From assembly GCF_001194135.2 (NCBI RefSeq), contig NC_068984.1, forward strand, positions 23,174,822-23,238,821: a stretch of 64,000 bases of DNA, in the 5' to 3' direction. Below the pieces are notes generated by a model. That model searched no databases, had not been told where the DNA came from, and saw only the letters and a program-made list of their open reading frames with translations. Of this stretch, positions 1-64,000 are shown one piece after another (positions within the stretch are counted from its first letter, which is position 1; each line of letters opens with the position of its first letter). The position numbers were made by a program, and so were the translations under genes. Source of the stretch: Octopus bimaculoides (taxonomy: Eukaryota).

Positions 1-86
1 TTTGACCTTCTTGGTGGAATCTGAACTCAGAACATAAAGAACCAAAAGAAATAGAGCAAGGCATTTTGTCTAGCAGTCTAACTGAA

Positions 87-2541
87 GGGATGAGGTGAAC
101 CAGGCGAAAAAGGTCAGGGACATCAATGGTTGAGGGGTGCTACCAGAAAAAGAAGTGTGAAGGAGGTCACATGGGCAGAAGTAGGACCAGTGTGGGCTTC
201 TTCACTTTGGGGTGGTCGTGGCAGATGGACACGTGTGGATGCATGAGCTAGAGAGGGAATTTGCTGTTAGGTTCTGGCTATGAGCTAGGTGATTAGGGTG
301 CCTTTTGGATATAACCCAGCCAGATAGTCAATGCTGCAAGAGAACCTCAGAAATAGGTGAATCACACTTTTTCCCTCATACTACAAGCTATTTCAGGCTT
401 TGTGTATTTTTTTTTTTAATATTTGTTTTTGTCCTCTTCCACGATATGATATCACCTGGATCAAGATGATGGCCAGCAAAGCATTGAAGATGTAGCAGGT
501 CTCATGGCTCTGCATCTGGAGGGAAACACATTGGCACTGTACCTTAAATGAATGAAACAGACCAACTGGATGCAGAGAAGATAGAACAGTGCCTACAGGA
601 AGCATTTACAGAAAGATCATATGCTGTGTTTGCCAAGCTAGGAAAGGTCAGGTGGACAGGAGAACAGGTGGATGTATATGCAGCAGAAGACTGACAATGC
701 TACCTGGTTTTATTGGAGAGGGATTAGAAAAGGCAGTACAGTTGGTTTCCTTGATGACATATCAGTGCGGCTGCAACAACTGCCAGGCAGTGAGATGTCG
801 ATGAACTTGTGCAAGCCCATGTGTTGATGCAAAACACCAGGTGGAAAGCAGTGGTAACGGCAGCTACGGAAGCCCACGGCATCATGCAACAATCAACGAA
901 GAATGAGGAAAGAAAAGCCACTGAGGAGCAGCCATGACCATTTATGGGCCGGTGTTTCAAGTGCCAGAGACCATGTGGAGACGAAGTCCAAACCCATTTA
1001 CTACTAGTGCAAGCAGACAAGGCATATCACTCAAAATTGCAGCCAATGAAATGGCCACGAGGAAGTTGCTGCCTCTCAAACTTCCCCTCTGAGCAAGTGG
1101 AGGCTCTTGTACAATTGCAGCGTATAGTTGAAGTCAAGGCTGGAGGAAAAGCATTCAAAGCCAATGAAAGGAGGGTTCAAACAAAAGGGGCTGCAGAGAT
1201 GTTAGTAAATCACCACCTAGGGGTTCTGGGAGAGCTAGCTGCTGAAGTCAGTTTGAAGCTGAGCAAAGTCTTAGTGTTCTCGGAAAGGAATAAGGCACAC
1301 ATTCTAACCAGCATGAAAAAGGCCCAGTTGGCAGTGCTGAAAGATTCTAAGTGGAGGATAGCTGCCGTGTATCAGTTAGGGGACTGCATGCCATGCATCA
1401 TATGGGCGTGGATAGAATCCTGTAATTTGCAAGGTTGACTCCGATGTTACTAGGCAGAGCATTCAAAAAGTGGTTGGGAGCAGTGACAGGTGTCAATCCG
1501 TCAACCCTAATCCAGGTGTTCACGAGCTGGGAAACATCTCAGTAGAGCACAAGTGGAAACAATTGGCAGTGGATGAGACACACTACCAGCAGGAGACGTA
1601 TCTCTTGATGCTCAACTGCAGTCCAAGTTCGATGGAAATGTGGATGAGGTTGCCCGAATCCTGAACAAGATATTCCTGAAGTGGAGACCTGTGGACGAAT
1701 TGCTGATGGACAACTGCATTTTATTCGGAGGTGCTGAAGGAGATGCTCAATAAGTGAAATGTGCACCACTTCTTCAGAGCAGAAATGGGATTATGGAAAG
1801 GCACCATCGCACGATCAAGGTCATGGTGGAGAGGAGATACTTCCAGTATTTTGGTACAATATGTCACCCTGATCAGGACAGGCCAAGGAGTCAGTGTTAC
1901 ACAGAGTGATATTCAGGTATGAATGGTGACCCCGGTATACAGCTTCACAACATTCTGCGGAAGAGAGAGAGCCTACCTTCATGCAGATAAGAGATGAAGC
2001 ACACTGCACATCTCAGTGGAATAGAGGGTCGGCAATGGCTGTTAATTCCAAAAATAATGTCTCTGTGGATGGGATGCCACATCATGTCTTGAATATTTGC
2101 GGAATTGTCATTTCTTCGGATGAAAGAGGAGGAGAGGAAGCAAGCGGTGCTCCATCCCTGCAGAGATTGCAGTGAGTGGAACATTCACCCAGGTGGATGG
2201 CAGATTTCAACATGGCGTGAAGTGAGGAAGTGATCATTGAGATCAGTGGGGCATATGGGGATGAAGTGAATCAGGAGAAAAGGGTCTGTGACGTCAATGG
2301 ATGAGGGGCCCTACCAGAAGAGGAACAGTGAAGGAGGTCACGTAAGCAGAAATAGGACCAACATGGGCCTCTTCACTTCAGGGTGGTTGTGGCAGACATA
2401 TGCGTACGGATGTACAAGCTAGAGAGGAGGTTCAGGCAATAGGTTAGGCAGGAGGGCACTTTTCGTATGTAACCCAGTTGGTGAGTTGACACTGCAAGGG
2501 AACCTGAGCGGTAGATGAATCACTTTGTTCATCATACTACA
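87..2541 (+). mobile_element. Decayed, internally deleted Gypsy-like LTR retrotransposon; LTRs ~87-385 and ~2258-2541
   Basis: Two diverged direct repeats (gggatgaggtgaacc.../gggatgaagtgaatc...) both end in catactaca. The interior has a gag zinc-knuckle remnant (GRCFKCQRP, ~950) and an integrase remnant (RNGIMERHHRTIKVM, ~1780-1830), with many stops and frameshifts. Confidence 0.8.
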
Positions 2542-2694
2542 CTAACAATTTTGATAATTCACAACAACAACAACATACAAGAATAAGGATATGTAAATCT
2601 GAAGTCTTATAGGTGACAGCCCTAAAATGAAATGTGATAAATCTGAAAAAAAAAAAGGGGATAATTATATTTGGTAAGTGAAGTAAGAACATAC

Positions 2695-2835
2695 CAGCAG
2701 TTTTGCCACCCAAGAGTCTGAATGCTTGGCTAAGCAGGTTGAGTGATATGATGAAGATGTACAGGAAGCCATGGACACAGATAATCTTCAAAGTAATCAG
2801 CAGTATACGCACTACCTTGTCACTGGTACCCAGGG
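2695..2835 (-). CDS. SLC34A: Internal coding exon of an SLC34 (NaPi-II) sodium-dependent phosphate cotransporter: (A)LGTSDKVVRILLITLKIICVHGFLYIFIISLNLLSQAFRLLGGKTA(G), first TM segment
   Basis: Translation matches the SLC34 TM1 signature (vertebrate LYxFxCSLDxLSSAFQLxGGKxAG). Minus-strand acceptor ttattgtttttggcag and donor G|gtatgt. The 141-nt exon is phase 1-1 and joins in frame to the 23576-23795 exon. The next expected exon (QSSS repeat) is not in the window, so the gene continues past position 1. Confidence 0.9.
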
Positions 2836-3810
2836 CTGCCAAAAACAATAAGTTCTTATTATAACTCAATGACTAAAATATAATTCAGTTGCATAACTTA
2901 CAGCATACACACACACACAAAAAAAAAATACGAAGGAGAGAATAGATGTTAGTATATATATATAAAAAAAAACATAGCAAATATAAGTGTAAACAATAAT
3001 TGTAATAAGAGCTAAATTGCAATCACACTAATATTTTAATCTAACAGACGAAGAACATTTATAGAAATAACTTTCATATGTAATCAGATAGTGACATGCA
3101 AGAAACACACACACACACACATACATACAAACCACATGAGATACATACAAATCAAATACATACATATAGATACAAATACAAACATAGTCACACACATAAT
3201 ATATATATTATTCATCTGTGTGTATGAGTGTGAATCTCCACTGGTTTTGATGATGAGTATACAGTTCTTTGATCAACTGAATTCTCTACTCAGTGAATTA
3301 CCATCTAAGTGGCTGAGTACTCCACAACCACATGTACCCTTAATGTAATTCTAAGGCAGAAATTATGTGACAGTGAGTAACAAAGCTGTATCTTTGAATT
3401 ATGGGTACATTTCCTTCTGATGGGATTCTATACAGGTTCCACCTACCACTTTCACTCAGAAGGTATGGGTTCACCTGACCTTATATAAAATTTCATTTGC
3501 CCAAGATACCATGCAGCTGGCTCATATCCAGGACTTTGTGGCTATGAGGCATTTGGCCATGCTGCACCTATTATACACACATATATACATACATATATAT
3601 ATATATATATAGTCTGATATAATGAATCCATAAACACATAAAACATCCAAGGGTATATTTTTTTCCCCTCTGAAGATATTATGTTCAGGTCATTTACTTA
3701 ATATATACTGAGTATTAATTGAAACAGCTGTAAGTGTAGATCATTAATTTGCTGTTAATAATAAACAATTATTAACTTCCTAATCTCCATTTTCTTTTTT
3801 TTTTCTTCTT

Positions 3811-3851
<41 letters not shown>

Positions 3852-3852
<1 letters not shown>

Positions 3853-4011
3853 GATGGGCTTCTTTCAGTTTCCATCTAACAAAATCGACTCACAAGGCTT
3901 TGGTTGGCCCAAAGCTATAGTACAAAACGCTTGCCCAAGGTGCCATGCAGTAGGACTGAATCTAGAACCATGTGGTTGAAAAGCAAGCTGCTTTCCACAC
4001 AGCTACACCTA
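3852..4011 (-). mobile_element. tRNA/CORE-type SINE (family A), head fragment, CpG-decayed
   Basis: Similar to the full copies at 37528 and 39779; contains ttgcccaaggtgcc (reverse complement of a CORE-like accttgggcaag). Confidence 0.75.
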
Positions 4012-4364
4012 TTACTGCATAGGTTTGGCCATGATGGTGGCTATAATAAACTAAGGAGTGTATGTAGTATGTAGTATGTATATGTATATATAAAGGATCA
4101 CAAATGCACTTTGTAAATTATGAAACATAATGCAATAAAAAATGAAACTGAAATAAAACAATTTGTTATATTCATTAGGGACTGAAAACTAAAGCAATGA
4201 GTAATTAAGATTAAAAGCAGTCTAAAGTTGAAGACAATTTACATTTCTAACATGAAGCCACATCAATCGTAACACACATACATGAAAGAAAATTTATTCA
4301 TGTTTGAAAAGAAATCTGTCAAAAATATTGTTTCATCAACTGAATTAGTTTTCTTTTTTTTATT

Positions 4365-4577
4365 TTTTTCTGTTCTAGGCACAAGGCCCAAAATTTTAAG
4401 AGAAGGGACCAGTCGATTAAATTGACTCCAGTACACAAAACCTGTACTTAATTTATCAACCCCCGAAAGGATGAAAGGCAAAGTCGATCGCGGCGGAATT
4501 TGAACTCAGAATGTAAAGACAGACGAAATACCCCTAAGCATGTTGCCCGGCGTGCTAACGTTTCTGCCAGCTCGCCG
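4365..4577 (-). mobile_element. SINE family B copy
   Basis: Shares ggcgagctggcagaaacgttagcacgccggg...ttctgagttcaaattccgcc...ctttcatcctttcggggt with the copies at 5270, 9993 and 62549. Confidence 0.8.
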
Positions 4578-5210
4578 TTGGCAGTTTCTCTTTTGCATTA
4601 TAACATTTTCTTTGATACCATTCTCATCATTAGCATCAAGTCTGTTTTTTCATACTGATACAGGTTGGAGAGGATTGCACATATTGAAATGATTGTCTGA
4701 CAACTCTAAGGGAATGAAATTTGCTTAGGGTGTACAAACCTAGGTTGTTATAAAGCATTTTCATCCCCTCCACCCAAAATTTTAGCGAGTGTACTTGCAT
4801 CCTATGCACTCTCTGTTTCCAAATCTATGATAACAGCACCCTCTGTAGTGGATCAGTTACTATGTTGTCTTATCTCTCTCTCTGCCCAGTACTCTGTAAA
4901 GTATTCAGCGAGTTAAGCAGAGAGACGACAGATTTGAAAGGAGTTTTTAGTCTTGCTGAGGACATGACAACCTCACTGACGCGGGTACAACAAGATGCAC
5001 TCTAGAAAGCGGTTGATGTTAGGAAGGGCATCCAGCCCAAAAAATCCATGCTAAAACTGAGACATTTGAGCAAGATATGGTCCTCCAAATTGAAGAGGAC
5101 AGTAACTCTGAATAATAAGTGATTCAGAGTTAGACAATCCAACTGGTACCATCATGGAAAAAAAAATGTAAAATGATACTGATGAACACGTGTGTATGTG
5201 TGTTAACGCA

Positions 5211-5260
<50 letters not shown>

Positions 5261-5269
5261 GTACACGTG

Positions 5270-5501
5270 TTATTTCTTTACTACCCACAAGGGGCTACAC
5301 ACAGAGGGGACAAACAAGAACAGACAAACGGATTAAGTCGATTATATCGACTCCAGTGCATCACTGGTACTTATTTAATCGACCCCGAAAGGATGAAAGG
5401 CAAAGTCGACTTCGGCGGAATTTGAACTCAGAACGTAGCGGCAGACGAAATACCGCTAAGCATTTCGCCCGGTGTGCTAACATTTCTGCCAGCTCGCCAC
5501 C
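5270..5501 (-). mobile_element. SINE family B copy, near full length
   Basis: Same head with a B-box-like gagttcaaattcc; tail variant ending gtagtaaagaaata. Confidence 0.8.
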
Positions 5502-7857
5502 TATATATACAATGTACATGTGTGCAGACATACACACCCACACATACAATTATCTTTTTACATGCTGGCATGGGTTGGCTGGCCCTCATATCTCTCTACT
5601 CACAGTGGTCTTTCATCATCTGGCATAAATAGCAACAGAGGAAAAAAAGCCCAACTCTGTAGTTTATATTGTTATTTTTGGTATGGTTTCTGCAGCCCCC
5701 ATTACTAACCATCTGCAGTGCAGACTGGGTGCATTTTACCATCATGCCTCCAGCAGCACACCCACACACAATACAAATATTTTTTTTCGTTTGTTTAAAA
5801 TACAGAAACAAAAATTAATTCAAGCAAAACACAATTGACAGATTTTTTTCAACTATAAACTCATGTAACAGAAAATATTTGTGATGTAAGGAGAGTAGAA
5901 AATGGTTGTGATGTAAGACATGAAAGAATATTAGACTCTGAATACTTACCTGTAGACCAGGTAAAATATGGTAGGGTTATTATACATATTATGTTACAAA
6001 AATAGGAGGTGAAGAAAAAATTCTTAAACATGCAATTACAGTAGATCTAAGAGATAAGACTTTGAATTGTTGTAGATATATTCTTAAAACATTTAAGGTC
6101 TGAAGTATATATTTTTTTTCAGACTTAGGGTATGTTTATAAATAGACATGCATAAACATGTATATGTATATTATGTGCATATATGTATATAAACAGGTAC
6201 ACGTGTTGAAAAGCATATTGAAATATGCATATTGAAATGAAGTGACTTTGTAAAATTCAAGTCTTTATTATTCATAATCATTATACTGATTGTTAGAAAG
6301 AAAACCAACAATAGCAAAAATCTCTTTCTTTAGAGACTACAAAAATTGCATGGATGGAGTATGAAAAGATTTCAATAGTTTTTTTTTTCATGTATTAGAT
6401 GTTTCAAGGCATGAGGAAATGGAAGATGTAGATATGAAGAAACCTACATAAGGGAAAATATAACTATAAATAAACATATTCTGCTACCACCACCATCACC
6501 TCCATGAGAGTGTTAACATTGACTATGAAGATATTTTCTACACTCCTTTACAGCTAGCCTTCAACCCAGGAACCAAGAGGTAGTATCTCATTTCAGCAAG
6601 GATGATCAAGGAATCCTTGCGTAACATGTGTTTCAATAGGGGCACACTACACTACTAAGGTATATGAGTCCATTATTTGAACTACCAAGTTACTGTATAT
6701 CCAACAATGCTAAGTAAACCTTATATTACATCTTTAATTTAAATACTTCAGAGAAAATAGTTTATTCAAGTAGACCACTTGTGTATTTCTATGTTGTGAC
6801 CATCCCATGCCAGCATGGACAAAATAGATGTAAAAGGAAGAAGGTCAGATTTATTTGCAGGAGGGGAATGTAACAGCAACTGGACACTTAATGTCAAGGC
6901 AACATCCATCAGTGAACTTACAAAAGTATAGTCCATTTAAATATATATGGAAGAGTCTAAGTATTCTTAATTCCTTATTTATATCATAGATGAAGATTTT
7001 ATTTTTTGTTTGTTTGTTTGTTTGTTTAATTTTTTATAACCTGAAATCTGAAGCTGATAAATCTGTAATGCTTTTTTAAACAAAAATTTGAGCAGAAAAA
7101 TTGATTAGATTATTAATTGAAATATGAACTGCTAATTTTCTAAAACAATTTTTTTATTTCAGTTCTCATATTTTGCAGTCTCTTTTGTATCAATATGAAA
7201 CTGTAGATGGAGAATCTCCAAATCTAATCTGGCTAGTATTAATTTTCGTCTGGATTTCTGTTTAAATACAGTAACACAGTACATTGAAGAAACATTACAT
7301 TCCTGAAACTCTTGTTATAACATGGACTTCCTTCATACAAAAAGTATTTTCACATCGACTTCTATACAACATGGCAGCTAATGGGGAAAAAAAAAAGCTT
7401 TATGTTACAGAATTCCATATTATAACCAAAGTTTCAAAAATGCAATACCTCTGTAATGTGCAAGATGCCTGTAGTTCCATTTTGATTTGGTAATGATACC
7501 TTAGATCTTAGGGGAGAGTAACTGGTAAGATATATCATTCCTAACAGTATATTCTCAGTACAAGAGATTCACAACTAACTGATTGAGTCTAACTGGTTCA
7601 GTTTTACTTAACAAGGTTCCTGCTTCTTGTTCCATGGCATTTACCAGAATGTAAGCAAACACTGATAAATTATAGCTGATGTCACTGAATGTAGACATGC
7701 ATGTAATTGAGTGTGTAAAAACAATAATTTACCAATTTCATACATTATATCAACAGTTCAGAAGCTTTTATCATTCATTTCAATATCCAAAACTTTAGGT
7801 ACTGACAGTAGTTTTAAATGCATTTAAAACTCGTAATTATTTGGATACATTCTACTA

Positions 7858-8199
7858 AATTACGGAGATGTACTTGCATAGTAAGTGACCTGATCTGAGA
7901 TTGTGTACTGGAACGAAAACAATTGCAGCGTGGAAGGTGTTTATAAGCCATTTAAAATAACACACAAAAGCCGTCAGATTCACTTCAACATTTAAATTTA
8001 ATTTGTCAAAATATTTTCGTCGCTTTGAGACCGCGACCTGTTCACTGACAAAATTGTGCAGCACAATTTTGTCAGTGAACAGGTCGCGGTCTCAAAGCGA
8101 CGAAAATATTTTGACAAATTAAATTTAAATGTTGAAGTGAATCTGACGGCTTTTGTGTGTTATTTTAAATGGCTTATAAACACCTTCCACGCTGCAATT
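7858..8199. repeat. Interspersed-repeat insertion containing a perfect palindrome (arms 7921-8059 and 8061-8199, 1-nt spacer), flanked by the direct repeat (att)ctacta
   Basis: The arms are exact reverse complements over 139 bp. attctacta occurs at 7849-7857 and 8197-8205. Confidence 0.9.
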
Positions 8200-8940
8200 C
8201 TACTACATGTTATCTCAAAACAGTCTTAAAATTCCAGTATGATTCTTAAGTTTACCATAGGATCAAATTTAGAAATCCCCTCCTTACATCCATCAACATG
8301 AAACTCTAACTGTCATGGATCCTGCGAAGGACATAGCAGAAGTCCCTTCTTACAGACCACACTAATAAAAGCTGATATAATCTTTAAAATAATGTAAGTC
8401 TAATTGAGAATTCAATAAAACAATGTACCTGTTCTATTAATTGACCCAATATTTTCATAAATAAGTGTCAAAGCATCTATAAATACCAATTATCTATATA
8501 TACCCACTCACTTATCTGCACACATCCACACAAGAAAATCTATAGTGCACTGCAACTTGACTATTTTTTGACGAAAATGATTAACTGCTAGAATACAAAT
8601 TAATCTACTGAAAGTATGATAATCCGTTACAAACAGATAATAACAGTTATAATTCAAATAATCAACAAGCTATCTCTTTCTGGGTTTTTTGCATTAGACA
8701 TTTATAAAATGTCATTGACATTTTGTGTCATTAGCAATGCCACGCAATAGTCTAGCTAGCAACATGCGTAATATACTTGGTTACCTAGTAGTAATAATAT
8801 TTATAAGAAAACTGAGCAACAATCCATAGAAAAGGATGGCCATAAAAATTTCCTTGTTTTTTATGTGGTAGATATTCATAATTAAAAATAGATATATTTA
8901 ACACATTTATTATGTAAGTTTTGCGTTGCCTACATCATTT

Positions 8941-9034
8941 ACTCTCTTTTGCTGAACCGCTAAGTTACGGGGACGTAAACACATCAGCATCAGTTTTCAA
9001 GCGATGTTGGGGGGACAAAAACAGACACACAAAC

Positions 9035-9066
<32 letters not shown>

Positions 9067-9232
9067 ATATGACGGGCTTCTTTCAGTTTCCATCTACCAA
9101 ATCCATTCACAAGGCTTTGGTCGGCCTGAGGCTATAATAGAAGACACTTGCCCAAGGTGCCACGCAGTAGGACTGAACCCGAAACCATGTGGTTGGTAAG
9201 CAAGCTACCTACCACACAGCCACTCCTACGCC
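8941..9232 (-). mobile_element. SINE family A copy (3'-truncated)
   Basis: tRNA-like head with A box tggctgtgtgg and B box ggttcagtcc on the minus strand, followed by an internal (TA)n. Confidence 0.85.
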
Positions 9233-9992
9233 TACATATATGTATAAACTTACTAAATTACTGATACATGAACAGTAATGCTCTAATGTACTACAGAGTA
9301 AGGTGATAGATTTAAACCAATACAGTATGTATAATTTAATGGAGCAATTAAATATGTTGAATAGCTGCAAACAACTGTATTATTTTCTTATACAATCTCA
9401 CTACAAGGAGAAAAAGATCGGCTGGTCAAGTTTCAACCTTCATTGGGGTTTCATCAGTAACTGACTATGCTTCTATGTCTACAATAATGCTGTATTTATG
9501 TGTATGGTTGTTGCTTGTGTGTGTTAATTTTTGTATTATTCAATGTCAACTATAATGGTGTTCATTTGTGCCCAAAGGCTTTTAAATGGTGTTCCAGTGA
9601 AATTTTACTACAAATGCAGTCAAGAATTTCTGAAACTATTGTATTTCCAAGCTGTGTTATTGAAAATATAATTGTAAATTGCAAGATCATCTTAAAATGT
9701 CCTTTTTACACCATGCCATATAAAAATAATTTACTAGGATATTTTTCTCAGAAACTAGTGCATTTGAAAAAGCCAAGCTTCGCGCTAAACAAAAAAAAAG
9801 AAGAAAAAGTAATTTTTTATGTGCCGGTGGCACGTAAAAAGCACCATTCGAGCATGGTCAATGCCAGTGCTGCCTGAGTGGCTCCTACGCCAGTGGCACG
9901 TAAAAAGCACCAAAATATTTTCCAAGAGACGGACATGAAACTGTAAACTTGCAGAAACAGCTCATTACCCTCACTAATATTTCACCAACTTA

Positions 9993-10203
9993 GGTGGTGA
10001 GCTGTCAAAAACGTTAACATGCCGGGTGAAATGCTTAGCGGTATTTAGTCTGTCTTTGAGTGCTGAGTTCAAATTTCACCGAGCTCAACTCTGCCTTTCA
10101 TCCTTTTGGGGTTACTAAATTAAGTACCAGTTGTGTACTGGGTCGATCTAATCAACTGGCACCCTCCTCAAAAATTTCGAGCCTTGTGCCTAGAGTAGAA
10201 AAG
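9993..10203 (+). mobile_element. SINE family B copy with a 16-bp TSD
   Basis: Flanks aatatttcaccaactt (9976-9991) and aatattttgccgactt (10204-10219). Confidence 0.8.
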
Positions 10204-10819
10204 AATATTTTGCCGACTTCTACATAAAACCATGAGAGCCCTAACTTGTAAAATTGTGAGCAAGTTTGAAACGTACCATAAATAACATACACTTCTGATT
10301 GGAATACATTTTTATTATCCAGGAAGGCTATTATCTATTATTTTCTCTGTAAATTTTTAACGTTTTCTATTAGTATATATTTTTAATGGAATAAATGTTT
10401 AAGTTCGTAATTCCTGTTTTATGGTCCCCAAAACTCCAAATCATTATAAAATAGTTAACAGATGAGTAAAAATTGGAAGTCTACTTTCCAGGATTTTTCA
10501 GGAATAAGTCCCTGTAAACTGAGCAGTCTGATCATGACAAACATAGTTTTATCATAAGAGCAGGAAACCCATCACTATGTCCTGTTTGATAGCTTATTGC
10601 TAGAGAATTGAAGGAGATTTGGCTGATATTTTTAGCAGATTTAGTTACTAAAAAGAGCCCCCTCACATACATACATACCTACACACATGCATGCATACAC
10701 ATACATACGTATATACATTCAACAGTAGAATGTGATTTGAAGAACATGTAGAAAGCAGAATGATTGAGAGAGATGGAGAGAGAAAGAGAACCATCAAAAG
10801 TATTAGTGTCTGTCTGTGA

Positions 10820-10990
10820 ATGCTCTATGCTATAATGCAATGTAAAGTAGAGGTCACTGTGTTCCACTGTCTGAAGTCACCTTTCTGCTAATTCTTTGAT
10901 CTCACACTGATACCAGTTCTTGTCCATCAAGGCAAAGAACACCTTCATAGAAGCTTCCACCTCCTCCAGGTTGATGAAGTGTGGCTAGCA
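10820..10990 (-). mobile_element. Mariner transposase 3' fragment
   Basis: Minus translation FINLEEVEASMKVFFALMDKNWYQCEIKELAER, typical of a mariner C-terminus. Confidence 0.75.
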
Positions 10991-10999
10991 CAGGAAGTG

Positions 11000-11635
11000 A
11001 GCTACGGATCGGAACAAAGAATAATCCGAGGGAGATATTTTTCTACACTCCTAATGTGCATAAGCAGTAGTTGAGCAAGTTGCCAAACATGGGTGTTTCG
11101 AGCACAAAGTGATGTTCTGCATCCGGTGGAATTATGAGGGGATAATTCACTATGAATTCATTCCGGTTGGTTGAACTATTTATGCCAACATGTATTCCAA
11201 ACAGCTGAAGCAAAAGTATGCCATTATGCATAAAAATTACTTGGCATTGGTTAACAAAAAGTGATAAGACAATGCAAGACCTATTACTGCTTGAGCAACC
11301 TGGAAGAAACTCCAGGAACTTGAAGGAATTGAACTGATGTCACACCAAGCATATAGTCTGGACCTAGTTCCCTCGGACAACTACTTCTTCCAATTCATGG
11401 TTCACTTCCAGTGCTCATGACGCTTTATCAACCAAGAGGAGGTGAAAGCTTCAGTGAAGGAACTCTTTGCATAAATGAACAAGAACTGGTATTGACGTGG
11501 AATCAAAGAACTTGCAGAAAGGTAGCTTCAGATGGGTCAAGAAGATGCTTCTACTTTGAATGCTAGGTTGCTTTTGTTGTAACTTGATAAATAAAGCAAA
11601 TAAGTTATCAAAATATTACAAAACTTTTGACTCAA
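11000..11635 (+). pseudogene. Decayed mariner (DD34D-type) transposase, catalytic domain and 3' end
   Basis: KVMFCIRWNYEGIIHYEFIP...DNARP...HQAYSLDLVPSDNYFF...KELFA*MNKNWY*RGIKELAER, with stops and frameshifts. Confidence 0.85.
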
Positions 11636-11671
11636 CACAATATTTCTATGAAAGCATATGCAATATGTAAA

Positions 11672-12047
11672 TTATTTCGGCACATAAATAGCACCATTTG
11701 AGCGTGATTGTTACCAGCGTTGCCTTCCTGGCACTTGTGCCGGTGGCACATGAAAAGACATTCGAGCGAGATTGTTGCCAGTGCCACTGGACTGGCTCCT
11801 GTGCAGGTGGCACGTAAAGTACACCATTTCGAGCGTGGCCGTTGCCAGTACCGCCTGACTGGCCTTTGTGCCGGTGGCACGTAAAAGCACCCACTACACT
11901 CTCGGAGTGGTTGGCGCTGGGAAGGGCATCCAGCTGTAGAAACTGCCAAATCAGATTGGAGCCTGGTGTAGCCATCTGGTTCACCAGTCCTCAGTCAAAT
12001 CGTCCAACCCATGCTAGCATGGAAAGCGGACGTTAAACGATGATGAT
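11672..12047 (+). mobile_element. Family C non-autonomous retroelement with internal ggtggcacgtaaaagcacc subrepeats and a (GAT)n tail
   Basis: Near-identical 3' copy at 13343-13553 and subrepeats at 9818-9912. Short tandem tails are typical of RTE-mobilised elements. Confidence 0.75.
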
Positions 12048-13342
12048 ATTTCAATTTACTGTTCTCAAACAAGATATTCCTTCTGATAGAGATTTCTTCA
12101 CAACAATCATTAAGATTGTATAACTTATGAACAATCTCATGTTTTATTTCTCTCTCTCTCTCTCTCTTTCTCCACTCACACACACACACATTACATATAC
12201 ACACAACAGTAGGGTATGCTTTGAAATTTAACCAATATGTAGAAGAGTCTGACCTTGGCTCATGCACATCATATAAGCCAATTTGAGCAATTGATTTGAA
12301 GGTTGATGTATTCACTATCTCTGCAAGGCAAGCAAACACATTGACGATCTCTCGCAAAACAATTACATAAATAATAGCTCTAACAATGCTACAAAAATTG
12401 TTAAATCTTGGTAATGAAAGGTGCACTTGTTGTGACAATCTCATTGCTTTATATTTCAGGAAATATATTATTCAATGTAGTCTACATTTATGATTTCAGT
12501 TTGATTTATTAGTAATCTGTTAGCTATTTCCAGTAGGTCAAAACAGGCAAATTTTTGCAGTCTTTTGAACAAAGTTGCTTAACACACACTCTCTCTCTCT
12601 TTCTTTTCCTCTTACTGTCTGTCCTGGATGTATTTATATGTATGTGTGTATGTATAAAAACAAGCATCTACATATGCTTGTGTGTATAACATCCATTACT
12701 GGAAAGCCAAGTGATAATTATAACAATAATGAGAGAAACAGAATGAAAGAAGGAATTAATGGAGGTTTGATAGTGAGAATTGTCTGTTGCCAGAATATGT
12801 AAAAAAATGTACAAAGAAAAGTCAGCTGAGGCTTTTGATATTGTTTACGTACATAATGAATAATTATTATTAAGAATAATGAGAGAAACAACGTAATGAA
12901 TTTTGCAGAAAGATAGCTATATTCATTACATGAGTTTTCAAGCAAAAATTATATATTTTTCCTTGTGCATATGACCAGTTTCAATCTGCATGTGTTACAC
13001 AACAGGAACAAACGGGTACAGTAGAAACAGTAAGCACTAAGAACTCATAGGAAATACATTCTCTCAAATGCTCCCTAAGATAGCTTTTGTTATCTAGGTA
13101 ACTTAATTAGAAGTAGGGGTGAGTGTTTTCACAGCTGTAAGGGATAATGATTGATTTGTTGCTGATAATAAATTCTTATTAACTTTAAAATCTCCATTTT
13201 CTTCTTTTTCCTTTGCATGAATATAAACTACAAACCTATTATTTTAAGGAAATCAACCCCCCCCCTCCAATATTAGATATTGAACCAGTATTTCCTTGGA
13301 TGACACTATTCCTTTAGGAAGCTAACATAATTTCATATATTG

Positions 13343-13553
13343 CCAGTACCGCCTGACTGGCCTTTGTGCGGGTGACACGTAAAAGCACCCACTACACTCT
13401 TTGAGTGGTTGGCATTATGAAGGGCATCCAACTGTAGAAACTCTGCCAAATCAGATTGGAGCCTGGTGTAGCCATCTGGTTTCACCAGTCCTCAGTCAAA
13501 TCGTCCAACCCATGCTAGCATGGAAAGCGGACGTTAAACGATGATGATGATGA
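13343..13553 (+). mobile_element. Family C copy (5'-truncated)
   Basis: Matches 11842-12047; ends cggacgttaaacgatgatgatgatg. Confidence 0.8.
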
Positions 13554-14299
13554 TACACACACACACACATATACATATCCCCCTCCTCCTCATCATCATC
13601 ATACTCCAGCTCAATTATTATTCAGACGAACTGCTCTACTAGTCAGGTCAGAAGACCACATTTCACTTACAAATTTTACTTTTGGTTGGTTTTTATGGCT
13701 GGATGCCCTCTCAACATCAACCACTTTACAGGTATATATTAATTTCAAATGTTAGCAGAAGGCCAGCAATTTGGGGGTAGGGCTAAGTCAATTATATTTG
13801 ACCCCTGTATTCAACTGGTACTTATTCTATTGACCCCAGCATATATTGAGTAGTATTTTACTGTGTCATCAGCACTAGTGAGGTTGTCTTGTCTTTGAAA
13901 AGTCCAAAGGGCCCTCAAGATTTTATGTTGTCCATTTGTATGTCACACTTTAAGGAATGTATATTATACTTCCCGATCTCCATCACCGTTGCCAATTTTA
14001 GCATTTGTATCACAATGTTTTCATGAGTTGGTGGGGTTTGAAAGCTGTTGAGCAGGAGATCAGACCCAGACCTTTTCATGTGCTTCATAAAATTTTTAGT
14101 AAATGCATAGAAACATAAATAGATGTTTAACTAATTCTGATTATCTTTAGTAGTTATCCTCCATCAAGTAGTGCTTTACCTGAAATAAGGAACTAATAAA
14201 TATTTCCAAGGCAACAACATTTTGGTGCCCTACTTGCTGTTAGTGTTGCTTTGATATTTATAAATTCATTTTGCTGCAGCTTGTTAAAACAAACTCATT

Positions 14300-14362
<63 letters not shown>

Positions 14363-15831
14363 ATGCATATTTTCAACAGAGTATTTTAGATCTACATGTA
14401 CCTGCCCACCACCATTTACCACAACTCTTTCTACATTTTTAGTCATCATCCTTTCGTTCTCAGCCACTTGCTACTGACAACCATCATTCACTCTTACCAT
14501 TTACTCATCTCTATCATTATGCATCTCTCGCGCACACCTTATCCCAATCTGTTTCTATTATCTTACTCTTGCTTCCTTCATCCACCCACTCACATTCTTC
14601 TATTATCACCCTCTCCTTTATTTATCTGTTAAGCCCCATGAGAAAAATATAACAGTCTGATGTAGAAAGCAACTTCACTACTATTGTTGTTCGCTACAAA
14701 ATTTACCCAAAATATTCAATGATGTAGTTGGTGAAAAACAAGGATATAAGTCAAGAGGACACTTTAGTTTTGCCATAAACAGGACCTCTCTAAAGCTTAT
14801 CCAGCTGCAGAAACCAAGCCTCAAAACTAAAACTAACCCATCTAGGAGGACAATAACTCCCAAAAAAGAACTGACTTGGATTATGATGAATGAGTGTTGG
14901 TTTAAGATGATGAATATTCAGTGTAACAAGTCACAAGTAAAAATATCAGAAACTGTATTAAAAAATTGGTAAATTCATCCATGAGAACTGTTGTTCTCTC
15001 TCATGATTAGAATCAATTATGAATCAGCCAGCAGATTCTCACAGAAAACCTGAATATGTACCATGTTCCTACTAAATTTGTTCCCTGCATTCACTTGACA
15101 TACGCATTTGTGTCTTTGCACTATTTCTAAAACTGAAAGTGAAACTGAAGAGGCACTACTTGTAGATAGCAGATGAAATTCAAATGGAAGGTGGATCAAC
15201 TATTTTAAAAAAACTCCTAGCTAGTAAAACAGTCAATTCTGATGTTTTTAAGATAAATATATTATTTTCCACTAAAATATTTCTTGATATGTGACAATTG
15301 TGAATAAAAAAAAAATTAAAAAAAAAGAAAACATTCCTATCATAAACAAAAATAGATAAATAGCTAAGGTATTTCAGTGAAATTTTATGTAAATATGGTA
15401 ACCAAAATTATTATCAAAAAAATCCATCACAAATTTTATCATCATACATGTGTGCTTTTATGAGGTAACTCGACCTGCTAGAAATAGCAGCCAGATCTCC
15501 TTCAAATCAGCAAGAAGGATATATCATAATGATGAAAATAGAACCTTCCCTAGAAATGGTTTATGTAAAAGTCATCTTAGTAAATGTAAATATTGTACAA
15601 TGTATATATCAAGTTTGAAGGATATGAAATGTATGTTCTTAAATAAAATGTCTTCAGTTAAACAATATTGAAAGATTAAGCCTAAGGTACGAGAAAGACA
15701 ACCTCAGTTTCAATAATTTACCTAATTAAAATATCCAATCTATTTTTCTGAAAATGGAAATAGAGGTTAAGTAAATAACATTTTAATTTTACCAAAGTCT
15801 CTTGTTATTTAAACAGAATATATTTTATATA

Positions 15832-15969
15832 TAGCTATCTCTCATTCCCTCTGTGTGTAGGCCCTGTCCTATTTAACATTGTCCCAAAACTGATCAAAGA
15901 GGAAAAGGATTCATTCCATCACCTTTAAACGGAGTCTGGACAGATTTCTTCAAGGAATACCAGACAAGC
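15832..15969 (+). mobile_element. CR1-like LINE 3' fragment
   Basis: Reverse-complement match to 17010-17157. Confidence 0.65.
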
Positions 15970-16328
15970 TAAAATTTAAAATTTTGCCTTCTTGCCGTTA
16001 AAAATGCAATGGGTATTGAGCATGTACACACACACCATATATATATATACATATATATAAAAGGTTGAAGAGGAAATATATATATATAACTGTTCGTTCA
16101 TTAAATGTGTTTTTCTATGCTAACATAGGTTGGACAGAAACACTTGGGACAAGATTTTACAACCGGATGCTTTTCTTGTTTTTTTTATTCCAGAGAGCTT
16201 TACAGCAACAGGTCATGTCATCAAGGAATGTCAACATCACTTCATCCAACACACACACCAGGGATTGGGGAAAAGAATCTTGTGATTAAAAGCTGATTTA
16301 TTAACAAATATGAAATGGAATATATATA

Positions 16329-16829
16329 TTCTTTTACTCTTTTTACTCAGTCATTTGACTGCAGCCATGCTGGAACACCGCCTTTTAGTCGAGCAAATTA
16401 ACCCCAGGACTTACTCTTTGTAAGCCTAGTACTTATTCTATCGGTCTCTTTTGCCGAACCGCTAATTTACGGAGACGCAAACGCACCAGCATCAGTTGGG
16501 TGGAACAAACACACACACACACAAACATATANNNNNNNNNNNNNNNNNNNNNNNNNNNNNNNNNNNNNNNNNNNNNNNNNNNNNNNNNNNNNNNNNNNNN
16601 NNNNNNNNNNNNNNNNNNNNNNNNNNNNNNNNNNNNNNNNNNNNNNNNNNNNNNNNNNNNNNNNNNNNNNNNNNNNNNNNNNNNNNNNNATATATATATA
16701 TATATATACGACGGGCTTCTTTCAGTTTCCGTTTACCAAATCTACTCACAAGGCTTTGGTCGTCCCGAGGCTATAGTAGAACCATGTGGTTGTTAAGCAA
16801 GCTACTTACCACACAGCCACTCCTGCGCC
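16329..16829 (-). mobile_element. SINE family A copy spanning an N-gap
   Basis: Head and tail both match the other family A copies; a small internal deletion removes the CORE-like segment. Confidence 0.8.
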
Positions 16830-16899
16830 TATTATATATAAAAACTTAGATAAAACTTAGATATGTTTCGACCAAAGATTGGTCTAGGCCATGTCTAAC

Positions 16900-17157
16900 T
16901 TAATAGCACCACCTGATAGGATTATCTAAATCCTTTTTAAGTCAAGTTTTGTTTATGGTCCATTCAAGTAGTGAGTTCTTGCTGTGTGAGTTGTATCCAG
17001 GTATGGGTGGCTTGTCTGGTAGTCCTTGAAGAAATCTGTCCAGACTCCGTTTAAAGGTGATGGAATCCTTTTCGTCTTTGATCAGTTTTGGGACAATGTG
17101 AAACAGGGCAGGGCCTACACACACACACACACACATACAGAGAATGAGAGATAGCTA
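16900..17157 (-). mobile_element. CR1-like LINE 3' end
   Basis: GPALFHIVPKLIKDEKDSITFKRSLDRFLQGLPDKPPIPGYNSHSKNSLLEW resembles the C-terminus of CR1-clade ORF2 (GPxLFN.LP...FK..LD.FL...PDxP). Confidence 0.7.
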
Positions 17158-19192
17158 TGTATAATATATTATTTATAAATTAAATGTACAGCTTTATCCA
17201 GCACAGAAGGCGGACTTTAAACGATGATGATGATGACTGTGTATATATGCATATATTTTAAACTTGAAACTATTATGATATATATATACACTCAGATATA
17301 CACACATTCATACATACAGCCAAACAGATATAAGATTTAGCATGAGGAAGAGAGTTGTGCAATATGACTACAAGAGGTACATATAAGTATATGTAGATAA
17401 TTTCACATAATATCTCCATACTTAGGTAGGAAAATATAAATAAAACACTTGAGATTAAATTAAAATTTTGAAATTTTTTTTTAACTAGACAGAGCTGTTA
17501 TTGTTACACACTGAATTACTATCTGGGTTTCCCCAACTTCAGTCTCTTGACTAAAAACGTGGGAAAAGAAAATTAGTAACCGCTAAGAGCTTGATTTCAT
17601 GATTTAGGAAAAGGAAAAAGATATCCTTTCATAAAATTTTTTTCGACCTTAGTAATTAATTACCAGTCTATAACATCAAACTTATAACACACACATGAAA
17701 TAAAAAGAAAAAAAGAAAAGATCTTATGGATTGTTTGAATATCACTATTGACCAAGAATCGAAAAAGATGAATGCCAATCGTTCCAGACATTTCATGCAA
17801 CTCGTTCTACCATCCAAGAAAGCAACATTCCTTTATTTGTAATGCCATTAAGTTTTCTTTTATAGAATTATCAACTTAAAAAAAAAAAAGATTAAGAGAG
17901 TGTAAAAAAAACTACGTGACTGCAAGTTTTCCGGGAAGACTTTTATTTCTTTTTAAATTTGAGAAGTTGTAATTCGTTCATTAAGGTAGACGTGGCGAAA
18001 TTTGGGTGAGTGCGGTCAGTAATGAGTGAAACCAGTTGAATTAGGCGCGAACTTTAAAAAGTATTAGTCTCACGTGTTGAACAGCTAACAATGACGCGAA
18101 TAAGTAACTTCCTTGTTAGGGAAGTCATTACTTTGCATTTATTCTATTTTAAAGAATTCGTTTAACTTAATACAAGGACATCCTTTAAAAGACGAAGTTA
18201 GCTTTGAGTTAAGAGTGAAGTTTGAAATGGAAAAGCTAATAAAAGTGACAAGTGGAGTGGTTAGTTGCGAATGATTAGACTCGGTACTAGCAGGCTGAAG
18301 TAAAAAATGGATTTTAATAGCGATCAAACGAAACCACTTGACATTAGATTTTTCCGTCAACTACACAAAGTTAAGAACAGAAATTCTGAGCTGTGTCTTG
18401 GTGAAGAGTCAGTGTTTGAGTGATGGATTGGTAGAATTGTTAGAGCTTTGGGGAAAAAAAAATGTTCAGCAATATTTTTTTTCCCGACGTTTTACACCAA
18501 ATCCAAATTCCCGCCGGAGCCAACTTTGCCTTTTGTCCTTCTGGAATCGATAATAACGTCTCAGTCAAATACTGAGGTCGATGAACTTAAATCAGAAACT
18601 TATATTTTCTAGTCAAATACTGATCTATTATAATTTTAGCCCACACCATCCTAATTTTTCCACATGAACATTATAACAAGGTTTAATGGGTTTGAAGGCA
18701 AAGTCGAAGTTCGCGAGATTTTCCACATCGGAATTGAAACCGCGAGCTAAATAAAATGTACTCTTAAAGCATTTTTCAGACGCAGTTGTCTCAAACATTG
18801 CCAATGCTTAATTTTTGATTCAATGTCTGGAGCATTCATATTGATTTTAGATATTTGAGATAATATTTAATAATGTTGTGTCTCTCCATGCCAGAAAAAA
18901 AAAAAGAAATTTTAAAAAATAGATTCATAGTCAAATATTAGTTTCAAACATATGATTAGAAGTAATTAGCAATGTTCCAAAGCTTGACACTGCACTGAAA
19001 TAAATTCTACAAGTATTCTCTAAAAGTATCTTTGAACTGCGTATAAACAATAAATGGATCCAAGCACTCGTTAATCTGGCTTTGTAATCGATTTATTTTT
19101 TCAATGATTAATAGCTATTTATTGATTTCTTTTTTAGCTATCGAAGTCAATAGACATTATGAAGAATGTATGTATATAGTCATCCCCCTATC

Positions 19193-19245
<53 letters not shown>

Positions 19246-19293
19246 TATATAAGGGCATTACTATACAAGAATGCCTCACGCTANNNNNNNNNN

Positions 19294-19342
<49 letters not shown>

Positions 19343-20104
19343 TAAGTCAGGGAAAAGATGCACTCGTATGTCTGAATCAAACCACCTCAGGGAAACTCTA
19401 ATTTGAGTGCTGTTCTACACTAGATGCTCGTTAGCGTTAAGTACCAATTAAGTAATCTAACAAGTATTGCTAATATGTGGCAAAAAATAAAAATCTATTT
19501 ACACGATTTATTCGCACGAACAATTTGAAATACGCAGTTGAACGTTTATCTTGGATAGAAAAATGCGAGGGAAAATAGTAAAATCCATATATGGCAAGTT
19601 TATACGTTGTTTATTTAACAAGGAAACAAAAGCAACATGAAGGGAAATCAAGAAATAGGGCGGGAAAAGGGTTGAGGTAAAAATAGATATTACATTTGTT
19701 ATACAACGTACTAGAAAGTATTTATACATATATAAGGAAGAAAATATCTAACCTCCTTCTCTCTAAACACACACACATACACACACANNNNNNNNNNNNN
19801 NNNNNNNNNNNNNNNNNNNNNNNNNNNNNNNNNNNNNNNNNNNTATATATGTATATATATATATACACTTTCATTCTTTGACAGTCGATTAAATAAGTAC
19901 TAGGTAAGCATTGGAGGCAATGCAATCGACTTAGCCCGTCTAAAATTGCTGGCTTTGTGCCAAAATTTAAGGACGTAATCTTTCATCATCTACACACAGT
20001 CTCTCTCACACACACACACATACCAATTCTATCTATCTGCCTTTCTATCTATCTACCTATCTGTCTATCTATCTATATATCTATCTATCTATCTATCTAT
20101 CTAC

Positions 20105-20166
<62 letters not shown>

Positions 20167-21254
20167 GTCTATCTATCTATCTATCTAATTAGACAGATGG
20201 AGAGAAAGAAAAGGAATATTTACATAACGAGGTAGTGGATACAGAGGAGTGAGTTATGAGAAAAAACTCCACGTATAAATAAAATGTACATTATTACATG
20301 ATCACTCAACACAATGTATCTACCATGTGATTCTGAACGGTGAACACTAGGAAAAAAGGAGAAAAAAATCAATAGATCCCTAAAACACATTTCTACTAGA
20401 CAGCCGTCAGACGAATATATTGATTTCTCTCGTAAATGCAAGGTCTCACATTAATAGAAATAGGGGAATGAGATCGTGACTTTCTCAAGGGCATTAGCCA
20501 GTATGTAATGATACAGCTGTGATCGAAAATCGAAACCCTCATTACACAACCTATTACCGCGGTATATCGCCACAATGTTTTCTGTTTATCAGACCAATAT
20601 ATTTTCTTTCGACTAATGTACACAGATTAAATTAGAGAAATATTTTAATTTCAAATTGCGAAAGCCATGTCTTTCTGAGGAAAAACTCATTAATGAGATG
20701 AAATGGTCTCTTCACTAGAAAAAATTCGAGACCGGTTTGCGCCATTTTTTGGTGTGAGAAGACGTAATTCACCGAACAGACGAATCATTTGCCTTTTATT
20801 TCATTAACCACGAATCTAAAACAGCAAAACTAAATACTGTAATGTATTTAGAGTTTCACGATCTTTCATAGTTATGATACACCAGCATTTATTAAGTTAA
20901 GTGAGATCCTTTCTATGAACAGTATTCTAAAAATGAACATGTTCATTCATTTGTAAGATCCAACATTACTCCAACCGATATATTACACGTATACGTATGT
21001 AAGCATGTATGAGCGCCAAACGTTACACATGTCAAACTCAAACATTGGGATTGTACCGATGTTGAGACATCATTGATGTATAATATTATATATTTAGATC
21101 ACCTGTGAACTAAAATCCCATACTTTGTGTGTATATATATATACTCCAGCAGGGCCGCAGTCAAATGACTGAAACAAGTAAAAGTATATATATATATATA
21201 TATACTTTTACTTGTTTCATTCATTTGACTGCGGGCTTGCTGGAGTGTGTGTGT

Positions 21255-21294
<40 letters not shown>

Positions 21295-23575
21295 CGAGAG
21301 ACAGATAAATATACATGTATACACTATATATATATATATACATCACAATGCGGAACATGAATAATACTATGAAAGAATCTAATGTCCTCTCAACATGATT
21401 TTTTATGATTTTTACCGTTACAATGAAACCGGTAAATGGAGGGAAAGTAGCGATAGAAGAAAGTAGAAANNNNNNNNNNNNNNNNNNNNNNNNNNNNNNN
21501 NNNNNNNNNNNNNNNNNNNNNNNNNNNNNNNNNNNNNNNNNNNNNNNNNNNNNNNNNNNNNNNNNNNNNNNNNNNNNNNNNNNNNNNNNNNNNNNNNNNN
21601 NNNNNNNNNNNNNNNNNNNNNNNNNNNNNNNNNNNNNNNNNNNNNNNNNNNNNNNNNNNNNNNNNNNNNNNNNNNNNNNNNNNNNNNNNNNNNNNNNNNN
21701 NNNNNNNNNNNNNNNNNNNNNNNNNNNNNNNNNNNNNNNNNNNNNNNNNNNNNNNNNNNNNNNNNNNNNNNNNNNNNNNNNNNNNNNNNNNNNNNNNNNN
21801 NNNNNNNNNNNNNNNNNNNNNNNNNNNNNNNNNNNNNNNNNNNNNNNNNNNNNNNNNNNNNNNNNNNNNNNNNNNNNNNNNNNNNNNNNNNNNNNNNNNN
21901 NNNNNNNNNNNNNNNNNNNNNNNNNNNNNNNNNNNNNNNNNNNNNNNNNNNNNNNNNNNNNNNNNNNNNNNNNNNNNNNNNNNNNNNNNNNNNNNNNNNN
22001 NNNNNNNNNNNNNNNNNNNNNNNNNNNNNNNNNNNNNNNNNNNNNNNNNNNNNNNNNNNNNNNNNNNNNNNNNNNNNNNNNNNNNNNNNNNNNNNNNNNN
22101 NNNNNNNNNNNNNNNNNNNNNNNNNNNNNNNNNNNNNNNNNNNNNNNNNNNNNNNNNNNNNNNNNNNNNNNNNNNNNNNNNNNNNNNNNNNNNNNNNNNN
22201 NNNNNNNNNNNNNNNNNNNNNNNNNNNNNNNNNNNNNNNNNNNNNNNNNNNNNNNNNNNNNNNNNNNNNNNNNNNNNNNNNNNNNNNNNNNNNNNNNNNN
22301 NNNNNNNNNNNNNNNNNNNNNNNNNNNNNNNNNNNNNNNNNNNNNNNNNNNNNNNNNNNNNNNNNNNNNNNNNNNNNNNNNNNNNNNNNNNNNNNNATAT
22401 ATATATATATATATATATATAATATGTATGTATGTATGTATATTTATATATAAACGTATGTATGTGTATAACTCGCATTTTCAGAGAATATATTTAAAGG
22501 ACATCTGCATTATGTATGTAGACAATAAGACAAATTATTCCGATGGCCATTTATATTGCGTTGAACCACGAAACACCCACACATCCAAACACAAAGAGAA
22601 TAGCATTTAATATCACGAAATCATACATATACAGACGTAGATATATAAATATACCTACAAATACATACAGATATATGGAATCGTGTCTGATTAGCTTTAA
22701 TTGATTACACAAAGACACATAAATGTACATGCACACAGACAAGCACGTTTTATTTTTCTGTGCAATACACCCGAGCAGTTAATGCAACGTGAGTGCACTG
22801 ATGCTGCGGGTACATCAGCACATAATTGCAGTAGAAACCAAGGTTTATATTCATCTTTTTTTCTTTCTTTTTCTTTTTTTGTCTTTCTTGTGTATATATG
22901 TGTGTATGTATTTCAGAGATAGATAGCTGCCCTGATATAAGTTGCTGCAGGTGATGAAAACTGAAGAGAAATGAGGGAAAAGGAAGATGTAATCGGGTCT
23001 TTCAGTTCATTTTGCCGGCTTCGCCTAAAGAGACTGAACACTAAAACCTAATTAACGCGTGAAGTAAAAGGATTATTTTTTTCTACCATTATTATTATTA
23101 TTATCAATATCATTATTATTATCATTATTATTATTATTATTATTTCTAATGACTATGTTAAAAATCATTATTATTACAACTAAATCTCGCTCTAATATTT
23201 TATATTCCTATGTTCCGTCATGTGGTGCATTGTCAGTAGACTGAATTCTAAAACGCCATGCATTTCGATTCCCTTTTTAAGTAAGGAGTTACTTGTAAAT
23301 GTTATTACAGAAGTAAACCACTAGAACAAATTACATATATATATATATAGCTATAAAAAAAAAAGAAACAAATTAGGAGACAGGTGCTTAACTTGTGTAA
23401 GGATACATTATATTAATCTGTACAGGCTAGAAAATGAAATTGAAAAGAATCAATCAATGAAAAGTGTTAGATCGATCTAATAATATTTTTTTTGGCAGAT
23501 TATATATATAATGTATATATACATATATATGTATATATTGTCAAATGAGCTGGGGGTTTTCTTTGATTTACCCAC

Positions 23576-23795
23576 CATTAAATTTTTTGCCCTCAGGTTG
23601 TTCGTTGTCCCCAGCGTTCCCCCACGCATCGGCTTCCTCTTCGTCTTGATCGGGTTCGAAGGGGCGATTCCGCGCCTGCGGCTGTGCACTTGACAACTCG
23701 TTCTCCGCGTTCAGGGGGTCGTTGACGCTGTACTCGGGGGGGCACTCGTCAACCGGGACAGGAACCCCCGGCGCAGGAACCATTTTGGTGGGTAC
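23576..23795 (-). CDS. SLC34A: N-terminal cytoplasmic exon of the same SLC34 gene: VPTKMVPAPGVPVPVDECPPEYSVNDPLNAENELSSAQPQARNRPFEPDQDEEEADAWGNAGDNEQPEGKKFN(A); ATG at 23783
   Basis: About 60% GC (132/220) open frame in AT-rich DNA. Acceptor atgatgcag|GTA; donor AAT G|gtgggt (phase 1), and G+CC gives Ala into the TM1 exon. The DAW...KKFNALGTSDKVVR junction parallels the DPW...WSELD..K region preceding TM1 in SLC34 proteins. Confidence 0.82.
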
Positions 23796-24270
23796 CTGCA
23801 TCATTTATGATCACAGATTAACAGCTTCTCACCACATCTCACCACATTATTATAAATCATGTAAACAAAACATACACGTTTATTTTTATAAATTAAAAAA
23901 AGAAAAAGAAAAGAAACTAATCTGTAAAAAAAGAATAAAAGAGAAAACATTATAAATACGGGGAAAACGCAATAATATATAATACAAGACAAAAAATATC
24001 TGTTGCGTTTTTTTTAATCTCAAAGAAAAATAGCACATATAATTAAGAGAACATATATTTGTATATATATAGTGGTGACACTATAGGTAGATATGTTTGA
24101 CTAAAGACTAGAAAATATATGCATATATATGTAGCTTTGTTTTTTTTTTAATTTTTTTATTTTTGTCTTTTGTTTTAATAAATTATATATATATATATAT
24201 CTAAATTGTAGCTCAAAGGAAAGAGTGACGGAATAAAATAGTGGAATTAATATAGCAGTTTTATACTTAC

Positions 24271-24441
24271 CTCTACTTCGTATAGAGACTGGTTGTCTTT
24301 GGTCAGTTTATTAATTTTATTTTGCTGACAAGTGTCGCCGGTAGTTGTCAACGAATTTGGACGTAAGTGGAATGGGTCAACTTCAAGTCTGCGGCCTTCG
24401 GCAGCCTTTACAGAACTTGACGACACAAAGAAAGAACCCAT
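24271..24441 (-). CDS. Probable upstream exon (coding or 5'UTR): MGSFFVSSSSVKAAEGRRLEVDPFHLRPNSLTTTGDTCQQNKINKLTKDNQSLYEVE, in frame with the next exon
   Basis: Consensus donor GAG|gtaagt at 24270, phase 0, matching the phase-0 acceptor at 23795 (475-nt intron). The frame is open from ATG 24441 and the segment is CpG-containing. The peptide has no recognisable homology. Confidence 0.5.
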
Positions 24442-24529
24442 GTTAACACGACGGCTGATAGACGAACAACTACATCGATTTACTTTTCTAATGATCCATC
24501 CCACTTCAATAGGCTCCACCCACCATCAT

Positions 24530-24715
24530 GCTACCGAATCGCTAACTCGCCGGGCAAAATGCTAAGCATCCGTCTTTACGTTCTGATAAAGCTGAGGTTG
24601 ACTTTGCCTTTCAGACTCGATAAAATAAGTACTAGTTGAGTACCGAAGCCGATGTAATCGACTTAGCCCTTTTTTCTCCTGAAATTGCTGGCCTTGTGCC
24701 AAAATTTGAAACCAA
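24530..24715 (+). mobile_element. Degenerate SINE family B copy
   Basis: cgccgggcaaaatgctaagc...gttgactttgcctttca...gccttgtgccaaaatttgaaacc. Confidence 0.65.
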
Positions 24716-25143
24716 TTTTAAGAAATACATTATATCAATTAATGAGAATCGAAATTACAAGTTACATAAGATCTAATTCAGCGTTGTAATGTTGATTTAT
24801 TTTATTCACAATTTATTATTAAACGAATTTTTGTAAAACAAAATATTTTTACGACTAGAATAGAGAGACAATTTTTTAGAAGTATAAATAATCGAGAAAA
24901 AAAAAAATCCAGAATTATTTGAACAAAGGGAAAAAGAAAAAACAGGAGGGCGGGAAATTTGAAGATCAGAACAAGAAGTGATGTGTGGGAAAAGCCCGTG
25001 TGTCTGGGTGTGGGTGCGCGCGTATGTTTATATATATACACACACCATTCATATATAGAAAGTATATAAATTCACATACGAATGATGTATATGTATGTAT
25101 ATATATACATACACGCATTTATGTGTGTACACACACACACACA

Positions 25144-25241
<98 letters not shown>

Positions 25242-26126
25242 ATTTATATAGATAAATATATATAGACGGACAGGCACAGATAAATCGATTGATACATATT
25301 TACTAATATATGTGAATATATATGCATGCTTGTTATGATGTTATGCGTGCGGGCGGGCGAGCGTGTGCGTGTGTGTGCACATATATCTATGATGGCTCAG
25401 AATTGTATGTGTATATATCTCTTATGGTTCAGTGTGTCGCTATCCAATGTTGTTTTTTTCCTTCCTATCTCATCAACTCGACCTGCTAGAAAGAGAAATA
25501 AAATCACAAATCACTTTATTCTCATTTTTAAAAATCGTAAAACAGGACACACTAGATTTATTATGCTTGTCTCTGTTTATATGTAATAAAAGCACGTTTA
25601 CATTTACTGAGCTGGAAGTTGAAGGCTTCTCTCTTTCTTTTTATACTTTAGAACAATTACATTCTTACACTTATTTATATTCAAGATCTTCACAGTCTTA
25701 ACTTCTAAATGTGTCCTCTAAATCTTATTTACTTTTCGCTATAGCAACGGGACCACGTTCCCATGTAACTAAATGGTACCAAAGAGCAACAAGTGAACTC
25801 GGAGATTATGGTTTTGTTTCGCTGCTGGAATCGCGTCTTTTCGTTTTCTAATGTCACCGAAAACTGAATTAATAATTTTCCATCACACTTATTCTGACTC
25901 TACGAATCTGTAACATCGTCGTTGTTTTGTATTTATTTTGTTATGATTTACGCGGATTGATATGTTATGAATCAGGAGGCAGTTGCGCGCCTTTACGCTC
26001 TTTGTTTATATAACCACCGAGGCGACTACGTTACCTGTCCGCGATCGATAGAATAAGAATCAGTAGAGTAATGAAGCTAATGTAATCAGTTATAAGCTTT
26101 CCCAACGTTTGAGGCCTTATACTTAC

Positions 26127-26200
26127 CTAAGAAATCTATATTTTATATGGTACAATAGCGGCCGCTTAGTTTGACAAAGTTTCTTGTCAATCATGAATTT
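26127..26200 (-). other. Candidate non-coding alternative first exon of the SLC34 gene
   Basis: Consensus donor ttcttag|gtaagt at 26126, plus a second donor ggacag|gtaacg at 26034, in a unique CpG-containing region. The 5' limit is a guess. Confidence 0.3.
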
Positions 26201-26419
26201 TCAAAAGTTCTCCGGTAATTTTCTTTCATGTAAATAAATGTCTATGATAATCTAAGAGTTTGCCAGCAAAATCTTATAAAATGACTATGTTCTAAAAGAA
26301 AAAGAAAAACAAAAAAAAACTGATATACTGTTTAATACATCTGCAGATGATGTTTTTTTCTTTTGTTTTGTTTTTTTGTATGTCGTACTGGATTGATATA
26401 ATCATAATCTAGTTTAGAC

Positions 26420-27016
26420 CAGGGGTTTTCAAACTGTGGTCCGCGGACCACAGGGGGTCCGCAAGGATAAGACAGGGGGTCCGTGGACAGCAAATACTTT
26501 TTATGGGCAATTTGATTTAATATATGTTTTTTAATCGAAATCTTTTAATTGACAATAAACCTATTTGTTAAATACTGTTAAATAAATAAATGTAAAAATA
26601 TATGTTATTTTAAGCAAATATTTATGTATAAATTTCACAAGTGGGTACTACTAAAGCAGCGCGGACCCGAACGCGCAGTCGCGCGTCCGCGCTAGCTAGT
26701 CTTGAGTGGTCGATCCTAACCCTAACCCTATCCCTAACCCTAACCCTAACCCTAACCCTAACCCTANNNNNNNNNNNNNNNNNNNNNNNNNNNNNNNNNN
26801 NNNNNNNNNNNNNNNNNNNNNNNNNNNAATACGTGTTTAGGGTAGGGTTAGGGTTAGGAATAGGGTTAGGGTTAGGATCGACCACTCACGACTAGCTAGC
26901 GCGGACGCGCGACTGCGCGTTCGGGTCCGCGCTGCTTTAGTAGTACCTCACAAGTGTCTATAAGGTAAAGCCTGAAATTAAAGGGGTCTGCAAGTCAAAA
27001 AGTTTGAAAACCCCTG
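26420..27016. mobile_element. hAT (Charlie/Buster-type) MITE carrying a nested insertion
   Basis: Perfect 16-bp TIR CAGGGGTTTTCAAACT / AGTTTGAAAACCCCTG. Perfect 8-bp TSD gtttagac (26412-26419 and 27017-27024). Confidence 0.92.
26644..26947. mobile_element. Foldback (MULE-like) element bearing inward telomeric repeats
   Basis: ~105-bp TIRs with 2 mismatches, beginning GGTACTACTAAAGCAGCGCGG. 9-bp TSD tcacaagtg (26635-26643 and 26948-26956). (CCCTAA)n on the left, (TTAGGG)n on the right, N-gap 26767-26827 in the centre. Confidence 0.88.
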
Positions 27017-28007
27017 GTTTAGACAATAAATGCATCTTTTACATTTAAGGTATTTGCAATTACCTTTTTTTTTTTTTTTATTTTGTCTATATATTTTTTA
27101 ATATTTTGTGTACATGCATGTGATTATGCTTATGGGATTTGAATGTGTGTATATGTGCGCGCGCGTTTTTGCTAAAATGTAATTAAACAGTATCCTTCAC
27201 GGAGAATAGTTATCTCAGAGACGTCATCTGCATCGAAAACAACAGGAAAGTTAGAACTATCGTATCTAATGCTGGCAGGGCCTATGAAAGAGTTAGGTGA
27301 GTTCAGCGAGTGCATTAGTCTAGGGTTTGGAAATCTCTGAAAAGTCTCCTTGGATTCATGACAAGAGTAGGATCTCCCATTTCCGAGGGGTAGAAGGAAA
27401 GCAACTTTGTTTCGTCATGCAGTATTTCATTTAGAGACCCCGAGTGCAGGTTGGGAGAGGGGCATAAAAAAAACAGTTAACTAGAAACGAAGGATCACCT
27501 GAAGAATCGCTACTCTTCAGACGGGATGTCCAGCCATGATGAATCTTCAGGTGTTAACGCCTGGGATAATACTATTTCAGGTGAGCTCAGGACAAGGTCA
27601 GAACACTGAAACATCACATCGATGTATCATCATCCACAACAGCAGCGCCATTACCAGCGCCAAAATTAAGGTCATCTTTATAACACCAATACCATCATCA
27701 TTACTACCACATTCATTACCTCCATCACGATCACCACTTCCAACAACAGCATCGGCACGTCGGCACTACTACCACCACACCATCACCATTGACACTTGCT
27801 CCACTAACACTATTACAACCACTAATGACACTGATATCCCTATCACTACCAGCATCGCAACCACCACCACCACCACTACCACCACCATCAAAGGGTGAAT
27901 GAAATCCGAAAAGAAAGGAAAGAAAGAAAATTAGAGTTACGCCCCCTTCGACCGCAGAAATTATAATTAAACTAACTGCTGTAGAATACTTCAACGGAAT
28001 TATATAC

Positions 28008-28147
28008 GACGGGTTTCTTTCAGTTTCCTCTACAGAATTAACTCACAAGGTCTTAAGCTTGTAGTAGAAGACATCTATCCAAGGTATTACACAGTGAGAC
28101 TGAATCCGGTATCATATGGCTGGATAGCAAACTTTTTACCATACAGT
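28008..28147 (-). mobile_element. Degenerate SINE family A head fragment
   Basis: gacgggtttctttcagtttcc...tagtagaagacatctatccaaggt similarity to family A. Confidence 0.6.
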
Positions 28148-28598
28148 ATGTAGTATTGCATGTACTGAATATTTAGTTTAATATTTATCCTCATTTTCCC
28201 CAAAGTAGAATACTTTATAACGTCAATTTATTCCAATTTATCTATGAATAGATGTTGTGCGTATACATATATGTAAATAACAAACATTTCTGTGTACTGT
28301 TTCTTTTCTGAAAAAACATATGACATTTGCTACTATAGATTAGATGAGCATGTTTATAAGAGCTTGCTCCAGCGACGATCGTCCATGTAACATATGAAAC
28401 TTTGAAACCTAAAAGTATTATATGAATATTTATTTTAATACATACACTTATAGCTTATGTTGTTTCTAGTGTATACATTGGAAGCACACTCAGGCACACA
28501 CATAATGAAAATAAATATGTATGCATATATGTATGTGTTTATATATACATACATACATATATACTTGAGATTCATAAATCAACTTCTTTATGTGTTAA

Positions 28599-29181
28599 AG
28601 AAACTTTACTTTCGGATCTTTTTTAAAACGGGGCCACATTTTTCATTAATGTTTTACGTAGTGTTTTTGGTACCGAAAGACTTTCAAACTTCGTATACTT
28701 ATCTATTTTGTGTTATAGAACAGAAAAATATTTTTGTATTCGAATTTATTTCATGTAAAAAATTGTCTTATTTCGATAATTTCAACCAATCACTGACAAG
28801 CATTCAGCTGTTTATATTTACTCCTTTGGCTGATTAAGCGGTGTAAAGCGTATTTAATTTCCATAGCTTCGTTTTGCTTTCTTCTTTTTAAATTTGCTGT
28901 TTTACCCTAACCCTAACCCTATCACCGATAGAATTGTTTCAGAATCGTTTGTTTATGTAGTCGGCACTTAATGTATATCGGCTGAATGGACGTCAGTGAT
29001 TGGTTGAAATTACAGAAATACGACAACTTTAACGTGGAATAACTTAGGGATTTCCTTTTTTTTTTAAGAAGACTAAGAGAAAAAGATGTTTTATATGACA
29101 CATTCTACCAGTGTTCCAAGTTTCAAAGTGTTTCGTTAATGAAAAATGTGACCCCCGTTTTAAAAAAGATCCTTACTTTCT
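28599..29181. mobile_element. MITE with long imperfect TIRs, possibly Kolobok-like (ttaa|AG...CT|ttat), with an internal short CCCTAA run
   Basis: ggatcttttttaaaacggggccacatttttcattaa is mirrored by ttaatgaaaaatgtgacccccgttttaaaaaagatcc, and ttcaaccaatcactgac by gtcagtgattggttgaa. ccctaaccctaaccct lies at ~28905-28920. Confidence 0.7.
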
Positions 29182-29249
29182 TTATTTTAATATTTACATC
29201 ACTTTTGTTTGTGTTCAAAGGTGTTTATCATTATCCCTGATTTCCAATG

Positions 29250-29690
29250 AAAAACATAACGCCACAAAGGAAAACACAACATGTATCCTGGTTCATAGAG
29301 ACCATATCAGATACTCAGGTCTAGTGGAATTAGCGTACAAAGTATGGATAAGAACTACCAACTCGCGTAAGCATCCATACTTGGCATAAAATGTTTATGG
29401 AAACAAGAAGCGTCCTACAGAAAACAGCGGCTGGGCGACCGAGAATACCTGTGGAAGGCGTTGAGCGAATTTGAGTAGCAGCAAATAAACAGTTAAGTCT
29501 ACCACGGTCAAAACGTCACAAGGTTTTGCAGAAGAAACTGAGGTTTTATGCTTTTAAAGTGCAACTTTTTTAAGCACATCAGCCGGATGATAAATTCCAA
29601 AGGAAACGGTTTGGAGTGGACATATTAGCTCCTTATGAGAGATTCATCATGGATGATATTTTTATAGAAAATTCATATAGAAAATTCCCG
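29250..29690 (+). pseudogene. Decayed Tc1/mariner-superfamily transposase, N-terminal HTH region
   Basis: Across frameshifts: WFIET.SD.QV...RTKYG..PTRVSIHTWHKMFMETRSV...GRPR...HKVLQKKLRFYAFKVQL...PDDK. Confidence 0.7.
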
Positions 29691-29889
29691 TAATAGTAGA
29701 TGCCTTGAGAAACATTAATGCTTTAAAAATATGCAAGCAAATATGTAACCAAAACGTCACGCTTTACGTATATATACAACACATAAAAAGTAGCACTACT
29801 ACACATATTACCTATTGTAGAAAACACAAAAATAAACAAAACTCCCCAGATGCGACGAAAGCACGTAATAGAGATATGACTGCCGCAAA

Positions 29890-30062
29890 ATAATAATAAT
29901 GATGATGATGATGATGATGATGATGATAATAATAATAATAATTACGCAAAACACTTTCAATACAGTAACCATAAGAGCATCACAGCAAACCACAGCACAT
30001 ACCCAAGGCAGACAGAGCTGCGCTCGGTAGTGAAGTGAAATCTCGCTATAAAAATAAAACTA

Positions 30063-30110
<48 letters not shown>

Positions 30111-30188
30111 CCTTTCTACTATAAGCACAAGGCCTGAAATTTGGGGGGAGGAAACCCGGCGTGCTAACGATTCTGCTATCTCGCGATC

Positions 30189-30236
<48 letters not shown>

Positions 30237-30237
30237 G
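29890..30237. repeat. (TAA)n/(TGA)n microsatellite cluster enclosing an internally deleted SINE B (~30113-30185)
   Basis: Direct reading of the sequence. Confidence 0.85.
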
Positions 30238-30769
30238 CGGTACCTGCGGAAATTCTGCCCAAATAGGTAGAAAATGCATTTAACGTTCTCACCAGCCGCT
30301 GCTAGGGCGATTTTGGTCTACCGCCTATATGTATTGTGTTTTTAATACAGCATGTCCTTAAGAGATATTATCTCCAAACGAACATCAAGTAAATTTTCTT
30401 TTCGCGATGTATTTACATTAAGTATGATTACACAGATGGCTAATTTACTCATAGTCTAATATTGCTTCTGTTGCATGCAGCGAATTTTACAAATTCTTAT
30501 GCATAAATTTATGGATTCTCATTACATTATTTCGTTATCTTAAATATTTTGTTTATATCTTCCAGTTCATCCCATCGTTAATGTTGTTGGGCTTGTTTCA
30601 TTATGTTAATTATTTCGATTACGTCTTCTATTTTGTTCTTTATTTAAGGTTGAATAGAGCATAACATTCGAACACATATCGTGATCATAATATTATAGAT
30701 TTATGGCCATGAATGCTAGATAGAGTACGATCGGGAATACAAAGAGCCGAAATAGGTTTTTTCTGAAGT

Positions 30770-30985
30770 ATCTCAAGGGTAATGTTACTCGACAGGGTAC
30801 TTAACACGACGATTGGAGTGTCTCTCCAGGTCATAGATCCAGTGCTACGGACATGTAGTTAAGATGCTGCTGGAAAGGATCGCAAGACGGATTCTTTAAG
30901 CCGAGCCAACTGGCAAGAAACCAAGGGGTAGACCAAGAACGAGATGGTTAGATAATATCAATAACTCCAGTTGGTTACGCTAGAA
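30770..30985 (+). mobile_element. RTE-clade LINE C-terminal fragment
   Basis: YGHVVKMLLERIARRIL*AEPTGKKPRGRPRTRWLDNI. Confidence 0.75.
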
Positions 30986-31383
30986 AATCCAACCGGAAAG
31001 TGTAATGACGGTTGCTTCTGATAGGACTGAATGAAAGAGATGTCTCAGGACTCTACCCACAAGAATAGTGGGTGCTCAAAAGGGATGGAGATGGATGCAT
31101 GGATGTCTTTTGGAATTATAAATACTTCATATAAAATAACAAAAAAATCCCTTAGTAAAATGTTTATAGCTGTTAGTCATTTTACGCACTTCTAAACTGG
31201 GAAGGAATAAAATGTAAATGAGATTAATGTGATTAATGTTAAACTTGACTCTTTCCAGGTTATTAGTCGAAGGGAAGACATTAGAATGAAGTTCCGTGGG
31301 CATTTATTCGTTAAGAAAAACTGAGAGCTGACATTTACAAATGTAACCGTCAAACTTCAGGACAGATACCTAGGAAAGTATTT

Positions 31384-33060
31384 CGTCTGATATTGTTGTT
31401 GCTTGCTTGCTTACTTCTTGTTTTATTCTCTTGCTTGTTTCATGCAGGTTAGTGGTCCCAGAGGCATCATTGTGCACAGAGCCGATCAGGTCCTTCAGTG
31501 CTCCCCACACGTGCCAGCCCCTCTGTATCCTCCAAGATGACGTCAAGCCTCGGGAGATCTTCCCCAATCACGTTCAGTCATCTGTGCGGGGTAGTGATGT
31601 CAAAGGGGCTTCCATAGATGGTACATCACCCCAGCGCCCAGACTACACCATTTTTTGTGACTACGGAGTCCAGGTAGATGAAGGAACCGACAAACTTCGC
31701 GACATCGCATCCAATGTGGAAATGGGGAGGGTCCGAGTCATCACCGACATGCATCAGATTGGTTTTCACCCAACTCACCTGAAAGCTAAGTTAAGCTGTT
31801 ATTTTTGGTATTTCGCTGATTCTTCCCTGAGCCGATCCATCGAGTTGTTGAACTCCAGGTCGGCAAGGTATTGGTTCCCGAAGGTAAGTCCAGAGATTTG
31901 GTCATCAGATAATCGATGATACAGATGAAGAGATCGGGGGCGGTCACACAGCCCTGTTTGACACCGCTGTTGATGGGGAATCAGTAGGAGTCTTTCTCGT
32001 TTACCCGCATGCAGTTCTCGGCACTGCTATATAGTTGGAATAGAACGGTAATACTAGGAGATGCGTCGACGAGCCTGATAATTTTTCGAGAGAGATGTAT
32101 GGTCGACCGTGTCGAATGCCACCTTGTGGTCGTCGAAGGCGGTGTAGAGATGGAGATCTTAGTGGAACTCCGAGATCTTTCAATAATGAGACGAAGGGCA
32201 AAAATACAGTCGGTGATAGATCAATTTGGCATGAATCCGGCTTGTTGTGGGCGGCGTCTACTTCTTCTAATGGCAAAAAGAGCACGGCTGAAGGATCCTG
32301 TTAGAGAGCTTGCCTGGGATGGAGAGGAGAGTGATGCCCTTGTGGTTGCTGCAGATGAGTTTGTCGCCTTGGCTGAAGAGGAGAAGGTAGATTTGGCGCC
32401 CGTCAGGATGATCAGGATGTGGGATGGTATTTGTCCTAAAACCTGTTGGAGCTGGTCATAGTTGTCGTCCTTGACTGTGTTCTCTGCGACGTCTGTATGG
32501 GCATAGGCAATGATGTAGGTGGGGAAAACGAGTGGAGAGCAAATGGTCGCTCACCAGGTTCCAGCATAGCCAGTGTCACGCTTCAGATGCCCGTCCGGTC
32601 TTCGAGGCCACTCCAGTTGAGGCAACAGTCTCTCACAATGAATTCACCTCTGCCAAGCCAGGGTACGCCGCAGAGTCTTGCCAGGGTGATGTTGTAATGG
32701 GGTAGCTCTCAGGATAGTAGAGTGGCTGTCGCAGGGCGAAGGAACGACAGGACATTCCGTGTGGCAACTGGATTGTTTTGCGTAAATTGATTTCTCGTTG
32801 CTCGTGAGCATTCAGGGATCCGTTTCGATGTTGGGCAGTCTGATTTCTTCTGGTCAGTGTCGTAACAGGTTGAGGGTTCATCTGGGCGAGTTGTTGGTCA
32901 TAGTTACTCTGGAACCTCCCCGGGAGACCGGCCTGCTTAGGGTGGTCCTACCAGGAGCAAAGATCCAGACACTAACGCTCTCTCTCGGATCTGCAGAACA
33001 CGCAATCTCCCTCGCCTCGACAAGGCCAGCCGCCGGAGGGGGTCTGGCCTTCTGCATCCT
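31384..33060 (-). mobile_element. Internally deleted RTE-clade LINE (APE endonuclease and RT remnants, tandem GCAA-type tail)
   Basis: Minus strand reads ATRNVLSF... and IIAYAHTD...KDDNYDQLQQVLGQIP (EN), then KGDKLICSNHKGITLLSIPGK, QQAGF, AFDTVDH, SGVKQGCVTAPDLF and LADLEF (RT), ending in an aagcaagcaagcaacaac tail. Confidence 0.88.
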
Positions 33061-34099
33061 AATTTTTCGTAAGATGGTGAGTTGCAGTTTGAAGGAGATT
33101 CAGCTGCTATTTCTAGTAAGTTGAGTGACCACGTAGAAGTTCCCTCATTGGTTCGTTTGTTGTTGTTGTTTTTTAACCCAAATAATCTTTGATCGAATAG
33201 GCCTATGACCAAGGGCGTTACAGTTAGGATCATCCTATCTTTTTTAGAGGATCTCTTTTTCATGGCGATAGGGTGTCATTTGAGAAAGATTTGGCTGTCG
33301 TTTCTAGCGACTTGAGCAACCACATAGGGGACCCTTTTTGGTATTTTAGCTACGATTTTTGTTATTTACCAGTTTGGCATTCTTTAACTTTATTGTTGTT
33401 TTGTATATCATATGAAACATTGCTTTCAAATAAACGAGCGTTTCAGGAGATTCATTTTTGGCATACCTTGCTACTGTCAACAATGCACTGTGTCGTAGTG
33501 TGGTCAAGCGATCTGTTAAAAACAACAATGAAATCTCCCTCAAATTACACCTTACCTTCCTAGAAAGTACACTATGCTTACAAAAACAAAAGAAAATATG
33601 TGTGATGGTCATTGCTAAAATATTTGTTCCATCAGTGCCTGTTGATATCAGCACACAATTAAACTGTAATTGTGTATGTGTATCTACAAATAGCATGAGA
33701 ATATGTCTATTGTAACAATGAAGAGAGGGAGAGAGAGTCAGAGTTAAAGAGTGAGAGACGGCGAGAATGCAAACAGAGAGAGGGAGATAGAGACGGTGAG
33801 ATTGTAAACAGAAGAAAATGTGTGTGTGTGAGCGTGAGTGTATGTGCGCGCGTGCATGTGTGCGTACATGTGACCGTGTGTGTGTGCGTGCGTGCGTGCG
33901 TGCGCGTGTTCTATATCACAATGTATATGTCAGCGCCAAAGCGGTAGTCCAAAAGAAAATAAAAGGAAAATAAAGAACAGCCCTGGTTATCTATAATAGT
34001 AAGATCGCAATTGAAGTTATGGATGTTATATACTCTCTCTTCTCAGAGTTCACCAGAATGACAGCTTACCTTGAGTCAAGAAGAATGCTTGAATGCTTT

Positions 34100-35270
34100 C
34101 ATTACGATACACAGAAACTATTCAGGGCTGGATTTCGTAGACGCAGGACTCCTGTTACAGTAAAAGAGCAGATGTGACTCAGTCGTATGTAGACAGCAAC
34201 GACCCAAGATGCTTTGATAGCGGATAAGGCTCTCGGGGTTCTGTTTATTTCTGCTGCTGAGTGCAAAAAGATTAGCAGTGTCGATGGCCAAGGAGCTAAT
34301 CTTTAAAAGATGAGTGGAAATGATCTTTTGTACATCATATCTACAGTGTCTTGAACTGCGCTTCCGCAATAAATGTGACAGCTATAGTACGTTTTCCACA
34401 AGCAGGGATCAATATATTATTGCTCTTCCTACAGAAGGTGAAATCAGGACAGTCTTAGGTACTCTATCCAGCAGCAAGGACCCTGGATTTAGTACATATC
34501 TAACCAATATCTACAAAATTGGATGTCTTTGCCTTATTCCAAGTTTCACCTGAGATCAGAGTGACCCCAATAGGGCACTTTCGCAAGAAAGAGTACTGTA
34601 ACGACTACCGGAACATAATCACTGTTGTCAATCTCTGAAAATATTCTCACTCAAGTAACACTGAATCGCTGATTGACCACCTTCATAAAAGCTTCTAGAG
34701 AGCTAGTGCAGTTTTCAAGAGGATCGCAGTACAATTGACACTGGATTAACCATTGAGCAAAATAACTACGTGTTTAAGGCATCAAGGGAAGTGCAGAAAT
34801 GGTAAACGGCACCACAGAAATGGTAAATCTATAGAAGGCTTTAGAATTTATTTTTCGATTTTTTACTGCCCTGGTTTCTTTTTCTACCTTCGCCTTTTCA
34901 TGGGAGTGTTTTGAGTTCACTTCCAATCTCAAGCAGTGTTTGAGGGAGGATTCTTCATTATCCTTCGGTGGCCCATTTAGATGATTTGAGATCTTTGCCC
35001 GTCGTCTCATTGGAATCTTCTTATTCCTGAAAATTATGTTTTTCTGTCGGTTTGACATTTTCTCTAGAGCCAACTTACTGCATATGTCATGCATGATTAT
35101 CATAAAGTGCTGTAGCTTTATGTCAATATCCTGCGTCGAGAGATTGGTTTGCCAGTTTTGTTCCATGATCTCTTTCCGCAAATCTTTCCAGTCAGCTTTA
35201 TGGAAGTTCAGGATGAAAAAGCGTCGGGTGCTTCTAGTAACCAGCATATCTTTAGTTTTCTGCGGATGTT
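34100..35270 (-). mobile_element. Decayed CR1/L2-like LINE ORF2 remnant
   Basis: LNFHKADWKDLR...WQ...K..I..NSKAFYRF linker signature between EN and RT; the downstream part is degenerate. Confidence 0.7.
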
Positions 35271-36030
35271 GCTAGTTCTATTAAGTTATCATCCGAGAAA
35301 ATGGTCGGTGCTACATTAACATGACGGATGCGCACTGCATTATTCGTGAATCAGGGTTCCAGAACACTTTAACTCGTATTGTATGGAGCACTGGTTATTC
35401 TATGAATAACATGTTTGTAAGATCAAGCCGAGACTCTACTTGCCTCTGTTCATGCAGTGACATACCTAGGAGATATATGTATAATTTCTATTTGAAATAT
35501 ATAAGCAATAAGACTTGTGACTACATTCACAGTAATTAAATGTTTGAATTATACAAATCAAATATACCTCCTGACATTCATGTGTTTTTATTCACACTCG
35601 CGCGCACACACACATTCATTAATTGTTATAATCACGTTTTCTTGATACTAAATATCTTTGTTCTAATGAAATCTGTTATTATATAGCACACACCCATATT
35701 TATTAAGCACTTACTCACAGTCGTTATTATATATACATAAAAATGTATATGTTTATACACATACACACACACACATATGATGGTAGTCTCTTGTAGTCTG
35801 AGAAAGAAGGTTCTGCAATTCCTTGGTGAAGACGTTGCACAAATGATTTTGTTTAAAGAGATCAAATGTATGATGCATGTAGTGTAGAGTAGCTCACTTC
35901 CTCCACCAAATTGACGTTGTCTGAACAGATATCAAAGTGATCGCTGAGAAACATGAGACGAAGTGTCCTGCTGAAGAGCACAAAGCAGCACGCGATCCAC
36001 GAATAGAAATCGCAATCTCATGATGTGCTC

Positions 36031-36070
<40 letters not shown>

Positions 36071-36123
36071 TATACACACACATGCACACATACGCGTGTG
36101 TGGGGGTGTATAAATACATGTAT

Positions 36124-36245
36124 ACTCTTTTACTCTTTTACTCTTTTACTTGTTTCAGTCTTTTAACTGCGGCCATGCTGGAGCACCGCCTTTAGTCGAG
36201 CAAATCGACCCCAGGGCTTATTCTTTAGAAGCCTAGTACTTATTC
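36124..36245 (-). mobile_element. SINE family A tail running into an N-gap
   Basis: tactcttttacttgtttcagtc...cggccatgctggagcaccgcctttagtcgagc. Confidence 0.8.
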
Positions 36246-37131
36246 NNNNNNNNNNNNNNNNNNNNNNNNNNNNNNNNNNNNNNNNNNNNNNNNNNNNNNN
36301 NNNNNNNNNNNNNNNNNNNNNNNNNNNNNNNNNNNNNNNNNNNNNNNNNNNNNNNNNNNNNNNNNNNNNNNNNNNNNNNNNNNNNNNNNNNNNNNNNNNN
36401 NNNNNNNNNNNNNNNNNNNNNNNNNNNNNNNNNNNNNNNNNNNNNNNNNNNNNNNNNNNNNNNNNNNNNNNNNNNNNNNNNNNNNNNNNNNNNNNNNNNN
36501 NNNNNNNNNNNNNNNNNNNNNNNNNNNNNNNNNNNNNNNNNNNNNNNNNNNNNNNNNNNNNNNNNNNNNNNNNNNNNNNNNNNNNNNNNNNNNNNNNNNN
36601 NNNNNNNNNNNNNNNNNNNNNNNNNNNNNNNNNNNNNNNNNNNNNNNNNNNNNNNNNNNNNNNNNNNNNNNNNNNNNNNNNNNNNNNNNNNNNNNNNNNN
36701 NNNNNNNNNNNNNNNNNNNNNNNNNNNNNNNNNNNNNNNNNNNNNNNNNNNNNNNNNNNNNNNNNNNNNNNNNNNNNNNNNNNNNNNNNNNNNNNNNNNN
36801 NNNNNNNNNNNNNNNNNNNNNNNNNNNNNNNNNNNNNNNNNNNNNNNNNNNNNNNNNNNNNNNNNNNNNNNNNNNNNNNNNNNNNNNNNNNNNNNNNNNN
36901 NNNNNNNNNNNNNNNNNNNNNNNNNNNNNNNNNNNNNNNNNNNNNNNNNNNNNNNNNNNNNNNNNNNNNNNNNNNNNNNNNNNNNNNNNNNNNNNNNNNN
37001 NNNNNNNNNNNNNNNNNNNNNNNNNNNNNNNNNNNNNNNNNNNNNNNNNNNNNNNNNNNNNNNNNNNNNNNNNNNNNNNNNNNNNNNNNNNNNNNNNNNN
37101 NNNNNNNNNNNNNNNNNNNNNNNNNNNAGGG

Positions 37132-37179
<48 letters not shown>

Positions 37180-37527
37180 AACATTTTATCAACATTGGTG
37201 TGATCAGAAGTTCAGTTTTGATGCCACTTGACTTTCGCATCCTGTGATTTCCACGCTTGCACGTCAAGTTTCACTTGCTCTGTCGCACGGAAACCACATT
37301 CCCGGGCAGCAAGCTACGAAGAACTTCCTTCAGCTTCCCTTTCGTTGTGTTACACACTTTATATACAGCATTCACCTTATTCTGGACCTTCTCGTGTACT
37401 GTCGCATTTACACAAAAATTATCCCGAACTATGTACGTTTAACTTTGTATTACAGCACAAACTGTTTGTTATTTCTTTTTCAAAGAATGTTATTCACAAA
37501 CATTGTTCCTATTCTTTTTTCTTCTTT

Positions 37528-37927
37528 TTTCTTTTACTTGTTTCAGTCATTTGACTGCGGCCATGCTTGAGTACCGCCTTTAGTCGAATCAAATCGACCC
37601 CAGGACTTATTCTTTGTAAGCCTAACACTTATTCTATCGTCTCTTTTTGCCGAACCGCTAAGTTACGGGGACGTAAACACACCAGCATCGGTTGTCAAGC
37701 GATGTTGGGGGGACAAACACAGATACACAACATATACACACATACATATATATATACATATATACGACGGGCTTCTTTCAGTTTCCGTCTACCAAATCCA
37801 CTCACAAGGCTTTGGTCGGCTCGAGGCTATAGTAGAAGACACTTGCCCAAGGTGCCACGCAGTGGGACTGAACCCGGAACCATGTGGTTGGTAAGCAAGC
37901 TACTTACCACACAGCCACTCCTGCGCC
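37528..37927 (-). mobile_element. Full-length SINE family A
   Basis: tRNA-like head with A/B boxes, CORE-like motif, internal (TA/CA)n and a gagtaaaa-type tail. Confidence 0.9.
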
Positions 37928-38246
37928 TATACATACTTTCACATTGTATTTTCATTTTCACTTCGTATTTTCCTTTTGTCATGTTTTGCATTTAGTTTGA
38001 TGTGCATAGCTGTGTAGCTAAAGGTTTACTGCACCAAACTCTGCAATTATATTCACTATCTATCATGATGCATGTATTGCATTTTCTATTTTACTACTTG
38101 TTTGCAAGAACATGTTTCTGTTACCTCGTTTTGCTTAGTTTCTGCCCTGGATCGCTACAATGGTTCTGCTTATCGACTGTTCGTCTGAGACGGGAGTTAT
38201 GTAGTGACCCCTGGTGGCTACGACGGCAAGCAAAATAGAAAAGGTA

Positions 38247-38677
38247 TGTAACGAGAGTAATCTCTCTCGAGCTTCTAGAATGTTCGAGACCTTTCTGGAA
38301 GCTTCCGGTTTTACGTGGAAGTTGAGGGCTTCCGGTCCATCCCTTATGTAAAGGAAAGAGATTCTAAATTCGCGGCATACAGTGCTTGTTGATTTTTCGA
38401 CATGCATTGGGTCAGGCCGCCGCACTTTACGCCCGCTCACATTTTCGTTCGCCTTTCTTACTTGGAGACATGTGACTGCAACCAGAACATATTCATGTAA
38501 TGTTATAAGCTTCCTTCTATTAACCTTGTATGTTAACGCATTCCCTCCAATAATAAAAGTTATGACTTATTACAAGCGTTTCGTGAATTCTATTCTCTTG
38601 TTGTTATGAGCAAAAACAGTGACTTCCTTTACTCTCATACTGACTAAATTATAATGTGCCATTAAGTCAACGTTACA
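38247..38677. mobile_element. Possible solo LTR
   Basis: Termini TGTAACG...CGTTACA (7-bp inverted, TG...CA), 431 bp, with aataaaa at ~38553. No TSD seen. Confidence 0.4.
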
Positions 38678-38689
38678 ACTAAAAATGGA

Positions 38690-40530
38690 TAAGCCTGACA
38701 CGGACTATACAGTTTTGGAAGTAACAGAACAATATTACAAAAGGAAAAGGACGAAAAAAATGCAGTGGTTAACAGACAGAACATTAGATAAAATTGGAGA
38801 CTATCTGCAAAACACCGGTGGTATGGCACCATCTGGATCTATACTATATCAATATCCGAACTATAAAATTCAAATCATGATGAAAAAAGTATGAATACAT
38901 TAACAAAATTCCTGATGAGAATGAAAAAAAAAAGTTAATCTAAAGATCATTCCAAAGTAGACAAGCTAATAAGGAAACAAAAGTTGGAGCAAGAAATAAT
39001 GCTACCAAAAACAATGATAGTTTTATAAAGAAAAAAAGGAATGGAATGAATACTTTTTTCGAGAAGACAACACATGTTAATCAAAACAGGAAGCGATAAA
39101 AAAGTGATCAAAGTCAAAATTGCGTTACAGGTACAAAACCGTCACAGGTAATGTCTGAACTGAAAAAAAAAATTGTAAAGAGACGAAAAGTATGAAAAAT
39201 CTGAAAAATGACAAAAATCAAGAACAGATAATATAGGAGCAGAACTTGGATAAAATGGCAAAGAAATCTCAGTGAAATTGCTACATTGTCTGTGCAAAAA
39301 AATATGGAATATAAATTTTGACCAAATGATTAGATTAAATCAATTTTCATTACATTACCAAAAATGAAAAAAGAAATCATAATGCAAATTAAAATAAATA
39401 AAGAATATTTGTGTTGCTAAATCATACTAATAAATCTGAACATTGTCGATACTAATAAAATCAAATATGAAATAGAAATAATGTAAAGAAGTTGGTTTTA
39501 AAACTAGAAAATTAGAGAAATGCTATTTTTAACCTCAAAAAAAAATATTATTAAAGAGTATAATGAATAATTATGTATTGCTTTTATCGACTATAAAAAA
39601 CTTTTGACAAATTGTGATGGCAAAAAATGGATCTCCTGAAAATTTTATAGAATTTAAAAAAAAAACAATTTATTCTCAGCAAACGACAACTGCTAGCGTT
39701 AATGTAAGCATTACGAAGTGGTTTGAGATTGAGCGAAAGGTATGACAAGGATGTATCCTTTCTTCTTCGTTTAATATACTCTTTACTCTTTTACTTGTTT
39801 CAGTCATTTGACTGCGGCCATGCTGGAGCACCGCCTTTAGTCGAGCAAATCGACCCCAGGACTTATTCTTTGTAAGCCTAGTACTTATTCTATCGGTCTC
39901 TTTTTGCCGAACCGCTAAGTTACGGGGACGTAAACACACCAGCATCGGTTGTCAAGCGATGGTGGGGGGGACAAACACAGACACACAAACACACACACAC
40001 ATATATATATATACATATATATGACGGGCTTCTTTCAGTTTCCATCTACCAAATCCACTCACAAGGCTTTGGTCGGCCCGAGGCTATAGTAGAAGACACT
40101 TGCCCAAGGTCCCACGCAGTGGGACTGAACCCAGAACCATGTGGTTGGTAAGCAAGCTACTTACCACACAGCCACTCCTGCGCCTATGTATGTAGGAGCG
40201 AAGAATGTTTTAGATGATTTTGAAGATACAGATAAAATGGGTGGAAGAATGGTTACGAATCTCATATATATTGATGATGCGGTGCTTATTGCGGACAGAT
40301 TAGAAATATTTGGGAATTCGATAGTGAAAGAAATGTATAAAATGGTTTAACCATTAATTTTAATAAAGCTAAATCGATGATTATCTCGTGAACATATGGC
40401 CGAGATAATCTACTAATAATTCATAATCAAACTGACATAGTTGTGAATGAGCCTTACTATCTAGGAAGTATTATTACTAAGCAATCTGATGACAGGAAAG
40501 ATATAAAAGAAATTGAATGACAAAATGTTT
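38690..40530 (+). mobile_element. Highly decayed RTE-like LINE interrupted by a SINE
   Basis: KRKRTKKMQWLT, AFIDYKK.FD, KWFEIERKV*QGCILSSSFNI, and after the SINE, GGRMVTNLIYIDDAVLIA (YADD-like box). Confidence 0.75.
39779..40184 (-). mobile_element. Full-length SINE family A, inserted in the LINE RT region
   Basis: Near-identical to the 37528-37927 copy. Confidence 0.92.
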
Positions 40531-40811
40531 AAACTGGATTTGGAAAAACCCATTACGTAAAAAAAAACAGAAAGAAGAAGCCAATCAAATCGAAATTGCA
40601 TTGCTGCACACTATCATATTTCTATGAACAACGAATGGATCTGAATACTGACTCTTAAAGCAGCCATTACCGACGAACTAGTATGGCTTAGTAACAAGTA
40701 CTTCGCTTTCACTAGTAGTTTTTTGGTGCTTATATAGTCACGAGCAGATATAGACCTGTTGATTCTGCTACCTTTTGACCCAGGGGCTCATACAGGATGA
40801 TACATCTGAAG

Positions 40812-40917
40812 GGAAGAGAGAGAGAGAGAGAGAAGGAGAGAGAGGAGGAGAGAGAGAAGGAGAGAGAGAGAAGGAGAGAGGGAGAGAGAAGGAGAGAGAG
40901 AAAGAGAGAGAGAAGGA

Positions 40918-40953
<36 letters not shown>

Positions 40954-41005
40954 AGGAGGGAGAGAGAAGGAAAGAGAGAGAAGGAGGAAAAAAAGAGAGA
41001 GAGAG
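40812..41005 (+). repeat. Homopurine (GA/GGAGA)n tract
   Basis: Direct reading of the sequence. Confidence 0.9.
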
Positions 41006-41590
41006 AAGACGTTTATTTTCAACTGAGGAAACTGGAGCAACGTGAAATGAAGTGCATTGCTCAAGGATACGATGCACGACATTATGATTGTAAACAACAT
41101 TCTAACCATTATACCAGGCACAAGAAGTAGACAAGGAATTCTGAATTTTGATGTTACGGAAGGACGCTATGAACNNNNNNNNNNNNNNNNNNNNNNNNNN
41201 NNNNNNNNNNNNNNNNNNNNNNNNNNNNNNNNNNNNNNNNNNNNNNNNNNNNNNNNNNNNNNNNNNNNNNNNNNNNNNNNNNNNNNNNNNNNNNNNNNNN
41301 NNNNNNNNNNNNNNNNNNNNNNNNNNNNNNNNNNNNNNNNNNNNNNNNNNNNNNNNNNNNNNNNNNNNNNNNNNNNNNNNNNNNNNNNNNNNNNNNNNNN
41401 NNNNNNNNNNNNNNNNNNNNNNNNNNNNNNNNNNNNNNNNNNNNNNNNNNNNNNNNNNNNNNNNNNNNNNNNNNNNNNNNNNNNNNNNNNNNNNNNNNNN
41501 NNNNNNNNNNNNNNNNNNNNNNNNNNNNNNNNNNNNNNNNNNNNNNNNNNNNNNNNNNNNNNNNNNNNNNNNNNNNNNNNNNNNNNNNNN

Positions 41591-41640
<50 letters not shown>

Positions 41641-41699
41641 TAAAACTGAAACTTCCATTTGGTGAGGCTAAATTTCCTGTCTCAGACTGATAAGCATAA

Positions 41700-41960
41700 A
41701 GTTACAGAAATGCACCAGCTTCTGTCCCACAGGCAATCTGTTGTCTCCTTTCTTTCCCTTTCTAACCGCTATCATAATGGCCTCTGCTATTTGGACTAAC
41801 TGAACTCAAGCTATCTCTGCTCAAACATTCTCGACCCGCTCGTTCCACCTCCTCTCATAATTCTAACCACTAACAGCCATGCATAGTCGTTCCTCCTGGA
41901 ATTCTCTTCTCGTTCACATTTCTCCGCAGTTGCTGACTTACAAATGTGAGCGAGAAACCT
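41700..41960 (+). mobile_element. Degenerate L2/CR1-group LINE 3' fragment
   Basis: ctttccctttctaaccgctatcataatggcctctgc resembles an SLFYRYHNGxC-type C-terminal motif; heavily mutated. Confidence 0.45.
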
Positions 41961-42330
41961 TCATGGTATTGATCACACTGGAATACGAAAGCCTGCAAAG
42001 GTTATCAGCACTGCATCTTCATCCAGACCCAACAAGCCCTCCTCCCAGCGAAAAAAAAAATTTTCAATCGCATTGAGTAGTGTATTCTTGAACTTCTAAT
42101 TTCATTTACAGTATGTATGTATGTATGTATGCATGTATGTATGCATGTACGTATGCATGTACTCATGCATGCATGTATGCATGCATATATGTCTGTACGT
42201 ATATATGTATGAGAGTGTGTATATATGTGTGAGTGTATGTCTGTGTCTGCGTATGTATATGTATGCCTACATGTATGTAATATAGGCATGGGTGTGTGTA
42301 TATAAATATTTGTATATATATAAATGTATG

Positions 42331-42410
<80 letters not shown>

Positions 42411-43112
42411 AATTTGACATGGACGATTCTTTCTTGTCTTGGGATTCACGGTCAAACGGCTGGGTGGAATTGCGCGAAAAATTACACAGATGTGTAGAAC
42501 GATCAGGCAGTGATGCTGGGCTTTGTATTCTTTTTACATAACTCCCATGGTTACCAAGACAATCTACTATAATAATACGCTTGTGTTTATGAATGACAAA
42601 GGAGGTGGGTGATAGATGAATAGGGAAGGAAGTGGTGATGTCACACTTGGTAGTGGGATGATGAAAATTGTACGCTGAAAAAAAAATCAAACAGCGTTTT
42701 AACTTTGTGTGAATATATGTGTGTATGTAAAAGGGGGTATGTCAATGTGTGTGTATGTGTGTGCGGGCGTGTGTGTGTGTGTGTGTGTGCGTGCGTGTGC
42801 GCGCGCAATGGAAGTAGGATGGTTCATCTTTGTTTGCTTAGTATTTGGGCTTATTTTTTGATTTGGTTGGATCTTGGTTTGTTTTTTTTGTTGGTCAGTT
42901 ATTTTTAGAGTTTAGACAGAAAAAAGTCATTCTAAAATTGTTTTTTAACGTAAGCGTGCTCAAACAAGTTGAATGCTTACACAGAGCAGGTTTTACAGCC
43001 ATATCATCCAAACCGACCGGGTGAAACCGGGCTTAGCTGCTAGTATATATATAGTATACACACATAAACATACACACCAACACACACATACGCGCGCGCG
43101 CGCAAATGCACA

Positions 43113-43168
<56 letters not shown>

Positions 43169-44516
43169 AAATATGTTTGCTGCATTCCTGAAAAGAATTT
43201 TTGTTTATTAAAAAATAACTTTTGAAGTAATTGAATTTAACAACTTGCATGACAAAGTATAAAGAACAATAGCGTAGAAAGACTGACAGCGACACCTGTT
43301 ATAGAGCTTTTGCATATTTTGTTGTTATTAATGATGTTATTATTGAGGTTGCTTTGATGTTGTTTTTCAATAGTAAACATTATCTTGGAAGGTGGTTAAA
43401 GATAATATATTACAGTATCATATATCGTACTTCAGATATTTTTGCTTCAGGCTATGTTAAAATTTGGAATGTGAAAAGACTGAATGGCTAAAATTTCGTT
43501 TCATTTTTTTTTTTTTTAATGAAAATCTTTTAGTTATTAGCTTTTTGGATAAACAAACAGCCTCTTAGACTCAACCATTGGCTCCTTATTGTGTCTGGGG
43601 GCATAGAATTAACTGGAGAAAAAAATAAACCACTCCNNNNNNNNNNNNNNNNNNNNNNNNNNNNNNNNNNNNNNNNNNNNNNNNNNNNNNNNNNNNNNNN
43701 NNNNNNNNNNNNNNNNNNNNNNNNNNNNNNNNNNNNNNNNNNNNNNNNNNNNNNNNNNNNNNNNNNNNNNNNNNNNNNNNNNNNNNNNNNNNNNNNNNNN
43801 NNNNNNNNNNNNNNNNNNNNNNNNNNNNNNNNNNNNNNNNNNNNNNNNNNNNNNNNNNNNNNNNNNNNNNNNNNNNNNNNNNNNNNNNNNNNNNNNNNNN
43901 NNNNNNNNNNNNNNNNNNNNNNNNNNNNNNNNNNNNNNNNNNNNNNNNNNNNNNNNNNNNNNNNNNNNNNNNNNNNNNNNNNNNNNNNNNNNNNNNNNNN
44001 NNNNNNNNNNNNNNNNNNNNNNNNNNNNNNNNNNNNNNNNNNNNNNNNNNNNNNNNNNNNNNNNNNNNNNNNNNNNNNNNNNNNNNNNNNNNNNNNNNNN
44101 NNNNNNNNNNNNNNNNNNNNNNNNNNNNNNNNNNNNNNNNNNNNNNNNNNNNNNNNNNNNNNNNNNNNNNNNNNNNNNNNNNNNNNNNNNNNNNNNNNNN
44201 NNNNNNNNNNNNNNNNNNNNNNNNNNNNNNNNNNNNNNNNNNNNNNNNNNNNNNNNNNNNNNNNNNNNNNNNNNNNNNNNNNNNNNNNNNNNNNNNNNNN
44301 NNNNNNNNNNNNNNNNNNNNNNNNNNNNNNNNNNNNNNNNNNNNNNNNNNNNNNNNNNNNNNNNNNNNNNNNNNNNNNNNNNNNNNNNNNNNNNNNNNNN
44401 NNNNNNNNNNNNNNNNNNNNNNNNNNNNNNNNNNNNNNNNNNNNNNNNNNNNNNNNNNNNNNNNNNNNNNNNNNNNNNNNNNNNNNNNNNNNNNNNNNNN
44501 NNNNNNNNNNNNNNNN

Positions 44517-44750
44517 CTATACGAAAAATTCGACAGAAACCTAAATCTAAAGATGAATTGTTTCGAGTGTTGCGTGAAAAGTGGGTAGAAATTCCACAAG
44601 AGACAATCACAAAGCTCATCAGTTCAATGCCAAAAAGTTTCTCAATTTAAAACTGCAAATGGAATGTCAACTAAATACTAAAGTATGTAGTCCTATCTAT
44701 CGATCACATTTCAATTGTTCGCTTTGCGTATTAAATAAAAGATTTTGAAA
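44517..44750 (+). mobile_element. Tc1-type transposase 3' end emerging from an N-gap
   Basis: IRKIRQKPKSKDELFRVLREKWVEIPQETITKLISSMPK...ANGMSTKY*. Confidence 0.8.
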
Positions 44751-45600
44751 ATTAAATGTGTCTATTTACTTCCTGCATGTCTGTGTGTATATATATATAT
44801 ATATATACACATACATACATACATACATACATACATACATACATACATACATTTATATGTATGTATGTATCCCATCCACTTCTGATCATTTCAGTATGGA
44901 GTGAGTGTCTAACTGAGTTACTTTGTTTTTATCTCCACTTTTTATTCTCTTCGTGTATTCCTTCTGTAGAAGAGCAAATGCTCGAAATGTAAAAGACATA
45001 AATGACCGTATCGGTGTGTGTATATGTGTGTGTGAGTGTATGTGCATATGTATGTATAAACCGAGCAAATGGGCATCGGTAATTAAGAAGGCGTAAAAGC
45101 GAATAAATCTCTATGTAAGATAATCTTATTGATTATCAAAAGAATTTTTTTCAGATCAAGAAGAAATGAAACTAAGTTTCTGGAATGGTCAGAAAGACAA
45201 GTAGATATATGGGGGTGTGGACAATGGGTCATCTGAAGGAAAGCAGCAGCAGAAAATAACGATTAAAGATACTTTTTGTCCATCTCCTAAGACAGAAAAA
45301 GAGACAAGTTTACAATGAAATAAAAAGACAGGATGTTAGTTTTGATCTACATTTGTTGTTGTTTGTTTTTGTTTCCATTAAGGGATGTAAAAGTGGGTTG
45401 TGGACAGTCCAATAAGCTGTTTAATGAGTTGCCCTGTAAATAAGTTATCCTGGCGTTCCATGTAGTGGGCATGTTAGTCTACTCGCTTAGCCAACAGGGT
45501 GGCATTATTCGGAAGCCAAACCAATGCGAAGGAGCGTATTGTGACCAGCAGTTACATCCGATAGTCTGGTCGATACAGCCATACAGTTGTGTATGTGTGT

Positions 45601-45636
<36 letters not shown>

Positions 45637-46059
45637 NNNNNNNNNNNNNNNNNNNNNNNNNNNNNNNNNNNNNNNNNNNNNTATATGTTCTTTGCTTGAT
45701 TGCCTGTCTCTCTATCTCCCGCTTTCCCTCTCTCTCCCTTTCGCTCTCTCTCTACCTTCCTCTCTCTCTCTCTGACTATCCGGAACTAGTAATTCCCAGG
45801 AAACTGAGACTATAAAAGCATAAAATCATTGATTCCAGGAACAGAGCCAAAGTTTTATTTTTCATTTTTTTAAATCTCTTATTTAATGGTTTAAAAATCT
45901 GAGCTCTCGAAAACAATCATGAACGTAAATATTTGTTCCATAAAAAAACAATAAATAAAAGAATCATGTATATTTGCATAAAGGAAGTTGGAGGAATAAT
46001 TCTAAAAGCAGAGAACAGTTTCTGCAAGTTAACAGATCAATGCCCAGTAATTTCAAACA

Positions 46060-46891
46060 TATTCCAACACTGACAATGGTTTTTGTATCGCAAGTTTATT
46101 TGAATACTTTCTTGATTGTGTTACTGACAACATTTAATCTCTGTATACATAATAATGATGTTCCTATTAATGGATTTGGTATATCAATTATCATGGGTTT
46201 GGCCTCAGACTGGAAATGGGATGGTTCCTATGACAAAATGACGAATGCTCTTCTATTCGGTTTCTTTGCGAGTGAAGTTTCTGAGGGCAAAAATTGGAAA
46301 TCAGCAACTATTTCAAATGCTTAATCAAATCAATTATATTTTTATGTCTATGCTGTTGATCCTCATCCACAAATGGATTTTCTTACGTTTCATCGTCGTT
46401 GCGTCATTGGTAAAATGAATTTCTTTACAATTTATTTAAGTTTTCTTAGAGTACATCAAAAAACAAGCAAACGAAGTCAACGTGCGCAACACAATTGATC
46501 TTTCCAGTTAATATCCTAACCAAATTAAACAGTGATACTTACTCACTCTAACAGCTACGACTACAACAATATTGTTTTCCAAATTAAATTTGAATTCAGG
46601 TTTTATTTTTAATGGTCAATACTTAGTTTTTCCAGCAGCAAACTTCTATAAATTCTGATCATTCTTAATTTTCAGAATTTACCCGAAGAGAGTATATTTA
46701 TATTATGATATCCGTGATTACTCAAAGAGGTATACTCATCCGAAGAAAATACCGAAATTTTCAGGGTTCCTCTTTTAATTATTTTATTAACTATATTTCT
46801 TTTATCCAAATCGTATGGAATCGTCTGTGCTAAATGAGAACCAGTCGTTAGTAAAACGAAATCTTTATCCGTAATAGCTTTTCTAATAAAA
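46060..46891 (-). pseudogene. Decayed coding-like relic, weakly ISXO2/Merlin-like
   Basis: A 72-codon open frame from the gap (…IIKRGTLKISVFSSDEYTSLSNHGYHNINI…) and a downstream ENPFVDEDQQHRHKNIIDLIKHLK. The resemblance is by eye only. Confidence 0.25.
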
Positions 46892-48616
46892 NNNNNNNNN
46901 NNNNNNNNNNNNNNNNNNNNNNNNNNNNNNNNNNNNNNNNNNNNNNNNNNNNNNNNNNNNNNNNNNNNNNNNNNNNNNNNNNNNNNNNNNNNNNNNNNNN
47001 NNNNNNNNNNNNNNNNNNNNNNNNNNNNNNNNNNNNNNNNNNNNNNNNNNNNNNNNNNNNNNNNNNNNNNNNNNNNNNNNNNNNNNNNNNNNNNNNNNNN
47101 NNNNNNNNNNNNNNNNNNNNNNNNNNNNNNNNNNNNNNNNNNNNNNNNNNNNNNNNNNNNNNNNNNNNNNNNNNNNNNNNNNNNNNNNNNNNNNNNNNNN
47201 NNNNNNNNNNNNNNNNNNNNNNNNNNNNNNNNNNNNNNNNNNNNNNNNNNNNNNNNNNNNNNNNNNNNNNNNNNNNNNNNNNNNNNNNNNNNNNNNNNNN
47301 NNNNNNNNNNNNNNNNNNNNNNNNNNNNNNNNNNNNNNNNNNNNNNNNNNNNNNNNNNNNNNNNNNNNNNNNNNNNNNNNNNNNNNNNNNNNNNNNNNNN
47401 NNNNNNNNNNNNNNNNNNNNNNNNNNNNNNNNNNNNNNNNNNNNNNNNNNNNNNNNNNNNNNNNNNNNNNNNNNNNNNNNNNNNNNNNNNNNNNNNNNNN
47501 NNNNNNNNNNNNNNNNNNNNNNNNNNNNNNNNNNNNNNNNNNNNNNNNNNNNNNNNNNNNNNNNNNNNNNNNNNNNNNNNNNNNNNNNNNNNNNNNNNNN
47601 NNNNNNNNNNNNNNNNNNNNNNNNNNNNNNNNNNNNNNNNNNNNNNNNNNNNNNNNNNNNNNNNNNNNNNNNNNNNNNNNNNNNNNNNNNNNNNNNNNNN
47701 NNNNNNNNNNNNNNNNNNNNNNNNNNNNNNNNNNNNNNNNNNNNNNNNNNNNNNNNNNNNNNNNNNNNNNNNNNNNNNNNNNNNNNNNNNNNNNNNNNNN
47801 NNNNNNNNNNNNNTATATATATGTATATATATATACATACATACATACATACATACATACATACATACATACATACATACATACATACATACATACATTA
47901 TCAAGCATTGTCCATAAGTCAAATAAAAAAACACAATCCGTATAAAAGCAAGAATATTTTTTTATATTATTGGTATGGTATATACTTGTACAGAATGTTA
48001 CCGTCGGTTTCGCGAAGATATTACTACTCGATAATGTTGATGACTCTTCAGACATTCTGTCTGGAAGTGTATAGTCTCTTTGATGTTGAAGTTTATACAT
48101 TTAGACTCTAAGTATATATACATTAAGTTGCCTCAGTGGTGGTAATAAACGGAATGAAACATAGTGAAAAAAAGAAAACAATTTTGGTAGGGTAGGAAAG
48201 AAGAGATATTCTCTATGGATTGGTGTTAGCCATTGGTCAAGCATGTAAACTGTGTGTGTATATATCTCGTTCCCTGTCACCAAAATGAATTTATGCTCAT
48301 AAAGTCAGCATCCGAGAATTTCATTTTTCGAGTTGAGTGTGTTGACATAGGAATATTCCAGAGTGTGCGTCACCTGCTTTCATTAAAATACGACCCAGAA
48401 AAATCCCGCAATCTCCAGATGATCCTATATGGCGTTTCTTCTTTTAATCGTCAAATACAACTGGCTAAAGTTGCAACATTACGCCTTATTTAAATTCTAA
48501 AAGAGGGTCTCTGACTATTCAGCCTTGCCTTATAAGGGGCCTTCTGCTGCTCCGACGTAATTCCTCTTCTGCGTCATCCATAGATGTTGATCGACACTGC
48601 TTCTGCTTCGTAGGCC

Positions 48617-48649
<33 letters not shown>

Positions 48650-48686
48650 TGTATGTATGTATGTATGTATGTATGAATAGGCCAAA

Positions 48687-48919
48687 CAGGGTTGGCCAAA
48701 AGTCAGCTGACAGTAAATCAAAACCATTTAACTCTAAGATTTATTTATTTTTAACTATTGAGTGAATTTAATAAAAGCATCTAAATATGAAACATCATGA
48801 AAATTGTTCAAACTGAAGTCCTTATTGAGTGACACATTTTTCCATTCGAGTCAATACAAAATTTCAGACAGTATTGATGGAATTTTGATTTACTGTCGGG
48901 TGACTTTTGGCCAACCTTG
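48687..48919. mobile_element. Tc1/mariner-type MITE
   Basis: TIR cagggttggccaaaagtcagctgacagtaaatcaaaa / ttttgatttactgtcgggtgacttttggccaaccttg; TA on the right flank. Confidence 0.75.
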
Positions 48920-49029
48920 TATGCATAAATATTACATATTCACATATATGTATATATGTATATATATATATATCATACACGTGCGCGCACACGTACACAC
49001 ACACAGGTACATACACACACACTCACATA

Positions 49030-49079
<50 letters not shown>

Positions 49080-49602
49080 ATAATAATAGTGTAAAATAAA
49101 TAGAATGGCTTCAACTACTAACAGAAACCGGGTCATTGACTCAGATCCAAAAATTCATTGTTATATTCTTTAGCACCAATCAATCATGAAAAACTATATT
49201 AGACTGCCTCCGAAATAATCCCATTCAAAAATTTCAATCCATTCAATATCTCTTTCTCTATCTCTCTGTCTCTTTCTCTATCTCTCTGTCTCTTTCTCAC
49301 TCTCTCCCCCTCTCTGTCTCCCTCTCACTTCTTCTCTCCTTGTCTACTCCCCTCTCTCTACGATATACGTGTATAATAAATATATGTTAATAAATATGAG
49401 TTAAACAAGAATCACATCAATTAACATATCTAAAAGTACGCACATCCAACATTTAGCCGTATTGTGCACTTTTGCTCTTTTTATCACAATATAAATAGAA
49501 ACTGCATAAATATATATTCATGTATATATGCGTGCCTATGTATGTAGCAATGTATGCGTACACACACACACACATATATAAACATATGGTTACATACCTA
49601 CG

Positions 49603-49686
<84 letters not shown>

Positions 49687-50216
49687 CACATACACTCTCA
49701 AATACATACATACATACACACATACATGCATACATACATACGTGCACACACACGTACATGTTTGTGTACGCATTCATGAGTAGAAAAATCTCATGTGGAT
49801 GCGTTTGCGCACATCTGCGTCTTGCCAAACCTATTTCCTGATTGCAAATTACAGAGAGAAAAACAAAATCGCTTGTTTATCCTGGTGAAATTACCATTAA
49901 ACGTTGAGATTACAATAAAATAAAAGCTGATTATCTACGGCTTTTGGCTTCTCAGAAATTAATACTGGGGAAAACTATTCTTTAATTAAAACAACCGACA
50001 AAGTAATTTTGAAATGCACGGTTGCCTCCTCTAGATTTCGTGTTTAATTCGTCTTTATCTATTTCTCCCAGCATTCTTTCAGTCCTTCCTTTTGTTTTTC
50101 TGTTTATATTGCTATCTTTTTTATAGTGTTCTGTTGGTTTTTATCAGATATAAGATGATTTTGGTATTTGTTCATGTTTCCTTCCACCCGTCTGACAGTG
50201 TTTTCTTTCCTAACTC

Positions 50217-50250
<34 letters not shown>

Positions 50251-51325
50251 CACACACACTAACTTTACAGTTTTCTAATCAAAACTGAAGCTGCGAGTTT
50301 GTCTCCAGACTCGAATTTCACTTCAGACAAAAAACCATATACTCTACAACCTGTATTGAGTACTCCTTTGTCATTCTCTCGAATCAAAGTATACGCGTAT
50401 ACATACATACATACATACACACACATACATACACATACACACACACACACACACACNNNNNNNNNNNNNNNNNNNNNNNNNNNNNNNNNNNNNNNNNNNN
50501 NNNNNNNNNNNNNNNNNNNNNNNNNNNNNNNNNNNNNNNNNNNNNNNNNNNNNNNNNNNNNNNNNNNNNNNNNNNNNNNNNNNNNNNNNNNNNNNNNNNN
50601 NNNNNNNNNNNNNNNNNNNNNNNNNNNNNNNNNNNNNNNNNNNNNNNNNNNNNNNNNNNNNNNNNNNNNNNNNNNNNNNNNNNNNNNNNNNNNNNNNNNN
50701 NNNNNNNNNNNNNNNNNNNNNNNNNNNNNNNNNNNNNNNNNNNNNNNNNNNNNNNNNNNNNNNNNNNNNNNNNNNNNNNNNNNNNNNNNNNNNNNNNNNN
50801 NNNNNNNNNNNNNNNNNNNNNNNNNNNNNNNNNNNNNNNNNNNNNNNNNNNNNNNNNNNNNNNNNNNNNNNNNNNNNNNNNNNNNNNNNNNNNNNNNNNN
50901 NNNNNNNNNNNNNNNNNNNNNNNNNNNNNNNNNNNNNNNNNNNNNNNNNNNNNNNNNNNNNNNNNNNNNNNNNNNNNNNNNNNNNNNNNNNNNNNNNNNN
51001 NNNNNNNNNNNNNNNNNNNNNNNNNNNNNNNNNNNNNNNNNNNNNNNNNNNNNNNNNNNNNNNNNNNNNNNNNNNNNNNNNNNNNNNNNNNNNNNNNNNN
51101 NNNNNNNNNNNNNNNNNNNNNNNNNNNNNNNNNNNNNNNNNNNNNNNNNNNNNNNNNNNNNNNNNNNNNNNNNNNNNNNNNNNNNNNNNNNNNNNNNNNN
51201 NNNNNNNNNNNNNNNNNNNNNNNNNNNNNNNNNNTATATATATTAGCGTGTATATGCATATAAATATATGTGTGTACATACAAAGTATATATACACTGAC
51301 AAATAGATAGATAGATAGATAGATC

Positions 51326-51390
<65 letters not shown>

Positions 51391-52023
51391 GATATAGATA
51401 TAGATGTATTTATATATTCATATAGCCATCTAAGAATCCATAACTCAGAAAAAATATGCACTCGTATATTTGTCAATAGAGTTGGTTTATTAATCGAAGT
51501 GTACTGTATTATATATCCGTTACGGCCGATCTTACCAACCAGTTTCGTGCTGGAGATTCAACCGGATATTAGACGTCAGCTCGGTTATGTAACCTTGCAC
51601 TCAACAGAGTTGGAAGTCATAGCAGTTGGCATATTTTCTTCCATAACTGCCAACTTTGACGAGCGCAGAGCTATTGCCTAACATCCAGTTGAACTCCCAT
51701 CGAGAAAGCGATTGGTAAGCTACATGTCTATAAGTCACAGAATCCAGAAAACCAGTCTTATGAACCTATATCTTGGGGAGGACTTTTGATCTTTCTTTAT
51801 ATATATGTGTGTGTGTGTATATTTCTGTGTATATGTACACACACAAACATACACACACATGTATATATATATATATATATATATATNNNNNNNNNNNNNN
51901 NNNNNNNNNNNNNNNNNNNNNNNNNNNNNNNNNNNNNNNNNNNNNNNNNNNNNNNNNNNNNNNNNNNNNNNNNNNNNNNNNNNNNNNNNNNNNNNNNNNN
52001 NNNNNNNNNNNNNNNNNNNNNNN

Positions 52024-52086
<63 letters not shown>

Positions 52087-52715
52087 TTCTCTCTCTCTTC
52101 GATGATAGACTATTTATCTTACGTGGAATTCTTTCCTGAATAACATATGGTCCACATGCTTAGATATTCTAAAATCAGCTGTAAGAGTCTTGGCATATTT
52201 ATTATAACTACTGTACACTATGTATTTATACTATGAATTAAATGTTCTTGAATGATGCCAAATGTTTTGCTTATTCATTATTTATTTTATGTATATCTAC
52301 TCACTTAATGATAAATCACTTCTATCCACCTTTGATAGGATATTTCAGCACCAGATTTTTCAGCTGCCGTTCAAGCCGGAGTTAGTAAACCAAACTGAGT
52401 TTTATTAGTAGACCAAAGTACATACCTATTAGATTACGGCAACTGACGTAAATTGTTTTACATATATCTATATATATGAATAAATGTAAGAACAAGCAAG
52501 TTCAGCAAGTCAATATACAAAAAATATTAAATATGGTTAAAACAAAAAATGTGCATATGTATGCATATAAAGAAGTCCAACTTAGAATATAAATGATATC
52601 AGGAATTGAAGGGGTTAAGTAGGAGTTTTACGAGTCCAACAGCTGTATTTGGTGGGATTGGTGGTCCAAGATAATGATGGTAACTTGATTCCGTAAGAAA
52701 GAAACAAAGAAACAA

Positions 52716-52755
<40 letters not shown>

Positions 52756-54717
52756 AAGAAAGATAGAAAGAAAGAAAGAGAAGGAAGAATGGAGAGAGAG
52801 AAGGAGAGCGTGAGTGTGTTTATTGGCAAAAGTCGTTCGCTCACTCTATAAAAGAACCACTATGTTATTGCTTGATCTGATAGAAATAGCAAGTATCCTT
52901 CAGATTATACCCATCGTCTTCAATTAAAGCAGGACTCATTGGATAACACAGTTTTAGATCTTCACTGAAATGCCTTTCTTCATTGATCAGGATTAACCTG
53001 GAGTCAAGAAACATCAACAGAAACAACACCAACAACAACAACTGCATCAATAGACGTAGCACAGCAGCAGCAGCAGTAGCTGTAGCAGCAGCAGTAGCAG
53101 CTATAACAGTAGCAACGCAATAATATGAAGAAGCTTTTATAAATATTTATTCTTACATGACTTGCTCCAATTTTAGGAATCAATATTTGAAGAATAAAAC
53201 ATCGTATTCGAGATAAAATAAATTGAAATAGCAAAATAAAAAATCATACGATATTGTATTTAAAAAAAAAACATCGTTAAGATTAAATAATAAATTTAAA
53301 ATAAATTCGTTTTATAAACTAGTATTTCATCTTTTTTTTGTCTCTTTTTATCATTAAGCGAAATAACGTAAATGAGATTAAATCGCAGAAAATAAATCAA
53401 TCGGATTATTTACGTATATAATAAAGCAACATTTACACGTGTAACAAACGAGAAATTTCTAAAGACAGCTTATAATTAAGCATCATAGTTATGTGAAGTT
53501 AGAGAAAGAGAGACGAATTGATGTAATGTTATAAGGAAGGAACTCGGTATCGTTGGGTAGATATGCGAATGAGTCGGGTAGCTGTGGTTTGCTTATATAG
53601 AATGAGCCGGGTAGCAGTGGTTTGCGTATATAGAACGCTCGACAGTCGCCTGAAGGGGGAAAAACAAAGAAACAGATGTTCAATATCAATCACATTTCTT
53701 TATTGAATTTTCGATATGTAATGTAAAATGTAAAACCTTTTCTATGATAAAGCCAGTTTACATATTTAAATAAGAAAAGCATGTCAGGAGAGAAGATTAG
53801 TTTTATCATCTTTGTGTATTTAAGATTAATTAATGGGATATTATATAGATTTAATTTTATCTTTTTTTGTTTGTTTGGTTACATGACAATTATTTAAACC
53901 TTTTGTCAGTGAGAAAATACCCATGACTCTTTACAATACCCATGACCCTTTGCAAGGCTTCCAAGACAAGTAGGAAAAGAGGAGGGAGAGAGGAGTGGGA
54001 AAAAGGTATCCTCAAACCAGAGGCGTACTGAAATGCTGCAATAGAGTAATCTCCCTTCCATGTTGATAGATACCGGTTGGCAAATACTATCCAATTAGGC
54101 TATCGAACGCAAAGACCCAGTGCAAATACTGCAAGGTGTACATCCGGTCCGATATTCTTACTGTTTCATGAATTCGTTGCCCTGAAGTGGTAACTTTTTA
54201 TTGACTCTGATATGATGAAAAGCAAAGTTGATCTCGCTGAGATTAGAACTCAGAGCACAGGGAGGATCAGAACAAATACTACAAGGTATTAGAGCCCACG
54301 AGCGAACGACTCTGTCGATTCGCTATTTCAGAGATAGTAGTATAATCAACCGAAGTATTTTAATATATTATATGTACCTCTCTTATTTTAAGCGACTCAA
54401 TGAGTGATAAAAGACAAAGGAAATACTATAAAATGGGAAAAAGATGAAAGTATTCTTCTTCCAAATATAAATTTCTCTTATATTTAGAAAAGAATCTAAT
54501 TTATGCCTGCTTTATATAGCAGATGACCTATGCAATTGAAAAGATAAGGAAGTCGAGAACGTCTTCTCTGGGGAGTGTTCAAACAATCCATGAAACGGTC
54601 TGTTAGGAGACTCATTTTTTTTTCTTTTATTAAAGTAATCCCAGTATTCAACTGCTACTTATTTTATCGATCCTTGACGATGAAACGCAACATTGACACT
54701 GGCTAAGTTTGATAATA

Positions 54718-55123
54718 CAGTACCGTGCAAAAGTCTTCGGCTACTTTAAGCTATTGTANNNNNNNNNNNNNNNNNNNNNNNNNNNNNNNNNNNNNNNNNN
54801 NNNNNNNNNNNNNNNNNNNNNNNNNNNNNNNNNNNNNNNNNNNNNNNNNNNNNNNNNNNNNNNNNNNNNNNNNNNNNNNNNNNNNNNNNNNNNNNNNNNN
54901 NNNNNNNNNNNNNNNNNNNNNNNNNNNNNNNNNNNNNNNNNNNNNNNNNNNNNNNNNNNNNNNNNNNNNNNNNNNNNNNNNNNNNNNNNNNNNNNNNNNN
55001 NNNNNNNNNNNNNNNNNNNNNNNNNNNNNNNNNNNNNNNNNNNNNNNNNNNNNNNNNNNNNNNNNNNNNNNNNNNNNNNNNNNNNNNNNNNNNTTAAATT
55101 GGCCGAAGACGTTTGCACGATTG
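54718..55123. mobile_element. Tc1-type MITE spanning an N-gap
   Basis: ta|cagtaccgtgcaaaagtcttcggc is mirrored by gccgaagacgtttgcacgattg. Confidence 0.55.
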
Positions 55124-55342
55124 TTAAATGCAAAAGTATCTTTTAAATTAATTCTCGATTTAAATCTACCCCAACTAAAAACCTTTCCACCAAGGAACAT
55201 TTACACTTTCTTTTCTTTAATTTTAAACCAGTGGCATTTTTATAAAGTGCTGTTGTTCTCTTTTCATCATCATCATCAGCAGCAGCAGTAGCAGCTGCAG
55301 CTTCTTCTTCTTCTTCTTCTTCTTCTTCTTCTTCTTCTTCTT

Positions 55343-55376
<34 letters not shown>

Positions 55377-55941
55377 AACACCACGTTAACTCTGATCTTC
55401 CACTTGCGATTGTTCCGATTATTTTTTATTAATATCCATGACTACAACGTCCAAGGAATCATTCCTTAAGACTTTAGAGTACGATTTTTGCAGGCGATTT
55501 GACTGATGTTTCTTGCAGGTCGAGTGACGCGTAGAAGGATCCCACATAGGCTTATCTTTATAAGTTAACTCCAAATAGTGAGTTAGTGGTTATGGTTTAC
55601 TCATACCATCCAAGACAGTAAAAGATCGATACTTAGGTACTTCTAAGATGATTCAGAAGACAAGCAAAGTGAGAGTTGCAGAGAAATAGAGAGAATGAGA
55701 CATATTGGGATGAGAAGGAAGAATGATCAATGCATCGAGTTGAGGTAAATTTGAAGAACATGCAGTGAATAATATCAAATAAGCTAGAAGCGCGGGAGCG
55801 GTGATAGAAAAGATAAAGAGAGGGTGCAGAGCGAGGGTAGAACTGTTGGTGATGACAGGTTAACTATTAAAGAGACCTATCTATTTTACGAAGCGGTCTA
55901 GAATGAGTGAATGCATTGTTCTTGCAAGAATTGCTCTAGAT

Positions 55942-56192
55942 CAGTGGTTCTCAACCATTTTCTTAGTATGGATTCCTTTGTTCCTTATTTTTACCTAGGA
56001 GGGTATTCATAACCATTCAATATTTAAAACAAATTCTATATTTTCATGAATAAATATCATTAGGAATTGTATGAAGAAATTAAAATATTTTGTGTATTGT
56101 TGAAGTATACGCAATTTATTGAACTTGAATTTTAACAACAAAATCTCATTTGGACCCCCAAGGGTCATGCGGATCCTGATTAAGAACAACTG
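55942..56192. mobile_element. hAT (Charlie-type) MITE, 251 bp
   Basis: TIR cagtggttctcaac / gattaagaacaactg. Perfect 8-bp TSD ctctagat (55934-55941 and 56193-56200). Confidence 0.85.
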
Positions 56193-56212
56193 CTCTAGAT
56201 TAAGAAGAAATT

Positions 56213-56350
56213 GAAAGCGTGTGGTCTAGTAATTAGGGTGTTGTGCTCACGATTGTAAGATCACGGTTTCGATTCTTGGACCGAATGGTGCTTGCGTTCT
56301 TGAGCAAAACACTTTATTTCACGTTGCCCCAGTCCACTCAGCTGTAAAAC
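56213..56350 (+). mobile_element. tRNA-derived SINE head of a further family
   Basis: gcgtgtggtctagt (A-box-like) and ggtttcgattc (B-box-like), followed by ttgagcaaaacactttatttcacgttgccccagtccactcagctg. Confidence 0.55.
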
Positions 56351-56890
56351 GAGTTCCAAGAGCAGATGAGAAGTTAACATTGCGACAAACCAGCGTTTGT
56401 ACATGGGTGAGTATTGTAATCTCCGTCATTTAAACGATATGGAAACCAGCTTAGTACTCCGGGTTTGTGACTCTTAGAGCTCATGGTAGACCTAAGAGAA
56501 AATTGTGCTCCTATAGAGGGTCAGAAGTCGGTATAAGTTGCAAGGTTTTGTTTTTAACTTCATTCTCTTTACGATATCAAATATGTGATCGTCATAAAAA
56601 AAATATCACAAGAAATTGTAACATCGTGCATTTGTTGAGAGTTAATCATTATAATTACTATATAGGTCTATTGGTCATTAGCATTAAGATTATTCTATTA
56701 GAACAGTCTCAAGGACCGTAATTAATTTCTGAACACTTGTATAAATAGCAGGCAGACGTATTATTTTGCATTACATTGTAAGTATTAATCCTTATTTCAA
56801 GGTCATCAGGTTAGGATTACTGCAGAGTGTATGTGCCTAGGTATTTNNNNNNNNNNTAGGATTACTGCAGAGTGTATGTGCCTAGGTATT

Positions 56891-56921
<31 letters not shown>

Positions 56922-57309
56922 CTGTGTGTCTGTGTGTATTCACTTCCACCCGATGTTTATACATGTTAAACATTAATATTTCAAAAATTTCCCAGAGAAA
57001 CAACAAACGGAAAATTTGACAAAAACACAACAAATGAAATTGAGGAGATATATGTAATATATATACTTGCGTGTGTATGCGTGTATGTGATGTGTGTGCG
57101 TGTGCTTGTGTGTGTGTGTGTGTGAGTGTGTGTGTGTGTGTGCGTGCGCGTCATTGTTCAGTTTTATTTCAAGATTTCGTACCAATAAAGAGCCAGTTTC
57201 TAACCTACTTGGAATTTCACCAACATTAATAGGGTATGTCAGTGCATGTGTAGATTTGTAGCTTTTCTTCTATGTACGTGTTCTTATGCGTATAGTTGCA
57301 TGTTTAGAC

Positions 57310-57340
<31 letters not shown>

Positions 57341-57519
57341 TGTATGTATGTGTGTATGTATGTGTGTATGTCTATATGTATGCATGTGTGTATGTGTGCG
57401 CGTGTATGTATGTATGTTTGTATGTATGTATATATGTATGTATGTATGTATGTATTGATGGATGGATGGATGAATGGATGGATGGATGGATGAATGTGTG
57501 TGTCTTTGTGTCAGTGTTT

Positions 57520-57720
57520 ATCCGCAACCACTGCATGACACCGGTGTTTCTGTGTTTACGTCCCTGTGACATAGGAGTTCGGCAAAAGATACCGATAGAA
57601 TTAGTTACCTGACTTTAAAAATCAAGTACTGGAGTCGATTCGCTCGACAAAACCTCTTTAATGTGATGCCCCAGCATGGCCGCGGTCTAGTGACCAAAAA
57701 CAAGTAAAAAGTAAAAGACG
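57520..57720 (+). mobile_element. Diverged SINE family A-related tail
   Basis: gtgtttacgtccctgtgac...ttcggcaaaaga...ccagcatggccgc...caagtaaaa. Confidence 0.65.
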
Positions 57721-58655
57721 AAAGACAGAAAATATCATGGCTAGTGACGTGTAGTAAGAGAAAATCCCCAGGGCAGACGAATAACTGCATTGATCATCGT
57801 GGAACTCGGGGGAAATCATTTCACTTCTTTACTGCACTCACACTCCTGGGAATCATCATAATCCTCCCACAATCACCCCCAACCCACCCGACCGTCGTAA
57901 GGTATTTTCTTGGCCTTGTACGGACATGAATTAAATATATCTTTCAATCGGTGACCATGGAGAGAAACAACTGGTGTCGCTGGTAAATCAATCAACGAAG
58001 GATTCATTACTGTACAACAAAATCGTGACTAAGTCTTTTGTTTTTCTTTGTTGAATGCTTTACTGGACAGAGGCCAAGAATATAAAGACAAAGAAAAGTA
58101 AGCATGAAAGTAAATAAAATAAAAATATGTAAATAAATAAACAAAAGACGACATTACACCGTTAANNNNNNNNNNNNNNNNNNNNNNNNNNNNNNNNNNN
58201 NNNNNNNNNNNNNNNNNNNNNNNNNNNNNNNNNNNNNNNNNNNNNNNNNNNNNNNNNNNNNNNNNNNNNNNNNNNNNNNNNNNNNNNNNNNNNNNNNNNN
58301 NNNNNNNNNNNNNNNNNNNNNNNNNNNNNNNNNNNNNNNNNNNNNNNNNNNNNNNNNNNNNNNNNNNNNNNNNNNNNNNNNNNNNNNNNNNNNNNNNNNN
58401 NNNNNNNNNNNNNNNNNNNNNNNNNNNNNNNNNNNNNNNNNNNNNNNNNNNNNNNNNNNNNNNNNNNNNNNNNNNNNNNNNNNNNNNNNNNNNNNNNNNN
58501 NNNNNNNNNNNNNNNNNNNNNNNNNNNNNNNNNNNNNNNNNNNNNNNNNNNNNNNNNNNNNNNNNNNNNNNNNNNNNNNNNNNNNNNNNNNNNNNNNNNN
58601 NNNNNNNNNNNNNNNNNNNNNNNNNNNNNNNNNNNNNNNNNNNNNNNNNNNNNNN

Positions 58656-59010
58656 CATTTTTCAACCAGATGGAGCACCGCCTCACTGGCACCAGATGGT
58701 TCGAACTTTTTTTAAATGAAAAAGTGCCCCAGTGATAGATTGGTCGGAAAGGGGCCCCAAGACCTGCGTCTTTGTGCTTGGCCTGCGAGATTCCCAGACC
58801 TTACTGTGTGTGATTTTTTATTGTGGGGGATATGTAAAAGATCGCGTTTATGTTCCACTGCTACCCACTAACCTCGATGACCTTAAACACCGAATAACAA
58901 CAGCGATCCACTCAGTGGATCGTGATATGCTGATATGCGTCTGGGAGGAATTCTCTTATCGCATTGATGCTGCCCGTGCTGCAGGTGGGGGCCACATTGA
59001 ACACTTGTGA
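58656..59010 (+). pseudogene. Tc1/mariner-superfamily transposase catalytic C-terminus
   Basis: FQPDGAPPHW...WPARFPDLTVCDF(F)..GYVKDRVYVPLLPTNLDDLKHRITTAI...GGGHIEHL*. Confidence 0.88.
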
Positions 59011-59049
59011 CTTCGCTGGAGTTTTCTATTGCTTTTCCTTATTAAAACA

Positions 59050-60560
59050 CTATCAAGCGTACCCAGCGTTGCCCGGTGTCGTTAGTTCGAAAAGGCTGAG
59101 AAACAAATAAAGTAATTAACACCCCCTCCCTTAAACACCTTTCACGCTTTATGGCAAGACTAACACCTTAGTAACTCTTAAAGGGAACTGCACGTGTAAT
59201 ATTACGACAACAATCAAGTGAAAAAATAAGCAACAAAAATTATAAAAACAATAACGTAGGACTGAAATTTGGCGCCAGTACGGCAAGTCTACAAAACTTC
59301 CTTGTAAACAACATTTTTAGTCTTCCCCTGGGGGATGAAAGCATGTAAACTGTTCCTACAATCCACTCTTGAGCAGCCAACGTACAGTTGACCGTGTGAA
59401 AAGCATGGTTCGGCTAAGTAAAGTCCAACGACAGACAGCGACTGCCCTTGGGGCTTATTAATAGACATGGCGTAACTGAGTCTAATCGGAAACTGCACTC
59501 TGCGGAATGTGAACGGTAAGTCAGCAGCCGAAGGCACGAGGGGAGTTCGCGGTATGAAGACGTCTTGATCTTTACCACAGACGGTCATAATCGTTGCTTC
59601 AATGATATTGGGAAGTAATTTTGTGATAACAAGGCGTGTATCGTTGCACAACGTCGGTGGATTTAAATTCTTTATTAGCATAACAGGGCTACCTACTTTA
59701 AAAGTAAGAATATGTGGAGGTACACCTGAAGGCTCCAATGTATTCAAAAATTCAGTGGAGTAATCAACTACCTCATCCTGATTGGTAATGGTGTCTACTG
59801 ACTTATAAACTGTCACGTCCCCAGGCAAACGCAGTAAAAATCTGTTGTTGATTGCACTGACCGCAACGTTTTTAGGAGCCAAAATGGCTCTTTGTCAAAG
59901 CCAATCTCGATCTCCGTTGTGGACTTCTAAGCCTAGGAAGACCTGGTCCTGAAGGCTCTGGATAGTACTGGTTATTGTGCAAATGTTACTTATGTCAACA
60001 ACTTCATTTCCGTCTTCTGGAACTTCACCATTGCAAAGAAGGAGAATGTCCCTCGCAAAATCTTCTGAAAATGACTCCTCATGGAGACGCGCTCTCATGT
60101 TGGATTCTAACTGCAAAGTAACAACATAACCCCATAGAAGTGAAGACTTAAGACACGCCATTACTTCATTCGCCCTTGTGCCTTTCGAAATCACTGGCAA
60201 GGTTTGTCTATCTGGATAGCACGACAGTGACATCCCCGCATCGGTTCGTGGCTTTTCTTTGTGTCTCGCAAAGTTCTATCTAATGCCTCAAAGGCACCCT
60301 TGTGATCCATTGTGCATTCATCCCAAACAATCTGCGCGAGCAATTGCCCGTTGTCCAACGTCTTTGAAATGTTGCAAACAGGCGTTGGTGAACTTGCGAG
60401 GTTAAGGGGGAAGCTTAAACGAAGAGTGTGCAGTCGTACCACCAGGGAGCAGAGTAGCAGCTATGCTCGAAGTTGCCACAGCTATTGCGATGCACTTTTG
60501 TAGCCTTACTTTTGCAAGAATGAGTCTAGTTACGAACGTTTTGCCTGTCCCGCCAGGCAA
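59050..60560 (-). mobile_element. Helitron fragment: PIF1-family helicase pseudogene plus 3' terminus
   Basis: Walker A PGGTGKTF (~60541-60558), WDECTM, DRQTLPVI, NMR, and the ORF 59289-59882 ending QFPIRLSYAMSINKPQGQSL...FSHGQLYVGCSRV...TKNVVYKEVL. The 3' end reads ccgggcaacgctgggtac...atag|t (minus strand), a variant of the hairpin+CTAG terminus. Confidence 0.95.
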
Positions 60561-61749
60561 AACGAAAAATAACGAAAAACAACACAAACGAAAACAAACA
60601 GCAAGTGGTAATAAGTAGTACAACGTTACTAAGGCTAGGGAAATGGGGTAACAATAACGATAAGCAAAAATTCAACAGTAGAATAATCTCTGCACAAAAA
60701 AGTGAACCGAAACGTAGGACAGGGAGTACTGAGGTAGAACGCAGCACGGAGGTCCGAAGCGTAAGTGAAGCGTTCGTATAAAAACGTTCAAGTAATGGGA
60801 CCATGAGTCGAAAGAGTACATACTATTGGCTAAAGGCCAACCAACAGGAGGAGCAAAACTGTTCAAGTGAACGTGAAACAGGTGAGTCATGCAGTGGGAG
60901 GAGTTGTAAGTAATTGTAGTAACAATTGCTGAGAAGTGTGGTAATCTGTGATAATCACTGACAGGTGGGGGGTCAGTGTCGATTGTAAGGTGCGGGAGGG
61001 AGAAATTATGTGATTTGTAATAATCACTGATAAGAAGTATGCCTCGGTGTCACCTGACGCTAGGGTGACATTGAGGGTGGGGGAAGGAGACCCGAGTCTA
61101 CTGCAGCAACAATTTGACCTCTTTGAAAGTCCGATAGATCTGTCATTTCAATGAATTTTAATTACCTTTTTTCTGATCATATCTGAAAAGGAACAGCAAT
61201 TTTAGCAAATCATATTAAGCAACACGAATTATAAATCAAAAAACACAAAAATAAACAAGCTTTTATAGATATTTCAAAATAGATATTTCAAAATAATGAT
61301 GCTATGATGCTAGGGGTTTCCATTATCTTGTTCAACCCCTGTAAATGTGACATATTTTAACTTTAACCGTAATTTCATTGCAAAAGTGTTAAAAAAAACA
61401 TCTTTTACCATGAGTGAGAACTTTATCTCCACGGTAAACTGCAATGAAATTGCTTTTAGAAACATCAAGGGCAAGTGATTTTTACTGTCTCTTTGGATGA
61501 TCAGTAACGTATCCGTAGAATAATATAGCCGGAAGCTGTCACGAAAGCCTATCGCATGTATACACCCACCACACACACACACACACAGTTGGGCACCGTC
61601 TGTGAGAAAAATTTACTCGGCATGCTGTACTGTTTGGCATTCGCGCCGGAAGCTCCAATACGAACATTTCAGAGTGTTTGGGTATCAATCTGAGGACAGT
61701 GCAATCTGAAGACGTGTACCGAGAGTAATAGAAATCAAATACCTAGTCA

Positions 61750-62220
61750 ACATCATTGCTTGAAGGAAGTGGTACTGCCCTGGGTAAAGAGGGTGACTGC
61801 TGGAAGACTCTATCTCTGGCGACAGGACTATGCACCATGGCATACAAGCAGGAGAACCCAATCATTGCTGTCAGACAATTTCTGCGACCATATCAGCCTC
61901 TAACATCTGGCCACCTAACTCCCCAAACTGCAACCCCCTTGGTTATTATGTGTGGGGCGCAGTTGAGCGAGAGACCAACAAAACTCCTTGTGACACCAAA
62001 GATGAACTGAAGGCAAGGACTATGGCAGTATTCACCAGCTTAAACAAGTAGACCGTCCAGAAGAGTTGCAAGAGATTCCGAAGTCGTCTGGAGGCCGTGG
62101 TTGAAGTCAATGGCGATTTAGTATTTCAAGATATTATGTTATATATATCTCTGTAAAAATGAGTTGTTTGTGTTATTTTCATTTTTGCGTATTTTAGACA
62201 ATATATTCAGCGCACCCAGT
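61750..62220 (+). pseudogene. Internally deleted Tc1/mariner-superfamily (maT-like) transposase remnant
   Basis: LKEVVLPWVKRVTAGRLYLWRQDYAPWHTSRRTQ...IWPPNSPNCNPLGYYVWGAVERETNK...RFRSRLEAVVEVNG; TIR-like gcgcacccagta at ~62209-62221. Confidence 0.85.
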
Positions 62221-62222
62221 AC

Positions 62223-62258
<36 letters not shown>

Positions 62259-62264
62259 TGTGTG

Positions 62265-62299
<35 letters not shown>

Positions 62300-62548
62300 C
62301 TAGTTTTGTATCGAAAAGCGAAACTTAGCGTTTCGCTAATGTTATACCGATAAACTAGTACCATCGAAATAATTATTAGTTCGATGTGATCATTTAATAC
62401 TTTGATGGGGTGTTCCAGCTTGGACGCAATCTTATAATTAAATAAGAAATGAAAGTTTTCGGCCAGTATAGGCCTATATATATATATATACACACATATT
62501 TTGAGAGAGAGAAAGAAAGAGATAAATAGATATATTGACTTCAATTTT

Positions 62549-62751
62549 TGAGACAAGGTAAGCAGCTTCGGGGGAGGGGGTAAGGCGATAACATTGGACC
62601 CAGTGTTCAATTGGTATTCATTTTATCGACCCCCGCCCGAAGGATAAAGGGAAAACTCGGCCTCACCGGAATTTGAACTCAGAACGTAAAGACAGGTGAA
62701 ATACCGCTAAGCGTTTTACCGGTGTGCTAACGACTCCGCCAGCTCGTCGCC
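62549..62751 (-). mobile_element. SINE family B copy
   Basis: Same head as the 4365 and 5270 copies. Confidence 0.8.
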
Positions 62752-63108
62752 TTTTAGATAGTTAGATATAACAATAATGTATTATAAAAGAGAAATTACG
62801 TAACCATCTTCATTAACTTACAGTTGTTTTGTCTATAAGGACCCGTGAAACCCAGAGTACAAACCCGTGTAGCTTCATCAGAAATATTGCATGAAATATC
62901 TCTTTATTGAAGAAAGTATTTAAATTTACGGTCGTACACAGGTAGACACCACTCATATAATACACTAGATATTAACATAAATTACCAAGGTATACGTAAC
63001 ACGCACATACATATATACATACTTACTTACTTACATACATACATACATACATACATACATGCATACATATATTGGTCATAAATAATATATATATATATNN
63101 NNNNNNNN

Positions 63109-63149
<41 letters not shown>

Positions 63150-64000
63150 TATAAGCATATATATATTCGTGTGCACGCGTGTGTGCGTGATTTTGTTTAG
63201 TGCATTTTGGGTAAAATGCGATGCGCGTTTAAGAGCTCCTCTACATAATGTTATATGGATATGAACGCGGTAACTTGAAGCTGAAGTGAGGTGCAGAAAG
63301 ATTAAGTTTTTCCCTCTCATTTTGCTTTGAAATTGAATTGTTTGCTTAATAACTGTGTTCACCCAGACAGAGAGAAGTAGTCTAATCTTGTAAATAAGCA
63401 GATTACTTAATCGAATCGAACTAGTTATCAATAGCGCAGAGTTAAAATCATTGCTTCCTGGTTACTGTCCTTGACATAAGGATTTAGAAATGACGTGCCT
63501 TTGTGCTAAATCCTTTTTGTCAATATAATTTGCTGGAAGGTTAGAGGCATTATATTGAGTAGCAGTATAATGCTATTTAGTCCAAGGACAACATGGATTG
63601 AGCAAACCAATGATCAGAGCTAAAGCTTTAATGCTCGTCTCGTCTTTCCGAGGACCAGCATGTTCTTTCTGAGACAGTGAGATGTGATTTGAGCAAGATT
63701 TGACTACAATTTCTAGCACGTCGACTGGCCACATAGGATATACCAATTAATCACGTATGAGCTCACACATATAATCACTAATACAGTGTACTGAACCCCA
63801 CCATGTGTTAAGTGAATTAAAGTTATACCAGCAATGATGAATGATTATCTTTAATTCTGGTAAAGAGAAGTAAGGGAAACTAATCCAAAATCCAAACGAA
63901 GTTAGAAATTGAAGGAGCAGCATACTGCAGGATCCCTATTTCGGAAACCTTGAACAAGGTCATTGGCACTACTTTTCCCCTAGTGAATAAGCCATTAAAA

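What the first reader, a model, noticed from the sequence alone, without database searches (positions are those of the whole stretch)
26644..26947. Telomere-bearing foldback transposon: TIR-(CCCTAA)n ... (TTAGGG)n-TIR with a perfect 9-bp TSD
Seen: ~105-bp terminal inverted repeats (2 mismatches), made of a 71-bp GC-rich unique cap followed by telomeric hexamers, flanked by the identical 9-mer tcacaagtg. The cap holds its own strong hairpin (AGCGCGGAC...GTCCGCGCT) followed by AGCTAG. The arrays read CCCTAA (left) then TTAGGG (right), which is the polarity of the two ends of a linear chromosome and the opposite of a telomere fusion scar. Established: 9-bp TSDs with long TIRs mark Mutator/MULE and foldback elements; TTAGGG is the general metazoan/molluscan telomere repeat; telomere-bearing transposons (TBEs) are known from ciliates. 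Inference: a young non-autonomous DNA transposon that disperses interstitial telomeric seeds. It could bind telomere proteins, form G-quadruplexes or a cruciform, or seed de novo telomere addition if cut inside the TIRs. Intact CpGs, near-identical arms and a perfect TSD argue for recent insertion. The true internal length is hidden by the gap.
Basis: partly seen in the sequence, partly recalled or inferred. Interest (0 to 1): 0.85.

Follow-up and report, generated by a model that had tools for sequence, protein, structure and literature searches.

The report
Foldback transposon carrying telomere repeats
A small, recently inserted "cut-and-paste" jumping gene in an octopus genome has mirror-image ends, each a 71-base GC-rich tip followed by a short run of the animal's telomere repeat. 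It looks like an unusual variant of a known transposon type, not a new kind of element, and only this one copy could be examined.

Summary
Two 71-nt GC-rich caps (26644-26714 and 26877-26947) are reverse complements at 70/71. Each is followed inward by telomere-type hexamers, CCCTAA on the left and TTAGGG on the right. A perfect 9-bp direct repeat, TCACAAGTG, flanks the whole.

The N gap (26767-26827) lies at the centre of the palindrome. The join across it is supported because the element sits inside a hAT-like MITE. That MITE's own inverted ends and perfect 8-bp target duplication (GTTTAGAC) lie on opposite sides of the gap.

The anatomy is an outer unique motif, then subterminal tandem repeats whose number differs between arms, with a 9-bp target duplication. 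This is the published anatomy of foldback-type Mutator-like elements (Rehavkus, Tm1, Muta1). Merlin elements (8-9 bp duplication, terminal 5'-GG) are not excluded.

The unusual part is that the subterminal repeat is the host telomere hexamer.

I could not test copy number, find a transposase partner, see an empty site or check Repbase/Dfam, because no octopus genome could be searched by DNA. No second copy occurs in the window or in about 82 kb of other octopus DNA. Telomere-related functions remain speculation.

Verdict: a real, young, non-autonomous TIR transposon and a new variant of a known kind. Interest is moderate.

The parts
26635..26643 (.). Left copy of the 9-bp target-site duplication TCACAAGTG
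   Evidence: Read directly. Identical to 26948-26956.
26644..26714 (+). Left terminal cap: 71 nt, 62% G+C, starts 5'-GG. This is the outer unique part of the TIR.
   Evidence: 70/71 complementary to 26877-26947. CpG observed/expected 1.62.
26658..26693 (+). Internal hairpin of the left cap (AGCGCGGAC ... GTCCGCGCT with an inner ACGCGC/GCGCGT stem), followed by GCTAGCTAG
   Evidence: DNA fold -19.3 kcal/mol, z -2.76.
26715..26766 (+). Left subterminal array of CCCTAA-type hexamers (at least 8.7 units, one CCCTAT variant), cut off by the gap
   Evidence: TRF period 6, 95% matches; sequence.
26767..26827 (.). Assembly gap (61 N, length estimated) at the centre of symmetry of the foldback
   Evidence: The two arms share reverse-complement k-mers, which is my inferred explanation for a short-read contig break exactly here.
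26828..26835 (+). Only known non-repeat internal bases (AATACGTG)
26837..26876 (+). Right subterminal array of TTAGGG-type hexamers (6.8 units, degenerate). It has fewer units than the left array.
   Evidence: TRF; arm alignment.
26877..26947 (-). Right terminal cap, the reverse complement of the left cap
26948..26956 (.). Right copy of the 9-bp target-site duplication TCACAAGTG
26412..26435 (+). Host element, left end: 8-bp TSD GTTTAGAC (26412-26419) plus TIR CAGGGGTTTTCAAACT (26420-26435) of a hAT-like MITE that received the insertion
   Evidence: (pair I8). The TIR is 16/16 and the TSD 8/8 against the right end.
27001..27024 (-). Host element, right end: TIR AGTTTGAAAACCCCTG (27001-27016) plus 8-bp TSD GTTTAGAC (27017-27024)
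   Evidence: It lies on the other side of the gap from its partner, so the scaffold join is correct.

Best explanation
This is a short, non-autonomous, foldback-type cut-and-paste DNA transposon in an Octopus genome. It inserted recently into an older hAT-like MITE.

Each terminal inverted repeat is composite. It has a 71-nt GC-rich outer motif with its own hairpin, which is presumably the transposase recognition and cleavage end. Inward of that lies a subterminal tandem array whose unit happens to be the host telomere hexamer.

A DDE transposase supplied in trans is not encoded in this window. It is most likely Mutator-like (Rehavkus/Foldback group), with Merlin as the alternative. It would bind the ends, excise the element and integrate it at a 9-bp staggered cut, and repair of that cut made the TCACAAGTG duplication.

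The two arms are copies of one another, since they share the CCCTAT variant in the same register. They have since changed in repeat number, as foldback TIRs do.

Shown here: the TIRs, the TSD, the nesting in the host MITE, the arm-to-arm register and the young age. Inferred: the enzyme family, any role of the hexamers as binding or spacer repeats, and membership of a multi-copy family.
For: - TIR: cap 70/71 and 103/105 over cap plus array. With the gap removed, the strand folds into one hairpin at -146.7 kcal/mol, z = -29.9.
- TSD: an exact 9-bp TSD.
- Nesting: the element interrupts a MITE whose 16-nt TIRs and perfect 8-bp TSD lie on either side of the gap. This validates both the insertion and the scaffold join.
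- The arms are independent sequence, with 2 substitutions and different array lengths, so one contig was not used twice.
- Young age: cap CpG observed/expected is 1.6 against 0.69 for the window.
- Published parallels for the same anatomy:
  - Tm1 has an outer motif, a variable number of tandem repeats per arm and a 9-bp TSD (PMC3169594).
  - Muta1 has a terminal motif, 9 subterminal repeats, an 8/9-bp TSD, and is called a 'type 2 Foldback' (PMC5225508).
  - Rehavkus has a 9-bp TSD and long TIRs with variable subterminal tandem repeats (PMC6446971; bioRxiv 10.1101/2024.12.02.626372).
- Not a contaminant or vector: the cap has no exact match in bacterial/archaeal genomes, viral contigs or metagenomes and no BLAST match in plasmids.
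- The host is an Octopus: a Helitron helicase ORF is 83-87% identical to O. bimaculoides and O. sinensis proteins.
Against: - Only one copy was seen. There is no second cap or related terminus in the 64-kb window or in four other octopus loci of about 82 kb.
- No transposase is present in the window.
- The interior is hidden by the gap.
- TSD length and the terminal GG do not separate MULE from Merlin.
- A contiguous 6-bp unit is shorter than the 9-15 bp subterminal repeats described for animal MULEs.
Confidence: 0.7

Rival explanations
1. It is the same kind of element but belongs to the Merlin superfamily (IS1595-like DDE transposase), not to Mutator/Rehavkus.
For: Merlin elements have TIRs of 24-462 bp with a conserved terminal 5'-GG and 8- or 9-bp TSDs (PMC8101967). 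This element starts GGTACT... and has a 9-bp TSD.
Against: The composite TIR, with an outer motif plus subterminal tandem repeats whose number differs between arms, is the described hallmark of foldback-type MULEs. It is not a defining trait of Merlin. Neither assignment can be decided without a transposase.
Confidence: 0.17
2. It is an assembly artefact: a false palindromic join of two contigs that both end in telomere-like repeats.
For: The gap sits exactly at the centre of symmetry (pair I1). The scaffold comes from a short-read assembly with 16 gaps in 64 kb. A second, 100% perfect palindrome of 279 bp lies at 7921-8199.
Against: The flanks form a direct 9-bp repeat and are not inverted. 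The host MITE's TIRs and its 8-bp TSD pair up across the gap. The arms differ by substitutions and array length, so they were assembled independently.
Confidence: 0.04
3. It is a one-off capture of a palindromic or hairpin DNA fragment at a staggered double-strand break, with no transposase and no family. An example would be a snap-back extrachromosomal fragment carrying telomere repeats.
For: Only one copy is known. Fill-in of a staggered break can also give a short direct repeat (inference).
Against: The inverted repeat ends exactly at the duplication on both sides. It has a structured GC- and CpG-rich terminal motif foreign to the 36% G+C surroundings. A 9-bp duplication at exact TIR tips is the signature of transposase-mediated integration.
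Confidence: 0.06
4. It is an interstitial telomeric sequence left by telomerase-mediated break repair or by an ancestral telomere-telomere fusion.
For: It contains TTAGGG-type hexamers, the telomere repeat general to metazoans and molluscs (established knowledge).
Against: A fusion would read (TTAGGG)n(CCCTAA)n on one strand, whereas here the order is the opposite. Neither process produces 71-nt inverted caps or a 9-bp TSD. The arrays share a variant in register, so they are mirror copies.
Confidence: 0.03

Closest known systems
Foldback-type Mutator-like elements: Rehavkus (Tribolium and other invertebrates), Tm1 (Meloidogyne), Muta1 (Aedes), Drosophila FB
   Same: All share the 9-bp (8-9 bp) TSD and long composite TIRs built from an outer unique motif plus subterminal tandem repeats. 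The repeat number differs between the two arms and between copies. Short non-autonomous derivatives consist of little more than the TIRs.
   Different: - The repeat unit here is 6 bp and identical to the host telomere repeat. The described units are 9-15 bp (Muta families), about 14 bp (Tm1) or satellite monomers (Rehavkus), none of them telomeric.
- The outer unique motif is long (71 nt) and carries a GC-rich hairpin.
- No transposase partner is known, so membership is unproven.
Merlin superfamily MITEs
   Same: 8-9 bp TSD, terminal 5'-GG, and a TIR length within 24-462 bp.
   Different: Subterminal tandem arrays are not a described family trait. No IS1595-type transposase is linked to this element.
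Ciliate telomere-bearing elements (Oxytricha TBE1-3; Tetrahymena Tel-1)
   Same: These are transposons with the host telomere repeat inside their inverted ends. The C-rich strand reads 5'->3' at the left end, which is the same polarity as here (Tel-1 from my own knowledge).
   Different: - In TBEs the telomeric repeat is the outermost 17 nt of the TIR. Here it lies inside a 71-nt cap.
- TBEs are autonomous Tc1/mariner elements with a 3-bp ANT duplication. They are eliminated during macronuclear development.
- This element is a roughly 0.3-kb non-coding element with a 9-bp TSD in an animal.
Telomere-associated retroelements (Penelope-like Athena/Terminons; MoTeR, CNL1)
   Same: They carry short stretches of the host telomere repeat.
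   Different: They are retroelements that attach to or target chromosome ends. They have no TIRs and no 9-bp TSD. The resemblance is unrelated in mechanism.

Membership tests
Mutator-like / Rehavkus / Foldback (MuDR superfamily) | Target-site duplication of 8-11 bp, typically 9 bp | tested here: met
   Perfect 9-bp TCACAAGTG at 26635-26643 and 26948-26956. Criterion taken from PMC6446971.
Mutator-like / Rehavkus / Foldback (MuDR superfamily) | Long composite TIRs: a terminal motif plus subterminal tandem repeats, with variable copy number between arms | tested here: met
   A 71-nt cap plus at least 8.7 hexamers on the left against 6.8 on the right. Criterion taken.
Mutator-like / Rehavkus / Foldback (MuDR superfamily) | An autonomous relative with the same termini that encodes a MULE/Rehavkus DDE transposase | not testable with these tools
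   No transposase domain was found in the window ORFs scanned against Pfam. No octopus genome can be searched by DNA with these tools.
Mutator-like / Rehavkus / Foldback (MuDR superfamily) | Multiple dispersed copies, each with its own TSD | tested here: inconclusive
   No other copy in the 64-kb window or in L001-L004 (about 82 kb). This bounds the density but says nothing about a 2.7-Gb genome (genome size from my own knowledge).
Merlin | 8- or 9-bp TSD, TIR of 24-462 bp, conserved terminal 5'-GG | tested here: met
   9-bp TSD. The TIR is at least 105 nt. The termini are GGTACT.../...AGTACC. Criterion taken from PMC8101967.
Merlin | A DDE_Tnp_IS1595 transposase in autonomous copies | not testable with these tools
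   Same limitation as for the MULE partner.
Ciliate telomere-bearing elements (TBE) | Telomeric repeats form the extreme tips of the TIRs | tested here: not met
   The hexamers begin 71 nt inside each end. TBE TIRs start with CAAAACCCCAAAACCCC.
Ciliate telomere-bearing elements (TBE) | Tc1/mariner transposase and a 3-bp ANT target duplication | tested here: not met
   The TSD is 9 bp, and there is no coding capacity in the roughly 0.3-kb element.
hAT | 8-bp TSD | tested here: not met
   The element's TSD is exactly 9 bp. By contrast the host MITE (26412-27024) does have an 8-bp TSD and CAGGGG... ends.
Telomere-fusion or telomerase-repair interstitial telomeric sequence | Head-to-head (TTAGGG)n(CCCTAA)n, or a single-orientation array, without TIRs or a TSD | tested here: not met
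   The order is CCCTAA...TTAGGG, with 71-nt inverted caps and a 9-bp TSD.

The most novel reading that the evidence does not exclude
This would be one member of an active metazoan family of foldback transposons that specifically carry the host telomere repeat in chromosome-end polarity. It would be an animal counterpart of the ciliate telomere-bearing elements. Under this reading the arrays are functional. They might recruit telomere-binding proteins to protect or tether the excised linear element. Or breakage at the cap/array junction might expose ready-made telomere seeds. The family would then be a source of interstitial telomeric sites and potential neo-telomeres in cephalopod genomes.
Probability: 0.1. 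Interest if true: 0.8.

Novelty: new variant of a known kind. Interest (0 to 1): 0.4.

Why it matters
Suppose the family is real and multi-copy. It would then show that a DNA transposon can spread short telomere-repeat blocks through an animal genome. That gives one concrete origin for short interstitial telomeric sequences, which are usually put down to fusion or repair events.

It would also add a mollusc example to foldback-type MULE-like elements. These are described mostly from insects, nematodes and annelids.

There is a practical point for assembly work. Such foldbacks break short-read contigs and plant telomere-like strings inside scaffolds, where they can be mistaken for mis-joins or chromosome ends.

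As it stands, this is a single well-formed insertion. The functional ideas are untested.

Tried and rejected
1. Finding other copies through the protein collections. I translated the two open frames through the cap and searched them as a pseudo-protein. There were no hits, so such ORFs are not in that collection.
2. Exact-pattern scans with the cap hairpin and with the cap/array junction. They found nothing in bacterial/archaeal genomes, viral contigs or metagenomes. BLAST of the cap against plasmids also found nothing. The cap is therefore not a contaminant or vector, but these collections do not hold octopus DNA.
3. Reaching the same or the orthologous locus in another assembly, to close the gap or see an empty site.
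   - Exact look-ups of four window ORFs failed.
   - A GC-rich exon-like ORF (23571-23804, minus strand) had no homologue. That was the last protein search.
4. Fetching other octopus DNA around Helitron-derived genes (L001-L004). It contains neither the cap, nor the terminal 11-mer in a TSD-flanked pair, nor the host MITE.
5. Rfam search of 26300-27200. Nothing relevant was found, so the cap is not a known RNA gene fragment.
6. Pfam scans of 20 window ORFs. Only Helitron Pif1 helicase fragments matched, and no transposase did.
7. Literature searches for a TIR transposon with telomere repeats in an animal. They returned only ciliate TBEs and telomere-associated retroelements. Repbase and Dfam themselves could not be consulted.
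8. Readings rejected: telomere-fusion scar (wrong polarity, plus TIRs and a TSD), and hAT membership of the element itself (its TSD is 9 bp, not 8).

Full report
**1. What is there**

The sequence at 26635-26956 reads as follows:
- TCACAAGTG
- a 71-nt cap, 26644-26714
- CCCTAA-type hexamers, 26715-26766
- 61 N, 26767-26827
- AATACGTG, 26828-26835
- TTAGGG-type hexamers, 26837-26876
- the reverse-complement cap, 26877-26947
- TCACAAGTG

The caps match at 70/71. Over cap plus array the arms match at 103/105 before an indel in the hexamers. Both arms carry the variant unit CCCTAT in the same register. The arrays are therefore part of the inverted repeat and were copied arm to arm.

The terminal 24-mer occurs only at these two sites, with none expected in shuffles. 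The direct repeat is exactly 9 bp.

The cap is 62% G+C with CpG observed/expected 1.6, in a window of 36% G+C and 0.69. With the gap removed, the whole element folds into one hairpin of -146.7 kcal/mol (z -29.9).

**2. The gap**

The window is a short-read scaffold with 16 N runs. The gap lies at the centre of symmetry, which is where I would expect a k-mer assembler to break a foldback (inference).

Continuity across the gap cannot be read directly, but three facts argue for it:
- The flanks are a direct repeat, not an inverted one.
- The arms differ by two substitutions and in array length, so they are independent sequence.
- The element lies inside a second transposon. This hAT-like MITE has ends CAGGGGTTTTCAAACT (26420-26435) and AGTTTGAAAACCCCTG (27001-27016), and its perfect 8-bp duplication GTTTAGAC lies at 26412-26419 and 27017-27024. 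These features sit on opposite sides of the gap.

The join is therefore correct, and the structure is a nested insertion. The internal length and content remain unknown.

**3. Source**

A Helitron Pif1-helicase remnant (59289-59882, minus strand) is 83-87% identical to Octopus bimaculoides and O. sinensis proteins (Pfam hits). The host is an Octopus genome. TTAGGG is the telomere repeat general to metazoans and molluscs (established knowledge, not tested here).

**4. What it is**

The structure has exact TIR tips abutting a 9-bp duplication, a foreign GC- and CpG-rich terminal motif, and a nested position in another MITE. Together these are the signature of a DDE-transposase insertion.

The anatomy is an outer unique motif, then subterminal tandem repeats with different copy numbers in the two arms, with a 9-bp TSD. 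It matches published foldback-type Mutator-like elements:
- Tm1 in Meloidogyne (PMC3169594)
- Muta1 and its relatives in Aedes, called 'type 2 Foldback' (PMC5225508)
- Rehavkus (PMC6446971; bioRxiv 10.1101/2024.12.02.626372)

However, Merlin elements also make 8-9 bp TSDs and start with 5'-GG (PMC8101967), as this element does. Without a transposase the superfamily is open. I put it at roughly 3:1 for MULE-like, because of the composite TIR.

**5. How it most likely works**

A transposase encoded elsewhere recognises the 71-nt ends, excises the element and integrates it at a 9-bp staggered cut. No transposase was found in the window.

In foldback MULEs the subterminal repeats are associated with transposase binding and higher excision, as cited. 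The hexamers could play that part, or they could be a captured microsatellite. This step is inference.

The polarity, CCCTAA on the left and TTAGGG on the right, matches chromosome ends and the ciliate TBEs. It is also one of only two possible outcomes once one arm is mirrored onto the other, so it is weak evidence.

**6. What could not be done**

No eukaryotic genome could be searched by DNA.
- The cap has no exact match in bacterial/archaeal, viral or metagenome collections and no BLAST match in plasmids.
- A pseudo-protein search of the cap frames found nothing.
- Four other octopus loci (about 82 kb) hold no copy of the cap, of its terminal 11-mer in a TSD-flanked pair, or of the host MITE.
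- Attempts to reach the same or the orthologous locus failed.

Copy number, the autonomous partner, the empty site and prior cataloguing in Repbase/Dfam are therefore untested. The text searches found telomere repeats in transposon ends only for ciliate TBEs and for retroelements.

**7. Verdict**

This is a real, young, non-autonomous TIR transposon of the foldback type. The telomere hexamer serving as its subterminal repeat is an unusual variant of a known architecture, not a new kind of element. Claims about telomere seeding, protein binding or dispersal of telomeric seeds are untested.

Interest is 0.4. The reading that this is an animal analogue of telomere-bearing elements, with functional arrays, is not excluded (about 0.1) and would be notable if true.

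Noticed in passing
window 26412-27024: The host of the insertion is itself a hAT-like MITE. It has 16-nt perfect TIRs (CAGGGGTTTTCAAACT) and a perfect 8-bp TSD GTTTAGAC, and is about 290 bp long without the insert. No other copy was found in the window or in L001-L004.
   Followed up: partly
window 28904-28923; L001 3357-3374: A different repeat family carries a short internal (CCCTAA)2-3 block. The window copy lies inside nested inverted repeats (28759-28808/28981-29030 and 28614-28649/29136-29172). It is about 93% identical to an O. bimaculoides copy in L001 that has (CCCTAA)3 at the same place. Short telomere-like motifs therefore sit in more than one octopus repeat family.
   Followed up: partly
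window 7921-8199: A perfect 279-bp palindrome: 139-nt arms, 100% complementary, 1-nt spacer. It has no obvious TSD. Part of each arm resembles sequence next to the L001 copy of the family above (L001 3040-3075). It could be a real foldback or an assembly artefact.
   Followed up: no
window 15832-17160: Two inverted copies (93-98% over about 118 nt) of what looks like the 3' coding end of a LINE (translation ...FKRSLDRFLQGLPDKPP...). They flank a 158-N gap and SINE-like sequence.
   Followed up: no
window 59289-60671 (minus strand): A frameshifted Helitron-type Pif1 helicase remnant (Pfam PIF1 and Pif1_2B_dom). It is 88-89% identical at DNA level to copies in O. bimaculoides and O. sinensis.
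   Followed up: partly
window 23571-23804 (minus strand): A 78-codon ORF starting with ATG has 60% G+C in a 36% G+C region and looks like a first exon. It has no homologue in the protein collection, no Pfam match and no exact record.
   Followed up: partly
window, 16 N runs (e.g. 21470-22396, 36246-37127, 46892-47813): Many of the assembly gaps whose edges I looked at border di- or tetranucleotide microsatellites (TA, AC, CT, ATAC). The gap inside the finding is an exception, because it borders an inverted repeat.
   Followed up: no
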